The notes beneath the pieces are model-generated. The model did no database searches, was not told the origin of the DNA, and saw only the letters and a list, made by a program, of their open reading frames with translations. This document shows, piece by piece, positions 1-64,000 of a DNA stretch of 64,000 nt. Origin of the DNA: an uncultured virus (IMG/VR IMGVR_UViG_3300025751_000002) (taxonomy: Duplodnaviria > Heunggongvirae > Uroviricota > Caudoviricetes); IMG/VR virus record IMGVR_UViG_3300025751_000002. One strand, 5' to 3'. A program made the position numbers and the translations under genes. Each line of letters begins with the position of its first letter. Positions within the stretch are counted from its first letter, which is position 1.

Positions 1-34
1 CATGATATTTATCTTTTATTAGTATTATAAGCCG

Positions 35-595
35 TTAGGCTTCCTCATCTTTTTTGATGTCTTCACCATCTTTTGGTTGTTCGTTAAGAAGAGAAGCAAC
101 AGATTGATTACCCTCTGCTTCGTTTAATGCACGCTTCTCTGCTGCAGCCATCATGTAACCCTTAGGATCAGGATTACGCATACGTGGCATAGGACTTGAA
201 CTCCTCTTATCAGGAGCTACGGTCGGACTAATGCGATATGCTTCCACCCAAACGGGAGAGAAACCAGGTTGATCCTCTGGACGTAAAGGAGTTAATGCAC
301 GTCCTTCGTTAAAGTCATAGCTTTCTTTACGAACAAAGCGACCGATATTGGCAAAAGCTTCATACTCCTCTGGTACATCACCAACAAATTGAAGGGAGGG
401 GTTATGTTTTAACTTACGTGTTTGTAAACGATTTAATAAATCAGATTGTTCAAATCGGCTTGGTACCCAGGGTGGTGCACCAGTAGATGCTTTAACTGCA
501 AAGGAGTCATTGAAATTAACGTTCCTTTTTTTGACAAAAGGATCCTTAGTGAAATCAATGTAACGATCTAATGCAAGCCGATGATCTTTAGCCAT
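35..595 (-). CDS. hypothetical phage protein
   Basis: 186-aa ORF, ATG start, 8-nt overlap with the upstream ORF. Confidence 0.7.
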   Translation of the reverse strand: MAKDHRLALDRYIDFTKDPFVKKRNVNFNDSFAVKASTGAPPWVPSRFEQSDLLNRLQTRKLKHNPSLQFVGDVPEEYEAFANIGRFVRKESYDFNEGRALTPLRPEDQPGFSPVWVEAYRISPTVAPDKRSSSPMPRMRNPDPKGYMMAAAEKRALNEAEGNQSVASLLNEQPKDGEDIKKDEEA

Positions 596-812
596 TGTCT
601 TTAGCTTTCTTGCGTTGCTTTAACCCTACCAGTGTTTTGCGTAGCCGTGCTTGTTTCACAGTTTTATCATCGTACTTATCAGGATTTGATAGTACATTTT
701 CTTGTAACTGAGCAGTGGTGATACCTTTGCGTTCAGCTTTAGCAGTAAAGGCACCCTCCTTCATCTCCATGCCTTGAATCCACTTTTTATTTTTCTTTTT
801 CTTTTCAGCCAT
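588..812 (-). CDS. small basic hypothetical protein
   Basis: 74 aa, Lys-rich, operon-like packing. Confidence 0.7.
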   Translation of the reverse strand: MAEKKKKNKKWIQGMEMKEGAFTAKAERKGITTAQLQENVLSNPDKYDDKTVKQARLRKTLVGLKQRKKAKDNG

Positions 813-814
813 GA

Positions 815-2725
815 CTACACATTAAAACCGCGTTGACGTAACACCATTTGCGGATCGCGTCCCTCAATTATAGCTTGACGTACAATTTGACTTGCATCAA
901 TACTACGGCGAGCAACAGCTGTGGGACGACGTTCTGTCATTTGCTCCAGGCTAGGTGGAATTGGTACATCACCTTCAGGAGAAGCTGTGGCTTGTTCCAA
1001 TCCTTCACGCACTAACTCGTTAATTGTCATTTGAGTCGGACGTGTTGACTCAGATGAACGACGAGAGGTTTGTTCTATACCATAGACGCCACTTGTGCTG
1101 CCGGTCTGTCCTTTGGGATCATACTCGGCGACTAGACGACCACCGCCAGTTTTAGGATCTAAATCAACGGAGCGACGCCCGGCTCGTAACTCAAGAGTTT
1201 GAGGGATAATATTACCTTGCGCATCATACTCATAAAACGGACGCACGCCCTCTTGAAAATCACCAAGTTTATAAGTAGATCCCAGTGATTCCAGGGAGCC
1301 CATATACCGCCGTAAAAAATCACGCTCTTCAAGCGCATCTCCTAAATCAACATTAAGAGCCTCTGGTTTGGGTAAGTTTTGTTGTTCGTATTTAACCTGG
1401 CCGAACATCTTGGTATACGCACCACCACCTTTGGGATCGCGATCCATAGCAACACGAAGCATTAACTCTTGTTCACCAAGCTCTTCTGCTTTAGCCGCTA
1501 ATTGTTGTTGTTGTAAACCAATGGAAGAAATTTCATTGGTAAGTTCAATGTCACGTTCAAGTAAATCTCCTGTGTTTTCTGGATAATTTGTTTTTTTATA
1601 AAACTGTCCGGTTGGAAATTCTTCTGTATTAATACCCATTTGCACTGTAGGTTTTACAGTGACCGGAGTAGAAGGAGCGGCAGAAAAACGAGAAAGTACG
1701 TTGGGGTCACCAGTGCTTGCATAAAGCTCTGCTGCCTCAAGAAGTTCAGGATTTTCACTTAAAATTCGTTCAGTACGTGTTGGGCTAAACTGACCAGAAA
1801 GTTCTTGACGTTTTTGTGACAAGAACGACTGTGCTTGTTGTTGTCGTCCTTGAGTTGCAGCAGGTAGTAACCGAAGAGGCTGTGGGCCATACTGTTTGCC
1901 TTCTTGTACCAAATTAGGTACTGTTGCATCCCCCCAAAAATTAGTTTGATCCACAGGAACACCATCTGGTGTCATGGACGCAGCAACATTTGCATTACCT
2001 GTTTGACGTGCAACTTGGTTGACTTGAGAAGCATCAAGATCTTCATTGCGCTGCACACCACGTAACACTCGACCCGTCCTTTGATCTTCGCCAGATTCCA
2101 GGGCAGCCATTGTTTGCGAAGAAAGATTTTGAATATTTCCAGTGCTCTGTCCGCGCCTAAATATTTCTCCTGTATTTGGATCTGTAATTAATACATCTTC
2201 AGTAGAACCACCTTTAGGTATAAATACTTTCTGCAAATCTTCCGCAGGTTTTGCTGCAACTTTTTTATATACTTCAGCACGCCTTTGTTTTTCTGCGTTA
2301 GCTAAATATTCATCTAGATTTACGGTGGCCTGTGGGATTGCAGCTACTCTTGAAGGCGCTACGCCCTCACTAGAGGGTGGGGTGCCGGGGGTGGGCGGCG
2401 CAGGTGTCCTAGGCGCAGTAGTACCAGAAGTCCGACCAGTGGCCGCCTGACGAACGATACCTAAATCACGTTGAGGTGTACTTTGGGTCTTGGTACCACG
2501 GGCAAATCTTCTTGTTCCTGCGAGTGCAGCACCTAATGCACCAAGGCCTAATACCGTACCGCCAAGGATTGCAGGAAGATTTGACTGTTGTTCCGGTTGT
2601 GCAAGTTGCCCGCGGCGGAATGCAAGTACCTCAGGAGCTAATTCGGCCCGTTCCTGCGGTGATTCTGGGTATGGAGCACCAGTAGCACGACTATATGCAG
2701 CAAAATCAGCAGGAGATAAGGCCAT
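815..2725 (-). CDS. large hypothetical protein (possible internal virion protein)
   Basis: 636-aa ORF, low-complexity Gln/Pro/Thr stretches, one hydrophobic Gly/Ala segment. Confidence 0.75.
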   Translation of the reverse strand: MALSPADFAAYSRATGAPYPESPQERAELAPEVLAFRRGQLAQPEQQSNLPAILGGTVLGLGALGAALAGTRRFARGTKTQSTPQRDLGIVRQAATGRTSGTTAPRTPAPPTPGTPPSSEGVAPSRVAAIPQATVNLDEYLANAEKQRRAEVYKKVAAKPAEDLQKVFIPKGGSTEDVLITDPNTGEIFRRGQSTGNIQNLSSQTMAALESGEDQRTGRVLRGVQRNEDLDASQVNQVARQTGNANVAASMTPDGVPVDQTNFWGDATVPNLVQEGKQYGPQPLRLLPAATQGRQQQAQSFLSQKRQELSGQFSPTRTERILSENPELLEAAELYASTGDPNVLSRFSAAPSTPVTVKPTVQMGINTEEFPTGQFYKKTNYPENTGDLLERDIELTNEISSIGLQQQQLAAKAEELGEQELMLRVAMDRDPKGGGAYTKMFGQVKYEQQNLPKPEALNVDLGDALEERDFLRRYMGSLESLGSTYKLGDFQEGVRPFYEYDAQGNIIPQTLELRAGRRSVDLDPKTGGGRLVAEYDPKGQTGSTSGVYGIEQTSRRSSESTRPTQMTINELVREGLEQATASPEGDVPIPPSLEQMTERRPTAVARRSIDASQIVRQAIIEGRDPQMVLRQRGFNV

Positions 2726-2837
2726 GAGTAGATTATTTGCTATCGATTAACCTGATATCTGTATTTTAAGGCAATAACGCAAAAAGATATGCGGTAAAGT
2801 AGTAATAACACAAGAAATATCAGTAGATTGCGTTACG

Positions 2838-3047
2838 ATGAACCCAAAGAACCGGGCTGAGCGCATTATTGCGTTAGAAGCAATTGAAAATGAAGCAAAA
2901 AAGCTTGCAGATAGCGGTGGTGATGAGATTGATGTACGTAATTTCATCTCTGGCGCACGCGAAGAGCTGGTAAAGCAACGTCCTGATAAAGAATCTTATT
3001 TTGAAGCAGCTGTTGCTGCAAAAAAATCAAAAGATTCCCGTAGATGA
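2838..3047 (+). CDS. hypothetical protein
   Basis: 69-aa helical-looking ORF followed by a terminator. Confidence 0.6.
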   Translation: MNPKNRAERIIALEAIENEAKKLADSGGDEIDVRNFISGAREELVKQRPDKESYFEAAVAAKKSKDSRR

Positions 3048-3083
3048 GAGTTTGCTTAGAACTTAATTAAAACTTAGTTAAAG

Positions 3084-3110
3084 GCCGGGGAAAAAGACCC
3101 CGGCTTTTTT
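3084..3110 (+). terminator. intrinsic terminator
   Basis: GCCGGGG-aaaaaga-CCCCGGC followed by T6. Confidence 0.8.
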
Positions 3111-3345
3111 GTCTGTAACGTTGGGCAAATCCCTTGGTATGACTACACTTTTTCGTTATTAATTCGTATTTTAGACAATTTTAATTATTAATTCGTGTCA
3201 CGTAGCTCCAGGGACCCATCCTTTGTTGCGGGCGGCGGCTCCTTATAGGTCAAAAAAGGATAAAAAATTTTCTGACGCTTCTGTAATACCCCATATGCCG
3301 TGGGATGTGTATAGAAAAAAAGAAAGGGTAAGGGTTAGATGTTGT

Positions 3346-3372
3346 CGGGGGCTGCGCATCCGTAAAACGCAG
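3346..3372 (+). ncRNA. variant H-type pseudoknot leader (family A-like)
   Basis: CGGG/TCCG stem, CTGCG/CGCAG second stem, TAAAA loop, 23 nt before ATG 3396. Confidence 0.4.
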
Positions 3373-3395
3373 GCGTTGTTTACCAATTCAAGTCA

Positions 3396-3692
3396 ATGAC
3401 CAAGTTTACAATCAGCATTTCAGAGATGTCTGAACGAATCAGCCAAGCAAGTTTGGCACTTTTCGACGGTAAGAAGGTTAAGTTAGCTCCAGGAGTATTC
3501 CGCGCTAGCGGAATGACACCAGTCGAGTTAATGAAGGAAGTGAAAGCTTCGTTAGTGTGCCAGGAGACAGAGGAACATCTGTCAAAGTTTGGCATTAAAG
3601 CTGGCGAGCGAAAGCAACGTGAGTGGAAAGTGAACGTAACTAGAAGAGCAGAAGACAAGAGCTTCGTTCTTTCAGCTGTTTGCATTGGTTGA
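3396..3692 (+). CDS. hypothetical early protein
   Basis: 98-aa ORF preceded by a CAATTCAA-type leader. Confidence 0.65.
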   Translation: MTKFTISISEMSERISQASLALFDGKKVKLAPGVFRASGMTPVELMKEVKASLVCQETEEHLSKFGIKAGERKQREWKVNVTRRAEDKSFVLSAVCIG

Positions 3693-3882
3693 ATGTTATC
3701 TTTTCCCCTGGTTTCCAGGGGTTTACATAGCATTTACCCTTGAAATGTCAGCATTTCCTGACTTGCGCTCATTATTGGACATCTCCGCGCTACACCTTTC
3801 GCCAGAAAGAACAGTTTGTTGTTTAATCACTGCGTCAAGCAGTGAATTATACCAGAGTTAATACTGTTTTTAGTTAGGTATT

Positions 3883-3908
3883 ACGTCGAGCTGGACGTTA
3901 AACGTAGC
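3883..3908 (+). ncRNA. family A pseudoknot leader, copy 1
   Basis: CGTC-gagctg-GACG-TTAAAC-gtagc. Confidence 0.55.
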
Positions 3909-3930
3909 ACAATTCAATCGCATTTCACCA

Positions 3931-4077
3931 ATGAACATCGATCAGGCTAATCGTTTGGAACAGCTCATGCTTCAGTTTGCAGATCTTGTACGTGAAGTTG
4001 ATGATTCTCAACTGACTTATCTATTCGACGAGATGCTCAATTACATGGGCAACGAAGACAACTACGATTTCATCTGA
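3931..4077 (+). CDS. small acidic protein (48 aa, below ORF-track cutoff)
   Basis: MNIDQANRLEQLMLQFADLV...NYDFI*, bracketed by structured elements. Confidence 0.65.
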   Translation: MNIDQANRLEQLMLQFADLVREVDDSQLTYLFDEMLNYMGNEDNYDFI

Positions 4078-4138
4078 CCACAAGCGTGATGCCGGGGGAT
4101 CAAATCCCCTGGTCAGGTATTGCCACAATCCAGTGGCA
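4072..4138 (+). ncRNA. family C tRNA-like three-way junction plus hairpin, copy 1
   Basis: ATCTG/CAGGT closing stem, small hairpin, GCCGGGGG-ATCAAAT-CCCCTGGT arm, then TGCCAC/GTGGCA hairpin. Confidence 0.6.
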
Positions 4139-4155
4139 TCTATTCCATACAAACC

Positions 4156-4338
4156 ATGACTCAACGCATTGCATTTGTTGTTATTGTCGCTGCTACATTC
4201 ATGGGCATTGGTACTCAGATCACTATCCATAAGTTGGATGAGGCGACTGCAAAACAATGCTTAACACATGATTGGCCAGCAGACGCAGCTAACATCCACC
4301 TTGCGTGGTGTGCAGCTAACAACTACCCAACCAACTGA
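4156..4338 (+). CDS. small membrane-anchored Cys-pair protein (paralog 1)
   Basis: N-terminal hydrophobic helix, LDEATAKQC..HDWP...IH..WC motif. Confidence 0.7.
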   Translation: MTQRIAFVVIVAATFMGIGTQITIHKLDEATAKQCLTHDWPADAANIHLAWCAANNYPTN

Positions 4339-4402
4339 TCCGTTAAAGCGGGTGACCAGGTGCAAACCCTGGTCCAGTTTTTGCCCTCAGCGGAGATGGG
4401 CA
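4333..4402 (+). ncRNA. family C element, copy 2
   Basis: AACTG/CAGTT stem, TCCG/CGGG hairpin, GACCAGG-TGCAAAC-CCTGGTC arm, TGCCC/GGGCA hairpin. Confidence 0.6.
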
Positions 4403-4422
4403 CCGCACAACAGGAGTTTCCT

Positions 4423-4611
4423 GTGACTACTGCACACAAAGCCATCCTTATCTACGTTGTTATCAATGTAGTTGTTGGTATACCAGCTGCCTTGATTGGT
4501 GCTCGTCACCTCGATCAAGCAACAGCTAAGCAGTGCAAAGCGCACGACTGGCCTGCTGCTGCACATCAGATCCATATGGATTGGTGCGCAGATAACGGTT
4601 ACGACACCTGA
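4423..4611 (+). CDS. small membrane-anchored Cys-pair protein (paralog 2)
   Basis: GTG start after CAGGAG; LDQATAKQC..HDWP...IH..WC motif shared with 4156-4338. Confidence 0.7.
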   Translation: MTTAHKAILIYVVINVVVGIPAALIGARHLDQATAKQCKAHDWPAAAHQIHMDWCADNGYDT

Positions 4612-4672
4612 TTCGTTAAGGCGAGTGGTAGGGTTCAAACCCCTACCCAGGTATTGCCACAATCCCGTGGCA
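4606..4672 (+). ncRNA. family C element, copy 3
   Basis: ACCTG/CAGGT stem, TTCG/CGAG hairpin, GGTAGGG-TTCAAAC-CCCTACC arm, TGCCAC/GTGGCA hairpin. Confidence 0.6.
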
Positions 4673-4690
4673 TCTATTCAACTACAGCTC

Positions 4691-4954
4691 ATGGAACCCC
4701 TCATCTATCAACCCTTGGCTGAGAAAACGTATCGTGTCACATGGTACGGCAGTGAGAATCAAATCCATTTCGAGAAGTGGTGCCTAGTAGCAACACCTAA
4801 CTTCGATGGGCCACACGAGTGGATAGCAATTGACACTCGTACATTAATGGGAGGTTTGCCTACTGGTACCAAAGAACTTCACCAAGAGATGGAGGAGTAT
4901 TACAACTACTGCATCGTCATGGAGATGGACTACATCGAATCTCTTATCCACTAG
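4691..4954 (+). CDS. hypothetical protein
   Basis: ATG 4691 in ORF 4496-4954, directly downstream of element C3. Confidence 0.65.
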   Translation: MEPLIYQPLAEKTYRVTWYGSENQIHFEKWCLVATPNFDGPHEWIAIDTRTLMGGLPTGTKELHQEMEEYYNYCIVMEMDYIESLIH

Positions 4955-5044
4955 ATTCCTGCACTTAACCCTACTTACGTAAGTGAGTGGGTTTTCTGCA
5001 GGATTCACATCCTGCATCAACCAAATCAATTCACATGGAGAACC

Positions 5045-5407
5045 ATGAATTATCTCACTCTCATCCACCACCTCGACACAGCAGTACAACTGGTAAGTAA
5101 GTTGTATGCACTAGGTGGAGAACTCTTTAGCATCACAGCGATGCTCTGGTGCTTGAACATCATTGCTTCAATGATTAAGAAGACATACCAGGCAGGTTAT
5201 GCCATTGGTAGTTTCTATCGTCAGTATTTACATCAACACTGTAAGTGGGTAGCAATCCACTTGGTAGCACTCATTGTGTTGATCATCCAGATGTTCTGGG
5301 AAGGTTGCATGTACATTTACCAGAACAGACAGAAGTATTACAAGGTAGTTAACGATATCAGGAATGACATTGGCATGTTGTTTGCATATCGTTACCTCAT
5401 CAACTAA
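5045..5407 (+). CDS. hypothetical membrane protein
   Basis: 120 aa with two hydrophobic segments. Confidence 0.65.
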   Translation: MNYLTLIHHLDTAVQLVSKLYALGGELFSITAMLWCLNIIASMIKKTYQAGYAIGSFYRQYLHQHCKWVAIHLVALIVLIIQMFWEGCMYIYQNRQKYYKVVNDIRNDIGMLFAYRYLIN

Positions 5408-5410
5408 TCA

Positions 5411-5447
5411 CTGGGCATCCACATAATATGTGTGGTGTAAGCCCCAG
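5411..5447 (+). ncRNA. family B bulged-hairpin leader, copy 1
   Basis: CTGGG-CATCCAC...GTGGTG-TAAGC-CCCAG. Confidence 0.55.
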
Positions 5448-5475
5448 GGATTCCAACCACTGTTAAGTTCAACTT

Positions 5476-5739
5476 ATGCCAATCACGTTTGACAATTCAG
5501 AGCTAAAGCAAGCTTTATATCAATTCGACATCAATGAAGAGGATTATTACATCCTTTGTACTGAAAACACTGTCTATATTGTGTGGTGTACCCATGGCAC
5601 AGATGCTTTGGCGCATGCGCGCCAGAATGACTGTGTATCAGTTGAAATCAAAGGTGAATGGTTTTACGCCGAAGAACTTCATGATTTTTTCGAGCCCCCG
5701 CACTGGGTTTGTGCACGTTACATCCTTGCTACTAATTGA
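5476..5739 (+). CDS. hypothetical protein
   Basis: 87-aa ATG ORF. Confidence 0.6.
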   Translation: MPITFDNSELKQALYQFDINEEDYYILCTENTVYIVWCTHGTDALAHARQNDCVSVEIKGEWFYAEELHDFFEPPHWVCARYILATN

Positions 5740-5742
5740 ATC

Positions 5743-5952
5743 ATGACTATTTACCGCATGGGCAAAGGTTTTGTGACCATTGACTCTCATCCCGAGTCCA
5801 ATAAGACTCGATGGGATGATATTGCAGTGGCAGCACTTGCAATCATCCTTGCTGCACTATCAGTACCTGCATTGTTAGGTATTGATATCACCAAGCTCAA
5901 CCCACAACAAACCTCTTGTCATCATGAGCATTCACGTAGCGTTAATCTCTGA
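5743..5952 (+). CDS. small membrane protein
   Basis: hydrophobic segment IAVAALAIILAALSVPALL. Confidence 0.55.
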   Translation: MTIYRMGKGFVTIDSHPESNKTRWDDIAVAALAIILAALSVPALLGIDITKLNPQQTSCHHEHSRSVNL

Positions 5953-6151
5953 CTACGGTTCCGGTATTTGGCATGTTTATGGCGAAGCACAAAGCTTTGG
6001 TATGTTCGCATGTCAACTCGAAGACCTGGGTTGCCAGGTCATCGAGAATCAATCGGATGAATGGGAGGGATGCACCAAGGAAGAAGTAGAGGAGGATGCG
6101 TGCTCCATTGCACAACTCCTCGCTGATCCTAGGTTCACACCACATATGTAG
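5924..6151 (+). CDS. hypothetical acidic protein
   Basis: ATG 5924 within ORF 5882-6151. Confidence 0.55.
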   Translation: MSIHVALISDYGSGIWHVYGEAQSFGMFACQLEDLGCQVIENQSDEWEGCTKEEVEEDACSIAQLLADPRFTPHM

Positions 6152-6226
6152 CGTGTGACCTGACCTCAGACTCTATACCTAGTACTTGTCTTTGGATGAG
6201 TACTAGGTATTATTTCAACGCACCTA

Positions 6227-6718
6227 ATGCATCCCATGGAAGCACTCAGTCAAGTTGATGTTTCAAAACCAGATCACGTCAGTGTGATTACCAGGGATAA
6301 CAAGGTGACCATCTCAGTTACAAAGGATGGGCAATCAGTTACCCTAGGTTTCCAACTGTTGAAATCAGTTAGTAATCAAAGTAAGCAACCTGTTGAGAAG
6401 GTTGATCTACTCGACTTGTTCTCTTCCCCCACACCCCCGAAACAGCCGACACCACAGGCAAAGGCTGTTAAGGTAGATCCTCCAAACATTAGCCTACGGA
6501 AACGTATGGCTAGATCAAGGCATTATGTCAATGGTAATGCCAAGTTAGGAAGTAAGGAGGTGCGTGAAATCAAACAACTATTAGCCGATGAAGCATTCAT
6601 GAATGAGTATACAACTCGCAATGAAGGTTTCAAAGAACTGGCTAAGATTTATGGAGTGACAAGCACTTCCATATCCAATATTGATCGTGGTATTTCATGG
6701 AATAATATTACGATCTAA
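6227..6718 (+). CDS. protein with C-terminal helix-turn-helix DNA-binding domain
   Basis: NAKL..KEVREIK...KELAKIYGVTSTSISNIDRGISW. Confidence 0.65.
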   Translation: MHPMEALSQVDVSKPDHVSVITRDNKVTISVTKDGQSVTLGFQLLKSVSNQSKQPVEKVDLLDLFSSPTPPKQPTPQAKAVKVDPPNISLRKRMARSRHYVNGNAKLGSKEVREIKQLLADEAFMNEYTTRNEGFKELAKIYGVTSTSISNIDRGISWNNITI

Positions 6719-6786
6719 ACCCTGTTATATCTGAAGTATTGGTTGGCACGTAAGATTTGCCAATACATGCCAATGCTTCAGCAAAC

Positions 6787-6837
6787 ACTAGGCATCCACT
6801 ATTGAGAACTATTCTCATCTGTGGTGTAAGTCCTAGT
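6787..6837 (+). ncRNA. family B leader, copy 2
   Basis: ACTAGG-CATCCAC...GTGGTG-TAAGT-CCTAGT. Confidence 0.6.
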
Positions 6838-6866
6838 CCTTCCCAAACCCTACCTCAATTCAAACC

Positions 6867-7142
6867 ATGCAGGACCCTACCTTCATCGATGCACAACGCA
6901 ATGCTGATCTCTTGGATACCATGGCAGATTATGCATTCGAACTAGAAGAAGCAATGCGTGAAGCAGAGCTTACTGAAATCCATTGGGTGTGCGTCGGTTA
7001 TGACACACTCCAGATGAGGAATGATGCATTGGGTTACATGGCAGATACTGCATTACAAGCAGAAGATATCTGTCGTAAGCTTCACCCAAACTTTGACATC
7101 TACTACACCAAGCGTTGCGAAGATTGGGAAGCAACCAAATGA
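6867..7142 (+). CDS. hypothetical protein
   Basis: 91-aa ORF with CTCAATTCAAACC-ATG leader. Confidence 0.65.
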   Translation: MQDPTFIDAQRNADLLDTMADYAFELEEAMREAELTEIHWVCVGYDTLQMRNDALGYMADTALQAEDICRKLHPNFDIYYTKRCEDWEATK

Positions 7143-7233
7143 ATCAATCACTTTGGAAACAATGTTGGGATGACGGTAACATCGTCATCCTTTTTATTGC
7201 AATCACTTCACTCATCATCACGGAACTACTGTC

Positions 7234-7605
7234 ATGCTTCATCCAGAAACCCAAGCAATCGCCAAAGCAATCACTGGTTACGAACCGTTCGAAGGCGATG
7301 AATGCCTTGAGCAATACCAAGCTGAAATCAACTTCGATCCCAAAGGAGTTGTCCTCGGAAAGCTTGACACCTACCCCAAGAACGGATCAGTGTACCGCAC
7401 CAAAGGAACCCTTAGGCTCTACTGGAAACCAACCGGAGGTAACTACTCGCAAGAAGACAAGGATGCGCTCCAAGGATGGTACGACATCCCGTGCAACGAA
7501 GACATAGAGGAATGGACAATGGATAGCGTATGCTTTACACCAGGTGATGATGAGGTTGAACCCGATCATCCAGACAGCTGGCTATCGTTGCTCGGACTCA
7601 TCTAA
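7234..7605 (+). CDS. hypothetical protein
   Basis: 123 aa ending VEPDHPDSWLSLLGLI. Confidence 0.65.
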   Translation: MLHPETQAIAKAITGYEPFEGDECLEQYQAEINFDPKGVVLGKLDTYPKNGSVYRTKGTLRLYWKPTGGNYSQEDKDALQGWYDIPCNEDIEEWTMDSVCFTPGDDEVEPDHPDSWLSLLGLI

Positions 7606-7621
7606 CCAATCAACTGAACTT

Positions 7622-7849
7622 ATGCAACCTCCAATTGGATTAACTGTCAACCAACGTAATCTCTACATGTATTACTTAAATCACATGAAGAAACGTCCTG
7701 ACGAACCATGTTATGTACCGATGCTTCCAAACCCAAGTAGGTTGAAGTATTACATGATTGCTATCCAACGACTGGAGGAGCATAAACTAGTAGCAGTCGA
7801 TCGAACTGCTGGGCATTACACCAGGTGGATCTTAAAGAAGCCTGAGTAA
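7622..7849 (+). CDS. hypothetical protein, possible winged helix
   Basis: LTVNQRNLY...AIQRLEEHKLV pattern. Confidence 0.5.
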   Translation: MQPPIGLTVNQRNLYMYYLNHMKKRPDEPCYVPMLPNPSRLKYYMIAIQRLEEHKLVAVDRTAGHYTRWILKKPE

Positions 7850-7851
7850 AT

Positions 7852-7904
7852 GCATGGGCATCCACTATTGAGAACTATTCTCATCTGTGGTATAAGTCCC
7901 ATGC
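7852..7904 (+). ncRNA. family B leader, copy 3
   Basis: GCATGGG-CATCCAC...GTGGTA-TAAGT-CCCATGC; core nearly identical to copy 2. Confidence 0.6.
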
Positions 7905-7932
7905 TAACCGTACACCTTTTACAACACAGCTC

Positions 7933-8268
7933 ATGACCAACCAAAGCTTTCCTGAAGTGCCTCCCACTGGCGTTCCCTCTGACGCAGTTCTTAAAGTGAA
8001 CTGGGTCAAGAACGAGTACTACTACGTTCAACAAGCTTTGACATTACTGAAAGATGTCATTGCACGTGAATCCAAGAGGCATGAGATGGATCAATATCTC
8101 ACACCAAGTATGTATGCAATGCTTGATGATGAGATCATTCCAATGCTAGAGAATGAACTGGACTACGAACCAAGTGATGCAGATCTTGGTTACGGTAGTG
8201 AACCACCTATGACAATGGATGAGATGTATAAGAAAGCAGTCGAGGACAAGCGTATCGCCTGGTCGTAA
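7933..8268 (+). CDS. hypothetical protein
   Basis: 111-aa ATG ORF. Confidence 0.65.
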   Translation: MTNQSFPEVPPTGVPSDAVLKVNWVKNEYYYVQQALTLLKDVIARESKRHEMDQYLTPSMYAMLDDEIIPMLENELDYEPSDADLGYGSEPPMTMDEMYKKAVEDKRIAWS

Positions 8269-8363
8269 GCTTTCCCCCCAAACCCCCCTGGAAGAGAACC
8301 AGGGGGGAATCTTTTATTAGTATTAGTTAATTACTTTAATCAACCTTCAAATAATCTTTAATC

Positions 8364-8564
8364 ATGACTAAACCTAAATCCTCTATCAACTTTGATAGAA
8401 CCATTGCTGGATTCAATGTTACAGAACATGGTGTTCAATCGTATTCCAAATCAATCAAGCTTGGTCCTTTACAACTAACTATTAATGCCCGTGGCTCAGG
8501 TGTCCGTGGATCAATTAGTATTCCTGGCACAGGCCTGAGCAAACGGAACATCAAGTTGTTCTAA
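8364..8564 (+). CDS. DUF4236-like small protein
   Basis: SKSIKLGPLQLTIN...SISIPGTGLS motif. Confidence 0.55.
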   Translation: MTKPKSSINFDRTIAGFNVTEHGVQSYSKSIKLGPLQLTINARGSGVRGSISIPGTGLSKRNIKLF

Positions 8565-8589
8565 CCAAACATTAAGAGAATCTAAAGCA

Positions 8590-8616
8590 CTGGGCGTCCT
8601 TTGGTGTAAGTCCCAG
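8590..8616 (+). ncRNA. family B leader, copy 4 (minimal)
   Basis: CTGGG-CGTCC-TTT-GGTG-TAAGT-CCCAG. Confidence 0.6.
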
Positions 8617-8642
8617 CTTCTAACCCAACTCCAACTTCAATC

Positions 8643-8810
8643 ATGCTTAATTTGTTTGATCGTATCAACATTGCTTCCTGCGCTGTCAAACGCGCAGAGA
8701 AAGCAATCCTTAAAGAAGATACTTTCCATGGCGAGTGGGAAACTGCTCGTGCCTGGACTAGGTATCGTTGCTACATCTCACCCAAGTGTCAATTCGTGGA
8801 GTGCGACTGA
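8643..8810 (+). CDS. small hypothetical protein (55 aa, below track cutoff)
   Basis: MLNLFDRINIASC...FVECD*, TGATG-coupled to the next gene. Confidence 0.6.
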   Translation: MLNLFDRINIASCAVKRAEKAILKEDTFHGEWETARAWTRYRCYISPKCQFVECD

Positions 8811-9061
8811 TGACTGTACTTTCAATCGAAGAAACAATCGTATCTGACACCCATGTCAAAATCACAGCAATTGTTGACGAGATGCGCCTCGTTTATCGCG
8901 CAACTCACTTCGAGCCTGATGAGTGGGCTCCTGCATTGTGTCAAACAACTATTGAGCTGGATCCAGAGGAACCAATCCCTCTTGATGAAGATGGCTTCTG
9001 TGCCTATCTTGATCAGCTCGATCCTCAATGGCAACTACTAGACAAGGATGACATCGAATGA
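8810..9061 (+). CDS. hypothetical acidic protein
   Basis: ATG overlaps the upstream stop. Confidence 0.6.
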   Translation: MTVLSIEETIVSDTHVKITAIVDEMRLVYRATHFEPDEWAPALCQTTIELDPEEPIPLDEDGFCAYLDQLDPQWQLLDKDDIE

Positions 9062-9215
9062 TTGGATTCTCTCTTGAATTTAAGCGCTGGTACTTTGTGC
9101 TGCGTGGTCCCAAAGGTCGTGTTTATCTAGCTACTGGCTTTGCAAAGCGAATGCCAGTCATGACACCGACTGGTACATACACCATCGAACAGTACCAAGA
9201 CCAGTACTGATCCAC

Positions 9216-9243
9216 CGTCCTGGACATGACGTTAAACTGTCCA
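9216..9243 (+). ncRNA. family A pseudoknot leader, copy 2
   Basis: CGTC-c-TGGACA-t-GACG-TTAAAC-TGTCCA. Confidence 0.65.
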
Positions 9244-9265
9244 TTCCACTTACCCACTCAATTCA

Positions 9266-10999
9266 ATGCAGTTCCAATTACCTTCCAACCTCCAAACCGA
9301 ACTCCTTGCCTACGATCCAGCACTGAAGGCGCTGGCTCAACAGGCCAAGCCTAAGACTACCAAGAAAGCTAAGTATCCACTGGGTAACATCCCTCACCTC
9401 ATACCACACAATGTGGTGCGTGAGTCAGATCAGCAGGCTGCGATTGATCACATCAACCAGCAGAAGGCACCTGATCGCTACAAAGTATTTACCACGCCTG
9501 TGGACGTAGCAACTCCGCAAGCTCGCCTCAAAGTCATTGCCATCTTGTATCACTACGAACAGGTGTGGTACGCAGCGTGGCTACCTCCCAAGCAGCAAGA
9601 AGATGAGTATGTTTATGGCCATGCCTATGCCTTCAAGAACACAGCAGCTGCTAAAAAGGTGGCACCTAACTGGATTTGGAACAGCAAGGACAAGTGCATC
9701 GAGCACGAAGGTGGTCGTGGTGTCCAGACCTTTACTTACTCAATGAATATCACCAAGGAAAACATCATTGGTAAAGCTGAGCATGGCTATCAACATTACC
9801 AATGGCGAGCAGGAAATCTTTATTGCCAGAAAGGTTATCAGATCAGAGACAATGCTGTTGAAGCATTTGAGAAAAGCCTACGTCAAAACATTCCCACATG
9901 GGAAGATTCCCGTGGATTATTTGATCGCATCCGTTGCGAGAACATCTTTGATGCAGCAGAGATACCTGGCGGTATGTCTAAGTATCTAGATAAGAACGAT
10001 GGTCTGACTATTGATAACTTAATTAATGCTGCTAAAAAGTTCAATCAGATGGAGAGGGTGTATACATCAGGCACTTATTGCACCTTGGTTAGTGTTGAAC
10101 GCATCATTTCCAAGCCTGCTATTAAGAAACTTTTACAAATACATCTTGACGAATGCACAAGAACTTATAACGATCCAGATAACAATCGCCAGAAACCAAT
10201 TAGGCAAGCCTGGTCTACATTCCTCCAGGTTATTAATGCCATTGATTGGATTAACAACATCTGGCCTGATTGCCCGCTTGATCATTACCAGACTCATTAC
10301 AAGGAACTTCTTTCTATTAAGCTTCATCAAGTTCGTGTGCGCACTATCGATGCTGACAAAACCATACTGATTGATTGGTTGCGTGAACACATGCCTGTTG
10401 CATCACTCTTCAAGATCATGTATAAGTATGTTGAAGAACAGGATTCCAAAACATCATGGATTGACTCTGATGTTGGTTATGCACGGTATGGATTCCATGA
10501 GCTGAATGACACATTCTCCATGGCAATCCGTATCCTTAACCATCGTGGAGAACTTGCACCACCAAAGCGTTGGCGCCTTAGTGAGTTCCATGACTACGTG
10601 CAAGCTGAGTCCTGGAAGATCCAAAATCCCAACGAATCCTTGCTTCAAGATTTATTTCCTGAACCTATCAGAGTTACACGCAATGGTAAAACCTGGTCAT
10701 TCTTCCAGCCTGTTGACACACATCAGTTGGCTATGTGGGGCCAAGCCGTACGCAACTGCGTCGGTTCTGCATCGCACTATGCCGATGACATCAAGAAGCG
10801 TAAGCACTTCATTGTGCTATGCATGATTGATGGTAAGCCTACCTTTACCATCCAACTGGTGGTTGATATGGGTATGATGTCCGTCAAGCAGATTGCTGGT
10901 GTTGCTAACCAGCGTCTCACGGAAGAGCAACGTGAAGCTTACACAGAAGCTTTCCGTGAGGTCTTGCAACAACGAGAGAAGCAGCTACAATCTGCCTGA
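9266..10999 (+). CDS. PcfJ-domain protein
   Basis: C-terminal L..WGQAVRNCVGS..Y...FIVL....FTIQL...QIAGVAN motif. Confidence 0.7.
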   Translation: MQFQLPSNLQTELLAYDPALKALAQQAKPKTTKKAKYPLGNIPHLIPHNVVRESDQQAAIDHINQQKAPDRYKVFTTPVDVATPQARLKVIAILYHYEQVWYAAWLPPKQQEDEYVYGHAYAFKNTAAAKKVAPNWIWNSKDKCIEHEGGRGVQTFTYSMNITKENIIGKAEHGYQHYQWRAGNLYCQKGYQIRDNAVEAFEKSLRQNIPTWEDSRGLFDRIRCENIFDAAEIPGGMSKYLDKNDGLTIDNLINAAKKFNQMERVYTSGTYCTLVSVERIISKPAIKKLLQIHLDECTRTYNDPDNNRQKPIRQAWSTFLQVINAIDWINNIWPDCPLDHYQTHYKELLSIKLHQVRVRTIDADKTILIDWLREHMPVASLFKIMYKYVEEQDSKTSWIDSDVGYARYGFHELNDTFSMAIRILNHRGELAPPKRWRLSEFHDYVQAESWKIQNPNESLLQDLFPEPIRVTRNGKTWSFFQPVDTHQLAMWGQAVRNCVGSASHYADDIKKRKHFIVLCMIDGKPTFTIQLVVDMGMMSVKQIAGVANQRLTEEQREAYTEAFREVLQQREKQLQSA

Positions 11000-11012
11000 A
11001 CCCACACGGTTT

Positions 11013-11046
11013 ACCAGCCTTAGCCTCGATACTAGGGCTGGTTTTT
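11013..11046 (+). terminator. probable intrinsic terminator
   Basis: ACCAGCC...GGCTGGT followed by a T run. Confidence 0.6.
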
Positions 11047-11050
11047 ACCT

Positions 11051-11269
11051 ATGACTGACTACACCGATGACCAACTACTTGCCATGGCCATGGCCAACAT
11101 TGGTGAGTACATCCATGGCAACTCACCTCAGTACATCTTGATCGAAGAAGATCCTCGCAATGAGGATGACTACGACACATGGGAGTACGGCACTGAACCG
11201 TTACCTCAAGATCATACTTGGCACTCCACATCAATTGATGTAGAGGTAAGTCCAAGTGAGGCCGACTAG
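11051..11269 (+). CDS. small acidic protein
   Basis: 72-aa ORF whose stop lies inside the tRNA 5' end. Confidence 0.6.
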   Translation: MTDYTDDQLLAMAMANIGEYIHGNSPQYILIEEDPRNEDDYDTWEYGTEPLPQDHTWHSTSIDVEVSPSEAD

Positions 11270-11336
11270 CCCAATTGGCAGAGGCAGCGGATTTAAGCTC
11301 CGCCAAGTCCCGGTTCGAATCCGGGGTCGGCTACCA
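11260..11336 (+). tRNA. trnL: tRNA-Leu(UAA), short variable loop, encoded CCA
   Basis: GGCCGAC/GTCGGCT acceptor stem, GCGGA-TTTAAGC-TCCGC anticodon arm, CCCGG-TTCGAAT-CCGGG T arm, A-CCA end. Confidence 0.9.
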
Positions 11337-11416
11337 ACCCAAACTCAATTTAGAACCATGCAATCTCACCTCGGGTAGTAACTATTTACTTCGTTTACAC
11401 TAGTAAAAAATGGTTT

Positions 11417-11719
11417 TTGTATATGCAAAATCGTCTTTACTTTCAACGCACAAAGCAAGCTTTAAATAAAGGTAAAGCTTTGTCTGATGAAGAAGTGCTT
11501 GGTTTGTTAAAAAACGACCAAGTTATTCGATCTGTATATGGTGCATTAGAAGATAGTGATCTTGGCTATCCAGGTGCAGCTGAAGTGTTTGCTGAGCCAG
11601 ACACTTATCAACAATTTTTACAAGAGTATATGAATGATGTTATTCCAATGATTGCTGATGACGGTCAAATTATTGAAGTGCCAAAACCTGGTCTTGAGAA
11701 TAAAAGATATTATTACTGA
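11417..11719 (+). CDS. hypothetical protein between the direct repeats
   Basis: 100-aa ORF; start uncertain. Confidence 0.6.
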   Translation: MYMQNRLYFQRTKQALNKGKALSDEEVLGLLKNDQVIRSVYGALEDSDLGYPGAAEVFAEPDTYQQFLQEYMNDVIPMIADDGQIIEVPKPGLENKRYYY

Positions 11720-11723
11720 TTAG

Positions 11724-11751
11724 CTGGGCATTCTTAAGATGTAAGTCCCAG
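11724..11751 (+). ncRNA. family B leader, copy 5
   Basis: CTGGG-CATT-cttaa-GATG-TAAGT-CCCAG. Confidence 0.6.
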
Positions 11752-11779
11752 GCCACCAACCCAAACTCAATTTAGAACC

Positions 11780-12142
11780 ATGCAAATCTTTGCTGCTTTC
11801 AAGCATCTCGTCCCTGAGTTCCATGCATTTGCCGATCAGGATGCACGGTACAACCTTGGTGCCACATGGACAGGACAAGATGGTCTTAAGGACTACCACA
11901 ACGTTGAGTTCAGGTATGTCCATAACTCCGAGCGTCTTGCCCTCCAGGGGGACCCACAACCCGATGGAAGCTGGCGCTACGTAGAACCGAATGGTTCGGT
12001 CCATACGATCTCTCCAGAGCGTGCTAGCGAGTTCCTAGATCGCACTCAGGCGCAAGCAACCATCATGGTATCTATGCTGGAAAAGTTACGTGATGCTGGT
12101 CTTGGTGACAATATCATCGACACCCAAGCACAAAGCGCTTAA
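11780..12142 (+). CDS. hypothetical protein
   Basis: 120-aa ATG ORF. Confidence 0.7.
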   Translation: MQIFAAFKHLVPEFHAFADQDARYNLGATWTGQDGLKDYHNVEFRYVHNSERLALQGDPQPDGSWRYVEPNGSVHTISPERASEFLDRTQAQATIMVSMLEKLRDAGLGDNIIDTQAQSA

Positions 12143-12164
12143 ACTTCTCCTGCACATTTGTTAT

Positions 12165-12189
12165 CCCCCGCTTTTGCGGGGGTTTCTTT
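12165..12189 (+). terminator. intrinsic terminator
   Basis: CCCCCGC-TTTT-GCGGGGG then TTTCTTT. Confidence 0.7.
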
Positions 12190-12190
12190 C

Positions 12191-12511
12191 ATGTCTGAAT
12201 CAGATCAATCCACTATCCAACAAGATATAAACAACTTAGCAAATGAACAAGTCATTGAAACAATCCTTGATGAAGCACCAGCTGATGCATGGATTGCAAT
12301 CAAAGAAGTATTAATTGAAGGCATCATCGATGCAATGCCTGGCCTGGTAATTGAAAAGATTACTGGCAAAGCAGATGACTTTGATCTTCTTCAAGACATC
12401 ATGTTTGATTGCTATGAACTTCCTGATAAGAGGAAGGAACTTCTGGAAGATTCGTTCCAGATCCTTGGTCAACAACAAGTTCTTGTACTGATTGCAAACC
12501 GCCTTCTCTAA
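12191..12511 (+). CDS. hypothetical acidic protein
   Basis: ATG 12191 in ORF 12158-12511. Confidence 0.6.
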   Translation: MSESDQSTIQQDINNLANEQVIETILDEAPADAWIAIKEVLIEGIIDAMPGLVIEKITGKADDFDLLQDIMFDCYELPDKRKELLEDSFQILGQQQVLVLIANRLL

Positions 12512-12828
12512 TGCCTTACAAACTTAAACGACCATGCATCAAATGTGATGGTCAAAACACAAAGGTTGTTTCAACTGATCACATCAATCCTTACCTTATC
12601 AAAAGGTATTGCAAATGTTTTGATTGCGATGCACGTTTTCGTACACTTGAAGTTCATGAACTACCACCCAAAACTCCTGGTCAACCCTTCACAGAAGAAG
12701 AGATCAAAGGGATACGAGAGTTGCATGCACTTGGTTTGAGCAGTGGTCAAATTGCTCTGAAGTACAAACGCAACTCTGGTTCCATTCGCAAGATCATTAA
12801 CAAACAACGTCGCAGTATCATCCAATGA
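12511..12828 (+). CDS. zinc-ribbon (NrdR N-terminus-like) plus HTH regulator
   Basis: CIKC...TKVVST...KRYCKCFDCDARFRTLE followed by an HTH-like segment. Confidence 0.65.
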   Translation: MPYKLKRPCIKCDGQNTKVVSTDHINPYLIKRYCKCFDCDARFRTLEVHELPPKTPGQPFTEEEIKGIRELHALGLSSGQIALKYKRNSGSIRKIINKQRRSIIQ

Positions 12829-13127
12829 CAAGCAACTCCCAGTACATCTACAAGATTGGTGATCGTGTTGCTGAACGCCCCAAGCAACGCGCAATGTTTG
12901 GTGTAAAGAAAGAAACAAAGGATTGGATTAAGAAGAATATCTTCCAAAGATATGGCACAGTAATTGGTATGGTTAACAAACCAAACAAGAATGGACGTAA
13001 GCAAAAGTACCTAATCATTCAATGGGATCACCTCAAAACACCAATGCAACATGCACAAATGCGTATCTGTCCTGCAGATGCTATTGAACAGTTGACTGCA
13101 ACTGGCTATGGTTGCTCTGTTGAATAA
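12825..13127 (+). CDS. hypothetical protein, SH3-like
   Basis: YKIGDRVAE...YGTV...YLIIQWD pattern. Confidence 0.55.
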   Translation: MTSNSQYIYKIGDRVAERPKQRAMFGVKKETKDWIKKNIFQRYGTVIGMVNKPNKNGRKQKYLIIQWDHLKTPMQHAQMRICPADAIEQLTATGYGCSVE

Positions 13128-13133
13128 AAGAAC

Positions 13134-13799
13134 ATGAATGTAAACCTTGTTTGGTCAACGCCAAACGCAGAAGAGATGATCGTTAAGATGGCACGTGTCT
13201 CTGCACCAAAGAATGAAAGCAACATGGACACAGCTCCAAGGTTGATTCGTTACTTGATTAACCACAAACACTGGTCACCATTTGAAATGGCTAACTTATG
13301 TGTTGAAATCAACACAACACGTGCTATCTCAGCTCAGATTTTACGCCATCGATCCTTCTCATTCCAAGAATTCAGTCAGCGCTATGCTGATACCAATCAG
13401 CTTGGCTCTGCAGTAATCCCACACCTACGTAGACAGGATCAAAAGAATCGTCAAAATAGTATTGATGATTTACCAGTTGAACTTGTTGGCTCCTACTACA
13501 GGAGGATCAGTCAGCTGTACGAAGAAAGCGAACATCTCTATAACGAGATGATTAGCAATGGTGTTGCAAAGGAATGTGCACGTTCAATCTTACCTTTATC
13601 AACTCAAACACGTTTGTTTATGAATGGAACACTCAGATCGTGGATGCATTACATTGATCTGCGTTGCTCCAATGGTACGCAGATGGAGCATGCTCAGCTT
13701 GCACGTGAAGCAAAGAAAGTATTCACTAAAGAATTCCCTTTGATTAGTGAAGCAGCATTCAATGAAAAAGCCCTTGTTAATCAAGGGCTTAATGGATGA
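13134..13799 (+). CDS. thyX: flavin-dependent thymidylate synthase
   Basis: HWSPFE and QILRHRSFSFQEFSQRY signature. Confidence 0.95.
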   Translation: MNVNLVWSTPNAEEMIVKMARVSAPKNESNMDTAPRLIRYLINHKHWSPFEMANLCVEINTTRAISAQILRHRSFSFQEFSQRYADTNQLGSAVIPHLRRQDQKNRQNSIDDLPVELVGSYYRRISQLYEESEHLYNEMISNGVAKECARSILPLSTQTRLFMNGTLRSWMHYIDLRCSNGTQMEHAQLAREAKKVFTKEFPLISEAAFNEKALVNQGLNG

Positions 13800-13837
13800 A
13801 TTAAAAAGTAGATACTGATTCTTTCTTCAGTTCTTTC

Positions 13838-13880
13838 ATGGCACGCTTGGACTCAACATCTGAGCGTGTCATCTTTTTCT
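13838..13880 (+). terminator. probable intrinsic terminator
   Basis: ATGGCACGCTT/GAGCGTGTCAT stem followed by a T run. Confidence 0.6.
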
Positions 13881-14166
13881 TTTTGTTCACCAAGTAAATA
13901 ATGAATGCCTGGTTCACTGGATCTGACCTCCGGTTACAAAGGGAAAGTAGCAAGCGTTACGGTACTTCAAGCAGAGCCATGGACGGTGGGCTAGGTTCCA
14001 CCAGGCTTTATCTTGTTGTACTTGTTGATCTTTGTTGTAAGAGCAGCCCCTGTATGTCAATGTCATTTGATTTGGTATCTATTGATACTGAAAGTATATG
14101 ATCATTGATGTATATGAAGCTGTTCGTGCTGTAACACAAACCTCTACATAAGTAAATCTTATGGAT

Positions 14167-14276
14167 AGAGGGTGTGGCTCCACGGTAATCACGTCGCAGA
14201 GCCATTCGTTTACTAACCGAAGGAAGCTACAAAAACTTCGGTTCCCTCTGGACCTGACGTAGCTCTTCTTCGGTCC
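14167..14276 (+). ncRNA. candidate structured RNA with loop-loop pseudoknot
   Basis: four Watson-Crick stems plus AGCTAC/GTAGCT loop-loop complementarity. Confidence 0.55.
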
Positions 14277-14294
14277 TGTTACATTCTACTTGTT

Positions 14295-14322
14295 ACGTCC
14301 TGGGATGACGTTAAACTCATCC
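14295..14322 (+). ncRNA. family A pseudoknot leader, copy 3
   Basis: CGTC-ctgggat-GACG-TTAAAC-tcatcc. Confidence 0.6.
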
Positions 14323-14344
14323 GTATTCCAACTCAATTTCAACC

Positions 14345-15115
14345 ATGCAATTCCTCAAGTTCTCCAACGGCAACAGCAAGCTGACCGATCGCCTTATCTT
14401 TTCTCTGCCTGCTGGTTACACCTGTCCTCACGCTGGTGTCTGCAAAACATTTGCTGATCCAGATACTGGTAAGATTCGTGACCTGCCCCAGTACACAGGT
14501 GTTGAAGCAGCTTATGAGTTTCGTTGCTTTGCTGCACTATCAGAGAAGTATCCCAACGTACGCAACCTGCGTTGGCATAACTGGAATCTGATCCGTGAAT
14601 GTATTGCCAATCAATCTGGTGATGCACAAGCCTATGCATTGCGTGATCTCATCGACGAATCACTGACCATGTGTGCGCCCAAGAAATTGGTACGCATCCA
14701 TGAGTCAGGTGATTTCTGGACAGAGAACTACATGCGTGCTTGGGCAATGGTTGCCATGATGCGCCCATACCAAACGTTCTATGCTTACACCAAGTCACTT
14801 GGTATGTGGCTCAACTTGCAGGATCAGATCCCTGACAATATGAAGCTCACTGCATCTCATGGTGGGACACTTGATTACCTCATCCCTAACCATAAGGATG
14901 TATTCCAACGTATCTCATACGTTGTCTACACAGAAGAACAAGCAGCTGAGCTTGGCCTCGAGATTGACCATGATGACAGTCATTGCCTGGGTGATAAGCC
15001 CTTTGCATTGCTTGTCCATGGCTCCCAGAGGGCTGGATCTGACGCAAGCAAAGCGATCAGTGCACGCAAGAAGGCTGGCAAGTTTGTTGGTTACAACAAG
15101 AACAAAATGAAATAA
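14345..15115 (+). CDS. GP88-like (gene product 88) Cys-containing phage protein
   Basis: GNSKL..IFSLPAGYTCPHAGVC...CFA...VRIHESGDF...FYAYTKS. Confidence 0.7.
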   Translation: MQFLKFSNGNSKLTDRLIFSLPAGYTCPHAGVCKTFADPDTGKIRDLPQYTGVEAAYEFRCFAALSEKYPNVRNLRWHNWNLIRECIANQSGDAQAYALRDLIDESLTMCAPKKLVRIHESGDFWTENYMRAWAMVAMMRPYQTFYAYTKSLGMWLNLQDQIPDNMKLTASHGGTLDYLIPNHKDVFQRISYVVYTEEQAAELGLEIDHDDSHCLGDKPFALLVHGSQRAGSDASKAISARKKAGKFVGYNKNKMK

Positions 15116-15127
15116 CGCCTGATTTAC

Positions 15128-15175
15128 TTGCACATCAGATGGAATTCGGTAGTATGCAACCGTCTTCCATCTGAT
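15128..15175 (+). promoter_or_regulatory. sigma70-like promoter overlapped by an 11-bp inverted repeat
   Basis: TTGCAC-16 nt-TAGTAT; ATCAGATGGAA (15134) and TTCCATCTGAT (15165). Confidence 0.4.
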
Positions 15176-15177
15176 TT

Positions 15178-15411
15178 ATGAGTTACGTCATTGCTTGTTG
15201 GCTGCATGATGCACCACATGCCATTACTGCCAATAGTGAAACGAATCGATTTGATTTAATTCCACTAGAATCTGACGTGGCATTGAACAGGATTTTCTCG
15301 CATCCTTATCGCGCAGGTGCGCAACAAATCTTGTCCTGGATTAACAACAATGACAGTGAACTTGCAAGTAAAGAACTCTCAATTCAAGATGAGTCCCGCT
15401 TCCGCAAATGA
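15178..15411 (+). CDS. hypothetical protein
   Basis: 77-aa ATG ORF upstream of pol. Confidence 0.55.
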   Translation: MSYVIACWLHDAPHAITANSETNRFDLIPLESDVALNRIFSHPYRAGAQQILSWINNNDSELASKELSIQDESRFRK

Positions 15412-17212
15412 AAAGTATCTTGTCTTTGATTTGGAAAGCGATGGACTTTATGACAAAGTAACTAAAGTACATTGCATTGTCATCCATGACATTGGATCCA
15501 ACCAAACTTTTTCTTATGGGCCTGATTGCATTGCTGATGCTATTGCTCATCTGGCAACCGCTGATGTTTTGATTGGTCACAACATCATCTTCTATGACAT
15601 CCCAGTACTAAACAAACTTTACTCATTCACCACTACTTCAGAGATCATTGACACACTCATTTGCACACGACTCATCTGGCCCAAGGAAAAACTCTACGAG
15701 CTTGACCTTGAACAATATCCGGAAGTTCCACCGAACTTACGTGGATCCGCATCGCTTAAGACATGGGGATGGCGATTGGCCGATCATAAAATCGAATTCA
15801 AAGATTTCTCTGAATACTCCAGCGAAATGCTTGCATACTGCAAACAAGACGTTGCTGTTACTACAAAACTTTGGGATCATATCGCCAAGCAATCCTATCC
15901 ACCATCTGCGCTTAAAGTTGAACATGATTTTGCGCTCGCAATTAATAAACAAATTAGAGCAGGTGTTCCATTTGATGTGGATGCATGTCTTGATTTGGTG
16001 GATGATCTCAGAACAAAACAAAGCAAACTTGAAGCAGAATTAAAGGAAGTATTTCCACCTATCCAACACCACACTTGGTTTACCCCCAAGGTAAACAACA
16101 AAAATCGTGGTTATGTAAAAGGAGTTCCTTTTGAAAAGATCCGAACTGAACAATTCAATCCTGGATCTCGTCAACAGATTGTTGATCGACTTAAGCAAAA
16201 GTACGGATGGCAACCAGAGAAAACAACTGAAAAAGGAAATCCAATCCTTGATGATGAAGTTTTAGAAAAGCTCCCCTACCCAGAAGCAAAACCTCTGGCA
16301 GAGTACATGCTCGTCAAGAAACGCCTTGGTCAAATCGCTGATGGGAACAACGCTTGGCTCAAGCTGGTTAATCATGACAGCGGTCGCATGCACGGTGACG
16401 TTGTTACTAACGGCTGCGTCACTGGTCGCTGCGCTCATCGGTACCCAAACATGGGCCAGGTGCCAGCGGGTTATTCAGCTTATGGTAAGGAATGTCGTTC
16501 ATTGTTTCATGCGCCACAAGGATGGAACATGATTGGTATTGATGCCAAGGCATTGGAGTTGCGTTGCCTTGCAGGTTATCTTGCCTTATATGATGATGGT
16601 GAATATGCGCGTGTTGTAACTAATCCTGATATTGATATTCATGTTTATAATCAAGAAAGATTTGGTGTGGCCACCAGGGATATTAGTAAGCGTTTGCTTT
16701 ATGCCTGCCTATATGGGGCAGGTAATTTAAAAGCAGGAACAATTATTGAACCAAATGAAAAGGATGAGGACGTATTGCGTAAAGCAGGAAGAACTGCAAT
16801 CAATTCATTCATGCAAGGTGTACCAGCCCTTAAACAATTGAAAGAAAAAATTGATGACAACATTACACACCGGGGTTATCTTATTGGTCTTGATCGTCGC
16901 GTTCTTTATTGTCGCTCAGCTTTCAAGGGATTGAATGTGCTCCTGCAATCAGCAGGTGCAATCTTAATGAAACAAGTTGTTATTAATGTACATAACAATA
17001 TTAAACAAGTGCTTGGTCTTGAGCACGGCAATGGATGGGAACAAGTTTTAATGGTGCATGACGAGATTCAACTCGTATGTGCACCCAGGTACACAGAACA
17101 AATCAGGGAACAAGCAATGCTTGCTTTCCCACAGGCACAGGAGTTCTTTGGATTCCAGTGCGACATTGAAGGCGATTCTCGTGTTGGGACCAACTGGTCT
17201 GAAACACATTGA
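15389..17212 (+). CDS. polA: family A DNA polymerase (T7-like, 3'-5' exonuclease plus polymerase)
   Basis: ExoI DLESDG, ExoII GHNIIFYD, ExoIII YCKQD; motif A DAKALELR, B KRLLYACLYG, C VHDE. Confidence 0.95.
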   Translation: MSPASANEKYLVFDLESDGLYDKVTKVHCIVIHDIGSNQTFSYGPDCIADAIAHLATADVLIGHNIIFYDIPVLNKLYSFTTTSEIIDTLICTRLIWPKEKLYELDLEQYPEVPPNLRGSASLKTWGWRLADHKIEFKDFSEYSSEMLAYCKQDVAVTTKLWDHIAKQSYPPSALKVEHDFALAINKQIRAGVPFDVDACLDLVDDLRTKQSKLEAELKEVFPPIQHHTWFTPKVNNKNRGYVKGVPFEKIRTEQFNPGSRQQIVDRLKQKYGWQPEKTTEKGNPILDDEVLEKLPYPEAKPLAEYMLVKKRLGQIADGNNAWLKLVNHDSGRMHGDVVTNGCVTGRCAHRYPNMGQVPAGYSAYGKECRSLFHAPQGWNMIGIDAKALELRCLAGYLALYDDGEYARVVTNPDIDIHVYNQERFGVATRDISKRLLYACLYGAGNLKAGTIIEPNEKDEDVLRKAGRTAINSFMQGVPALKQLKEKIDDNITHRGYLIGLDRRVLYCRSAFKGLNVLLQSAGAILMKQVVINVHNNIKQVLGLEHGNGWEQVLMVHDEIQLVCAPRYTEQIREQAMLAFPQAQEFFGFQCDIEGDSRVGTNWSETH

Positions 17213-17217
17213 TTGCC

Positions 17218-17244
17218 CGTCCTAAGTATGACGTTAAACTGCTT
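17218..17244 (+). ncRNA. family A pseudoknot leader, copy 4
   Basis: CGTC-ct-AAGTA-t-GACG-TTAAAC-TGCTT. Confidence 0.65.
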
Positions 17245-17264
17245 TAACACTGCTTTTTTACGCA

Positions 17265-18086
17265 ATGATGAACTGCGCTTTTGTCTGTGCATCCCTCGCC
17301 GAAACACCACGTGAGGTATACACATCTGCAACTTCTTCTTCTTACTGTGCGGAAGTAATTCTTCCTAGGGTAAGTCAAAACAAATCTGAAACTCGAATCA
17401 AGTATCACGTCTATGGCAAAGCAGCAGAAAGATTCCTGCGACTCAAGCAGAACTCCCTCATCTATATCCATGGTGCCACCTTACGATTTGATGTTCAGAC
17501 CAAGACCCACTCCTTACATGCAGGTTCTCTTGCAGAAGTTACTGAATCATTCCCGATCTTCAATGATGTAATTCTTGCAGGACGTTGTATCAAAGATATT
17601 GACAAGGAAGATCCACGTGCTTTCAAGACAACTGCTGATGGCACAATGATTTGCTCGCAAACATTAAGTGTTTCCACTGGTAGAAACCAGTGTGATCTAT
17701 TTAATTTCTATGCAATCAATAATGCTAATGATCGTTTGAATCTTGCAGAACTTATCTGCAACATGACTAAGAAAGGAACAGAGATGACTCTTCGTGGTCG
17801 CCTTGTAACAGATGCATGGAATGATAAACAAACCAATGAGCGCCGTACAGCAACCAAGATTCAAATCAATAAGGTAAATATTGTACGGACTCGTGATGAG
17901 TCCAAAGATAAACCTGTGGTTTCACAAACAACTGTGGCTGCCGAAGGGAATGTAGCTAGCCTATGGGGAGGCAAAACGGTTGAGGATTCCCAGGATGCAT
18001 GGAACGAAGCATCTGGTGGTGGCTTGCCTGAACTTCCAGGTCAATACACCGCAGCTCCTGTTTTTGCATCGGACGAACCCTTCTGA
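17265..18086 (+). CDS. ssb: single-stranded DNA-binding protein, two tandem OB folds
   Basis: VYGKAAE...KQNSLIYIHG and KKGTEMTLRGRLVTDAWNDKQT; acidic DEPF C-terminal tip. Confidence 0.75.
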   Translation: MMNCAFVCASLAETPREVYTSATSSSYCAEVILPRVSQNKSETRIKYHVYGKAAERFLRLKQNSLIYIHGATLRFDVQTKTHSLHAGSLAEVTESFPIFNDVILAGRCIKDIDKEDPRAFKTTADGTMICSQTLSVSTGRNQCDLFNFYAINNANDRLNLAELICNMTKKGTEMTLRGRLVTDAWNDKQTNERRTATKIQINKVNIVRTRDESKDKPVVSQTTVAAEGNVASLWGGKTVEDSQDAWNEASGGGLPELPGQYTAAPVFASDEPF

Positions 18087-18107
18087 TCTCTTGGTACAAT
18101 AAGTACC

Positions 18108-18134
18108 CGTCCTGGGATGACGTTAAACTCATCC
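18108..18134 (+). ncRNA. family A pseudoknot leader, copy 5
   Basis: identical 27-mer to copy 3; TACAAT box ends 7 nt upstream. Confidence 0.6.
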
Positions 18135-18155
18135 ACTTTTCACTAAGAACAAACC

Positions 18156-19172
18156 ATGACTTCTTCTCCGACCAAAACCAAGAAAGATGCACTGGCTACT
18201 CGTAGCCTTGATTCGTTTAAACTTTTTGCAAGCAAAGAGTTTATTTCTGGTTACCAGAACTTGGTAACAATTCAACCACTGAATAAATCAAAAGTACGTG
18301 GTTGGTTTGTACGTAAATCAGACCTTGATGTCTGTGGATGGACAGCAACGGAAGATGACTTTACCCCAGGTTCTGTCATCTGGAATTACAAGCAAACCTT
18401 TGGTATGGCTCCCAATACTTCTATTGAAGAGGGATTGAATTTTACTGAGCCTCGCATTCAAGTATTGTTGCGTTCACCTTTGATGGTGGAAGAAACTACT
18501 GGTATGCGCCAAGTAATTGGTACGTTTGAAGATGAAGAAGTAAAAGCAATCTTTGATAATGATAAGGTTGCTTCTGATCTTGCCAATAGCAAAGGCGAGA
18601 TGTACAAGCGTAAGTACAGTGTACGTACAAAGTATTTGATCTTTATCCTGACCAAGGATAATAAGCGTGCTCACAAAAATCCTATTGTGCTTACACTTAA
18701 AGGATTGAATGGTACTGATGTATCAGATAAAGTAAAGCTTTATGAGAAAGAGATGTCTAAGTGCTTAAGCAAAGCACTGGACTCTGAGATCCCACTTGCA
18801 TTCAACGAAAAGTTCTATGCAACCACAGTGTTTACACCTGTGCTTGCAAATGAAATGCGTGGTGCAAATAACGTTGAGATCTGTGCAATTGAATCCTTTT
18901 CGATTCCAGATTACTCAACGCAAGAAGCTGCAATTGAATCGTTGAATAACCTTTCAATTCCAGACGAGGATCGTGCATCTACTTGGAAGTTCCAAGAGTT
19001 GTTTGATGATTACATCAATCAACATGCAAAGCAAGATGCCAAGAAACTCAATGGTTCTTATGGCATCAAAGAAGGATTGAACATTCTTCCTGTCTCACGT
19101 AGCAACGACGCAGTTGATGTGAAGGTGCTTCCAGCACGTGATGAAATGACAGGGGAAGATTCATTCCTCTGA
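18156..19172 (+). CDS. conserved cyanobacterial/cyanophage protein (DUF5895-like)
   Basis: 338 aa in the replication cluster; family assignment from memory only. Confidence 0.45.
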   Translation: MTSSPTKTKKDALATRSLDSFKLFASKEFISGYQNLVTIQPLNKSKVRGWFVRKSDLDVCGWTATEDDFTPGSVIWNYKQTFGMAPNTSIEEGLNFTEPRIQVLLRSPLMVEETTGMRQVIGTFEDEEVKAIFDNDKVASDLANSKGEMYKRKYSVRTKYLIFILTKDNKRAHKNPIVLTLKGLNGTDVSDKVKLYEKEMSKCLSKALDSEIPLAFNEKFYATTVFTPVLANEMRGANNVEICAIESFSIPDYSTQEAAIESLNNLSIPDEDRASTWKFQELFDDYINQHAKQDAKKLNGSYGIKEGLNILPVSRSNDAVDVKVLPARDEMTGEDSFL

Positions 19173-19430
19173 TTTAGTTTTAACTTCTGGGTTAGCCAAG
19201 TCATCTCCATCAATAGAAATATTGTTGAAGATAAACATGTCTTGTACTAACCCACGAATTACACCTTGACGTTGAGTGGCGATCTGCGCAAGCAAGGTCG
19301 CCATTTCTTTTAAGGCACCAACTGAATTACAATCTTCAATGGAACGTTTAATCTTTTCAAGCCAAAACTTATCATCAAGCGTTGGTTCAATTTGGAATTT
19401 GGTTAGAGGCACGTACTTTATCTCTTCCAT
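19161..19430 (-). CDS. divergent NblA-like helical hairpin protein
   Basis: PTLDDKFWLEKIKRSI...LKEMATLLAQIATQRQGVIRGLV follows the NblA L.L...F spacing. Confidence 0.45.
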   Translation of the reverse strand: MEEIKYVPLTKFQIEPTLDDKFWLEKIKRSIEDCNSVGALKEMATLLAQIATQRQGVIRGLVQDMFIFNNISIDGDDLANPEVKTKSEE

Positions 19431-19512
19431 AAAGTATTAAGTTGTTACAAAACATTCTAACCAATGCATTAAACTCACACTAAATCTTTTGTTTCTGTTA
19501 AGGATTACTCAC

Positions 19513-19704
19513 ATGAAACCCGAACAAAAAGCTGCTGTCAAGGTTGGTGGTACCACAGCTCTGGTTACTGCTGGCCTTGCTCTTCTGTTGCCTTCTCCTG
19601 CCGCTTGGGCTGCAGTGATCTACGGATCGTATAGAATGGCAAAAGGCGCCTACCAACGCGCTAAGGAAGACCGGCTCCAGCAGGACTACTGGCTGGACAA
19701 CTGA
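19513..19704 (+). CDS. small membrane protein
   Basis: hydrophobic central segment. Confidence 0.55.
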   Translation: MKPEQKAAVKVGGTTALVTAGLALLLPSPAAWAAVIYGSYRMAKGAYQRAKEDRLQQDYWLDN

Positions 19705-19734
19705 TCCAACTTCAACCCAACCCAAGTCCAACTC

Positions 19735-20679
19735 ATGTCAAACCAACAGGTAACCGAGCTTGATGCTGCGCAAAAATTTATTTACACACGTACCAACATA
19801 CGTCGTGCCTTCAATGATTTTGATGACACTGACATTGCTGACATCTATCTTCAAGGCGAAGATTGTCTGATCTTACGTCGTGATGGTAGCCAGCAAACAT
19901 ACAACAGAGAACCCATCAAGGTTGCATATACCAGCTATACTCATCGCTTAAAAGATTTCTTTTCTTACCTTGGTCCTAACTATCGCGGTCCTAGTGTATG
20001 GCATAACAATGCTTATGTTCTTTTTAAAGGATGGTACTACTCCCATGCGTTAGGTCACCTTACACCTAATGCAAGATTGCAAGCTGCATGGGCGGATCGT
20101 TTCATTCATCTGAACGATGTACAAAAAGTAACTGCTCTATTGCAATCAGATCAAGCAGACCTTGGTCATCTCATTGCACCAGATGGTTTGCGTGCACAAG
20201 ATATGCCCATTGATTTCAACAGCAGCTTAGATACTGTTGAAGAAGTCAAGCCAATCTTTGGTGAGCCATGGTGTTCTTGTGGTTCGTATCAACAACAACT
20301 TAATAACATCTCTTCTTTTTCCCAGGAGATTGAAGGCTTCAAGCCATGGTGCATCCATCTGTCCTGGTTCAATAAGTACCGCGAGATGCTATCCAAACGT
20401 ACGGAAGCACGTAACCAAGCACCGAACGGCACACCAAGTAAGTGTGTTGCATGGTGGTACCAGCCGCCTTCTGACCATCTATCTGATGGTTTATTCAAGG
20501 TGCTCTACACAACATATGGTGCTCAAGCACCTGTCAGCCACTGGCGTAACTACAAACCAGATGAGCATTTCACACAAAACCATGCATGGGATTTGTTCTT
20601 CAATATGATGGAGGCGGGATACGTACCATTCCCTGGTCGCTCACTTCCACAACTTCAATCTGTTGTTAAAAAGCAATGA
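19735..20679 (+). CDS. SWIM zinc-finger protein
   Basis: WCSCGSY...WCIHL (CxC...CxH). Confidence 0.65.
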   Translation: MSNQQVTELDAAQKFIYTRTNIRRAFNDFDDTDIADIYLQGEDCLILRRDGSQQTYNREPIKVAYTSYTHRLKDFFSYLGPNYRGPSVWHNNAYVLFKGWYYSHALGHLTPNARLQAAWADRFIHLNDVQKVTALLQSDQADLGHLIAPDGLRAQDMPIDFNSSLDTVEEVKPIFGEPWCSCGSYQQQLNNISSFSQEIEGFKPWCIHLSWFNKYREMLSKRTEARNQAPNGTPSKCVAWWYQPPSDHLSDGLFKVLYTTYGAQAPVSHWRNYKPDEHFTQNHAWDLFFNMMEAGYVPFPGRSLPQLQSVVKKQ

Positions 20680-20942
20680 CAACCAAACCAATGGAACTTT
20701 CTGAACTCAATCTCCTGCTTGCCAGCAATAAACTCATTGCTGAGATCACCGACAAAGAAGATGGTGATGGCATTGAAATTAAATTGAACTGGGATGACAA
20801 TGATCCAGATCTAAAGCGTTGGGACAAGATGTCAAAGAAAAAGAAGTGTGAGTTGTTTGAAGCACTTCTTTACAAAATAGTTGAACCAAGGGTTGACGAG
20901 CCTGGTAAGCTAGCACTGTCCGCCAAGGACATCAAGCTCTGA
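20676..20942 (+). CDS. hypothetical protein
   Basis: 88 aa, ATGA-coupled. Confidence 0.6.
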   Translation: MTTKPMELSELNLLLASNKLIAEITDKEDGDGIEIKLNWDDNDPDLKRWDKMSKKKKCELFEALLYKIVEPRVDEPGKLALSAKDIKL

Positions 20943-20947
20943 CGAGA

Positions 20948-20975
20948 CGTCCTAAGCATGACGATAAACTGCTTA
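20948..20975 (+). ncRNA. family A pseudoknot leader, copy 6
   Basis: CGTC-c-TAAGCA-t-GACG-ATAAAC-TGCTTA. Confidence 0.65.
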
Positions 20976-20995
20976 TCCAAAACAACTTTAATTTC

Positions 20996-21109
20996 ATGTT
21001 TGAATCATTCATTTCTTTTTGTGTTCCAGTAATTAAAGATTTGCTTTGGGCAGCAGCAGGCATGCTGCTGACCTATGCACTCAACAAATTCCAAACTCAA
21101 TTCAACTAG
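20996..21109 (+). CDS. 37-aa hydrophobic peptide (below track cutoff)
   Basis: MFESFISFCVPVIKDLLWAAAGMLLTYALNKFQTQFN*, at the standard distance from the pseudoknot. Confidence 0.55.
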   Translation: MFESFISFCVPVIKDLLWAAAGMLLTYALNKFQTQFN

Positions 21110-21111
21110 TC

Positions 21112-21831
21112 ATGACACAAATTACTCAAGCTAAACTAAAAGAGCTTAACGTCATTAAACTCTACGAGCACTATGGTGCCCTGGAACGCTCTCTTCCTTT
21201 ACTCACTCCTGAGTCCCAGGAAATGGCTAAAGCGGAGTTGGAAGCTTGCGCCAACCTTCGCTCAGAAAAGATTGATCGCATCTATTACGCAATGGCTTCC
21301 CATGAAGATGCTATTGAACGGATCAAAAAAGAAGCAACGCTTGTCACAGAAGCCAAACGTCACCACGAATCCCAGCTGCGGTCCCTCAAGGGCTTGTTAA
21401 ATTATCTACGTCGTGTCCTACCAAAGGACTCGAATAAGATCACTGGTCGTAATTACGAGTTTACTCTTGCAAGAAAAAAAGAACTTAGTGTCGAAATCAC
21501 CTCGGATCCACAGTTTTGGCACACTGAAGAAAGAGCAACTTATTGCATTGAACAAGAAGTCACCACAACAAAAAGAACTGTGTTACGTTCAATGTCAGGA
21601 GAAGTTCTTTCCGAAAGAACAGAACCTAAAACCACAACAACAGTCGTACCAAACCTTGACGCAATACGCAGTGCCTACAAAGATGGTAAACAACTTCCGC
21701 TCGGAGTCAAAGTCACCCAAGAATACAGTGTCCGTTCAAAACGAATCTTCTCAGAAGCAAACGTGGACTTGGTTCCATCCGAATATCCAAGAGAGCTTCT
21801 ACGAGAAGATTCCAGCACCGAAGGATGCTGA
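21112..21831 (+). CDS. siphovirus Gp157-like coiled-coil protein
   Basis: EKIDRIYY...IERIKKE...LKGLL..L and PNLDAIRSAYKDGKQLPLGVKV. Confidence 0.6.
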   Translation: MTQITQAKLKELNVIKLYEHYGALERSLPLLTPESQEMAKAELEACANLRSEKIDRIYYAMASHEDAIERIKKEATLVTEAKRHHESQLRSLKGLLNYLRRVLPKDSNKITGRNYEFTLARKKELSVEITSDPQFWHTEERATYCIEQEVTTTKRTVLRSMSGEVLSERTEPKTTTTVVPNLDAIRSAYKDGKQLPLGVKVTQEYSVRSKRIFSEANVDLVPSEYPRELLREDSSTEGC

Positions 21832-21847
21832 TGATGCACGCTTCTTG

Positions 21848-22084
21848 ATGAATGCACATAATCAAGCAATTACTGATTTTAATCTCCAGCTAGAGATCAA
21901 TGATCTAACAATGGAGATGGTAAAAGCAAATAACCCTCTTATCGTTGGCCGCGATAAAGGTAAGGATATGGATTATGATGCATTGGAATACAAGAAGTTT
22001 AAATTACTTACTAGTAAGCGGTACCACCAGAACTCTGCTCATGCATACTGGTACTGGCTGGAACGTGAACGTTTGGATAAATAA
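21848..22084 (+). CDS. hypothetical protein (start uncertain)
   Basis: 3' part of ORF 21413-22084. Confidence 0.5.
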   Translation: MNAHNQAITDFNLQLEINDLTMEMVKANNPLIVGRDKGKDMDYDALEYKKFKLLTSKRYHQNSAHAYWYWLERERLDK

Positions 22085-22118
22085 AGTCGCATACAATAGA
22101 TAAAGCAGCAGGAGTTCC

Positions 22119-22382
22119 ATGGGCGGTGATTCAGTACTAAATAAATTAATTGCTGGATTTACCAGTGATGGAACTCCTCTTTCTGCAACAATTGGTTCAA
22201 AGATTGAGCATGGTGTTGTCATCTTGACAGCAGCCATGCTTTCTAATGAAAACCTTGCGGCATCAATGGATGCAGAGGAAATGGTTGATGCTGCCATTAA
22301 TTACTACAACTTAATTCAAGAACGTCTTGGTTACTACCAAGCTCATCAAACAAATTCCCTGGAGCGTTTGCTAGAAAAATAA
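22119..22382 (+). CDS. hypothetical protein
   Basis: 87 aa with AGGAG SD. Confidence 0.65.
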   Translation: MGGDSVLNKLIAGFTSDGTPLSATIGSKIEHGVVILTAAMLSNENLAASMDAEEMVDAAINYYNLIQERLGYYQAHQTNSLERLLEK

Positions 22383-22416
22383 ATCCTGTTAAAGTAAACA
22401 GGTCTATTACTAGCAG

Positions 22417-22611
22417 ATGGAAACTGTTCCGGTACCAAAACTCACCATATCATTTGCAGTTGATGTTGAAGTTGCTTACAACTCCTTCAATGGTAAAACT
22501 GCAGATGAATTATCTGAATCATTACAAGATGAACTTCATGACCTGTTGTTTGAACTAGATCAGGTCACTGGCGTTTATACTAGCTGCACATCCATTTCTT
22601 CTGATGACTGA
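22417..22611 (+). CDS. hypothetical protein
   Basis: 64-aa ATG ORF. Confidence 0.55.
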   Translation: METVPVPKLTISFAVDVEVAYNSFNGKTADELSESLQDELHDLLFELDQVTGVYTSCTSISSDD

Positions 22612-22906
22612 CGATCTTGCAACAAAGCTCCGGACTGCCGGTGCTTTTGATTCTCCATGGTTAAAAAACCAACTTGAAACATGGGATGTAAGCTCTGAGC
22701 AAAAGAAAGCTGATTTCATGGAGCACATGTACCAGTGCAGTGGCCGTAAGGATGCACCCCCTGGTGTCAAAGGAACATACACTGGTTTGTGGTTTGACTT
22801 CTGCGTCAACGAAGCAGGTCCTGCTATGCGCCAACGTTATTTTGAAATGCTTGAAGCAATTCGCCTCTATGAAGCAGGGCAATTAAAAATGGAATCCGTT
22901 TCTTAA
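22604..22906 (+). CDS. hypothetical cyanophage protein
   Basis: FMEHMYQCSGR...YTGLW motif. Confidence 0.6.
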   Translation: MTDDLATKLRTAGAFDSPWLKNQLETWDVSSEQKKADFMEHMYQCSGRKDAPPGVKGTYTGLWFDFCVNEAGPAMRQRYFEMLEAIRLYEAGQLKMESVS

Positions 22907-22976
22907 TTTTCTTGTAATTTTAATTGTACAAAGACGTATCACACTAGTGATGCGTCTATTTATTTTAAAGAAAAAA

Positions 22977-23315
22977 ATGGATTCTCAACAAAGTATTGAC
23001 CAATGGAAAAAGTGGTACAAACACAACAAGTTGGTTGCTGAATTAGACCAGCCTCTTGTTACTAAATCTTCCAGGGAAAAAATGCACAACACAACAGATG
23101 CTGTCCAAAGCTTAAATCAAAAGACACATTTTGATAAAGCAAAGGAATATTTCCTTGATACAATCTCTCAGTACAGCGAAGAACTATCTGGTCAACAGAT
23201 CTTTAAAGCTTTCTATGCTGCTGCCCAGGAAAACCTTGATTACTTTGATAAGGAATATAAAAAAGCAAAGCAAATTGTTGATTGCATCCAGGCATTGAAC
23301 AATGACAAGAACTAA
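22977..23315 (+). CDS. hypothetical protein
   Basis: ATG 22977 in ORF 22947-23315. Confidence 0.6.
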   Translation: MDSQQSIDQWKKWYKHNKLVAELDQPLVTKSSREKMHNTTDAVQSLNQKTHFDKAKEYFLDTISQYSEELSGQQIFKAFYAAAQENLDYFDKEYKKAKQIVDCIQALNNDKN

Positions 23316-23526
23316 AGATCCTACTTATCCACAATGGATATGTGATGCATGCGGTCAAAACTTTGGTACCTGGTACACAAAAGGTACTTACGTTGGTCCA
23401 CCACATCACTACGCTACCTACCACGAAGGATCGTGTGATTTATGTAAACAAGAAAAAGTCCCTGTTACTGAGCCCAGGGACTACGGTCATCTCCATGCCA
23501 AGTGGAAAGAGAAATATTATTCCTAA
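23302..23526 (+). CDS. small Zn-finger-like protein
   Basis: WICDACG...CDLC..VTEPRDYG. Confidence 0.6.
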   Translation: MTRTKDPTYPQWICDACGQNFGTWYTKGTYVGPPHHYATYHEGSCDLCKQEKVPVTEPRDYGHLHAKWKEKYYS

Positions 23527-23529
23527 TCA

Positions 23530-23889
23530 TTAATCTTTGGTAGGCAAATCAAAAGGTTCATTGGATTTGTTCCAGAACTTTTGATTTGCCTCCAGCAATG
23601 CTTCTGTTACTTCTTGCTTAAAAGAACCACGGGGGACAAAGATATCATCCATATCAACTTTGTATTCAGGATGCTTTTGTTCAAATTCAACTTCTGTAGC
23701 ATACAACAGGGATTGCACAATATCGTTGATCACTTCAAGTGTTTTTCCTTGGATATTTTCCCAGGTGTATCCAGGGAACAGATCATCTTTCACACGATCA
23801 AGCAACGCTTTCTTGCAATGCCATCGTGCATCAAACATGCTGGTGAATGATTCCCAATCTTCTTGAGTTTTAAAATTAGGAATACTCAT
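23530..23889 (-). CDS. hypothetical protein
   Basis: ATG 23889 in ORF 23530-23949. Confidence 0.6.
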   Translation of the reverse strand: MSIPNFKTQEDWESFTSMFDARWHCKKALLDRVKDDLFPGYTWENIQGKTLEVINDIVQSLLYATEVEFEQKHPEYKVDMDDIFVPRGSFKQEVTEALLEANQKFWNKSNEPFDLPTKD

Positions 23890-24018
23890 CTTACCCAAGA
23901 AACAAAAAATTAATTTGGTGTCCGGTAGCTGGTCCTCACGCGGTGCCAACCTTGCCGCAGCCGGACGCTACGGACGCTTGCGATCTCTCGAAAAAGATTG
24001 CTCGCGCATACTAGCGGA

Positions 24019-25272
24019 TTATGTGGCGGTGATGGCTTGAAGAGTTGCGTCAGGGAGGCGTTCCGGGAAGTAGGTTAGGCGGGAGATGGTGCCGTTCAAG
24101 TAGTCTAAATTAGATCTAGATCCAAGTTCAAGCTCTGAGCAATTTGGTAAATTCGCAGTGCCAGCAGTTGCAACGATAGTCCCGCTATTCGCAACACTTG
24201 TAGAGCTGCCACTAAAGGCAAAAGCTTCTTTAAGAGCAGAAGAATAAAAAAGATAAAACTGTTGTGTGGCATTGAAGCAATACGCTTGCCCATCTCTTAA
24301 CTGTATCCTATTGCCTGTACCAGTTTCGATTGCTTGGATTCTTGCAGGTAAACCGAGTCCTTGGCTGCCTAGGTTGGTGAAAAATGTGCCCTCACTCTGG
24401 TTATACCAACTACTAAAATTACTTCCACTAATAGTCGCCATATCCGCCGACCGTGTTAATGCGGTGCCGGTGGTTGGGATGTAGGAGGTTGGGAAGGCTC
24501 CTGTTTCTAGTTGGGCGCCCCATAGAAGAACGCCTGATGTATTGTCTCCAGTATATTGATCTGAACCATTTTCATCAACTAATCTAATTAAAGCTAACGC
24601 AGAAGAAGTTGCAACTGGCGTAAAAGTTAAAACACATCTCCACCAGCCATTTGGAAGCTCTTCAGTTAAAGCAGTAGCAAACAGTTCTCCACTTGTTGCT
24701 CCTGTTAAAAGATCAAAAAAAGCAGTTCTTGAGGAAGCTCCATCAAAAAGCACCATCCTAATTTGAGTGCGCCCAGAAGCTTTTGCAAATACGCTAAAAG
24801 AGTGAGGAGTGTTTGAGACTGCAACAGTTTTAAATGTTTGATGGGTTCCAGTTGTAAGATTTTCAGTAATTTTGTCTGCAGTCAAAGTACCATCTGGCGC
24901 ATTCAAAACATTTAAAGATGGAACGGCGCCTGTAAAACCCCAATTTGCAAGGCTAAACTCTTGACTATAAGGGAACAGGTTTGTTCTACTCTCCTCAATC
25001 AACAACCCAAGGCTCTCACCAGTGGTTGGGTTGTGGTCGAAGCGTGGTGTGTCAGCACTTGATAGTTGAATAATTCCGTTCTCATCTACATAGGTACCAG
25101 GACTTTGGTTAGTACCTACAGGACGGCTGAACGTAATCAAGTTCTGACCCGTCATATAATCATTTAAATTCTTCTGTGATGCAAAGCGCAGGTCCAGGCT
25201 CGGTACCACGCCCTTAGCATCTGAATACAGCTTGTTGTCGCCTTTGGCGGTGTTGGTTGTTTTCCAAGTCAT
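24019..25272 (-). CDS. tail fibre / carbohydrate-binding-module virion protein
   Basis: PRFDHNPTTGESLGLLIEESRTN, WGAQLE.GAFPTSYIPT and TRSAD motifs. Confidence 0.7.
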   Translation of the reverse strand: MTWKTTNTAKGDNKLYSDAKGVVPSLDLRFASQKNLNDYMTGQNLITFSRPVGTNQSPGTYVDENGIIQLSSADTPRFDHNPTTGESLGLLIEESRTNLFPYSQEFSLANWGFTGAVPSLNVLNAPDGTLTADKITENLTTGTHQTFKTVAVSNTPHSFSVFAKASGRTQIRMVLFDGASSRTAFFDLLTGATSGELFATALTEELPNGWWRCVLTFTPVATSSALALIRLVDENGSDQYTGDNTSGVLLWGAQLETGAFPTSYIPTTGTALTRSADMATISGSNFSSWYNQSEGTFFTNLGSQGLGLPARIQAIETGTGNRIQLRDGQAYCFNATQQFYLFYSSALKEAFAFSGSSTSVANSGTIVATAGTANLPNCSELELGSRSNLDYLNGTISRLTYFPERLPDATLQAITAT

Positions 25273-26120
25273 TAGATTGCAGCTCCAATGGCTGTGATAA
25301 GTGTAGATACACGAGCATCGAGAAGCTCTAGCCCGGAGCTAACCAGATCGTTGGGTAGGGTTTCACCAATTGAATAAAAAGCAATCCGGTCAGATGAAAC
25401 ATTCGAGGGGCCGGGCCTAGCAAAAATTAGGATGTTATTGCTTGTTGGGGTCTGGGATGTGTAGATAACATCAGAGCTAGTTTGATTGTGTCTAAAAACA
25501 AAAAGATTTGAAACGCTCCTGTCAACTGCAACAAAGGAGTTATCCGCAGTCAAACCGTTAACAATTCCACCAGATCCACCGCAGTTTGCCCTAGGTATTA
25601 CCCTAGGAGTAGCTGGCGCAATGAGGACTGATGTACCACCAGAAGTACCTAAACTATCTGAGCCAAATACCATGCGACTATTAACTGGGTCCGCTTCTGT
25701 GATATAAACTGAGACGTGTTTGCTGTTTTGCGGATCAGCGTTGTTGGCCCGATTGGTGTCTAAATACTTTGTGCTCCCATTGCCAAGCAGGCCAGTTCTT
25801 CTGTTGTAATCTGATGCAGTAAACGGGCCATTATTAGTAGGAGCACTGCCTTTCAACGGCACCAGTGCACCACTCAGAGTTCTAGCACCTGCAAGGATAC
25901 AAGATGCTTTAATAGCATCCCAGATGCCATCAGCTTTGCAGCCCAAAATAAAATCTGAGTACGCAACCTTTACTTCTTCTTCAAGACCTTGATTATCTGC
26001 TGTTTCAACCGCAGCAATGTATGCAGCAACATCAGGGTCAGCAGGACCGTGGATATAGTCCTTTGCAAGAACCACTTTGCCGGGGAGGCCGGCAAAGTCA
26101 CCTTTCCAAACAAGGCTCAT
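25272..26120 (-). CDS. tail-associated lectin-like protein
   Basis: YIAAVETAD...CILAGARTLSGALVPL...GNGSTKYLDTN. Confidence 0.6.
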   Translation of the reverse strand: MSLVWKGDFAGLPGKVVLAKDYIHGPADPDVAAYIAAVETADNQGLEEEVKVAYSDFILGCKADGIWDAIKASCILAGARTLSGALVPLKGSAPTNNGPFTASDYNRRTGLLGNGSTKYLDTNRANNADPQNSKHVSVYITEADPVNSRMVFGSDSLGTSGGTSVLIAPATPRVIPRANCGGSGGIVNGLTADNSFVAVDRSVSNLFVFRHNQTSSDVIYTSQTPTSNNILIFARPGPSNVSSDRIAFYSIGETLPNDLVSSGLELLDARVSTLITAIGAAI

Positions 26121-26731
26121 TACGCTGCTCCATTCACTTCAGGAAACGGGCGGTCATACTTCACGATCTCTGCAGGACGATCAGGAGCAAGTAAATTGCG
26201 TTGTACCAAGAGAGCCAAGGCATCAGTCACGCGCTGGTCATCAAGAGCGACGCGCTCGGCTGCAGTGAGTTCGTCAATCAGAGCTTTAATCTCAGCAGCA
26301 TCAGCATTTTGCTTTTCGGCTGCTTCAATCTCGGCTTCGTTATCAGGCGTGCAAGCTGCCTTGTAAGCGGCAACTGCTGCTTCGTACTCGGCAATATCCT
26401 CAGGCGTAGGATCCGGGATTGCGGCGAACTTGGCAACCGCGTCGTCGTATGCCTGCTGTTCTGCTGCAGTAGGAATGCCGCCGATCGGATCAGGCACCAC
26501 GGTGGTGTCTTCTGATGCGGCCAGGATGTTGGCGTATTCAGTTGGTGTGAAGCGTGCGAAGAAACCAGCGCTGGTCACAATGCCGTAGCTGTTGGCGTCG
26601 GCGTAGCGTTTGCCGTCTTGCGTGAGGAGCCAAGTGGCGTAATCCTCGGGCGAAAGCTTGGCGCTATTGGCGGCAAAGATTAGGCCGTCAATGGTGCGGG
26701 TGTCGGTGATCGTAACGGTGAGAGTGTCCAT
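26120..26731 (-). CDS. tail fibre assembly-like protein
   Basis: FFARFTPTE motif, position among fibre genes. Confidence 0.5.
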   Translation of the reverse strand: MDTLTVTITDTRTIDGLIFAANSAKLSPEDYATWLLTQDGKRYADANSYGIVTSAGFFARFTPTEYANILAASEDTTVVPDPIGGIPTAAEQQAYDDAVAKFAAIPDPTPEDIAEYEAAVAAYKAACTPDNEAEIEAAEKQNADAAEIKALIDELTAAERVALDDQRVTDALALLVQRNLLAPDRPAEIVKYDRPFPEVNGAA

Positions 26732-26742
26732 TTTTTTAAAAA

Positions 26743-27387
26743 TTACTTACCAATAACTGTCCAAGCAGTACCATTGTACCAACAAAGATAAGGGGTTGCT
26801 CCTGAGCCGCTATTGACAACAGTATCTCCCCAAGCTAAAGAAGCATCCCCATCGCTAACTCGTGCAAGCTGCCCCACTCCAACACCTGCAGGTAAATTGC
26901 CAACAGTTGTTTCAATAGAAACAGCAATAATACTTGTGCCGCCTGACTGTAAATCTAAAAGCTTACTATCAGCTGCGCTATTTGTATCTGTAACATTTAC
27001 TTTTAAACCAGTAAATACCGTAGTTGAACTATTCCATGTAAGTTCAGTGTTTAAATTTGCACTGCCAGCTAATGCTCCAGAGTTGTTGTACTGGATGTTG
27101 CCGGTTGCGCCAGCAACAAGACCAACAGTACCAGTTTGATCCGGGAAGCTGATCGTGCGGTTGGCGGTTGGAGTGACCGATTGAATTGTTGTTGAAAAAC
27201 TGCCGCCGCTATCTAAATTAACGTCACCACTAATCGTAAGTTGATCACTGGTTTTGTTCCAGGTTAATGCCGTATCTCCTGCTAACGTACCGCCATCATT
27301 AAACTGCACCTGGGTATCTGAACCAGCTGCTGTATTAGTATCAACAATATCGAAGTTCCCTGTAAAGGGATTAAATACATATGGCAT
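26743..27387 (-). CDS. tail fibre-like protein
   Basis: AGSDTQVQFNDGG and IQYNNSGALAGS repeats, PTANRTISFPD. Confidence 0.65.
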   Translation of the reverse strand: MPYVFNPFTGNFDIVDTNTAAGSDTQVQFNDGGTLAGDTALTWNKTSDQLTISGDVNLDSGGSFSTTIQSVTPTANRTISFPDQTGTVGLVAGATGNIQYNNSGALAGSANLNTELTWNSSTTVFTGLKVNVTDTNSAADSKLLDLQSGGTSIIAVSIETTVGNLPAGVGVGQLARVSDGDASLAWGDTVVNSGSGATPYLCWYNGTAWTVIGK

Positions 27388-27390
27388 GGC

Positions 27391-27924
27391 TCAACTCTTT
27401 GTCACACTAGTAAGATTACTGCCACTATACGTTAATGCCAAGTTGGCAACCGTGCTACCACCTGCTCCGCCATCTTTATATACAACGCCTGTTAAAGAGC
27501 TTCCGCTATAGGTTAAAGAGATATAATCATGCTGAGGAATTGCCAGTCCCTGTAATACATCAACATTACCAGTAATTGAAACGGTGCTACCGGTAACTGA
27601 CATTGCGCCACCGGTAATTGAAACCCCCCCTGTAACACCAACGGTGCTACCAGTAACTGCAATAGTGCCACCAGTAACTGAAACTCCCCCTGTAACACCA
27701 ATTGTGCTACCAGTAACTGCAATAGTGCTACCAGTAACTGCAATAGTGCCACCAGTAACTGAAACTCCCCCTGTAACACCAACGGTGCTACCAGTGACTG
27801 AAACACTTCCGCCAGTAATTTGAACTCCGGTAACAACAATAGTACCGCCCGTAATGGTCATAACTCCGCTAACGGGCATGGCGGTACTATTTGTAATCTG
27901 TACCTTCCACCCTTGATTTATCAT
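27391..27924 (-). CDS. heptad (V/I)TG(G/S) repeat virion protein
   Basis: more than a dozen 7-aa repeats such as VTGGTIA, VTGSTVG and VTGGVS. Confidence 0.7.
   Translation of the reverse strand: MINQGWKVQITNSTAMPVSGVMTITGGTIVVTGVQITGGSVSVTGSTVGVTGGVSVTGGTIAVTGSTIAVTGSTIGVTGGVSVTGGTIAVTGSTVGVTGGVSITGGAMSVTGSTVSITGNVDVLQGLAIPQHDYISLTYSGSSLTGVVYKDGGAGGSTVANLALTYSGSNLTSVTKS
27570..27860. repeat. tandem repeat of 21-bp-type units within the CDS
   Basis: recurring GTGCTACCAGTAACTGCAATA / GTGCCACCAGTAACTGAAACTCCCCCTGTAACACCAA. Confidence 0.8.
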
Positions 27925-28004
27925 TTCCTTTTAAGGGCATCTTTTATTTTTTAATTCTAACAGTTTTAACTCAACAAATCACAGTAGAATAAAGAAAAAA
28001 TACC

Positions 28005-29282
28005 ATGTATAGAATTCGTTTCGTAAACGATTTAGGTAATGGCCACTCTGGCTATATCGAATATCAAAACTTATATGTTCAAACAATTTCTGGGCAATCA
28101 ATTACAACACAACCAAATGGCCCGGCAGGTTCTGATGCCTTTGGTAGATTACGTACATCAAATCCAGTAACCATATTTGATAGCCAGCATCGCTATCAAG
28201 AGAATGATAAATGGTCTACAGCAAGTGGTAACTCTGGTTCAACCACATATCAAGTAAATAAAAGTGCTGTTGACCTTAATGTAACCACTGCTTCTGGTGA
28301 TTACATTTACCGTGAAACCAAACGTGTTTTCCCTTATCAACCAGGGAAATCTTTGTTGATTAATAATTCGTTTGTTTTTGCGGCAGCACAAACAAACCTA
28401 CGTCAACGCGTTGGTTATTTCGGTACTGATAATGGCATTTACTTTGAACAAGATAATGCAACCTTATATATGGTACTTAGATCCAAAGTGTCTGGATCTG
28501 TTGTTAATACACGTATTCCGCAAGGCGAATGGAATGGAGATAAATTAAATGGCCTTGGTCTTTCTGGTTTAACGCTTAATCCAACAAAAGGAAATATTTT
28601 CTGGACTGATGTTGAATGGCTTGGTGTTGGTGATGTAAGGTGCGGCTTTATTATCAATGGACAGTTAATTGTTTGTCATACATTTAAAAATGCAAACGCA
28701 AAAGACTCCACCTACATGACAACCGCTGCACTACCCTTGCGGCAAGAAATTGAAAATACAGATACCATTGCATCTGGTACTTCTGCGCAACAAATCTGTG
28801 CTTCCGTTGTATCAGAAGGTGGTTACACAGCTGCTGGTCAAACGTATGCAATCGATCGTGGTGCCACGCCCATCACACTTGCGACTGGCGGTACAACATA
28901 TCCAATAATATCAATTCGTTTAAACTCAAGTCGTTTAGATGCTGTTGTTATCCTTTCTGAAATCTATGGTGTCATCACAAGCAACGACAGATGTAAATGG
29001 ACATTAATTAAAAACGCAACACTAACGGGAGCAAGTTATGCAACCCATTCAAACAACAATGTACAATACGACACCTCGGCAAGCGCACTAAGTGGAGGCA
29101 CCGTAATTAACGGTGGCTACATTAACCTCCAAGGTGAAAGTCAAGTTGGTGGTCCGACTGATTTTACATACCAATTGGGTAGAACAATTGCAGGTGTGAG
29201 TGATGTACTTACTCTTGCTGTAACTCCTATTTCGAACAATACTAATGTGTTATTTGGATTAAAATGGATTGAAGCACTGTAA
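28005..29282 (+). CDS. conserved virion structural-type protein
   Basis: DAFGRLRTSNP...FPYQPGKS...EWLGVG beta-rich protein. Confidence 0.65.
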   Translation: MYRIRFVNDLGNGHSGYIEYQNLYVQTISGQSITTQPNGPAGSDAFGRLRTSNPVTIFDSQHRYQENDKWSTASGNSGSTTYQVNKSAVDLNVTTASGDYIYRETKRVFPYQPGKSLLINNSFVFAAAQTNLRQRVGYFGTDNGIYFEQDNATLYMVLRSKVSGSVVNTRIPQGEWNGDKLNGLGLSGLTLNPTKGNIFWTDVEWLGVGDVRCGFIINGQLIVCHTFKNANAKDSTYMTTAALPLRQEIENTDTIASGTSAQQICASVVSEGGYTAAGQTYAIDRGATPITLATGGTTYPIISIRLNSSRLDAVVILSEIYGVITSNDRCKWTLIKNATLTGASYATHSNNNVQYDTSASALSGGTVINGGYINLQGESQVGGPTDFTYQLGRTIAGVSDVLTLAVTPISNNTNVLFGLKWIEAL

Positions 29283-29286
29283 ACCC

Positions 29287-29832
29287 ATGTATACTCCTAC
29301 ATCTCAGCCAGAGGTAACACCTGTTCAGTTGCAACAAACTGAGCTAAAAGCTGTACCAAAAAAAGTTGCAGCTAAATCAAAGGCTGGTGATGTGGGTGGT
29401 TTTATCCAGCAGTGCATTTCACTTTGTTCTTATATCAAAGATCTGGAAACGCAATCCCATCTCATCCACCTGAACTATGAAGGTGCCAATTTCTTAGGTG
29501 TCCATGCATTTCTTAAGGATCAATACGAGTCTCACTTAGCGCAATTTGATACGCTTGGTGAATACATCCGCAGCATGGACTACCTTCTTCCCATGTGTGC
29601 CAACGGATTAGCTGATGCTGGTCCTGGTATGAAACATGTAACAAGCTACAAAGGTACCGATCAACTCTCTACTTACTACAAAAATCTAGAAGAATTAGCT
29701 AACAAAGCTAAAAAACTAGAAAAAGCTGCAGCCAAAATTGGTGCTGTTGACATCCAAAATTACATGGCTGATCTTGTTGGCCAATCATTTAAAGCTGCTT
29801 GGTTTATTAAAGCTACTTTGAGAAATAATTAA
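29287..29832 (+). CDS. dps: Dps / ferritin-like protein
   Basis: HLIHLNYEGANFLGVHAFLKDQY...FDTLGEYIR...AAWFI ferroxidase pattern. Confidence 0.8.
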   Translation: MYTPTSQPEVTPVQLQQTELKAVPKKVAAKSKAGDVGGFIQQCISLCSYIKDLETQSHLIHLNYEGANFLGVHAFLKDQYESHLAQFDTLGEYIRSMDYLLPMCANGLADAGPGMKHVTSYKGTDQLSTYYKNLEELANKAKKLEKAAAKIGAVDIQNYMADLVGQSFKAAWFIKATLRNN

Positions 29833-30146
29833 TCAACCTGTCCGCGAAACCACTTCTGCCGTCCCATAAACCATTCGGCTAACGTAACTGGATCCTGTGG
29901 TCCCACCAGGTGATCACTAGGATCTGGTTCACCAAGATCCATGGCATTACAAAACTCATCCAATTCATTTGCAGGTTCATCACCCTGGATAGCTTTGCGA
30001 CGTGCTTGACGAATCCATGTATTAACAGTTGGATTGCGATCGGCTAACTTCTGTAACCATGCCATATCCTTTAATTCAACTGGTGCCCCCTTACCAATGC
30101 AGTCGCACAAGAATTGAACCCGTAGCCTGGTATTGGTTGAAAGCAT
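29829..30146 (-). CDS. hypothetical cyanophage protein
   Basis: MLSTNTRLR...LDEFCNAMDLG. Confidence 0.65.
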   Translation of the reverse strand: MLSTNTRLRVQFLCDCIGKGAPVELKDMAWLQKLADRNPTVNTWIRQARRKAIQGDEPANELDEFCNAMDLGEPDPSDHLVGPQDPVTLAEWFMGRQKWFRGQVD

Positions 30147-30414
30147 TGTCTTCTTCTTTTGTTACTAGTTTATAATGCTCTAGCCTGTGACAGTTAGAAC
30201 ACAGTGGAATACATTTGGCAATTTCATCTGCTATCTTTTCCCAACCCCAACCATCACCTATCATCCTTGACACAGCATGTTTTTTGTCGCCAACATGATG
30301 AAAATCAAGTAAACGATAATCATCCAGGCCGCAGTGCTCACAACTTAACGTCTTTTTGTACTCAATAAATTTTTCTCGATTACGCTTGATGCGTTCACGT
30401 TTTCTTGTAAGCAC
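30091..30414 (-). CDS. HNH endonuclease
   Basis: CEHCG...LDFHH...CIPLCSNCHRLEH. Confidence 0.75.
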   Translation of the reverse strand: MLTRKRERIKRNREKFIEYKKTLSCEHCGLDDYRLLDFHHVGDKKHAVSRMIGDGWGWEKIADEIAKCIPLCSNCHRLEHYKLVTKEEDNAFNQYQATGSILVRLHW

Positions 30415-30566
30415 TTATTCCAGTGTCGTATAACTCCACTTACTATAAACAAATTTGTCGTAAGGTACGAGATAAAAATAATCGTTCTGATTAAAGCAAC
30501 TGCATCTGCTTCCTTGTTTTTGTTAGATGCTTTTTCTCCTAGTGCCAAGCACCACAAACGCCACAT

Positions 30567-30590
30567 AAAAAATCCCAGTATTACTGGGAT
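30567..30590 (-). terminator. hairpin, probable terminator
   Basis: ATCCCAGT/ACTGGGAT palindrome followed by a T run on the minus strand. Confidence 0.5.
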
Positions 30591-30693
30591 CATAACTTCC
30601 TTCTACGCTAGCTGTTGCCTTGAGCAGTTACACGAAAGGTGGAAGGGATTCGACTATTTCCCTTAGAGCTGTATTGCTCCACCGGTTAGGATA

Positions 30694-30900
30694 TCATGAC
30701 TTTTGCTGCTTGTAACGTCTTGCTGCCCTACCAGCTTTCTTTGCTTTTTCTGTATTCGGAATAAATTGTTTACCTTCTTTGCTACCAGCTCTTTTCTTTT
30801 GATCTGTCTCCTCACGTTCTTCTTTTGATAAAGAAGCCCACGCCTTCTCTGGTAAGTAACGTTTGGTATATCCCTTTTGAATTGCTTTATCTGCCATCAC
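30694..30900 (-). CDS. DUF5872-like protein, C-terminal half
   Basis: KRYLPEKAWASLS...TDQKKRAGSKEGKQF. Confidence 0.6.
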   Translation of the reverse strand: MMADKAIQKGYTKRYLPEKAWASLSKEEREETDQKKRAGSKEGKQFIPNTEKAKKAGRAARRYKQQKS

Positions 30901-31181
30901 TTACTATCCTTATATCTTTTGGCAGCAGCTTTAGCTTTCTTTCCTTTTTCATATTGATCTTTTGTCATCCACTTTTCTTTCCCCCACTTCTCCAGTGACT
31001 TTTGTTTCTTACCCTTACCTCCTTTATATCCACCACCTGCTTCTTCGTACTCACGCGCAACAATCTGAGCTTTACGTGCACTCCACTGGCCCGCCTTGCC
31101 ACCTTTAGTACCAGCCATTACGCGATCTTTAATCCGCTCACGTAACCCTGGTTTTGTATACTTACTATTCTCCTGAGACAT
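30897..31181 (-). CDS. DUF5872-like protein, N-terminal half
   Basis: YTKPGLRERIK...GGKAGQWSARKAQ...GGGY. Confidence 0.65.
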   Translation of the reverse strand: MSQENSKYTKPGLRERIKDRVMAGTKGGKAGQWSARKAQIVAREYEEAGGGYKGGKGKKQKSLEKWGKEKWMTKDQYEKGKKAKAAAKRYKDSK

Positions 31182-31303
31182 CAGGATTATCTTTTTGCTC
31201 TTTTAATATTTTAGCCCACTTACATTCCTTTGCTTTCTTCTGCCAATCACGTGGCGGATGTGGTATTAAATACTGGAGTTGCCTAAAGTATTCTTCGAGG
31301 CGT

Positions 31304-31519
31304 TCAGCCTCGGTTTTGGGGCGTTTGATCTCCATCTGATTTACTTGCAAATTGCTGCATTAAATCATCCATCTGCTCCAACGATTCAAGACGGCACAAC
31401 AAATCTGAAATGGTTGTAATCGTAATTGGATGCTCGGTACGTGCAGCAAATGCCAATGCATCACGCATGTACTCAGCAGCTTGATCAATGGATTCTTTTA
31501 CTTGGGTAGAAAGGGACAT
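31304..31519 (-). CDS. hypothetical cyanophage protein
   Basis: MSLSTQVKESI...RDALAFAARTEHP. Confidence 0.6.
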   Translation of the reverse strand: MSLSTQVKESIDQAAEYMRDALAFAARTEHPITITTISDLLCRLESLEQMDDLMQQFASKSDGDQTPQNRG

Positions 31520-31563
31520 TTCAGATTTCTTTGGTGTTCTAAGTATAGGTGAAAAAAGTAATC

Positions 31564-32298
31564 TCATGGTTTGTGAAGGATAGGAATTCTGCACATATAT
31601 ATCCTGTCATAACCTCTTTGTAAAAATTCAAAGCAAATGGTAGTGGTATCACAATCCCATTTGCCATTTAATGGGTTGATTTCCGAAAACCTAACGCCAT
31701 CAGCAATTGGTTCTGCATTGTATACACAGAAACAATTAAATGTAGATGCCAAATTTAGTCGCGAAGGAAGTTTTGATACCTTTGGTCCAGTGTATTCCGA
31801 ATCTTCGGTATCCATTCGCGTCGCCCAACTGTCATAAATCCAATCAGGAACACCCATGCCAATAGGCAATACACTATACCCAGAAGCAACGTCGTAAGAA
31901 GTATCAAATAAAATCCGGACAAGAGCAGGATCATAAACAATATCTGGTTCAATGCATACGATCTTATCGTATGTAGATAGCTTATTTTTTAAATCAGCTA
32001 ATTCCAGGGTTTCATTCCTTGCTTTAGCAAGGTATTTAACACGTTCTTCTGCTTTAATTGAACCAAAGTATGGCCAACCGTAATCAACGCTTTTGCAGAT
32101 TACGTCATTAAATACTGTTTCAAGCAAAGAAATTTCTTGTTCTAATATTTCTTTTGTTCCATCAACTGAATCATTTTCTAGTACAACAAGATCAAATGTC
32201 ATATCTGGATTGCATGTAACCAAACGCTGCAGCTGTGCAGACCAACAAGCAATGTGCGGCTCGCGGTTTCTAATGATGGTTGAAATTAAGCAGCGCAT
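31564..32298 (-). CDS. GT-A fold glycosyltransferase
   Basis: LENDSVDGT, LAKARN, EPDI, YDSWA. Confidence 0.7.
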   Translation of the reverse strand: MRCLISTIIRNREPHIACWSAQLQRLVTCNPDMTFDLVVLENDSVDGTKEILEQEISLLETVFNDVICKSVDYGWPYFGSIKAEERVKYLAKARNETLELADLKNKLSTYDKIVCIEPDIVYDPALVRILFDTSYDVASGYSVLPIGMGVPDWIYDSWATRMDTEDSEYTGPKVSKLPSRLNLASTFNCFCVYNAEPIADGVRFSEINPLNGKWDCDTTTICFEFLQRGYDRIYMCRIPILHKP

Positions 32299-33458
32299 TT
32301 GTACAGCTCCTTCGACAGGTCAAATACGTTCTCTTTAGTTATAAAATGGTTGTTGCCAATGTAGAAAGCATTTGTGTGGATTTCCTCACTATTAGGTAAG
32401 TAAGGTGTTTTTTTATAGTCCTTCATAAAGGGCTGACGTAGTAAGTTACCAACAAGAAATGGACGGGTTTCTATGCCCAGGGCACGCAGTACTCTAATCA
32501 ACTCATTGCGATGGCTAGCGGTATCACAATGGAAAGGTAATGTCATTGCGCTGTTCCCATAAGGATTTGGTAAGTGTTTGATCCAGGGGTGATCAACCAT
32601 TGCCATGTAAAAATCGTAATAATTATCTTGACGTTTTCGGATAAATTCATCTAATTTTTTTAGCTGCACACTGCCCAACACAGCGCCAAGTTCGTTATTG
32701 CGGAAGTTATAGCCTTCGGTTGGAAACAAGAAAGCTGGATCAATATCAATGCTCTCTGCTTCGTACTTAAGGCGTTCTTCTTTATCCATCTCACGTGACA
32801 TGCCATGAGATCGTTTTGCACGCATTAGGTTATACAAATCTTTATTGTTTGTACACACCATGCCACCTTCAATAGTGGTCATATGGTGTCCGAAGTAAAA
32901 AGAAAATGTAGAACCCAGGCCTGTATTACCAACCTTCACGCCTTCTGTATCGACTGCTCCATGGGATTCACAGCAATCCTCAAGCAAAATTGCATCGGGC
33001 CAATACTCCTTAATTTGTTGCAATTCATTTGCAAACCCCATGATATGCGTTACATACACCACATCTGGTGTAATGCCTACTTCTTTGAAACGCTTTAACG
33101 ATTCAAAGGTAGGAGAGTAAGATCCATACTCAATGTCATAGAAAAATAAATCGTGCCCTTGTTGCTTAAACGTTGAGATGTTTGTTGCCCAGTTCACGGC
33201 AGGGCAAAAAATCTTTAACTTCTTTTCCTTTGAAAAATACAATTCCCTTACTGCATCCAATAGCAGTGTGTTTGCTGTCGTACCACTGCTAACGAATAGG
33301 GAATACTTACGCCCTTGCCACTTGGACCACTCGGTTTCAAACGCACGGCACCTGGGACCATTCGTAAAACGATCATTGGTCAAAATAAATTTGATTAGCT
33401 CAAACTTCTCAGAGAAACCAATGGCATTCTTTTGTAGTGGCCAATCAAATTTCGACAT
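32286..33458 (-). CDS. PLP-dependent DegT-family enzyme, ColD-like (GDP-4-keto-6-deoxymannose 3-dehydratase)
   Basis: SSGTTAN, EDCCESHG, STFSFYFGHHMTTIEGG with His in place of the Schiff-base Lys. Confidence 0.8.
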   Translation of the reverse strand: MSKFDWPLQKNAIGFSEKFELIKFILTNDRFTNGPRCRAFETEWSKWQGRKYSLFVSSGTTANTLLLDAVRELYFSKEKKLKIFCPAVNWATNISTFKQQGHDLFFYDIEYGSYSPTFESLKRFKEVGITPDVVYVTHIMGFANELQQIKEYWPDAILLEDCCESHGAVDTEGVKVGNTGLGSTFSFYFGHHMTTIEGGMVCTNNKDLYNLMRAKRSHGMSREMDKEERLKYEAESIDIDPAFLFPTEGYNFRNNELGAVLGSVQLKKLDEFIRKRQDNYYDFYMAMVDHPWIKHLPNPYGNSAMTLPFHCDTASHRNELIRVLRALGIETRPFLVGNLLRQPFMKDYKKTPYLPNSEEIHTNAFYIGNNHFITKENVFDLSKELYKCAA

Positions 33459-33508
33459 TTCTAACGCTTAAATCTTGGTTATAGTTACGAGTATAAACAA
33501 AAGTTCCG

Positions 33509-34546
33509 ATGAAAAAAGCACTGATTACAGGAATTACTGGCCAAGATGGTGCCTACCTCACACGTAACCTAATCGACAAGGGGTACCAGGTGCTTGGTCT
33601 TGTTCGCAACAATGCAAACTCCGGTAATAAAGATAAACTGAATTGGATCTTCCATGATTACATCCCACCTGAAGTCTCATTTGAGTTCTCTGATATGACC
33701 GATGCAACCTCGGTGCATCGTGCCGTAAATAATTTTGCTCCTGATGAGGTATACAACCTTGCTGCTCAAAGCCATGTAGGCGTTAGCTTTAAATCACCTG
33801 GCAGTACTTCCTACACAAATGCAATTGGTGTACTCAATATCCTAGAAGCATGTCGTAATGCAAATGCAAAACCAAAGTTCTATCAGGCGGCTACGTCTGA
33901 GATGTTTGGTAAAGTCCAACAAGTACCGCAAACTGAATCAACTCCCTTCTATCCCAGGAGTCCATATGGTGTTGCCAAGCTTTTTGGTTACTGGCTAACG
34001 ATTAACTATCGTGAAAGCTACGACCTTTTCGGATGTAATGGCATCCTTTTCAACCACGAATCTCCCCTGCGTGGTGAAGAGTTTGTAACACGTAAAATCA
34101 CCAAAGCAATTGGGAGAATCTGGAACGGTAAACAAGAGTACGTTGAACTAGGTAACCTTGATTCCAAGAGGGACTGGGGGCATGCACGGGATTACGTAGA
34201 AGCAATGTATCTTATGCTTCAGCAGGACCAGGCTGATGACTATGTAATTTCAACGGGTAAGCAAACAAGTGTTAGGAAGTTCTGTGAAATTGCATTTGAA
34301 ACCGCAGGTCTTCCAATTACCTGGGAAGGTGAAGGCTTAAATGAGGTTGGTTATTGCAAAAAGATGGATCAAGTCGTAATCAGAATTAATCCTGAGTACT
34401 ACCGACCAGCGGAAGTAGATTCTCTACTTGGTGATTCAACTTACGCAAAAGAAAAACTAGGATGGAAAATTCAATCCACCCTAGAACAACTCATTCAAGA
34501 AATGATTGCTTACGACTTAGCGCATGCTTCCGCTAGGCGGCGTTGA
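33509..34546 (+). CDS. gmd: GDP-mannose 4,6-dehydratase
   Basis: ALITGITGQDGAYL, NLAAQSHV, PRSPYGVAK, LGNLDSKRDWGHA. Confidence 0.95.
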   Translation: MKKALITGITGQDGAYLTRNLIDKGYQVLGLVRNNANSGNKDKLNWIFHDYIPPEVSFEFSDMTDATSVHRAVNNFAPDEVYNLAAQSHVGVSFKSPGSTSYTNAIGVLNILEACRNANAKPKFYQAATSEMFGKVQQVPQTESTPFYPRSPYGVAKLFGYWLTINYRESYDLFGCNGILFNHESPLRGEEFVTRKITKAIGRIWNGKQEYVELGNLDSKRDWGHARDYVEAMYLMLQQDQADDYVISTGKQTSVRKFCEIAFETAGLPITWEGEGLNEVGYCKKMDQVVIRINPEYYRPAEVDSLLGDSTYAKEKLGWKIQSTLEQLIQEMIAYDLAHASARRR

Positions 34547-35358
34547 TTATTTTCAATCACAAGGGGGTGGGGTAATACTTCCTCCTTGTGTTTAATTTCA
34601 GCTTTCAAATTAGGATCTGCAATCACTTCATAGCCATTAGCGCGAACACCTCGGCAGAATTCCCAGTGCTCAACACCATCCATCACTGCCCACTCAGCAT
34701 ACTCCTCTCCGTTAATTGCATCTTCACGTACCAAGGCAATTGAACCAAACGCACTGTTGCAGCTAACAGGTTCACCGTTGTCCCAGGCTTCTCGATCTTC
34801 TTTGGTGAGGAATGGATTTGCAGCGAACGTAAGGCATTGCTGGCCAAAACAATCAACGAGTGACCAGCTGTCGTAATAAGATGGACGATCAGTATCTTCT
34901 ACGTAATCACGTACGTTCTGCGTTGTATTAGGAGAAATCATTCCCCAGCTTCGATTTGTTTCTAGCTTTTCAACCATCTCTGTGATAAGCCTGGGCTCCC
35001 AATAAACATCACTATCAACAACAAGGAGATAATCGTAGTTGTAATAATTGTTTAAAGGTGCCAAGGCAAGGTTTCGATACCTTGCTTGATACGTCACACG
35101 ATCTAACGATGCAACACTACCCCACTTTGGTGCATCAATGCATTCACTGGTAAGCAAACCCTTTCTGCCTCGGAGCCACGAAAGCAGGATTTGTGGCGTG
35201 TCATCTACCGAATCATTTTCAAAAAAAGAATACACACAGCCAATCTGATGTTCTTTCAGTTCTTTCTCTAGTGCTTCAAACTGAGCAAGCGAGCGTTCAA
35301 TATAACTTGCACTATTGCGCCAAAGGGAAAGGATGGCAACAATCTTTTGCTTCTTCAT
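34510..35358 (-). CDS. GT-A fold glycosyltransferase (paralog of 31564-32298)
   Basis: FENDSVDDT, ARYRN, VDSDV (DxD), YYDSWS. Confidence 0.7.
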   Translation of the reverse strand: MKKQKIVAILSLWRNSASYIERSLAQFEALEKELKEHQIGCVYSFFENDSVDDTPQILLSWLRGRKGLLTSECIDAPKWGSVASLDRVTYQARYRNLALAPLNNYYNYDYLLVVDSDVYWEPRLITEMVEKLETNRSWGMISPNTTQNVRDYVEDTDRPSYYDSWSLVDCFGQQCLTFAANPFLTKEDREAWDNGEPVSCNSAFGSIALVREDAINGEEYAEWAVMDGVEHWEFCRGVRANGYEVIADPNLKAEIKHKEEVLPHPLVIENNQRRLAEACAKS

Positions 35359-35918
35359 AGATCAATACGTGTGTACGGAATGTCATCAGATTTTAAACGA
35401 TCTTCGTACTCATCAGCTTCAATTGTTTCTACATCTTCAAACGACAAATTATTAAAGCAACCAGTTCGTCGTTCGTCATCAAAATCAAAGTAAAACCTAG
35501 TTAAGTTAGAAGACATAACCAAAGCACACGCCAAATAAAACAGATGTAATCACTAATGCAATCCTAACGTCACGATCAAAACTAAAGAACTGATCAAAGG
35601 CAGCTCTCCATAGCGCAGAAAAGGCCCACTTAAAACAAGAGATGTATCCCCGTATACCAAGGAAAAACTTGTTCATCGCAGGAAGTGCAAGGTTTCTTTA
35701 ATGTATTTTACCGATTTAATTAATTCGGCCCTGCTTTGTTTGCCCATCAAGATAAGTGCCAATTGCTGCATCGCACACTGAATCCTTTCTTCTCTGCTCT
35801 CCTCCTTCACCGGGAGGCAACCTCACTAAAGAAAATGTACGCATCAATACTGATAACTACCAACATGGCGCCCAGTACTGCGGCAATTCCGTAGTAAAAC
35901 TCTTTCATTTTTTAAGAG

Positions 35919-36443
35919 TTAAATAATGTTTAAAACGGCATAAACACCAAAATGTTTCTGCGCAAAAACATTGTAAGCCAATGCTGCTTGTTCTTCCTTA
36001 TCAAAACAGCCTAGATGATATTTTTTATTATTTAACCATGCTTGTGCGGCCCATTTGTTTCGTTTTTTATACACACCTTTCCATCTGCTTTGCGGCTCTG
36101 TTTTATATTTTTTCTTTTTTCCATTTGCTGCATTTTGAGATCTATTGGCAAGTCTTAAATCTTTTTTGTTGTTTTTATCACCATCATTAATGGTGTGATC
36201 GACTTCAAAATTACCTGGGTCTTTTTTATTTCTAAGCAAATACAATATTCTGTGTACGTAATAATCTTTCTTGTTTATGCGAACTACCCAATAACCATGA
36301 GGTTTTAAAGAACCAGCCGGATCGCCTGGCTTAAATCGCAAAGAAGTTGGATTTTTCCAAACGAGTCCGCTTTTTGAACTGGAACATTCTTGGAAATAAT
36401 AAAATGCTTTTTCGTAGGAAAGCAAAGGCTTTTTGGTTTTCAT
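35919..36443 (-). CDS. HNH homing endonuclease with AP2-like domain
   Basis: YVHRIL...VDH..NN...LRLANRSQN and KGVY...WAAQ...HLGCF..EEQAALAYN. Confidence 0.85.
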   Translation of the reverse strand: MKTKKPLLSYEKAFYYFQECSSSKSGLVWKNPTSLRFKPGDPAGSLKPHGYWVVRINKKDYYVHRILYLLRNKKDPGNFEVDHTINDGDKNNKKDLRLANRSQNAANGKKKKYKTEPQSRWKGVYKKRNKWAAQAWLNNKKYHLGCFDKEEQAALAYNVFAQKHFGVYAVLNII

Positions 36444-36477
36444 TTTTGATAGAATAAAATCAATACACTAGGCCGTA

Positions 36478-37314
36478 ATGACCTGCATTTGGGAAGAATC
36501 CAAAAAACAATGGTCCCAAACCCTAACGGAATTGAATAAAGGTCCTGCCAGGATAGCAATAAAAGGACGTAGACATTACGTTACACCGTTACCTACTGGA
36601 CCTGCGCCGTCTGTAACTACTATTATTAGCGAAACAGCTTCCGAAGCAAACAAACGGAAGCTTGAAATGTGGTCTAAAGCTAATCCAGGTGTTAAAGAAG
36701 CTGCTGCAGAACGTGGTACTGCCATTCACTACGGCATGGAACAGTACCTCAAAGGTAATAAAACCCCGGACATTAAAGAAGAATACGCTGATTTTTGGTC
36801 GGGTATGCCACCGATTCTGGATCAGTTCCAGGAAGTCCTTTGGGCTGAGTCTCCTGTTCTGGATAAGTTTGACTTCACTATTGGTGCTGATGATGTCGCT
36901 CGTGTCTGGGGTTGTGATGACGAAGGCAGGGCTTGGGCTGGTGCTCCTGACATTATCGCTGTTGCTAATAATAAGTTAACTCTTGCTGACCTAAAGACCA
37001 GCGTCAAACCTTACAGCCGTAAGTGGCCTAAAGATGTAGAAAAAGGTTCCCAGGAATGGAGAGATCTGTTGGGTGGTCACCTTAAGTTTAAAAAAACTTG
37101 CAAGCAACTCGCGGCATATGATATTGCAATTGAACAAACACTCGGCATGACCGTACAGCAAGCAGCTATTTTAGTTTCTACACCTGTGCGTACGCAAATT
37201 TTTAAAATTTCGAGAAAATTTCTTAATTCTTTAAGAGAAGACTGGTACGCATTAGTTGCTGAGTATTACACCCAAATCGAAAATTGTGGAGTTTATGACC
37301 CAGACCTCATCTAA
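36478..37314 (+). CDS. PD-(D/E)xK exonuclease
   Basis: PSVTTII, RGTAIH, AGAPDII...ADLKTS, QLAAY. Confidence 0.8.
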   Translation: MTCIWEESKKQWSQTLTELNKGPARIAIKGRRHYVTPLPTGPAPSVTTIISETASEANKRKLEMWSKANPGVKEAAAERGTAIHYGMEQYLKGNKTPDIKEEYADFWSGMPPILDQFQEVLWAESPVLDKFDFTIGADDVARVWGCDDEGRAWAGAPDIIAVANNKLTLADLKTSVKPYSRKWPKDVEKGSQEWRDLLGGHLKFKKTCKQLAAYDIAIEQTLGMTVQQAAILVSTPVRTQIFKISRKFLNSLREDWYALVAEYYTQIENCGVYDPDLI

Positions 37315-37723
37315 GCGTTGCACTCGCTGCAAAAAAGTAAAACAATTTAGTTATTTTGGTTTTTCTGGCTATATTAAAAAGAATGGCGAAGCAAGCCTTT
37401 CTTCAATATGTCGTGAATGCCAAAACGAATTGCGAGTAGAAAGAAAATTTGGTGTAAATTATAAACACTATAAAGCAATTCTAAAAGCGCAAGGTGGTTG
37501 TTGTGCTAACCCAGGTTGCCGTTCTATGACGCCCGGCGCACCCGGAAGGAAGCGGTTTTATATAGACCATTGCCATGAAACAGGAAAAATAAGAGGACTT
37601 CTCTGCCACTCATGTAATCTTGCATTAGGACACATACAAGATAAAGTTGAGAAACTAGAAGGTTTAATTACGTATTTAAATGATCAAACAACTTCTTGGG
37701 GCCATATACAAAAAAATAATTAA
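37295..37723 (+). CDS. endonuclease VII-like protein
   Basis: QGGCCANPGC...IDHCHETGKIRGLLCHSCNLALG. Confidence 0.8.
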   Translation: MTQTSSKRCTRCKKVKQFSYFGFSGYIKKNGEASLSSICRECQNELRVERKFGVNYKHYKAILKAQGGCCANPGCRSMTPGAPGRKRFYIDHCHETGKIRGLLCHSCNLALGHIQDKVEKLEGLITYLNDQTTSWGHIQKNN

Positions 37724-37991
37724 ATGGTGGCATAAAATATGGTTTGAAGCAAAGCTAAAAGCAACGCTTGATACCATTGAAATTAACAATAGGATTCAAG
37801 CTGAACTAGAGCTAGAGAAAGCTAATCAACCAATCTACAAAGAACACCCAATTGATTCTGAACTACAGACCGGTGAGTCCCAAAAGCTTGGTGGGATGAT
37901 CCAACTTACTGCACCTTGGTATACTGATGGCCTACAACCCCCACACTCCCATGGAAGCACGCAAGCGTCTGGCTTGGACGATCGCATGTGA
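37680..37991 (+). CDS. hypothetical protein
   Basis: 103-aa ORF. Confidence 0.5.
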   Translation: MIKQLLGAIYKKIIKWWHKIWFEAKLKATLDTIEINNRIQAELELEKANQPIYKEHPIDSELQTGESQKLGGMIQLTAPWYTDGLQPPHSHGSTQASGLDDRM

Positions 37992-38180
37992 ACGTGCTGT
38001 TGTCACGAAGGAAGATGCCGTTCTGCTATACGAAAAGATGATGAAAGAAATGGAAGCAACAGATAAACGTAATAAATATAAAGAAACTGAGTCCAATAAG
38101 TCTTGATTATTTTAAATTAACATTGGCGCTCATGTGATTTGGTGCACGTAGGATAAAAGAACACAAACCAGGCGCTCCCC

Positions 38181-38390
38181 ATGGACATCTATGTCGGCAT
38201 GGGTGAGTGGATGAATAGTCTCATGAGTCGCATGCAAGATGCGATGGATGGGGACTCTTTTTATCTGCCCACCCTCATGCATCTACATGCCTACACAATC
38301 CTAAAGGAAGGCGCATTTCCACATAAACACTTTAGAGTAGAACTCACACCCACCAAGGCACATGACGAGCACGAATTACAAATCTCTTAA
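38181..38390 (+). CDS. hypothetical protein
   Basis: 69-aa ATG ORF before the primase. Confidence 0.5.
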   Translation: MDIYVGMGEWMNSLMSRMQDAMDGDSFYLPTLMHLHAYTILKEGAFPHKHFRVELTPTKAHDEHELQIS

Positions 38391-40971
38391 AGCAGGAGAA
38401 ATTCGTCTCGACTACATCCCTATCGATTGGCCTCTCACCCCCCTTGGGGCAAATAAAGATCCTTACATCCAGGGTTGGCAGAAAACTCCGTTTAGCGTAG
38501 ACGAAATTGAAAAAGAACTCACAACGGGAGAATGTAAAGCAATTGGCGTACTTGGCGGCCCTGCCTATAACCATCCTTTTGGCTTGGTCTGGGTTGATGT
38601 TGATGGACCTAGCGTTTATCAACTCATCGAAGAAATCAGCAATATTCCATTACAAGATGCATTGCCTCCCACCCTTACCATCCTCAGCGGTAAAGTGGGC
38701 AGGGAACGCAGGCTATACAAACTAGACCGTAATAAACACAAGCACTTCCTGCGTAATAAGTACACCTGGCACGCACAAGAAAACAAAGAACGTCTTGAAA
38801 TCTTGTGGAAGAAACACCAAGGTGTGTTAATGGGTTTGCACCCAGAAACTGAAGGTTACTTCACAGCTGATGGCTTGGGTTTTGAATGGGCAGATAAACT
38901 GCCTGAACTACCGGACTGGATCCTGAATGGCATCATCACCAAAAATGCCAAGCTAGGGAAACCGGCACAGGAAACCAGCCGAATGGTTGGTAGTAATTTC
39001 GTTGTCCAAACGCATATCTCATTAGAACGCAATATCAAACAAGCTATTGAAGCAACTTGGGGTATGGCCCCAGGGGCAGCAGATGATTACGACATCTGGA
39101 TCACTGTTGGACAAGTGCTTCATAACTTGGATGAAAGCCTTCTTGATATTTGGGATGAATGGTCCAAACAATCAGATAAGTACAGAGAAGGCGAATGCCA
39201 TAAACGCTGGCTGTCCTTTACTAAAGGTGCAGGCCGTGGCCTCGGTTCCCTTATTCACATCGCTAGTGAGAATGGTTGGACTCCTCCTCAGGACCATAAG
39301 GCGCTAAGTGTTGATGATGAGACACTAGCTGATTCGGAAAAACTACTTCCTCAAATTGAAGAGGATTCTTATATTCACATGGAAATTCTTGCGCAGGAAA
39401 ACTTAGGTTCACAAACTCAAAGCCAGGCGCCTCAGCCGGTAAACAAGTCTGATAAGAAACAGAAATCAAAAGAAAAGCAGCAGCACAATCAACCATCGAA
39501 CAAGATTACCGATGAAGTGCTTGGTATGTATAGCGGAAATTTGCTCTTCAGTCAACCGCACAACCAGTTCTTTGCCTATGACATCACCAGGGGCGTATGG
39601 GAGAAACAAACCAAAATTGAAACTTATGGTTCTATCCGTGAGAAATTACACATCCTTACTCATACCGAGTGGTTGCCCCGTGGCTTCAATCAACGGCTAA
39701 TTGAAGATGTCTATAAACAGCTCCAGGCGTTACTTCCTTTCAGCGATTGGTATGAAGGTACTGATCACCTTCTATTTACCAATGGTGTCCTTGACGTTGA
39801 ATCAAAGAAGCTACTGCCATTCAACAGGGAGCTTTACCTGACCCAACAGATGCCCTATCAATACGATGAGCATGCAACCTGTGAACCAATCATCAAATGG
39901 TTGAAGCACACGCAACATGGTTCCTGGCATCGCGCACAAGTATTACGTGCATGGTTACGAGCAACCCTCCTGGGGCGCTCTGAAATCCAAAAGTTTCTTG
40001 AAATCGTTGGTCCTGGTAAATCTGGTAAATCAACCTACGCAAATCTTGCAGTAGCACTCGTTGGTAAAAGCAATACCTACTCCACTGATTTTGAAAACAT
40101 GGAGAAGAATCGCTTTGAAGCAGCTGCTTATATGGGTAAAAAACTACTCCTATTCCAGGATGCTGATCGTTGGGGTGGTTCTGTCTCCAAACTAAAAGCA
40201 ATCACTGGTAATGATTGGATTCGTAGCGAACGTAAGTATCAGGGAGAAGCACTAGATCCTTTTCAATACCAAGGCATGGTAGTTATTACTGCCAATGAAG
40301 CCATTCAATCCACTGATTACACATCTGGTTTGGCGCGTCGGCGCCTTACAATCCCATTCGATCGACCATTTGAAGGTACACAAGCTGAACAAAAAGAACT
40401 AATCAAGTTCGATAGCAAAGGCAATCCACAAGGAATATTTGCTGCTTTGCTCCCAGGCCTCGTTAACTGGGTACTGGATATGTCAGAAAATGAAATGCGT
40501 TCCTACTTAATGGAAACCGCAAAGCATGTTGACTTCTTCCAGAAGTATGAAAAGGAACAAAGCCTTCGTTCTAACCCACTTCTTGACTGGATGGATAAGC
40601 ATGTGGTCTTTGATCCAGGTGTTGCTGCAGTTATCGGTACCTGTAAAGCAGGACAAGGTGGTAGTAACTTCTATGACAAGCACACCAGGTGGATGTACCC
40701 AAGCTATGCCGAGTTTTGCAGGAGTTGTAATGTAGGTTTTGTGGGACGCAGCCGCTTTGAAGTACTCTTCTTTGATATCTGTAAGCACCAGCTGAAGCTC
40801 AATATCTTTGGTAAAAATGAAGGGCGTGGCATCAAGGTGATTAATGCTGCACTGCGTGACTCAAACCCAACCAAGTATGAGCACTACCCTTCTGTTGTTG
40901 AGGTATCAGCTAATCCCGAAAAGTACTTTGAGCTTTATGGCATGAACCCTTCGGGTAACAATACTAAATAA
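38362..40971 (+). CDS. primase-polymerase / PriCT-2 / D5-like SF3 helicase
   Basis: N-terminal prim-pol WVDVDG, YDIWITVG...WDEWSKQSDKY, Walker A GPGKSGKST, LKAITGND. Confidence 0.85.
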   Translation: MTSTNYKSLKAGEIRLDYIPIDWPLTPLGANKDPYIQGWQKTPFSVDEIEKELTTGECKAIGVLGGPAYNHPFGLVWVDVDGPSVYQLIEEISNIPLQDALPPTLTILSGKVGRERRLYKLDRNKHKHFLRNKYTWHAQENKERLEILWKKHQGVLMGLHPETEGYFTADGLGFEWADKLPELPDWILNGIITKNAKLGKPAQETSRMVGSNFVVQTHISLERNIKQAIEATWGMAPGAADDYDIWITVGQVLHNLDESLLDIWDEWSKQSDKYREGECHKRWLSFTKGAGRGLGSLIHIASENGWTPPQDHKALSVDDETLADSEKLLPQIEEDSYIHMEILAQENLGSQTQSQAPQPVNKSDKKQKSKEKQQHNQPSNKITDEVLGMYSGNLLFSQPHNQFFAYDITRGVWEKQTKIETYGSIREKLHILTHTEWLPRGFNQRLIEDVYKQLQALLPFSDWYEGTDHLLFTNGVLDVESKKLLPFNRELYLTQQMPYQYDEHATCEPIIKWLKHTQHGSWHRAQVLRAWLRATLLGRSEIQKFLEIVGPGKSGKSTYANLAVALVGKSNTYSTDFENMEKNRFEAAAYMGKKLLLFQDADRWGGSVSKLKAITGNDWIRSERKYQGEALDPFQYQGMVVITANEAIQSTDYTSGLARRRLTIPFDRPFEGTQAEQKELIKFDSKGNPQGIFAALLPGLVNWVLDMSENEMRSYLMETAKHVDFFQKYEKEQSLRSNPLLDWMDKHVVFDPGVAAVIGTCKAGQGGSNFYDKHTRWMYPSYAEFCRSCNVGFVGRSRFEVLFFDICKHQLKLNIFGKNEGRGIKVINAALRDSNPTKYEHYPSVVEVSANPEKYFELYGMNPSGNNTK

Positions 40972-40972
40972 G

Positions 40973-41866
40973 TTAGTAAGAACTAGATAAAAGGCCTTCT
41001 AGTTCTTCAATTTTTTTATCTTTTTCTGTTTTAATGCCAAGTGTATTTGATAGCAGGCCACCAAGTCCCATACCCGTAATAACACCAATTTCGTCACCGG
41101 CAAAACGACCTACTGCGCGACCAACATTCTCGCCAGTAACATTTTTGGGGCCTTGTAAAAGTTTTTCAAAGGCCTCTCCCATGTCCATTTCAAGACCTGG
41201 CACTGTTTTACCTTTCTGTAGCATTGCCATTTTTGCAATGTTGTTATCCATATTTGCCGCAGCTTGTACATTAATTAAATTCTCAACTTGATTAAATCCT
41301 TGATTCATTAAATTTTGAAGGCCTTCACCCATTTGTTGTCTTTGAGCTGGAGAAAGATTTTCCAACATTTCAAGACCTGCGCGTCCCTGTCCTGCTGCGC
41401 CAACAAAAGTTTGATACTTTTTAAATGTTTCCGCATCTACTCCATATTTATTTGCAAACGCTTGTGGGTTTTGTAAAGCTTCGTTTAAAAGCTGTGCCGA
41501 TGTTTGTTTTTTAAGCTCTTGTTTGATCTGTCCTTTTCCATAACGCAGTGTTTCTGCGCCGCCGCTTGCTAAAGTTTTTTGTCCTGCAAGCCTTCCAAAA
41601 GAAGCTAATAATCCTGATTGATCTTTTAGAGCTTGTGGGTGCAACCGTTTGCCTATTGCTGCGCCAATATTTTTACCTAGTAAACCAAGGCCAATTCCAC
41701 CTGCAATACCTCCAAGTGTCTGGATAGCAATCTGAGAGGCTGGCGTATCTGAACCAATTAAACTAAGCCCTGCTGCGCCTCCCGCCATAACACCTTCAAC
41801 GCCTTCCTGAAATAAATCACTCTGTTGCAGACGCATAAACTTGCCTGCTAGATCAGCTTTTGACAT
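40973..41866 (-). CDS. hypothetical Gly-rich protein
   Basis: ATG 41866 in ORF 40973-42034, preceded by TAAAATAAA. Confidence 0.65.
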   Translation of the reverse strand: MSKADLAGKFMRLQQSDLFQEGVEGVMAGGAAGLSLIGSDTPASQIAIQTLGGIAGGIGLGLLGKNIGAAIGKRLHPQALKDQSGLLASFGRLAGQKTLASGGAETLRYGKGQIKQELKKQTSAQLLNEALQNPQAFANKYGVDAETFKKYQTFVGAAGQGRAGLEMLENLSPAQRQQMGEGLQNLMNQGFNQVENLINVQAAANMDNNIAKMAMLQKGKTVPGLEMDMGEAFEKLLQGPKNVTGENVGRAVGRFAGDEIGVITGMGLGGLLSNTLGIKTEKDKKIEELEGLLSSSY

Positions 41867-41935
41867 TTTATGTTTTTCTTTTATTTTAATATCATCTATT
41901 TTTTTGTATAGTAAAGGCAGAGTAACTAGTTTATC

Positions 41936-43213
41936 TTGGCAAAAAAACCTAAAGTGCTTTGGTGTGGTGACGTTGTTGCAATGACGGGCTTTGCCCGTGT
42001 AACTGAAAATGTCATCTACCGCCTTAAAGATCACTTTGAAATCGTTGTACTAGGCAATAACTGGTGGGGTGATCCATGTGATCAACAGAAGGATTTCAAA
42101 ATGTATCCTTCGTCAAATCGATTCCAAACGGCTCCTTTTGGTGAGCAACGCATCAGGGAAATCGTTGAACGAGAAGAACCTGACGTGGTATTTAGCATTA
42201 ATGACATGTGGATCATTAATGAGCAATACCGTCAAATTCAAGACCTGCACCAGCAAAAGAAATTTAAATTCGTGGGTTATGCACCCATGGATTCTTATGG
42301 TTGGACTGGTTGTATTGCAGATACTGCCAACAACTGGGATGCAGTTGTTTCCTACACAGAATTTGGTGCATACGAATTTGTAAAAGGCGGTATCACCAAA
42401 CCCATTGCCGTCATTCCGCATGGTGTTACACCAGGGCAGTTCTATCCCATGGATAAACAAGAATGCCGTAAGCAACTGGGGTTAAAGCCGGAGTCGTTTA
42501 TTGTTTTTAATGGAAACCGTAATCAGTTCCGTAAACGTATTGACATTACGATCCAGGCATTTGCTCAGTTTGCCGTAGATAAACCAGAAACACAGCTCTA
42601 CCTGCACATGGGAATGAAGGATCAGGGTTGGGACATCATGAATACCTTTGCCAAGGAAATGGCCAAGGTAGGCCTGGATCCCAACAATCGTTTGGTCATG
42701 ACCAGCCAGGGGGACCAGCCGCCGAACGTACCTTTTGAAATGCTCAACGTCATCTACAACGCTGTTGATGTGGGCGTCAACACCTGCAAAGGAGAAGGCT
42801 GGGGTCTTGTCAACTTTGAACACGCTGCCTGTCGTGTGCCCCAGGTGGTGCCAAACCACACCTCCTGCAAAGAAATCTTTGAGGGCTGCGGTGAGCTGAT
42901 TCGTTGCGACCACGTTGATGTAGACACCAACTACAGCCGTGAGATGCCCTGCCCCTCCTCTGAGCACCTAACAGAGATCCTGAACGATCTGTACCACTCC
43001 CCTGACCGCCGCCAACGTGTCGCTGAGGACTGCTACACACGGGTAACGGATCCCCAATTCCACTGGGATACGGTGGCATCCCAGTTTGGTGGCGTATTTG
43101 AGGACGTGTTGAACCAGGTGGATCATGCTGTCTCACTGGAGGCCAAGAATACCGGTCGGAAACGTAAGAAAAGCAAAGGAAACCGTCGTGAAACGGTGGA
43201 AGCAGTAAAGTAA
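41936..43213 (+). CDS. GT4-family (GT-B) glycosyltransferase
   Basis: TGFARV, IPHGV, NRNQFRKRID, EGWGLVNFEHAAC (Ex7E). Confidence 0.85.
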   Translation: MAKKPKVLWCGDVVAMTGFARVTENVIYRLKDHFEIVVLGNNWWGDPCDQQKDFKMYPSSNRFQTAPFGEQRIREIVEREEPDVVFSINDMWIINEQYRQIQDLHQQKKFKFVGYAPMDSYGWTGCIADTANNWDAVVSYTEFGAYEFVKGGITKPIAVIPHGVTPGQFYPMDKQECRKQLGLKPESFIVFNGNRNQFRKRIDITIQAFAQFAVDKPETQLYLHMGMKDQGWDIMNTFAKEMAKVGLDPNNRLVMTSQGDQPPNVPFEMLNVIYNAVDVGVNTCKGEGWGLVNFEHAACRVPQVVPNHTSCKEIFEGCGELIRCDHVDVDTNYSREMPCPSSEHLTEILNDLYHSPDRRQRVAEDCYTRVTDPQFHWDTVASQFGGVFEDVLNQVDHAVSLEAKNTGRKRKKSKGNRRETVEAVK

Positions 43214-43233
43214 TCCGGTGACTGTGGGTACCA

Positions 43234-43260
43234 GGCCTCTGCTTCGGCAGGGGCTTTTTT
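43234..43260 (+). terminator. intrinsic terminator
   Basis: GCCTCTGC-TTCG-GCAGGGGC followed by T6. Confidence 0.8.
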
Positions 43261-43282
43261 GTGGGTATATGACGTAAAGGAA

Positions 43283-43568
43283 CAGGGTATACCTGCTATC
43301 CCATGCAGTTGGCGTCGTATACCTGCTTGTTTGTGCAGGGTATACCGCCTATCTATCTTTATAGGTAAAAATGTGACACTTCAAAAGTAAAGTGTCGGTA
43401 TCAACCTAAGTCCCAACGATACCTGGGGGAGGGCATGTGACACTTCTGAGTAAAGTGTCGTTGCATGTGACATTTCACTTCTAAAGTGTCACATTTCTGT
43501 ATATAAAGATAGATAGAGGGTATACCCTGCAAAAAAGCGTTGCACTCACGTCGTATACCTGCTATCTT
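43283..43568. repeat. large imperfect inverted repeat with iteron-like repeats (candidate replication origin)
   Basis: arms about 60 bp between 43334 and 43531; GTATACC x5; ATGTGACA...AAAGTGTC x3. Confidence 0.75.
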
Positions 43569-43594
43569 TTGCATCTAGCACCCTCTGGATCCCA

Positions 43595-43972
43595 ATGCCC
43601 CGTAATTACACCCCGATGATGCCGCTCTGGTGGGTGGAGGAGCAGCTGGAATTAACCGACAGGTATCCAACAGGGCTGGCGTGGCGTACGAAGAATCGCT
43701 TCCACGAACCTGGGGACTCGGCAGGGATCCTGCATCAGAACGGCAAATTCTTTTACGTATCTCTTGCAAATGTGAAATTCACTGCCCATCGCCTGGTTTA
43801 TTACCTCCGCACAGGCATTGATCCTGGTAATGCAGATGTACTACATCTTCCTGATAATCCTGAGCGGGACAACAGGAAAGAACTCATCCTCAAACAAAGA
43901 AAACCTGCACGCATTCCCAAGTACAGACGCAACCGCAACCCAAAAGAACTACAAACAACCCTGGTGAACTAA
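43595..43972 (+). CDS. HNH-like protein (degenerate)
   Basis: TGLAW...AHRLVYYL..G.DP...VLH...DN. Confidence 0.55.
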   Translation: MPRNYTPMMPLWWVEEQLELTDRYPTGLAWRTKNRFHEPGDSAGILHQNGKFFYVSLANVKFTAHRLVYYLRTGIDPGNADVLHLPDNPERDNRKELILKQRKPARIPKYRRNRNPKELQTTLVN

Positions 43973-44713
43973 ATGGCAAATTTCGTTAGTGGCTACCAAC
44001 GGCACGTGGATGCCTTCTCAGATTTTGTTTTTGTCCATGACATTGATTCTTTGTCTGATGAACAGTTAGATGCCCACGGTTACTACCGTGGCTTTGTTTG
44101 TCCGCACGGTCATTACATCCGTAATAAAGATAAGCACTGGTGTTATGAATGCGTCAGAAAAATAATGAACAATAATTGTGGTTTTGATATCAATTACATG
44201 CACGGTCAATACAAAATAAAACTTCTTTCCTTGTGGGAACGTATCACTATTGGTGAACCAGACGAATGCTGGGATTCACATACGCTTACAACACCACGTG
44301 TAAACATACCTTCTTACCGTTCGTTAAATAAACCAAGAGTTACCGATAATATCAATGTGCATAAAGTGATTTACCATTGCGCCTGGGGTGATGTCGGCAG
44401 TTTATTTGTGACACGTACTTGTAAAAATAAAAAATGCATGAATCCTTTGCATATGGTATCCAGTTGGAATCGTGTGTTTCCACCTGAGACCATGCATCCT
44501 TTCTGCCCTGAATTTGATCCTCAAAAACTAATGTACTTTGCAAGGAATAACATGCAAGAAAAACCTAAACAACTCCTGGAAGCAGAGTACAAAAACACAA
44601 TCCAACATCCGCTAGTGAATAAAAATACCCCCGATTATGATGAGGAGAAGGAAATGTATTACGGTTTATATGCGAAGAAATACCACAAGTCAAGTAAGGA
44701 GGAGTCAGGATGA
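43973..44713 (+). CDS. Zn-binding HNH-related protein
   Basis: CPHGH...CYEC, ECW, VHKVIY, CKNKKCMNPLH. Confidence 0.55.
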   Translation: MANFVSGYQRHVDAFSDFVFVHDIDSLSDEQLDAHGYYRGFVCPHGHYIRNKDKHWCYECVRKIMNNNCGFDINYMHGQYKIKLLSLWERITIGEPDECWDSHTLTTPRVNIPSYRSLNKPRVTDNINVHKVIYHCAWGDVGSLFVTRTCKNKKCMNPLHMVSSWNRVFPPETMHPFCPEFDPQKLMYFARNNMQEKPKQLLEAEYKNTIQHPLVNKNTPDYDEEKEMYYGLYAKKYHKSSKEESG

Positions 44714-45569
44714 CCCCTTGGTTTTGGGTACTTTCAGCCAAACATCTCTACGTTATCTAACAGGATCTTTTGGTCCAAAATACCGTCCAATTGGTAAAGC
44801 AGATACCGGTCAAATTTCAAACGGAGGCATTGGTGGAGGTACCTACAATAACTGGTTTCAAATAAACATTACCTCTCCTGCTTGGATTATCATTGCCAAA
44901 GGTCCGCCAAGACCTAAGTATATCCAAGTGTCTGCTTACAATTTAAATAAGATACCTTTAACAAGTAAAGGAATTTTTGATGCAGATTCTATTGCGATAG
45001 GAAATTACTATCCTTATCTTGGTCAAATAATATCGGCGGGTTCTGATCTATACAATACCTATGAAAGGTTACGTTTAGATCGTGGCGATGATCGGTATTT
45101 CCCACTGGAAGCAGGGAGCTATCTTATTTGTGTTTCTAGTACACGCAATGAACCCTTGGATTATTCGCTGGGAATTATAATTGAATTCCCTGAAACAGAA
45201 GGTTTATTTGCATTAGAAGATAATGACGGAAGTATTCTGTCGCAAGAAACTTCTGTTAATTCCGCTGAGGTTGAAAGTCCTGTTAATTCAAATATTTCAA
45301 TTCCACTTGATGCTTTTACAGAAGAAGAATGTATTATTAATCCAGGAATAACTGTTACAGTAGAAGCATCAGCTGAATGGTTAATTGGCGATCGAATTCC
45401 AGAGGCAGACCTTGCCTTATTTGGTGTTATTTTAGAGCCTGGTGATCCTGCTTACTTCCAAACAATTCATGATCATTCATTGTCAGAATGGAAAGCGGCT
45501 TGGGATCGAGAGCATCAACAAGACGATCGCTTCCCTGAACTATTTGTAGGTTTGACTAACCGAGGATGA
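44670..45569 (+). CDS. hypothetical protein, possibly virion
   Basis: about 300-aa beta-rich ORF. Confidence 0.6.
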   Translation: MRRNTTSQVRRSQDDPLVLGTFSQTSLRYLTGSFGPKYRPIGKADTGQISNGGIGGGTYNNWFQINITSPAWIIIAKGPPRPKYIQVSAYNLNKIPLTSKGIFDADSIAIGNYYPYLGQIISAGSDLYNTYERLRLDRGDDRYFPLEAGSYLICVSSTRNEPLDYSLGIIIEFPETEGLFALEDNDGSILSQETSVNSAEVESPVNSNISIPLDAFTEEECIINPGITVTVEASAEWLIGDRIPEADLALFGVILEPGDPAYFQTIHDHSLSEWKAAWDREHQQDDRFPELFVGLTNRG

Positions 45570-45836
45570 TTAAACAACTTTTTTCTTTTCTGTTCCAAAA
45601 GGTAACACCTGGTACTACAACAGAACGTTGGTTGCGTTATTGTAAAAAGAATCCAAGTGCTGCTTGCTGTCGTATTTACGATTTATAAATGGAAAAAGAA
45701 AAAGAAACAAAAGAAAAACAGTCAAACATCTCAGAAGCCACTGAAAAAGATTGGGCTGACTTCTTTGAAGTACAAGAAGATTTAAGGTATCTATTTGATA
45801 GGTGACAAATTAGAATAAAAGAAATGAGGCAAACTA

Positions 45837-46001
45837 ATGCTACATCTTAATCAGTACATTGAAGTTGCATTTGCTGTACACGCAGCAGCTTCTGCTATTT
45901 GTGCTTTGACTCCTACCAAGAAAGATGACACCATCCTTGGTTATCTCTATAAGGTAATTGAGTTCCTTGCACTTAACATTGGACGTGCCAAAGAGCGTTA
46001 A
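45837..46001 (+). CDS. small holin-like membrane protein (54 aa, below track cutoff)
   Basis: hydrophobic helix, LTPTKKDD, amphipathic helix; near the endolysin; TAGAATAAA upstream. Confidence 0.5.
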   Translation: MLHLNQYIEVAFAVHAAASAICALTPTKKDDTILGYLYKVIEFLALNIGRAKER

Positions 46002-46159
46002 TCAGGTAATGCCTGGAACCAAAAAACGCATCCATTATTTGCTTCTACCCAATCCCTAGTTGCGTACGCTTCTTCTTTTGGAAGTGTTACGCATTTTTTT
46101 TCTTCTCCAACTTCCCAGCAAATGTTAACCCTTATGTAGGGTTCTTTATATTTTTTCAC
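45998..46159 (-). CDS. small hypothetical protein
   Basis: 3' part of ORF 45998-46231. Confidence 0.45.
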   Translation of the reverse strand: MKKYKEPYIRVNICWEVGEEKKCVTLPKEEAYATRDWVEANNGCVFWFQALPD

Positions 46160-46160
46160 C

Positions 46161-47162
46161 TTAGTAATTCCAACGCACCCGTATCTTACTACTGCGGATG
46201 CCCACGTGTACAAAGCCCTTGGAAGCACCATAGCCTAGGGAGTAAGGCCAATGGGCATCGCACCAGGATTGAACAGCATGTGTATCTGCCCCCTGGATGT
46301 AGAAGTCAATTGCTCCTTTAGAGGGCTCGCTGTAAGTGTGCTCACTACCTGGTGCACCGCCCACCTGAGTGTTGATGGGCTCTGGCCTGGAACCACTTGT
46401 GATGATAATTGGCTTACTGCCAAAGGCTAACCTTACTTTTTCCAAAAATAAACACAGTTGTTTTGCAGTATCACATTGATGCTGCTGTTTAAATTTACGT
46501 TCCTTCTGTTGAAGGATTAATTCACCGTACGTAATATTAGGGGTTACTTTAAAGTCAAGAGGACTATTGGGTTTGAAATCATTGTTATATGGATTTGGAT
46601 CATCAGCTCTTCCGATAGTACCAAGCTTGCCATCCATTATTTGAATTAATTTAGAAGCATAGGCTGGATCAGTAGCGTAACCCTCTTTATATAAAAGCTC
46701 TGCGCATTCATTCCTACTATTTGCTCTATTAACTCCTTTATATCTACCAAAGTCCTTGTACCAGCGATCTACAAGGTAATGAACACATGTTTCTATATCA
46801 GGGAAATCAAGAAATCCATCTTTAATAGTTACCCACTTTCCGTTAATAAACTCCTGTGTTGTTGCTGACGTACCTGGCCCCTTAAGGCCAAAGAAGTTAT
46901 TTTTACCTGACGTATGCCTGCCACCTGCTGATTCCAGGCGCCATTGAGCAGCTACGCATTCTGGGAACTTGGCACCAGCTTTCTTTGCAGTTGCTACTAC
47001 GCCGTCCCAGTTATTTAAATCTTCTTGTTTCTTATTTCGATATTTCTCTGCAAATGCATTTAAAACATTGGGATTAACTTGTAATTCAAGCCAATCCCAT
47101 GCTTCGATTTGATGCTGCTCGTTTTGAAAGTATTTTGCAGCATCTCTAAGTTTAATTGTCAC
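46161..47162 (-). CDS. endolysin: GH73 glucosaminidase plus peptidase M15
   Basis: AQWRLES..NNFFGLKG..GYATDPAY and ITSGSR..SEH..AIDF..FVHVG. Confidence 0.85.
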   Translation of the reverse strand: MTIKLRDAAKYFQNEQHQIEAWDWLELQVNPNVLNAFAEKYRNKKQEDLNNWDGVVATAKKAGAKFPECVAAQWRLESAGGRHTSGKNNFFGLKGPGTSATTQEFINGKWVTIKDGFLDFPDIETCVHYLVDRWYKDFGRYKGVNRANSRNECAELLYKEGYATDPAYASKLIQIMDGKLGTIGRADDPNPYNNDFKPNSPLDFKVTPNITYGELILQQKERKFKQQHQCDTAKQLCLFLEKVRLAFGSKPIIITSGSRPEPINTQVGGAPGSEHTYSEPSKGAIDFYIQGADTHAVQSWCDAHWPYSLGYGASKGFVHVGIRSSKIRVRWNY

Positions 47163-47164
47163 TT

Positions 47165-47719
47165 TTACCTCAACCCGTACATATAAATAGTACCAGTTGC
47201 AGCAGTGGGTCCGTTAAAACGAAAAACATCAAAAGGAAGACCGTTTGTGCTTTTTGCTGCAAAATGACCTTCTCTTTCAATAGCACCAAGACTATTGTTT
47301 AATTTGTTTAATACGACTCCCGTGCTAGTAGTTGTAGTAGATCTAAATTGAACTTCAGTTGAATTTGTCCCAAAATCAGGGCAGTTAATAATAATTTCGG
47401 CATCAACAATCCCACTGGTTGTGTTGTAAAACATGTTTGCAACAATAGTGGATAATGTATTCAGCGTAGGATCTTGCAAAGCAGTACTAGATGCATCTGT
47501 ATTGATATTGCCAAGACTACCTAAATTACCTGCTCGAAAAGTAAATGTATTTTGAGATGATGTTATCCATTTTACTTGAAATTTTAACTCTCTAAAATTA
47601 GTAAAATCATAATTAAAAAGAGACGCTGGAGTTAAAGTAATTTCATTAGTGTTAATAATTTTCTGGGCTTCTAATAGAACGTAAGGAGTTTTAGTGTAAG
47701 TAAATAAAGGTGTAGGCAT
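47165..47719 (-). CDS. tail fibre-associated protein
   Basis: ends GTIYMYGLR; coupled to the fibre gene. Confidence 0.55.
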   Translation of the reverse strand: MPTPLFTYTKTPYVLLEAQKIINTNEITLTPASLFNYDFTNFRELKFQVKWITSSQNTFTFRAGNLGSLGNINTDASSTALQDPTLNTLSTIVANMFYNTTSGIVDAEIIINCPDFGTNSTEVQFRSTTTTSTGVVLNKLNNSLGAIEREGHFAAKSTNGLPFDVFRFNGPTAATGTIYMYGLR

Positions 47720-50700
47720 TAGTCAACCCTCCATCCAAAAGTGCTGTTAATGTATGTTAATTTTATTTGTCTATTTAGTAAATGAGGAACAAAAGCAATT
47801 AAATTGTCTGCTATTCCCATAATATTTTCACCGTTTCTACTAATAGTAATGAAAAAAGGATCTCTAAAGCTAGTTGTTCCAACAAATAAATCTTCTTGTA
47901 AATTTACAGGATCCAGTAAAAAACCGACATGGGCGCCTATAGGAGGAGAAGATGGCAAAGTAATATTTACAGAACTAGGAATAACCGGAGGACTAGGAGT
48001 GTATAAATAATACTCTCCATTAGCTAAAGTTTTACTTGATGTTCCAGAAGTAAATGTCTGTGGTACAAAAGGAGTGCTTCCTACTGTAAGTGTTCCAGAT
48101 ACTGTAGCATCTCCCGAAACAATTAAATTATTGTTTACTACTGTACTAGGAGCTGATAATTGAACCGTTATACCAGAAGTATTTAAAGGTATGATTGAAA
48201 ATAAATTTGCAGAAGTACTATAGTTAATTTGGCCAACACCAAAGTTTGATTGACCTGAACCATACCAAATGTTCGCACTTGAAGAAGAAATTATACCAAT
48301 GCCTTCTTGTGAGCCTCCCCCATCAATAATTAAATTGTTAGAGTTTGGGCTGTAATCACTTGCATTTCCTGTGCCAATACTAAGCTTTGCTCCATTAACA
48401 TTTTCAAAACGTGCAACAGTAGCTCCAGATGCAATAACGTCTAATTTATTTGTAAAGTTTTGAGCAAAACCAAGTTTTTCCCCAACTGGCCTATTTCCTA
48501 TATCAAAAGCAGGGCTCGCAGTACTCCCTGGAAGACGCGATTTAACAACACCACCTTCAACAAAAAAACCAAATACACCTGATCTTGCTGTTATTTTTTC
48601 ACCTGAAATAAAAGTACCTGTCAAAGAAGTAAACTGACCAGTTGTTGCTGTCAGTGTTTGATTGACATTTAAATTGGTATTAAATGTAGAAGGTGCTCCA
48701 ACGCTAACTGCTTCAAAAATACCGCTAACTGTATTAACTGTATGCCCTGTAATTAATTGACCTGATAACAAAGAAGTAAATATACCGGTTGCGGAAGTTA
48801 CCGTATTAAATGCATTATTAATAACAATACGGTCAAAGGTACCACTAGTTACATTTAAGGTATTACCTGTAATTGTCTGACCAGAAAGATTTGTATACAC
48901 ACCGGAAGTGCCTTGTACAGTGTTGCCGGTAACTGTATTACCTAAAACAGTACTAAATTTACCACTTACACCTGTGACTGTTTGACCTGTAACTACAGTA
49001 AACCTGCCCGCATTTCCTGTTACCACTAAACCAGAAACTGCCTGGGTAAATGTTCCTGTTGTACCAGTAATATTTGTAAAGCTAAGATTTACACCAGTCG
49101 CGGTTGTAAAAGAACCTGTTACCGCAGTTAGTTTTTGATTAACAGTAAGTTGAGTATTAAAAGTGGAAGGGGCGTCTACGGTAATTGTATTAAAATGACC
49201 ACTGGTTACGTTTAACAAATCACCGGTAATTGTGCCGCCAGAAAGAAATGTAAATGTTCCGGAAGCATTTGTTAATGAAGGAAAATCAACAGTAGCACCT
49301 GAAATATAACTAAATAAACCACTGGCTATGTTGAGTGTATTGCCAGTTAACGTATTAAATTGTCCGTTATTGCCAGTAATTGTTTGTCCTGACAGATAAG
49401 TATAAATGCCGCTATCAGTGGTAATAGAAGGAAGTTGTAAAGTTGTTCCTGAAATGGTTCCAAAAATGCCGGTTGTCGCTTCTACTCGATTTCCAGTTAC
49501 CGTATTAAATTTACCTGTTGTACCACTAACGGTTGTGCCGAATACTTGTGTAGTGAAATTACCGTTAACGCCTGTTAAATTAGTAAACCTGCCTGCATTT
49601 CCAGTTACGACAGCACCGGATAACAGCCCTGGAAAAACACCTGTTTGAATTGTTGCTTGCTGATTGACTGTGATTGTGGTATTAAATGTTGACGGGGCAT
49701 CAACAGTAATGGTATTAAAATGACCACTTGTCGCATTTAATAAATCACCTGTGATTGTTTGGCCTGACAGGTTGGTAAAAGTACCACTATTAACAGTAAA
49801 AGAAGGAAGAGCTAATGTTGCACCTGAAATATAACTAAAAAATCCACTAGTTGCGTTAACTGTTTTGCCAGTTAACGTAGTAAATTGACCTGCATTACCA
49901 GTAATCGTTCCACCTGACAGATTTGTAAAGTTACCAGAAGCTAAGTCCAGAGAAGGAACTTGGATGGTCTGACCGGTAATCTGATTAAATACACCCGTCC
50001 CACCACTGATAACATTTCCAGTTAAGGTATTAAATCTACCCTGGGCGCCGGTAACAGTTTGGCCAAATAATGTATTTGTGTAATAACCGTTTTGACCAGT
50101 TACTGAAGTAAACTTAGCAGTTGTTCCAGTGACAGTTTGTCCTGATAAAACAGCAGTAAATACACCAGTTGCGCTGGTAAGTTTTTCAGTAACAGTCAGT
50201 TGAGAGTTAAAAGTAGAAGGGCCATCAACAGTTGTTGTACTAAAATGACCTGTTGTTGCTTGTACTTTATTGCCTGTAATTAATGTTCCCGATAAATTTG
50301 TAGTAAAAACGCCTGTTTCTGCCGTAATTTTATTTGTATTTTGAATTACTGTAGCTTCAAAAGTAGCGGCAGTAAGTGTGCCTGTAAAATTACCATTATT
50401 AGAATTTACTACTAAACCAGTTATTTGATTGGTTGATTCAAGTGTTTGTGCTTGGACAGTGCCGGATGGTACATTGATCCGCCTAAAAGTACCTGTTCCA
50501 GCATTAACAAAATTACTGGATACTGTTGCAAATGTACCAGACACACCAGTAAGGGATGTTGCCTGAATTGTTGTACCAGTGACCAATGCACTGGAAACTT
50601 GCGACGTAAAATTACCCGTTGTAGCAGTTGCTGTGACAACTGTTAAAGACGTACCAGATATATCAGTGCCCGAGATCGTATTTGCAGTAACAGAATCAAT

Positions 50701-50826
50701 ATTTAGTGCGCCTGTTGCGCTAATTGTTCCAGATACTAAATTAACCAGACCAGACAATGCAATTGTTCTGTCTGCACCGCCATCTGTAAAAGTAACGGTA
50801 TCAATTTTAATACGTCCGTAGGGCAT
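47719..50826 (-). CDS. long Thr/Gly-repeat tail fibre
   Basis: 1035 aa with many SG.TITG/TG.F repeats. Confidence 0.75.
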   Translation of the reverse strand: MPYGRIKIDTVTFTDGGADRTIALSGLVNLVSGTISATGALNIDSVTANTISGTDISGTSLTVVTATATTGNFTSQVSSALVTGTTIQATSLTGVSGTFATVSSNFVNAGTGTFRRINVPSGTVQAQTLESTNQITGLVVNSNNGNFTGTLTAATFEATVIQNTNKITAETGVFTTNLSGTLITGNKVQATTGHFSTTTVDGPSTFNSQLTVTEKLTSATGVFTAVLSGQTVTGTTAKFTSVTGQNGYYTNTLFGQTVTGAQGRFNTLTGNVISGGTGVFNQITGQTIQVPSLDLASGNFTNLSGGTITGNAGQFTTLTGKTVNATSGFFSYISGATLALPSFTVNSGTFTNLSGQTITGDLLNATSGHFNTITVDAPSTFNTTITVNQQATIQTGVFPGLLSGAVVTGNAGRFTNLTGVNGNFTTQVFGTTVSGTTGKFNTVTGNRVEATTGIFGTISGTTLQLPSITTDSGIYTYLSGQTITGNNGQFNTLTGNTLNIASGLFSYISGATVDFPSLTNASGTFTFLSGGTITGDLLNVTSGHFNTITVDAPSTFNTQLTVNQKLTAVTGSFTTATGVNLSFTNITGTTGTFTQAVSGLVVTGNAGRFTVVTGQTVTGVSGKFSTVLGNTVTGNTVQGTSGVYTNLSGQTITGNTLNVTSGTFDRIVINNAFNTVTSATGIFTSLLSGQLITGHTVNTVSGIFEAVSVGAPSTFNTNLNVNQTLTATTGQFTSLTGTFISGEKITARSGVFGFFVEGGVVKSRLPGSTASPAFDIGNRPVGEKLGFAQNFTNKLDVIASGATVARFENVNGAKLSIGTGNASDYSPNSNNLIIDGGGSQEGIGIISSSSANIWYGSGQSNFGVGQINYSTSANLFSIIPLNTSGITVQLSAPSTVVNNNLIVSGDATVSGTLTVGSTPFVPQTFTSGTSSKTLANGEYYLYTPSPPVIPSSVNITLPSSPPIGAHVGFLLDPVNLQEDLFVGTTSFRDPFFITISRNGENIMGIADNLIAFVPHLLNRQIKLTYINSTFGWRVD

Positions 50827-50840
50827 TGTATTTTCCTAAA

Positions 50841-51176
50841 TTAAATACCAATAACAGTCCATGTGGTTCCGTTGTACCAGCACAAAGCTTTTGCGCTACC
50901 TCCTCCTGTTACAGGGTTACCAACAGATGGAGAGTTTGCATCCGTAACAATTACTTGTGTACCTAGCGTGCCTACAGGCAACTCGCTAAACAGGTAAGAA
51001 GAGGGAAGAAGGCTGGCATAGAAACTGCTTAAATATTGTTTGAATTCGGTAAAGGTAATTTTTTTGTTGCGCAGTGTGGGGTCAACTTCAAAAACTGAGA
51101 CCAGAGTTAAAAGGTCTAGCTCTTGAATGTCGGCCCCATTAATTGATGGAAAATCGGTAATACGTCGATTTGACAC
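50841..51176 (-). CDS. tail-associated protein
   Basis: RRITDFP N-terminus; C-terminal LCWYNGTTWTVIG. Confidence 0.6.
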   Translation of the reverse strand: MSNRRITDFPSINGADIQELDLLTLVSVFEVDPTLRNKKITFTEFKQYLSSFYASLLPSSYLFSELPVGTLGTQVIVTDANSPSVGNPVTGGGSAKALCWYNGTTWTVIGI

Positions 51177-51220
51177 CTATCCACTGCTAACTATTCTCTT
51201 TTTATTATAGAGCTGATTAC

Positions 51221-51529
51221 TTAGTTTACCTTAATTTCAATACGTGGCAACACATTGGTTGCAAAGTTCCAAGTCCATTGAATTCCTGTTACAATTCCGC
51301 AAGAAAGCAAAATAACAATGAGGATTTCTGCAACCGTTAAATTACGTCGAACGTAAACAACACGTTGCGGTTGAGGAGGAATAGATACACCCCCTTCTCT
51401 TTGACCCAGTGTTTGTTGTACTGCTGCCTGACGTGCCCTGGCTTTCAGCATCTCCAGCATCTCTGGAGTAATAGGCGGTTCTGATTGCTGGGGAGCAGGT
51501 GGTTGACTAGGGGGAATTTGTTCTTCCAT
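51221..51529 (-). CDS. hypothetical membrane protein
   Basis: C-terminal hydrophobic segment. Confidence 0.6.
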   Translation of the reverse strand: MEEQIPPSQPPAPQQSEPPITPEMLEMLKARARQAAVQQTLGQREGGVSIPPQPQRVVYVRRNLTVAEILIVILLSCGIVTGIQWTWNFATNVLPRIEIKVN

Positions 51530-51580
51530 GTTCCAGGTTGGTTTTTCACAGATTAGCACCTAAAAGAGGTTGTTGAAATT

Positions 51581-51991
51581 ATGCAGTACGGTTTAAGAAA
51601 AAGCCTGTCCGACATTGCGCATGAGTTGAAAGGTATCAGGAATGTCCTTTCTTCCATGTGGCAAAGCCGCTATGCAACAGGAGAAACTGATGGATTGAAT
51701 CCACAGGCTTTTGCTGATGAATACATCTCTACAGAAGAGTGTGGCAAAAGGCTTGGCGTATCTGATCAAACGATACGTAACTGGATTTCAATTGGAAGAA
51801 AAGATCCGTCAAAAGGGTGGACCGAAGGGATCCATTACGTGAACGTATCACCTGATGTAAAACGAAAAGCAGTTATACGTGTCCCCTGGAACTACCTTGT
51901 CCAATCATTTGCGCGTAATGAAAAAACAGATGAAAAGAACTTAAGAGGTACATACAACTTATACAAACCAGACAAGGAATTTCTTGAGTAA
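51581..51991 (+). CDS. HTH (excisionase/MerR-like) DNA-binding protein
   Basis: YISTEECGKRLGVSDQTIRNWI...EGIHY. Confidence 0.7.
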   Translation: MQYGLRKSLSDIAHELKGIRNVLSSMWQSRYATGETDGLNPQAFADEYISTEECGKRLGVSDQTIRNWISIGRKDPSKGWTEGIHYVNVSPDVKRKAVIRVPWNYLVQSFARNEKTDEKNLRGTYNLYKPDKEFLE

Positions 51992-52467
51992 TGGCACATC
52001 GTTTTAAAGGAATCGATATAGATTCAATAACCATCAAAAACCATGTGCAGGAATTACCTGAATCTCTGGTGCTCCAGATTGAAATGTTCTTGCCGCCGGA
52101 AGGTTCGTTTGATGATGGGTGTCTTAGGAGGTACCTGCAAAATTTAAAAAGCTACGAAGAAGAGGATGCTAACTCTGGCATGACACTTGCCAATAGATTG
52201 CGTCTTGCTTTCCTAGATTTAAAACCCGATACAATTTGTGGTAAATTTCCCCAAGCTGAGTTGCCTTTAAAAAGAAGGTTGCGTTGCGTTGCAGAGTATC
52301 TGATACGTTCTGGGGAATTTAGTAAGGTAAGGGATGAAAACGGAAAGCTTCTTAAAAAAAGAGGAGTGTTGGGCAAATTAGTTGTACTATACCAACCAAC
52401 ACAAAAGCTTATAGAATCACTTCATAAACAAGGATTATTAGAAGAATGGACCGCCGAGAAAAATTAA
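51991..52467 (+). CDS. hypothetical protein
   Basis: 158 aa, TAATG-coupled. Confidence 0.65.
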   Translation: MAHRFKGIDIDSITIKNHVQELPESLVLQIEMFLPPEGSFDDGCLRRYLQNLKSYEEEDANSGMTLANRLRLAFLDLKPDTICGKFPQAELPLKRRLRCVAEYLIRSGEFSKVRDENGKLLKKRGVLGKLVVLYQPTQKLIESLHKQGLLEEWTAEKN

Positions 52468-52832
52468 TTGCTTCTGTTATTGGTCCAGAAATGGACGAAA
52501 CAAAAGCAAAGATGCTTGATGCAACAATCAAGTTGGTGCTAGGTGATATGGGCCAGCAATACTGCAAGATGTGGGAGCTGGAAGGTCCAGGTGTAATGGT
52601 GTTTCAACCAAAGAACAAAGAACGTTCGATGTTCTTTTGGACGCTAAAAGAACTGCATGCTGCACAAGAAGATTGTGAACGTAGCAACGAAGGTGATCTA
52701 GCAGAAACATTCCGTCGAATCTTGGCAGCTGCACAGAAGATTGATCCAACGGAAAAAGCTGGTTATGTAATCAACGATAATGAGGGCTTGCGTTACCTTG
52801 AAATTGATTACAACCAGGTGTCTGACAAATGA
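52446..52832 (+). CDS. hypothetical protein
   Basis: 128 aa in the operon. Confidence 0.65.
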   Translation: MDRREKLIASVIGPEMDETKAKMLDATIKLVLGDMGQQYCKMWELEGPGVMVFQPKNKERSMFFWTLKELHAAQEDCERSNEGDLAETFRRILAAAQKIDPTEKAGYVINDNEGLRYLEIDYNQVSDK

Positions 52833-53425
52833 GTGAACATAGGGTACGTAGCGTAACAGCACGTAATGAAGGCGCTGAGCTTATCACGTCATCTGACCTT
52901 GTGATGGCTGCAAATGAACTGATGGGTGGCATTGATCTTGATGTTGCAAGTTCAAAAGTTGCCAACGAATATGTACAAGCTACAGAATATTACACACCAT
53001 CGGATGATGGTTTGAATAGCCAGCAGTGGTACGGAAGTGCTTATTTGTTTCCACCAGCGGGCGCATACTTCTGGGATAAAAAGAATGAACGCTGGAAGAT
53101 GACAAGGGCATCTTCTATTTCATTGACTTCATCCCATGCAGTGTGGTTTCGTCGGATGTACCATGCGTGGTTAGCGAGAGAGATTAAACAAGGTTTATAT
53201 TTCTCCAACTGTCCTGACATGATTCGTTACGAGCCAAAGATCTTCAAGTTTCCAATGTGCATCTTACGAACTGCACCTTATCTATTGTGCAATAAAGATG
53301 GAGAGGTAAAAAGAAAACAAACGTGCACCTCATTCCTTGTCTACTTGCCGCCACAGGATGCTTCCACTGATGCTGTGGATACGTTCGTCAAAGTGTATGG
53401 AGAACGTGGCCATCTCCTTGTTTGA
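52829..53425 (+). CDS. phage N6-adenine methyltransferase-like protein with altered catalytic motif
   Basis: IDLDVASS..AN...YY...DDGL..QWYG.AYLFPPA in place of NPPY. Confidence 0.6.
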   Translation: MSEHRVRSVTARNEGAELITSSDLVMAANELMGGIDLDVASSKVANEYVQATEYYTPSDDGLNSQQWYGSAYLFPPAGAYFWDKKNERWKMTRASSISLTSSHAVWFRRMYHAWLAREIKQGLYFSNCPDMIRYEPKIFKFPMCILRTAPYLLCNKDGEVKRKQTCTSFLVYLPPQDASTDAVDTFVKVYGERGHLLV

Positions 53426-53457
53426 TTTAGTATACTAAAGAGCGATTACAGGGATTT

Positions 53458-54045
53458 ATGAGCGTCCTTGCCGACTGGGAAATCAAAAAACTCGCTGAAG
53501 AAGAGGAGATGATTCAACCTTTTGTTGATCATCTGATCAGTCGTGAGGATGACCGTAAGTTACTTAGCTATGGCCTTAGCTCTTATGGTTACGATATCCG
53601 CCTTTCCCCAAAACAATGCTTGATCTTCGGTAAGGTACAAGCTGGTGATTGTGATCCAAAAGATTTTGATCCCGACATCTTAAAGCCCGCTGATCTCCTG
53701 GAGGATGAACGCGGTAAGTACTTCTTGCTGCCTCCATATGGCTATTGCCTTGGCGTTGCACAAGAACGTTTGAAGTTACCTCGTGACGTTACTGTTGTTG
53801 CTGTAGGTAAATCTACCTATGCACGCTCTGGTATCTTGGTAAACATTACGCCAGCAGAAAGTGGTTGGGAAGGCTACCTGACGCTTGAAATTAGTAATTG
53901 CACTGGTTTGTTCAATCGCATCTATGCGAACGAAGGGATTACTCAATTACTTTTCTATCGTGGTAATCCTTGCCACACTACTTACCAGGATCGGAAAGGT
54001 AAGTATCAAGACCAACCTAATAACGTAGTGTTTTCTCAGGTTTAA
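53458..54045 (+). CDS. dcd: dCTP deaminase
   Basis: SYGLSSYGYDIRL, GKSTYARSG, TLEISN, YANEGITQLLF. Confidence 0.93.
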   Translation: MSVLADWEIKKLAEEEEMIQPFVDHLISREDDRKLLSYGLSSYGYDIRLSPKQCLIFGKVQAGDCDPKDFDPDILKPADLLEDERGKYFLLPPYGYCLGVAQERLKLPRDVTVVAVGKSTYARSGILVNITPAESGWEGYLTLEISNCTGLFNRIYANEGITQLLFYRGNPCHTTYQDRKGKYQDQPNNVVFSQV

Positions 54046-54416
54046 CCAAAGGGTTTGCCGAATTGAATCGAAGGCTTACGGGCGTAGCTCATACCACCGG
54101 CACGCCCGCCTGAGTCCCCAAGAGAAGGTAATTCAACACCATTGATCTCCAAACGTGAGCGTGGTGTTTCTCCATCGATTGTAGGCTCTGCGATACCAGC
54201 ACGTTGGCGGTATCTACCAGCAGTGCGTGCCGCTTTAAAAAATTTAGCTACACGATTTTGTTTACGATTAACCGATTCAGCCGCATCTCTTTTATCTTCA
54301 TCCAGCCTTCTTAGATCTGTGTCATATGCCTGTTCAGGCCGTAGGTCAGATACTTCAGCTCCAGAAGTACCTGAATCCTGCCGAGGATCGTATGTAGGTC
54401 TTAATATGTTTGCCAT
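54042..54416 (-). CDS. hypothetical protein
   Basis: ATG 54416 with TACAATAA upstream. Confidence 0.6.
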   Translation of the reverse strand: MANILRPTYDPRQDSGTSGAEVSDLRPEQAYDTDLRRLDEDKRDAAESVNRKQNRVAKFFKAARTAGRYRQRAGIAEPTIDGETPRSRLEINGVELPSLGDSGGRAGGMSYARKPSIQFGKPFG

Positions 54417-54452
54417 CTTATTATTGTAAAAGAAGTAAATCAACTAATTGCT

Positions 54453-54797
54453 GTGATGCATTCTGCTGCAAGCTTTCTGGATAACTTTGTCAAAGATGAA
54501 GTTAGTTGCCGTTGTTTGACTGATGAAACATTCGGTCAACCTCTCGCTAATGAAGAAAATGACGTACCATTGTATGACATGTACAATCGAGGTTTAGTGG
54601 CATGCGAGAGTGGATTGGAACGGAAACAACTGAATTTAGAGGGAGCACGTCTGGGAACGACGGGCTATATTCCTTCAATGGAGGAAGGGATGGAAATGGG
54701 AGCATCACCGAGGTCCAAGACGCTGGTAATGGAGCTGGAGGAGCCGGACGAGAAGGAGATGATGCTGTCGGCCAAAAGACGTGGTTTGATGCGGTAG
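54453..54797 (+). CDS. hypothetical protein
   Basis: 114-aa ORF. Confidence 0.55.
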   Translation: MMHSAASFLDNFVKDEVSCRCLTDETFGQPLANEENDVPLYDMYNRGLVACESGLERKQLNLEGARLGTTGYIPSMEEGMEMGASPRSKTLVMELEEPDEKEMMLSAKRRGLMR

Positions 54798-54805
54798 ATG
54801 AAAGT

Positions 54806-55072
54806 ATGGAATGCAAGGATGGTGTGTGTCCTGTCCCCTGGTTAAAAAAACCTACTGACACCGATTACGTAAACCATCCTCCTCATTACACAGAAGGCGG
54901 GCTTGAATGCATTGAAGCAATTGAAGCCCAGCTTACACCAGAGGAATATCGTGGTTATCTAAAAGGTAATATTGCCAAGTATGTTTGGCGTGAGAAACAT
55001 AAAGGTGGCACTGAATCACTTAGGAAAGCGTCCTGGTATTTAGAACGCCTTATTGGATTCGATAAGGACTAG
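54806..55072 (+). CDS. DUF3310 (T7 gp1.7-like) protein
   Basis: VNHPPHY..GGLECIEAI...GNIAKYVWR..HKGG.ESLRKASWYL. Confidence 0.8.
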   Translation: MECKDGVCPVPWLKKPTDTDYVNHPPHYTEGGLECIEAIEAQLTPEEYRGYLKGNIAKYVWREKHKGGTESLRKASWYLERLIGFDKD

Positions 55073-55353
55073 AAAGGTTGTAGATCATCATCTTCGTCGT
55101 CGTCTTGCAAACAAGCGGCGGCGAGTTCTGCTAATTCAATATCAGTTGGATGATCCCAATCAATTTCAATTTCTTCTTCTGCCATGATGTTTTTAATGGC
55201 GTGCCATTCCATCATTCGTTGATGGTACAGATTAAGAAGTGCACACCGTAACTCTTCCCACGTCATTTCCTGGGACTCCACCTCAGCTTTGCGCATTGCA
55301 AATTGAAGTTCCAGGGGCAGTGCGAACTCCCGTGGTTCTACTGAATGCTCCAT
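55069..55353 (-). CDS. nblA: NblA-like phycobilisome degradation protein
   Basis: LPLELQFAMRK...QEMTWEELRCALLNLYHQRMM matches the NblA helix-loop-helix pattern. Confidence 0.7.
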   Translation of the reverse strand: MEHSVEPREFALPLELQFAMRKAEVESQEMTWEELRCALLNLYHQRMMEWHAIKNIMAEEEIEIDWDHPTDIELAELAAACLQDDDEDDDLQPF

Positions 55354-55383
55354 TCCGGTCTTCATGCTTTTGATGAAATTATT

Positions 55384-56049
55384 CTAATCGTAGCTGTTAA
55401 AGATAGAATCCAGGGCGGAATCACAAAAGTCAAGCCACGGATCCTCATCAATGCAAAAATCGTTGGCAAATTCAGAAAGTAAATAAGGATTTAACTTTTC
55501 TTCAAGATTGCGTATTGCTCTGACCTGATGCGGAGATGCGCAGTAATTACGGAATGCTTTCAATAAGATTTCCGTTGATGACCAGGGGTTTGCTTCAACT
55601 TCTTGTAGGAACAAGTTGATCTCTTCCCTTCTGCGATCCAGAAGTCCACCAATTACTTTGTGGTATTCATCAAAGATCCATTTGCCTATTTCCTCTGTAG
55701 CACCAGAGAAATCTTCTGCTTCAATGCAATCAATCACACTGCTGTACAGAAAAGCGTCCCAGCCTACGGAATGGACAAATGATACTAGGGCCTGATGCAT
55801 GGATCCATCAAGACCAAGGTTGAGTTTTAATAGTTGATTTTCAATAACTGATAATTCATGGAAAAGATATTCCAGTGCTTTTTCTTTTGTACAGCACTGG
55901 CCTTTTTTGACGGGAGAACCATCGGGATAGAACTGTGTCCCATACCCGATGGTATAAGGTTCACCACCTGTATGGGGATCAGGGTATGCCTTTTCGTTAA
56001 ACCCTTCGTATTTACGAATTAGATTAACGGCATGCGAAAGATCCGCCAT
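55384..56049 (-). CDS. GH24 phage lysozyme
   Basis: IRKYEG...AYPD...YTIGYG (E-x8-D), GLLDRRREE. Confidence 0.85.
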   Translation of the reverse strand: MADLSHAVNLIRKYEGFNEKAYPDPHTGGEPYTIGYGTQFYPDGSPVKKGQCCTKEKALEYLFHELSVIENQLLKLNLGLDGSMHQALVSFVHSVGWDAFLYSSVIDCIEAEDFSGATEEIGKWIFDEYHKVIGGLLDRRREEINLFLQEVEANPWSSTEILLKAFRNYCASPHQVRAIRNLEEKLNPYLLSEFANDFCIDEDPWLDFCDSALDSIFNSYD

Positions 56050-56084
56050 GGAAGTAACTACTATTACTTCCAATCATACACAAT

Positions 56085-56207
56085 TTATTTACCTTGCCCT
56101 CGACGCAACTTACGTCCATGACTTGCCTTGGAATGCTGGCCGTTACCTTGCTTAGTTTTCTTGGGCTTGGAAACAATCAACAGGGCATTGGACTTGGGCT
56201 TAGCCAT
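56085..56207 (-). CDS. 40-aa basic peptide (below track cutoff)
   Basis: MAKPKS...KPKKTKQGNGQHSK...RRGQGK*. Confidence 0.6.
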   Translation of the reverse strand: MAKPKSNALLIVSKPKKTKQGNGQHSKASHGRKLRRGQGK

Positions 56208-56288
56208 CGTGTCAAATGAGTAGCTCCTAAAGCTTAGCGCAAAAAGTACCAGGGGCAAGACTACTTAATCTCATCACCACTTCACCTT

Positions 56289-56714
56289 TTACTTTTGAAC
56301 TGTACCTTTCTTTCTTCTATTATTGCATTGCTCTTTATGCGTAGCCCATCTAACGTTTCCTGGCTCGTAATGCCCTAAGTTGTCAATACGGTCAAGCGAC
56401 ATACCTTCTGGCCTAATTCCAATTTCAGCGATCAACGCTTCTAAAGATTGAAACCGAAATTCAATATTAGTGTAATAACCGCCGTGACCTGTTTTACAGC
56501 GACGTTTTGCTCTGTAATAGCTATTGCGTGTCCTTAGTAAACCCGCATCATTTTTTACTCCTGTTCCTTTTCGAACGCTTTTTCTCCCTTTGTATTTACA
56601 GGATCGGCAAGTCCATGTCCCACCTTTCCTGTTGTATTGGTCAATTCGAATAGACGAGTTTTTTCCGCAATCCGTACAGGCTACGTCAACATAATTCCAC
56701 CGTGACTCAGGCAT
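56289..56714 (-). CDS. HNH homing endonuclease
   Basis: CTDC...[41 protein letters not shown]. Confidence 0.85.
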
Positions 56715-57052
56715 GTGGCAAGTAACTCTGAAGAAAGTATACCACTTATGATGATCCACTTCACTTTATGCGACCAGTAACGTGCTGACATTTTATCAGG
56801 ATTAGGATCCTGGGCATTATGCCTAGCGTAATACGACTTCTTTCTTGCTTTATCTTTTTCACTCTTTGGATTTTTACCAGCACCTTCTACGCCTTGTTGA
56901 CCAAAGCGTACAATCTTTTCCTTACCTCCTTCACACGCTTTAACCACATGACTCTTGGTTGCATGTCCAGGGGTACGTTTTGGTTTATTACAAGGCATTG
57001 AATCCTTGGCTAATTTTGCAGCTTTAGCTGCTTTCTTCCTTTTATCTGACAT
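56681..57052 (-). CDS. basic hypothetical protein with 3' end disturbed by the HNH insertion
   Basis: KIVRFGQQG...RKKSYYARH...[11 protein letters not shown] followed by an apparently foreign tail. Confidence 0.7.
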
Positions 57053-57057
57053 AAGTA

Positions 57058-59286
57058 TTAACCGAATAGCGAACCAAATCCACCGCCTCTACTCATATTA
57101 AAATAGGAAGGTGCATTTTCATCTTCCTCATCACCAAACATATCAAAGTATTTTAATCTAAGTTGACTGGGTGTTTTACCAAGTTTTGGTACATCTGTAT
57201 CTGAACCAAGTGCTCGATCAATCGATGACATTGCAGCAAAAGGATCAGAGAAATCAGGTAATTCAAATCCTAATAAACCAGTTAATCCTTTGGAAGAAGT
57301 AGCCTGCCCAACGTCAATTGCACTCAAACTTTTATCTTCTTCCGTTGCATCAGGAAGAAATTCTTTATAAAAATCTGCTTCACTGCCGCCAAATCCTGCG
57401 TTCTTAAATACTTTATACAATGCACTGCCACCAGCTGGAGCAGCTACTTGTTCATCGGTATCTCTTTGAATGTAACCATAACCAAGTTGTTCTTGCGTTG
57501 GCTTAATCTTTTGTTCGTTTAGCTGTCTAATGTCTTCTCGAATCTGTAAAGCAGGATCTGTACGTAAGATCTGAGCCAAGGCATCTTTTACTTCTCCAGC
57601 TGGATCTGTCTTTTCATTAACACCAAGTCCTCGCAAGCGATCTTGTAACTCAGCAGGTAAAGCTGCAATATTTAACTTATCTACTAAATCAGCTGCCTTA
57701 GCTTCTGCTGATACAAAATCAGCAAATACAGGACTTGGCAAAGAAGCTTTTTGCGCCTCCAACGCGGTCGCAAGGTCACCTTGAATGTATTGTGCAAGAT
57801 CTTGCCTGGTGTAAGTATCAGGGGCAGGATCATATCCTTTGCCTTTACCAATAACTTCGTAATGAAGGCGAGCAAAATCAGCTTTGTTTTCTAGATCTAA
57901 ACCATATTCATAAGCTAGTTGACTCCAGGATTTACCATCAATAACAGCAGCATCACTGTTGCGTGCGTTCCAGGCTGCATCAACAGCTATTTTTTGTTCA
58001 GCGTAGGTTGCTTGTTTTGCAGTTACATCAGTGCCTGTAATTGTTTCAGGATTAAAGTAAAAATTAGCATCAAAGCCACGTGTAACCTGGTTTGAACCAA
58101 GGCTATCAATATATGTATTTGCTTGTTTATTAGCGTAATCTTTTAATGCGCTAGATGCAAGCTGTGTCTGCAGAGCGTTCTGCTCATCTTTTGTAACGTC
58201 AATATAACTAACAAATTCAGAGATAGATTTAGAAGTATCAAAACGCGGTTTTAAATAATCATTGATGAAACCATTAACAAATTCTTGTTCTAGTTTGTAT
58301 TTAATATTTGCATCTTCTGGGTTGGTGATCTCGCTCATATTGCGATATCTTTCTGTTAATGTTTTGTCAAACCAATCTTGCCAGTTGTAAGCAACAGAAG
58401 ATCCAATACCAAGGCTTCTGTCCAACGTCGCAGATAATCCTTTTTCAACATCAGAACCAGCATTGAACCCAAGAAAACCACCAAATCCTGAATCGCCTAA
58501 TATTGAATTTTTAATATCTTGTTTTAAAGAATTAACAGATGGCATTCCCATTCCCTGGAAAATATTAGCCATTTGCTCTTTCTTTAATGCCTTGCTGTAC
58601 TCATTAAGAGTTTGTTTCAATACGTCTGCTGATAAGGCACCAAATGCTTGTTCCCCTTGTTTATCAACAAGGCTTTGGGTGGCAAGCGCTGCAAGTGAAT
58701 CCGGTCTTGCTTCGCTTGTACCAGTTATTGTTTCCCTTAAGATCTGACGCTCTCTATCGGTAGGTGCTCTACCAACTTCTGTATACACTTCAAGATCTCT
58801 TGGTTTACCTAACCTGCCACTTGGTGCGCCAACCAGGGTGTAATTTGCATGCAAAAAAGAATCTAAATCAGCGTACTTCTTTGTAATATCAACGTCAGCA
58901 ATCTTTTGCCCGCCAAAAGAAACAGAGGTGGATGCGTTATTCCAGCTAGCAACTTCATCTGGTACTTGCTTTGAATAAAACTTGGCATCAAAGGTAGATA
59001 GATCAGCGCCTTGTTTAGTCGGATCCCACTGGGAAATGCCTGAAGCAGTAGCGTAAAAATTTTCTAGTTCCTGTACTGTTTGCTGATCAATGTAATCATT
59101 TGGATTTGTATAATTACCCTGGAGCGATTGATCCAGGGATTCCATCAACTGCTTGTAGTTTGTATCTCCAGCTTGTATTCCATTAAAACGCTGCGCAATC
59201 TGACCAGCAACAGCCTTCTCATCTTCTGTTGCGTCAGCTGGTAATACAGGAGTAAGTACACCAGCCTTTACGTTAAACCGGATCAT
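57058..59286 (-). CDS. large hypothetical virion-type protein
   Basis: 742-aa ORF. Confidence 0.75.
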   Translation of the reverse strand: MIRFNVKAGVLTPVLPADATEDEKAVAGQIAQRFNGIQAGDTNYKQLMESLDQSLQGNYTNPNDYIDQQTVQELENFYATASGISQWDPTKQGADLSTFDAKFYSKQVPDEVASWNNASTSVSFGGQKIADVDITKKYADLDSFLHANYTLVGAPSGRLGKPRDLEVYTEVGRAPTDRERQILRETITGTSEARPDSLAALATQSLVDKQGEQAFGALSADVLKQTLNEYSKALKKEQMANIFQGMGMPSVNSLKQDIKNSILGDSGFGGFLGFNAGSDVEKGLSATLDRSLGIGSSVAYNWQDWFDKTLTERYRNMSEITNPEDANIKYKLEQEFVNGFINDYLKPRFDTSKSISEFVSYIDVTKDEQNALQTQLASSALKDYANKQANTYIDSLGSNQVTRGFDANFYFNPETITGTDVTAKQATYAEQKIAVDAAWNARNSDAAVIDGKSWSQLAYEYGLDLENKADFARLHYEVIGKGKGYDPAPDTYTRQDLAQYIQGDLATALEAQKASLPSPVFADFVSAEAKAADLVDKLNIAALPAELQDRLRGLGVNEKTDPAGEVKDALAQILRTDPALQIREDIRQLNEQKIKPTQEQLGYGYIQRDTDEQVAAPAGGSALYKVFKNAGFGGSEADFYKEFLPDATEEDKSLSAIDVGQATSSKGLTGLLGFELPDFSDPFAAMSSIDRALGSDTDVPKLGKTPSQLRLKYFDMFGDEEDENAPSYFNMSRGGGFGSLFG

Positions 59287-59639
59287 GATGCTTTTCTATA
59301 TGCGTTAAAATCGACGAGGCTAAACTCATCTGGTTTCATCCAGGTTTTTATTCTATTCAACTTTTCTTCACTAAAGAAATCTTGTTGTTTGTACCAGGTT
59401 TCCATGTCGGCTGATGCCTTGTTAGCATTGCATCGGCAACAAGCAGGAACAAGGTTGTTCCGGTTAGAACAACCAGATTTAAAGCGAGGAATAATATGAT
59501 CAAGGCTTGTAGCAACTCCTTCACAATACCCACACTTATTATCCCAAGCTTGGTATATACTTTGTCGGAAACGTTTTTTGGCAAGTTTAGGTGTTAATTC
59601 AACTAGCAGGGCAAGCGGCTCATGCTGGTTGCAAAACAT
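59283..59639 (-). CDS. HNH endonuclease (McrA-like)
   Basis: CGYC...SLDHIIP..GC..RNNLVPACCRCNANK. Confidence 0.85.
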   Translation of the reverse strand: MFCNQHEPLALLVELTPKLAKKRFRQSIYQAWDNKCGYCEGVATSLDHIIPRFKSGCSNRNNLVPACCRCNANKASADMETWYKQQDFFSEEKLNRIKTWMKPDEFSLVDFNAYRKAS

Positions 59640-59781
59640 ACTTTTCTTGCTGTTAATTTATTTTAGTTTGCCCACATATGTAAGGTAACAAGATAAACAG
59701 ATAAAGCTTTGCTTAAATTGCTTGACACACTGCTGTGCCAGGTTAATTTGTGCCTGTACTCAAAGCCTCATTACCGCATCA

Positions 59782-60000
59782 ATGGCTAAGCATCCGGGCT
59801 GGGTTTCAGGTCAACAAGCCGAAAAACTTTTGGGCATCGACCGCAAAACGCTCCATCGCTATCGTGACAACGGCACGCTAAAGCTTGGTCCTCATTATGC
59901 AGCGTTCTCTGAAACCCGTTCCAGGGACAGCTTTCGTTGGAATGTAACAGCAGTCAGGAAACACCTGCAAAAGCAGGGTATGATGCCGCTGGCCGCTTAA
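59782..60000 (+). CDS. excisionase-like HTH protein
   Basis: WVSGQQAEKLLGIDRKTLHRYR...GPHY. Confidence 0.65.
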   Translation: MAKHPGWVSGQQAEKLLGIDRKTLHRYRDNGTLKLGPHYAAFSETRSRDSFRWNVTAVRKHLQKQGMMPLAA

Positions 60001-60382
60001 CTTGCCTATAGTGCTTCTTACGGAGATTGTGAGCAAGAAGCAAGTCAGTAATGTTTAATTCAACATTCTGAAAAGCCATTGCTTCATAAAGGGACAAACA
60101 AAGGGAACCAAGGCAGCTCTGTAGGTCACAGGGCTGTTTTTCTTTTAGGGAAAAAAGAAAAGCCCACTGAGGATGGACTGGTTTAATCGATCGTTTTTTG
60201 GATGGTAATGATATTGAGTAATCTTGATTCCATGTAAGATTTTTCAGTTGTTCAGGCTTAAGGCCATAGGCAGCAACCATGCCATAGAGCCAAGCAACAT
60301 CTTTTGTTTTTTTCGTGGATGCTAAACGGAAGTACTCATCTACAATCCGCTGATCCAGGGGCGGTTGATAGGTCATGTCCAA
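59954..60382 (-). CDS. truncated tyrosine-recombinase-like protein
   Basis: WLYGMVAAYGLKPEQL (box I, R to K) and HNLR; ends before box II Tyr. Confidence 0.5.
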   Translation of the reverse strand: MDMTYQPPLDQRIVDEYFRLASTKKTKDVAWLYGMVAAYGLKPEQLKNLTWNQDYSISLPSKKRSIKPVHPQWAFLFSLKEKQPCDLQSCLGSLCLSLYEAMAFQNVELNITDLLLAHNLRKKHYRQVKRPAASYPAFAGVS

Positions 60383-60486
60383 ATGAGCTGAGTAACCGAA
60401 CCATATCCAATGGTGGGACCAACTCGCAAGGGTTAAATAAAAGCTTAATAAGTCCAGAGGGACTTAATATAAGTATACATTATTAA

Positions 60487-62037
60487 TTAAGGTGAATATT
60501 CATTTCCGTTCTTGTCAAACATAACGAAGTTTTCAAGCAAGATACGATCGGTTGCAAAGTTAAACAACCTTTGTATCATCGGAAAAATCATTGGCGATTG
60601 ACAGTTATAAGGAGGAACATCCATTTTTGATAAAGCATTCCTGGTCTGCATGAAATCTTTAATGCTTTCCTGTTCCTTCTCTGATTTTGAAACTAACTTT
60701 TGCTCCCATTCAGCCATGCTTTCAATCCCTACTGGGAAATCGGATGGTTCAGGTGGGAATACATTATCTCTAAATTTCAATGCATAGATATGTTTGCAGT
60801 AACGCAACTCATCCAAGAGTGGGGTCCAGGTGTCGTTAACTGCTGTAACCGTAATTTGTTCAATAGAGTTTGCGTCAGTTGTTTGCGTGACTGATGCGTA
60901 ATCTTCAAAAACAGGTAAACCTTCTGGAGTTGATCCACGGATAGAAATATTGCTTGTGCTTCTTACATACGTTGCACCAAAATCTGCATATACCCCTGGA
61001 TTATCTCTTGTTGACCTTCGATCGGTAGGAGCATTATCCGTTACTTCATAGTTCAAACCAAAGTTATCAGGCGATGTAACTTCCAAGGATCTATTTTGAT
61101 TTGATTTAGTCATGCTGGAGTTATCAATAATTCCATCACGTTTGGTTATTTCAAAACGCCCTGGTTTCAATGTAGACAAACTTGTGCGTGGAAACTGCCG
61201 CCTATTTGAATCACCTTTTGAACTTAGATATGCATATTCCCTACGTGTGAAATCTTGGCAGGTGCACGAGTAACGCGAACCAGAATTAAGAAATCTCCCT
61301 GGAGTAAAACCGATTGGAGAAGGTGTTATAAAAGCCCCGTCAGGGCTTACCTGCACGGATCCAGCCTTCTTGAAGGTAAGGATACCTGTGTCCTGGTTAA
61401 TGGCCACTACAACGGCTTGTACGTAGCCGTAGCGCGTTTGTGTGGCTGGGTTGATTGTATCTTGATCAATAATTTCACCACTAACCGTAAGAATACGGTC
61501 TTCAAAGATTTCTGTATTAGCTGGTTTTAATCCATTAGGTTCTCCTGCAACAGGAATGTAAAAAGGAGAAGGTAATGGATTAGATGCGCTCCAGGTACCC
61601 GCTAGCTTTACATACCAGAAGTTTGCATCTTCTGTAACTGATTCAATGAATAAGTTTTGACTACTCACTGGATCAGTAAGTTGATCGGTACGAATAGAGC
61701 CAGCGAATCTCCAAATAGCCCACTGCATCCCAAGCTCTTTATTGCTTGTGGGATAACCAACGAAAGCGCCTGAGATTGTAGTCGCAGGGTTACCACTGGA
61801 TATGGTGTTAGGTATTTCGTAACGAAAACGATATGTATAGTCGTTATTATAAAAAGTTGCCGTAGCAAGTTCATATCCTCTACGCCAGCGAGACCAGGCC
61901 GATTCTCTATTTACTGCATAGAGTGAATCAGGTACTGATCCTCTAGAAAATTCTGTCGTAATAGGTTTAACCGGACGAGGATCGAATTTCTTCGCCCGGT
62001 CAAAATTACCAAAAGAGCTTCCACTCTTCTTTGGCAT
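60487..62037 (-). CDS. hypothetical protein with split SWIM-like motif
   Basis: YSCTCQDF ... YCKHIYAL. Confidence 0.65.
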   Translation of the reverse strand: MPKKSGSSFGNFDRAKKFDPRPVKPITTEFSRGSVPDSLYAVNRESAWSRWRRGYELATATFYNNDYTYRFRYEIPNTISSGNPATTISGAFVGYPTSNKELGMQWAIWRFAGSIRTDQLTDPVSSQNLFIESVTEDANFWYVKLAGTWSASNPLPSPFYIPVAGEPNGLKPANTEIFEDRILTVSGEIIDQDTINPATQTRYGYVQAVVVAINQDTGILTFKKAGSVQVSPDGAFITPSPIGFTPGRFLNSGSRYSCTCQDFTRREYAYLSSKGDSNRRQFPRTSLSTLKPGRFEITKRDGIIDNSSMTKSNQNRSLEVTSPDNFGLNYEVTDNAPTDRRSTRDNPGVYADFGATYVRSTSNISIRGSTPEGLPVFEDYASVTQTTDANSIEQITVTAVNDTWTPLLDELRYCKHIYALKFRDNVFPPEPSDFPVGIESMAEWEQKLVSKSEKEQESIKDFMQTRNALSKMDVPPYNCQSPMIFPMIQRLFNFATDRILLENFVMFDKNGNEYSP

Positions 62038-62828
62038 CAGAAGAATCCGCCTTGTGCGGTTACGTGAGCACCTGGCGTGTAACCAGAAATATTCAAGCCA
62101 TCAGGGAACACACCAACGTAAATGCGATCACCACGCTCCAGGTAAATGCCTTTGTTGCGTAGAGGCGCAGTGGGACCAAGGCCATTTGTGTTACCTGCGC
62201 CAACAACAGGTGTTGCAAGCTGAGGAAGGAGATCAGAGCAATCAACAGTACCGCTACCTGCTGGCACTGTTTTTGCAAAGAGTACACGGTAGTCACCCGA
62301 TGCAGGGATAGGTGTTGTCGTACCACGGGTGTGGTAGAAGACAAAGGTAACATTGGGTTGATCTCCCCAGGCTACACCGTTATAAAGGAAACCTGAAGAA
62401 GATCCGCCTGAGTACTCAAAAGATGTATTAATACCTGTCAGGGTAGTTGCACCTGTATAGGTGTAATAACCGTAGCCACTTGCAGGAGCTGGAGTAACAA
62501 CACCTGTTTCAGCAACAAAAACAACTTGACCGCTAACAAGAGAAATTACACTGCCAGATGTGACTGTATTAACTGTGTAATCAGCAGGACGATAGAAGTC
62601 ATTACGAGTAATGGTGATTGAATCAACGACGCCACCACTGTTGTTATCTTCTTGTAGTGCAGCATCCATATCCACGAGGATAGATGGTGCTTGTCCACCT
62701 TGCACGAAAAGTGTATTGGCAGTAGAACTACCAACAGTTTGAGTGGTTACGCGAACCGAATCAAAAAGTGGCCTATCAACCAGGAGCGGTTGCTTGTTTG
62801 TGCTAGTACTGGATATTTTACTAAACAC
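62037..62828 (-). CDS. hypothetical virion-type protein
   Basis: STSTNKQPLLVDRP N-terminus, beta-rich; start uncertain. Confidence 0.65.
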   Translation of the reverse strand: MFSKISSTSTNKQPLLVDRPLFDSVRVTTQTVGSSTANTLFVQGGQAPSILVDMDAALQEDNNSGGVVDSITITRNDFYRPADYTVNTVTSGSVISLVSGQVVFVAETGVVTPAPASGYGYYTYTGATTLTGINTSFEYSGGSSSGFLYNGVAWGDQPNVTFVFYHTRGTTTPIPASGDYRVLFAKTVPAGSGTVDCSDLLPQLATPVVGAGNTNGLGPTAPLRNKGIYLERGDRIYVGVFPDGLNISGYTPGAHVTAQGGFF

Positions 62829-62906
62829 CCTGTCTATGCTAGTTTGACAGGGGCCTCCAAAAACTTCTCTTATTCTAATGGCACAAACAACTTTTCAATA
62901 TAAACC

Positions 62907-63635
62907 TTATTGACCAAGCAAGCCTAATACTTCTTGTAGGCCAAACTGTGGACGTTGCTGGAATAGTGATTGCATCACTTGTCCTTTCATTGTATCAAGA
63001 AAAGAACGAGCTTCAGGTTTTGCCTCTTCTTCACCAGATAAATTAATGTTGATACTAACAGGTAAACCCAGGGGATTTTGAAGCTGTTTTTTTAATTTCC
63101 TTTCTTGTTTTTTTGTAAGTTGAGTTGTGGCCCCAAACGTTTGTGTTTCTTGTGGCTGACCAAAAACTTTCTGGAGATCAGCAAGTTTTTTAACAGGTTG
63201 GCCATAGTAACTCTCGCCACTTTCGGTGGGAAGAGAAGCCCATTCTGGTGCTAGTGCAGAGGATACACGCTGGCTAAAACCTTCTTTTTCAAGGGTTGAT
63301 AAACCACCGATAGGCATCAAGCGATTACGCAACAAACGTGTAGCAGCAAGATCTTGATTCTGTGGACCAAAATCAGATAAGCCTAGTGCTTTTGCTTGTC
63401 GCTCCCAGGTAAAGGGCATGAATTGGTATGCACCAGCAGCTGCACTTTTATAGCGTCCTCCATCAATAACTTTGTCTGGATGCCGCTTTAGATCAGGTGC
63501 CAAGCCACCGCCAAACATGACGCGATAGGAATCGGGTCCGCCACGTTCAGTACCTTCCGCAAAACGAATAACTCGCAATGCGTTCTGGATGGCAGGTCTT
63601 GAAACGTAGCTTTGTAGTAATTCGCGTTCTGTCAT
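62907..63635 (-). CDS. lambda-type lysozyme / lytic transglycosylase (GH104) domain protein
   Basis: IRFAEGT..YRVMFGG..HP..SAAAGAYQF..TW..DFGPQNQD..EWASLP. Confidence 0.85.
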   Translation of the reverse strand: MTERELLQSYVSRPAIQNALRVIRFAEGTERGGPDSYRVMFGGGLAPDLKRHPDKVIDGGRYKSAAAGAYQFMPFTWERQAKALGLSDFGPQNQDLAATRLLRNRLMPIGGLSTLEKEGFSQRVSSALAPEWASLPTESGESYYGQPVKKLADLQKVFGQPQETQTFGATTQLTKKQERKLKKQLQNPLGLPVSININLSGEEEAKPEARSFLDTMKGQVMQSLFQQRPQFGLQEVLGLLGQ

Positions 63636-63645
63636 TTTTATTGCC

Positions 63646-63762
63646 TCATTCAGCTACCCAATTTGACTGTGCTTTGAGACCAGGTGTAAATACTGTTTGC
63701 GTAATTGCAACCAGGGATACAGTGGCTGCTAAGCGTTTAACAAAATTAGGGCAGAGAATCAT
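63646..63762 (-). CDS. 38-aa peptide, signal-peptide-like
   Basis: MILCPNFVKRLAATVSLVAITQTVFTPGLKAQSNWVAE*. Confidence 0.4.
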   Translation of the reverse strand: MILCPNFVKRLAATVSLVAITQTVFTPGLKAQSNWVAE

Positions 63763-64000
63763 CGTGATAAAGCAACAACACTGGCTCCCGTGAATCAAAG
63801 ATTCTTGTCCAGCAGGCTGGTCTTACATGCTACGCAATGCCAAGATATTATTCTTTTGCTTGATTAAGTAATGCCTGGAATTTTTTCCGCATTTCTGCAT
63901 CAACTTCTAGCCCGCCTGCACCGTAAGTAGGTTGCATGTTGACAGTAGAAGGAAGGCCTTGCGGTGCACCTAAACCAGGAGGTGGGGTTGGAATCATTTG

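Follow-up and report, generated by a model that had tools for sequence, protein, structure and literature searches.

A conserved kissing-loop RNA in S-EIV1-like cyanophages, probably a rearranged relative of the CyVA-1 RNA

A stretch of 110 nt upstream of a GP88-family gene in an uncultured virus (IMG/VR record IMGVR_UViG_3300025751_000002; the 64,000 nucleotides analysed are referred to as the window) is, as the covariation among its homologs shows, a real, evolutionarily conserved and tightly folded RNA of about 115 bases. Its transcription most likely proceeds on the minus strand, away from GP88, and the element is probably a small RNA gene that represents a rearranged relative of CyVA-1 (Rfam RF02965). 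This four-stem form is without an Rfam family of its own at threshold and seems to be a new arrangement of a known core.

All genes of the replication module around the element are on the plus strand, including thyX (13134-13799), the GP88-family gene (PF17338; 14345-15115), a family-A DNA polymerase (PolA; 15317-17212) and an SSB (17265-18086). The PolA shares 69.6% identity with its counterpart in Synechococcus phage S-EIVl and, judged by this similarity, the source phage of the window is an S-EIV1-like cyanophage. None of the 84 ORFs of the window was recognised as a phage RNA polymerase. A plus-strand tRNA-Leu gene (anticodon TAA; 11260-11336) is the only match to Rfam above the gathering score. 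A simple promoter and terminator scan of positions 13000-15500 returned no promoter and a single terminator, the intrinsic-terminator-like hairpin with a T-run located directly 3′ of thyX (13838-13882, plus strand). Two small minus-strand ORFs are found between thyX and the RNA (13914-14066 and 13801-13953). The first of these, which encodes 50 amino acids (14066-13914), is kept in about 34 loci. Conservation is lowest at its third codon position (0.57 vs. 0.80 and 0.88), and it has a weak match to DUF4278 (22.2 bits vs. a cut-off of 25.3). Given these two ORFs, the 545-nt “non-coding” gap is in part coding on the minus strand.

A different structure, pseudoknot A3, occurs on the plus strand in at least four copies (9216-9245, 14293-14319, 18108-18135, and 20948-20975), each 48-98 nt ahead of a start codon. 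It has a hairpin-plus-tail form of 28 nt, in which the complement of the loop comes after CGTC-loop-GACG-TTAAAC, and covariation of the loop-tail pairing is seen both among the copies and among phages. Most of the 76 GP88 loci that we compared (see below) have this pseudoknot ahead of GP88, and its spread is far wider than that of the small RNA.

The helices proposed in the first-pass annotation are all present in the sequence. P1 pairs AGAGGG (14167-14172) with CCCTCT (14244-14249), P2 pairs TGGCTC (14175-14180) with GAGCCA (14199-14204), P3 pairs AACCGAAG (14215-14222) with CTTCGGTT (14236-14243), and P4 pairs GGACC (14250-14254) with GGTCC (14272-14276). The loop sequences AGCTAC (14225-14230) and GTAGCT (14259-14264) are complementary, as had been described. 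Folding of the 110 nt showed them to be more stable than dinucleotide shuffles on both strands, with a minimum free energy (MFE) of -39.4 kcal/mol on the plus strand (z -3.20, 0 of 200 shuffles as good) and -39.9 kcal/mol on the minus strand (z -3.46, 1 of 200 shuffles as good). In the nested MFE fold the loop-loop pairing becomes a single long hairpin, unlike the proposed fold. This alternative helix, formed by the 5′ strand of P3 and the 3′ strand of P4, is not kept in relatives and thus gives no evidence of a switch.

Homologs were collected starting from the GP88 protein, which as a query retrieved 76 related viral loci. Searching with the element itself (nhmmer) detected it in 17 of the 76. 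In a first alignment of 15 sequences, 97.6% of the cells were paired and 24 of the 33 pairs changed on both sides, compared with three at most in slid controls. A covariance model of the element (R1) matched the window, 17 of the 76 loci in full and one more locus that is cut at its end. Pattern scans yielded a further 13 viral loci, every one of which R1 confirmed, and a pattern scan of metagenomes added 66 of 75 loci. These matches comprise 68 distinct sequences. Removal of L161, which is an end-cut copy of the window sequence of the element, and of the incomplete second copy on L131 left 66 distinct homologs, which were aligned using MAFFT (alignment A2).

Among the 2176 cells of A2, 96.2% are standard pairs, vs. 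74.8% in shuffles, and none of 500 shuffles reached the observed value. Changes on both sides occur in 27 of the 33 pairs (at most 11 in slid controls), and the covariation score is 0.615, vs. no higher than 0.115 after shifting of the 3′ partner by 1-3 columns. In the kissing helix, 99.2% of the cells are paired and five of the six pairs change on both sides. A pattern with both loops in the swapped order was found in 62 viral loci, many of them from lower-GC, apparently marine, phages; 44 of the 60 new ones match R1 at E < 1e-5. A second alignment of 66 diverse matches (alignment A3), which was fitted to the model and so leans towards the structure, has 95.8% of its cells paired and 30 of 33 pairs covarying, P1 now being among them. 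About 30 unpaired nucleotides are invariant in A2 while all the helices drift. Because of the covariation in A2, we consider the proposed structure to be right in every helix: the homologs support all of them, and the claim that this is a genuine structured RNA with a loop-loop pseudoknot is borne out.

P4 (14250..14276) comes first among the hairpins when the RNA is read on the minus strand. All five pairs of its stem (14272-76 with 14250-54) change on both sides, and its 17-nt loop reads GAAGAAGA-GCUAC-GUCA. The 5′ strand of the closing stem P1 follows (14244..14249). It pairs with 14167-14172 and is 99.4% paired in A2, and in the wider set of alignment A3 four of five P1 pairs change on both sides, for example GAGGG/CCCTC vs. 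CCAGG/CCTGG. The second hairpin, P3 (14215..14243), has an 8-bp stem (14236-43 with 14215-22), with all eight pairs changing on both sides, and a 13-nt loop (14235-14223) that reads UUUUU-GUAGCU-UC. Positions 14225-30 in this loop form the 6-bp kissing-loop pseudoknot with 14259-64 in the P4 loop, and five of the six pairs change on both sides in A2 and A3 alike. A conserved junction of 10 nt (14205..14214; A2 columns T43, T44, C45, T48, T49, and C51 are invariant or nearly so) connects P3 to the third hairpin, P2 (14175..14204). The outer stem of P2 has 6 bp (14175-80 with 14199-204). An inner stem of 3 bp (14183-85 with 14194-96), which was not part of the original proposal, also covaries. 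A 2x2 internal loop separates the two stems, the terminal loop has a conserved ATCA, and eight of the nine pairs of P2 change on both sides (A2 and A3). The last conserved part of the RNA is the 3′ strand of P1 (14167..14172). Adjoining this end is an A/T-rich palindromic hairpin, CATAAG-N5-CTTATG (14149..14165), and a like hairpin is present at the same place in loci L025 and L154. It may mark the 3′ end of the RNA or be a protein-binding site, and its membership in the element is uncertain.

The non-Watson-Crick cells of the alignments are informative about the strand. When A2 is read on the plus strand, they include 80 A.C and only 17 G.U combinations, and standard pairs rise from 96.2% on the plus strand to 99.1% on the minus strand. 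By helix, the plus-strand ratio of A.C to G.U is 39:0 in P3, 13:0 in the outer stem of P2 and 3:0 in the kissing helix. Counted per unique helix type the ratio is 42:7 overall and 29:0 in P2, P3 and the kissing helix together, and in the wider set (alignment A3) it is 72 to 21. By a rough estimate, base composition alone predicts about 1.4:1. Intermediates between C-G and U-A are always of the minus-strand wobble type, at several independent positions and in several clades, and for 59 of 66 sequences the minus strand gives the more stable consensus fold (mean difference -3.7 kcal/mol). Some observations run counter to this. G.U exceeds A.C in P1 (5:0), in P2a (4:2) and in some end pairs of P4, and in some relatives the stop codon of a plus-strand ORF is located inside the element, whereas in others a plus-strand tRNA abuts it. 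Because of these ORFs and tRNAs, the plus strand is certainly transcribed as well. Metatranscriptomes are uninformative about the expression of the element: five RNA runs contained 5-8% of the sampled words, and four of them, compared with the window as contigs that carry no strand information, overlap portions of thyX, the block of small ORFs and GP88 but not the element.

The wobble asymmetry fits minus-strand DNA, in which G.T would be tolerated like G.U, as well as RNA, and the element is a single copy beside replication genes in this lineage. A single-stranded DNA structure acting as a priming or origin signal at the replication module is nevertheless extremely improbable. Elsewhere the element is not near replication genes, the GC-skew makes no turn at its position, it is related to an RNA family, and it is accompanied by a fixed -10 box and T-runs, which are transcription signals.

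A -10 box emerged from comparison of the homologs. The motif TAnnnT ends 4-10 nt ahead of the first stem (P4′) in 56 of 65 family members, across unrelated flanks, and the offset is exactly 6 nt in 35 of the 65, with 0-4 sequences at any other offset. In our reading, the AT-rich spacer often contains TAnnnT on the plus strand too. In the window the box is TAGAAT (14288-14283, minus strand), 6 nt ahead of the first stem, which predicts an RNA start at about 14276-14277. We read it as a putative -10-type promoter for the host polymerase. At the other end, a T-run (at least six T within the 12 nt that follow the closing stem) is present in 20 of 65 sequences and comes directly after the stem in many marine members. 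No T-run follows the RNA in the window and its closest relatives, so the 3′ end of the window RNA is undefined.

CyVA-1 (Weinberg et al., 2017; PMC5737381) is listed in Rfam with the type “Gene; sRNA.” A scan of the window against Rfam assigned no family, CyVA-1 included, to the element at the gathering score, and the window copy has no CyVA-1 match at E ≤ 10. This agrees with the earlier impression of an unfamiliar RNA. Among the relatives, 3 of 12 divergent homologs scanned by E-value match CyVA-1 below threshold (23.7-27.1 bits vs. a cut-off of 41.4). All three matches run against the orientation first proposed for the element, and each covers the P4 hairpin. The P4 loop of these relatives aligns to CyVA-1 model positions 38-68, and GAAGAAGAG-N4-GUCA fits the consensus loop. 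In the window, the 17-nt CyVA-1 loop GAAGRAGA-N5-GUCA is matched by minus-strand positions 14271-14255, GAAGAAGAGCUACGUCA, and the plus-strand columns that correspond to the GAAGRAGA and GUCA letters are invariant or nearly so in A2. The other CyVA-1 loop, G-UUUYU-N6-UCC, is matched by the P3 loop (minus strand, 14235-14223). With a pattern derived from the consensus we identified a bona fide CyVA-1 in viral contigs L191/L193 (43.0 bits), and a second one came to light later in L194 (54.6 bits). In both examples that were compared (L191 and L194), the first loop is G-UUUYU-N6-UCC, the second is GAAGGAGA-N5-GUCA, and the N6 is exactly complementary to A+N5, which gives the same kiss.

CyVA-1 and the element thus share both kissing-loop consensi and the 6-bp kiss, both occur in cyanophage-type viral contigs, and the orientation of CyVA-1 is the same as that given by the wobble and promoter evidence. 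They differ in how the hairpins are wired. The order in CyVA-1 is outer stem, UUUYU hairpin, GAAG hairpin, outer stem. In the element, the GAAG hairpin, which is second and enclosed in CyVA-1, is 5′ and outside the closing stem, and the closing stem encloses the UUUYU hairpin together with an additional, third hairpin that has the conserved ATCA loop. The element accordingly lacks the CyVA-1 topology of an outer stem round both hairpins with the UUUYU hairpin first. It is about 115 nt long vs. 77 CyVA-1 model positions, and scores 0-27 bits with the Rfam model; no four-stem member tested reached the gathering score of 41.4 bits. In combination, the loop consensi, the kiss and the strand of the matches make the family, which had gone unrecognised in the first-pass annotation, recognisable as a rearranged relative of CyVA-1. 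The wobble asymmetry, the positionally fixed -10 box and the orientation of the CyVA-1 matches are also our reasons for placing the RNA on the minus strand, and they go against a plus-strand element that acts on the GP88 gene just downstream.

We noted a third topology of the kissing pair in the viral loci L197, L199, L201, L209, L211, L212, L236, and L255 (GC about 0.32). This low-GC form is without the third hairpin and has another outer stem, and an ORF (beginning MTRE or MKKS) starts a few nt after the second hairpin. Three loci tested against the Rfam CyVA-1 model gave no match at E ≤ 1. Among the canonical copies, that of L194 (1188-1263, plus strand) is located about 20 nt ahead of AAGGAG and an ATG, and that of L191/L193 is followed by a terminator hairpin. 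Given these two settings, the canonical CyVA-1 family may include both leader-like and free-standing members.

Across phages the genomic context of the element varies widely. In S-EIV1-like phages the RNA is patchy: 17-18 of the 76 loci have it no more than 3 kb upstream of GP88, and some of the 76 have almost no upstream sequence; in one phage it is about 7 kb from GP88. The neighbours on the plus strand include GP88, an HNH endonuclease, a 118-aa ORF followed by thyX, small unknown ORFs and a small membrane protein. On the other side there may be an ORF with its stop inside the element, an abutting tRNA or a terminator-like T-run. In other phages the RNA is co-directional with its neighbours, being located after a LAGLIDADG gene in two and about 750 nt before psbA in one. 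Because the flanking genes and their relative orientation vary between phages, the element appears to behave as a free-standing small gene, possibly a mobile one, and not as the leader of one gene.

This variation bears on whether the element could be a riboswitch-like, cis-regulatory leader of the GP88-PolA-SSB operon on the plus strand, with P4 and the kiss as the expression platform. All neighbour genes in the window are on the plus strand. Almost all of the 68 sequences have a plus-strand ORF that starts shortly downstream of the element, in most cases 12-100 nt away and never more than 269 nt among those with an ORF. Most often this ORF is GP88, with three loci too short to tell. In L159 a plus-strand leader pseudoknot is located directly upstream of the element, and many invariant unpaired nucleotides are typical of aptamers. 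However, the excess on the plus strand of A.C, which is disruptive there, is opposed to such a leader, as is the variety of downstream ORFs, the occurrence of the RNA far from GP88 or beside psbA and LAGLIDADG genes, and the fact that no conserved alternative pairing was found. In L037-type relatives the terminator-like T-run abuts P1 on the plus strand, which in our reading leaves no room for a plus-strand promoter. We regard a plus-strand leader as quite improbable, and the RNA is probably not a ligand-sensing leader of GP88.

A leader is conceivable on the minus strand too, where the RNA might act as an attenuator controlling read-through into the 50-aa DUF4278-like ORF, with the closing stem and T-run of the marine relatives forming a conditional terminator. 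In the window and about six relatives, a minus-strand ORF whose third codon position is the least conserved begins about 97 nt downstream. The T-run of the marine members directly after the closing stem, the canonical CyVA-1 of L194 ahead of a ribosome-binding site and ATG, and the low-GC variant directly before an ORF would also agree with attenuation. Against these stands the situation in most of the 66 S-EIV1-type sequences, in which the minus-strand downstream region is the antisense of plus-strand ORFs or of a tRNA. The downstream genes also differ between phages and, in our reading, a conserved -10-like box that belongs to the small ORF separates it from the RNA. Attenuation fits the window but not most relatives and is unlikely, and we favour the free-standing small RNA gene.

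One copy of the RNA was detected in each of the 10 phage records searched. On one metagenome contig, L131, there are two copies about 430 nt apart (433-551 and 980-1085, minus strand), and the second is without the 3′ half of the P4 hairpin and hence without its kissing partner. A LAGLIDADG gene, identified by Pfam, is located directly upstream of the RNA in two unrelated phages (L258, 237-1013, plus strand; L261, 2113-2805, minus strand), and an HNH-type gene, identified by its sequence motif by eye, is found between the RNA and GP88 in L072 (2469-2957, plus strand). These are genes for homing endonucleases, and the RNA may travel with mobile cassettes. In L106 (1402-1475) and the clade of L125, L130, L138, L168, L180, and L181, a plus-strand tRNA gene, opposite to the RNA, ends 3-4 nt from the element.

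Relatives without the RNA (L005, L009, L016, L022, L026, L076, and others) have a palindrome near TTCCCGAACGGGAA in the same slot, with the same flanks. Its central bases vary by locus, and it is located about 20-40 nt before the GP88 pseudoknot. The palindrome looks like the binding site of a dimeric DNA-binding protein.

S-EIVl is the nearest cultured phage, and the RNA is absent from the 13.9 kb around its PolA (best score 8.3 bits); its whole record has no CyVA-1 above the cut-off. A blastn search of the intergenic region against GenBank phages gave no match. The two-loop pattern had 35 matches in contigs of cellular genomes, of which two are convincing (67.1 and 39.0 bits), two are weak and the rest are due to chance; both convincing ones are on metagenome-assembled contigs that are short or possibly mis-binned. 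When the plus-strand ORFs within 3 kb were clustered across the 76 GP88 loci, no protein family was tightly linked to the RNA. The best-linked family, an NrdR-like zinc-ribbon ORF, occurs in 16 of the 18 RNA-bearing loci and in 22 of the 58 others, a difference that kinship of the phages and unequal flank lengths could explain.

We found no description of the four-stem form in the literature, on which some unreadable supplements may bear, and the literature on structured RNAs of phage and cyanophage held nothing specific to the element. The main text and readable supplements of a 2023 catalogue of >10,000 viral candidate RNAs (PMC10690425) make no mention of GP88, and the motif may be in four files of this catalogue that were not searched.

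Riboswitch, ribozyme and sRNA had all been suggested for this stretch, and it is the last of these that the results favour. There is no match to a known aptamer class or Rfam riboswitch, no conserved gene downstream on the favoured strand and no conserved alternative pairing. The wide variation of neighbour genes between phages likewise leaves no gene-specific association of the kind expected of a riboswitch. For the known self-cleaving ribozymes (hammerhead, twister, pistol, hatchet, HDV-like, and hairpin), Rfam gave no match at E ≤ 10 on either strand. A permuted hammerhead or hairpin-ribozyme core was rejected by eye, as the core letters and spacing misfit.

A new self-cleaving ribozyme, or an RNA that assembles into dimers or rings through its loops as does the phi29 pRNA, is very unlikely. 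The covariation of the loops is the same whether they pair within a molecule or between molecules, the unpaired invariant nucleotides are many and the element is carried by phages, all of which would suit a catalytic or self-assembling RNA. The absence of Rfam ribozyme matches argues against catalysis. As for self-assembly, the hairpins of CyVA-1 are side by side inside one stem, an arrangement that favours kissing within the molecule.

We prefer to explain the element as an independent gene for a small RNA of about 115-145 nt, encoded on the minus strand and extending from about 14277 down to at least 14167. The host RNA polymerase would transcribe it from its own -10 box, away from GP88-PolA-SSB. 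The RNA is predicted to fold into a 5′ hairpin followed by a three-way junction, with the 17-nt loop kissing the 13-nt loop through 6 bp. The kissing pair would be the CyVA-1 core, and the reversal of the hairpin order and addition of a third hairpin would make the RNA a rearranged variant. What such an RNA does can be suggested only tentatively. Given that about 30 unpaired nucleotides are invariant while the helices drift, one possible role, which we hold with less than even confidence, is that the kissing loops lock a compact, nuclease-resistant scaffold that shows these nucleotides to one conserved partner in trans, on which it acts early in infection. The displayed nucleotides would be those of the loops GAAGAAGA..GUCA and UUUUU..UCC, the ATCA loop and the junction, and the partner would be a protein of host or phage, or an RNA. 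We give a distinctly smaller chance to the idea that the kissing core is a module, wired in at least three topologies, that binds a small ligand or host factor or whose loops pair between molecules. If so, dimers or rings could form, as in phi29 pRNA and large phage-associated RNAs, and the cyanophage RNA would be a new aptamer or self-assembling RNA and not a base-pairing regulator.

CyVA-1 belongs to the many catalogued RNAs of bacteria and phages that have no known function, and the two kissing hairpins emerge as its conserved core. In the form described here this core survives a swap of the hairpin order and the addition of a third domain, with a predicted promoter of its own and a single copy per phage record searched. 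It thereby illustrates how the domains of a non-coding RNA can be rearranged in nature. The RNA is found in many aquatic cyanophages, including S-EIV1-like phages and at least one contig with psbA. With about 115 nt that are well defined and strongly covarying, and >100 natural variants, it is well suited to structural and functional study. For annotation, the strand is corrected and the unsupported reading as a “riboswitch for replication genes” is removed.

Two known systems invite comparison with this RNA. The purine-riboswitch-type fold is a three-way junction with two kissing hairpin loops. The element shares with it the closing stem, the three-way junction and the pre-organisation of the fold by a loop-loop kiss, and canonical CyVA-1 has the same “tuning fork” outline. 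The element differs from the purine riboswitch in that one kissing hairpin is outside the junction, and there is no sequence likeness or Rfam match, no conserved downstream gene and no expression platform. The phi29 pRNA is located on the portal, and its loops form 4-nt pairings from one molecule to another. The element has no link to packaging genes and no sequence likeness to this pRNA was found. The two are alike in being phage-encoded RNAs of ~120 nt with their own promoter, predicted in the case of the element, a three-way junction and complementary loops that covary.
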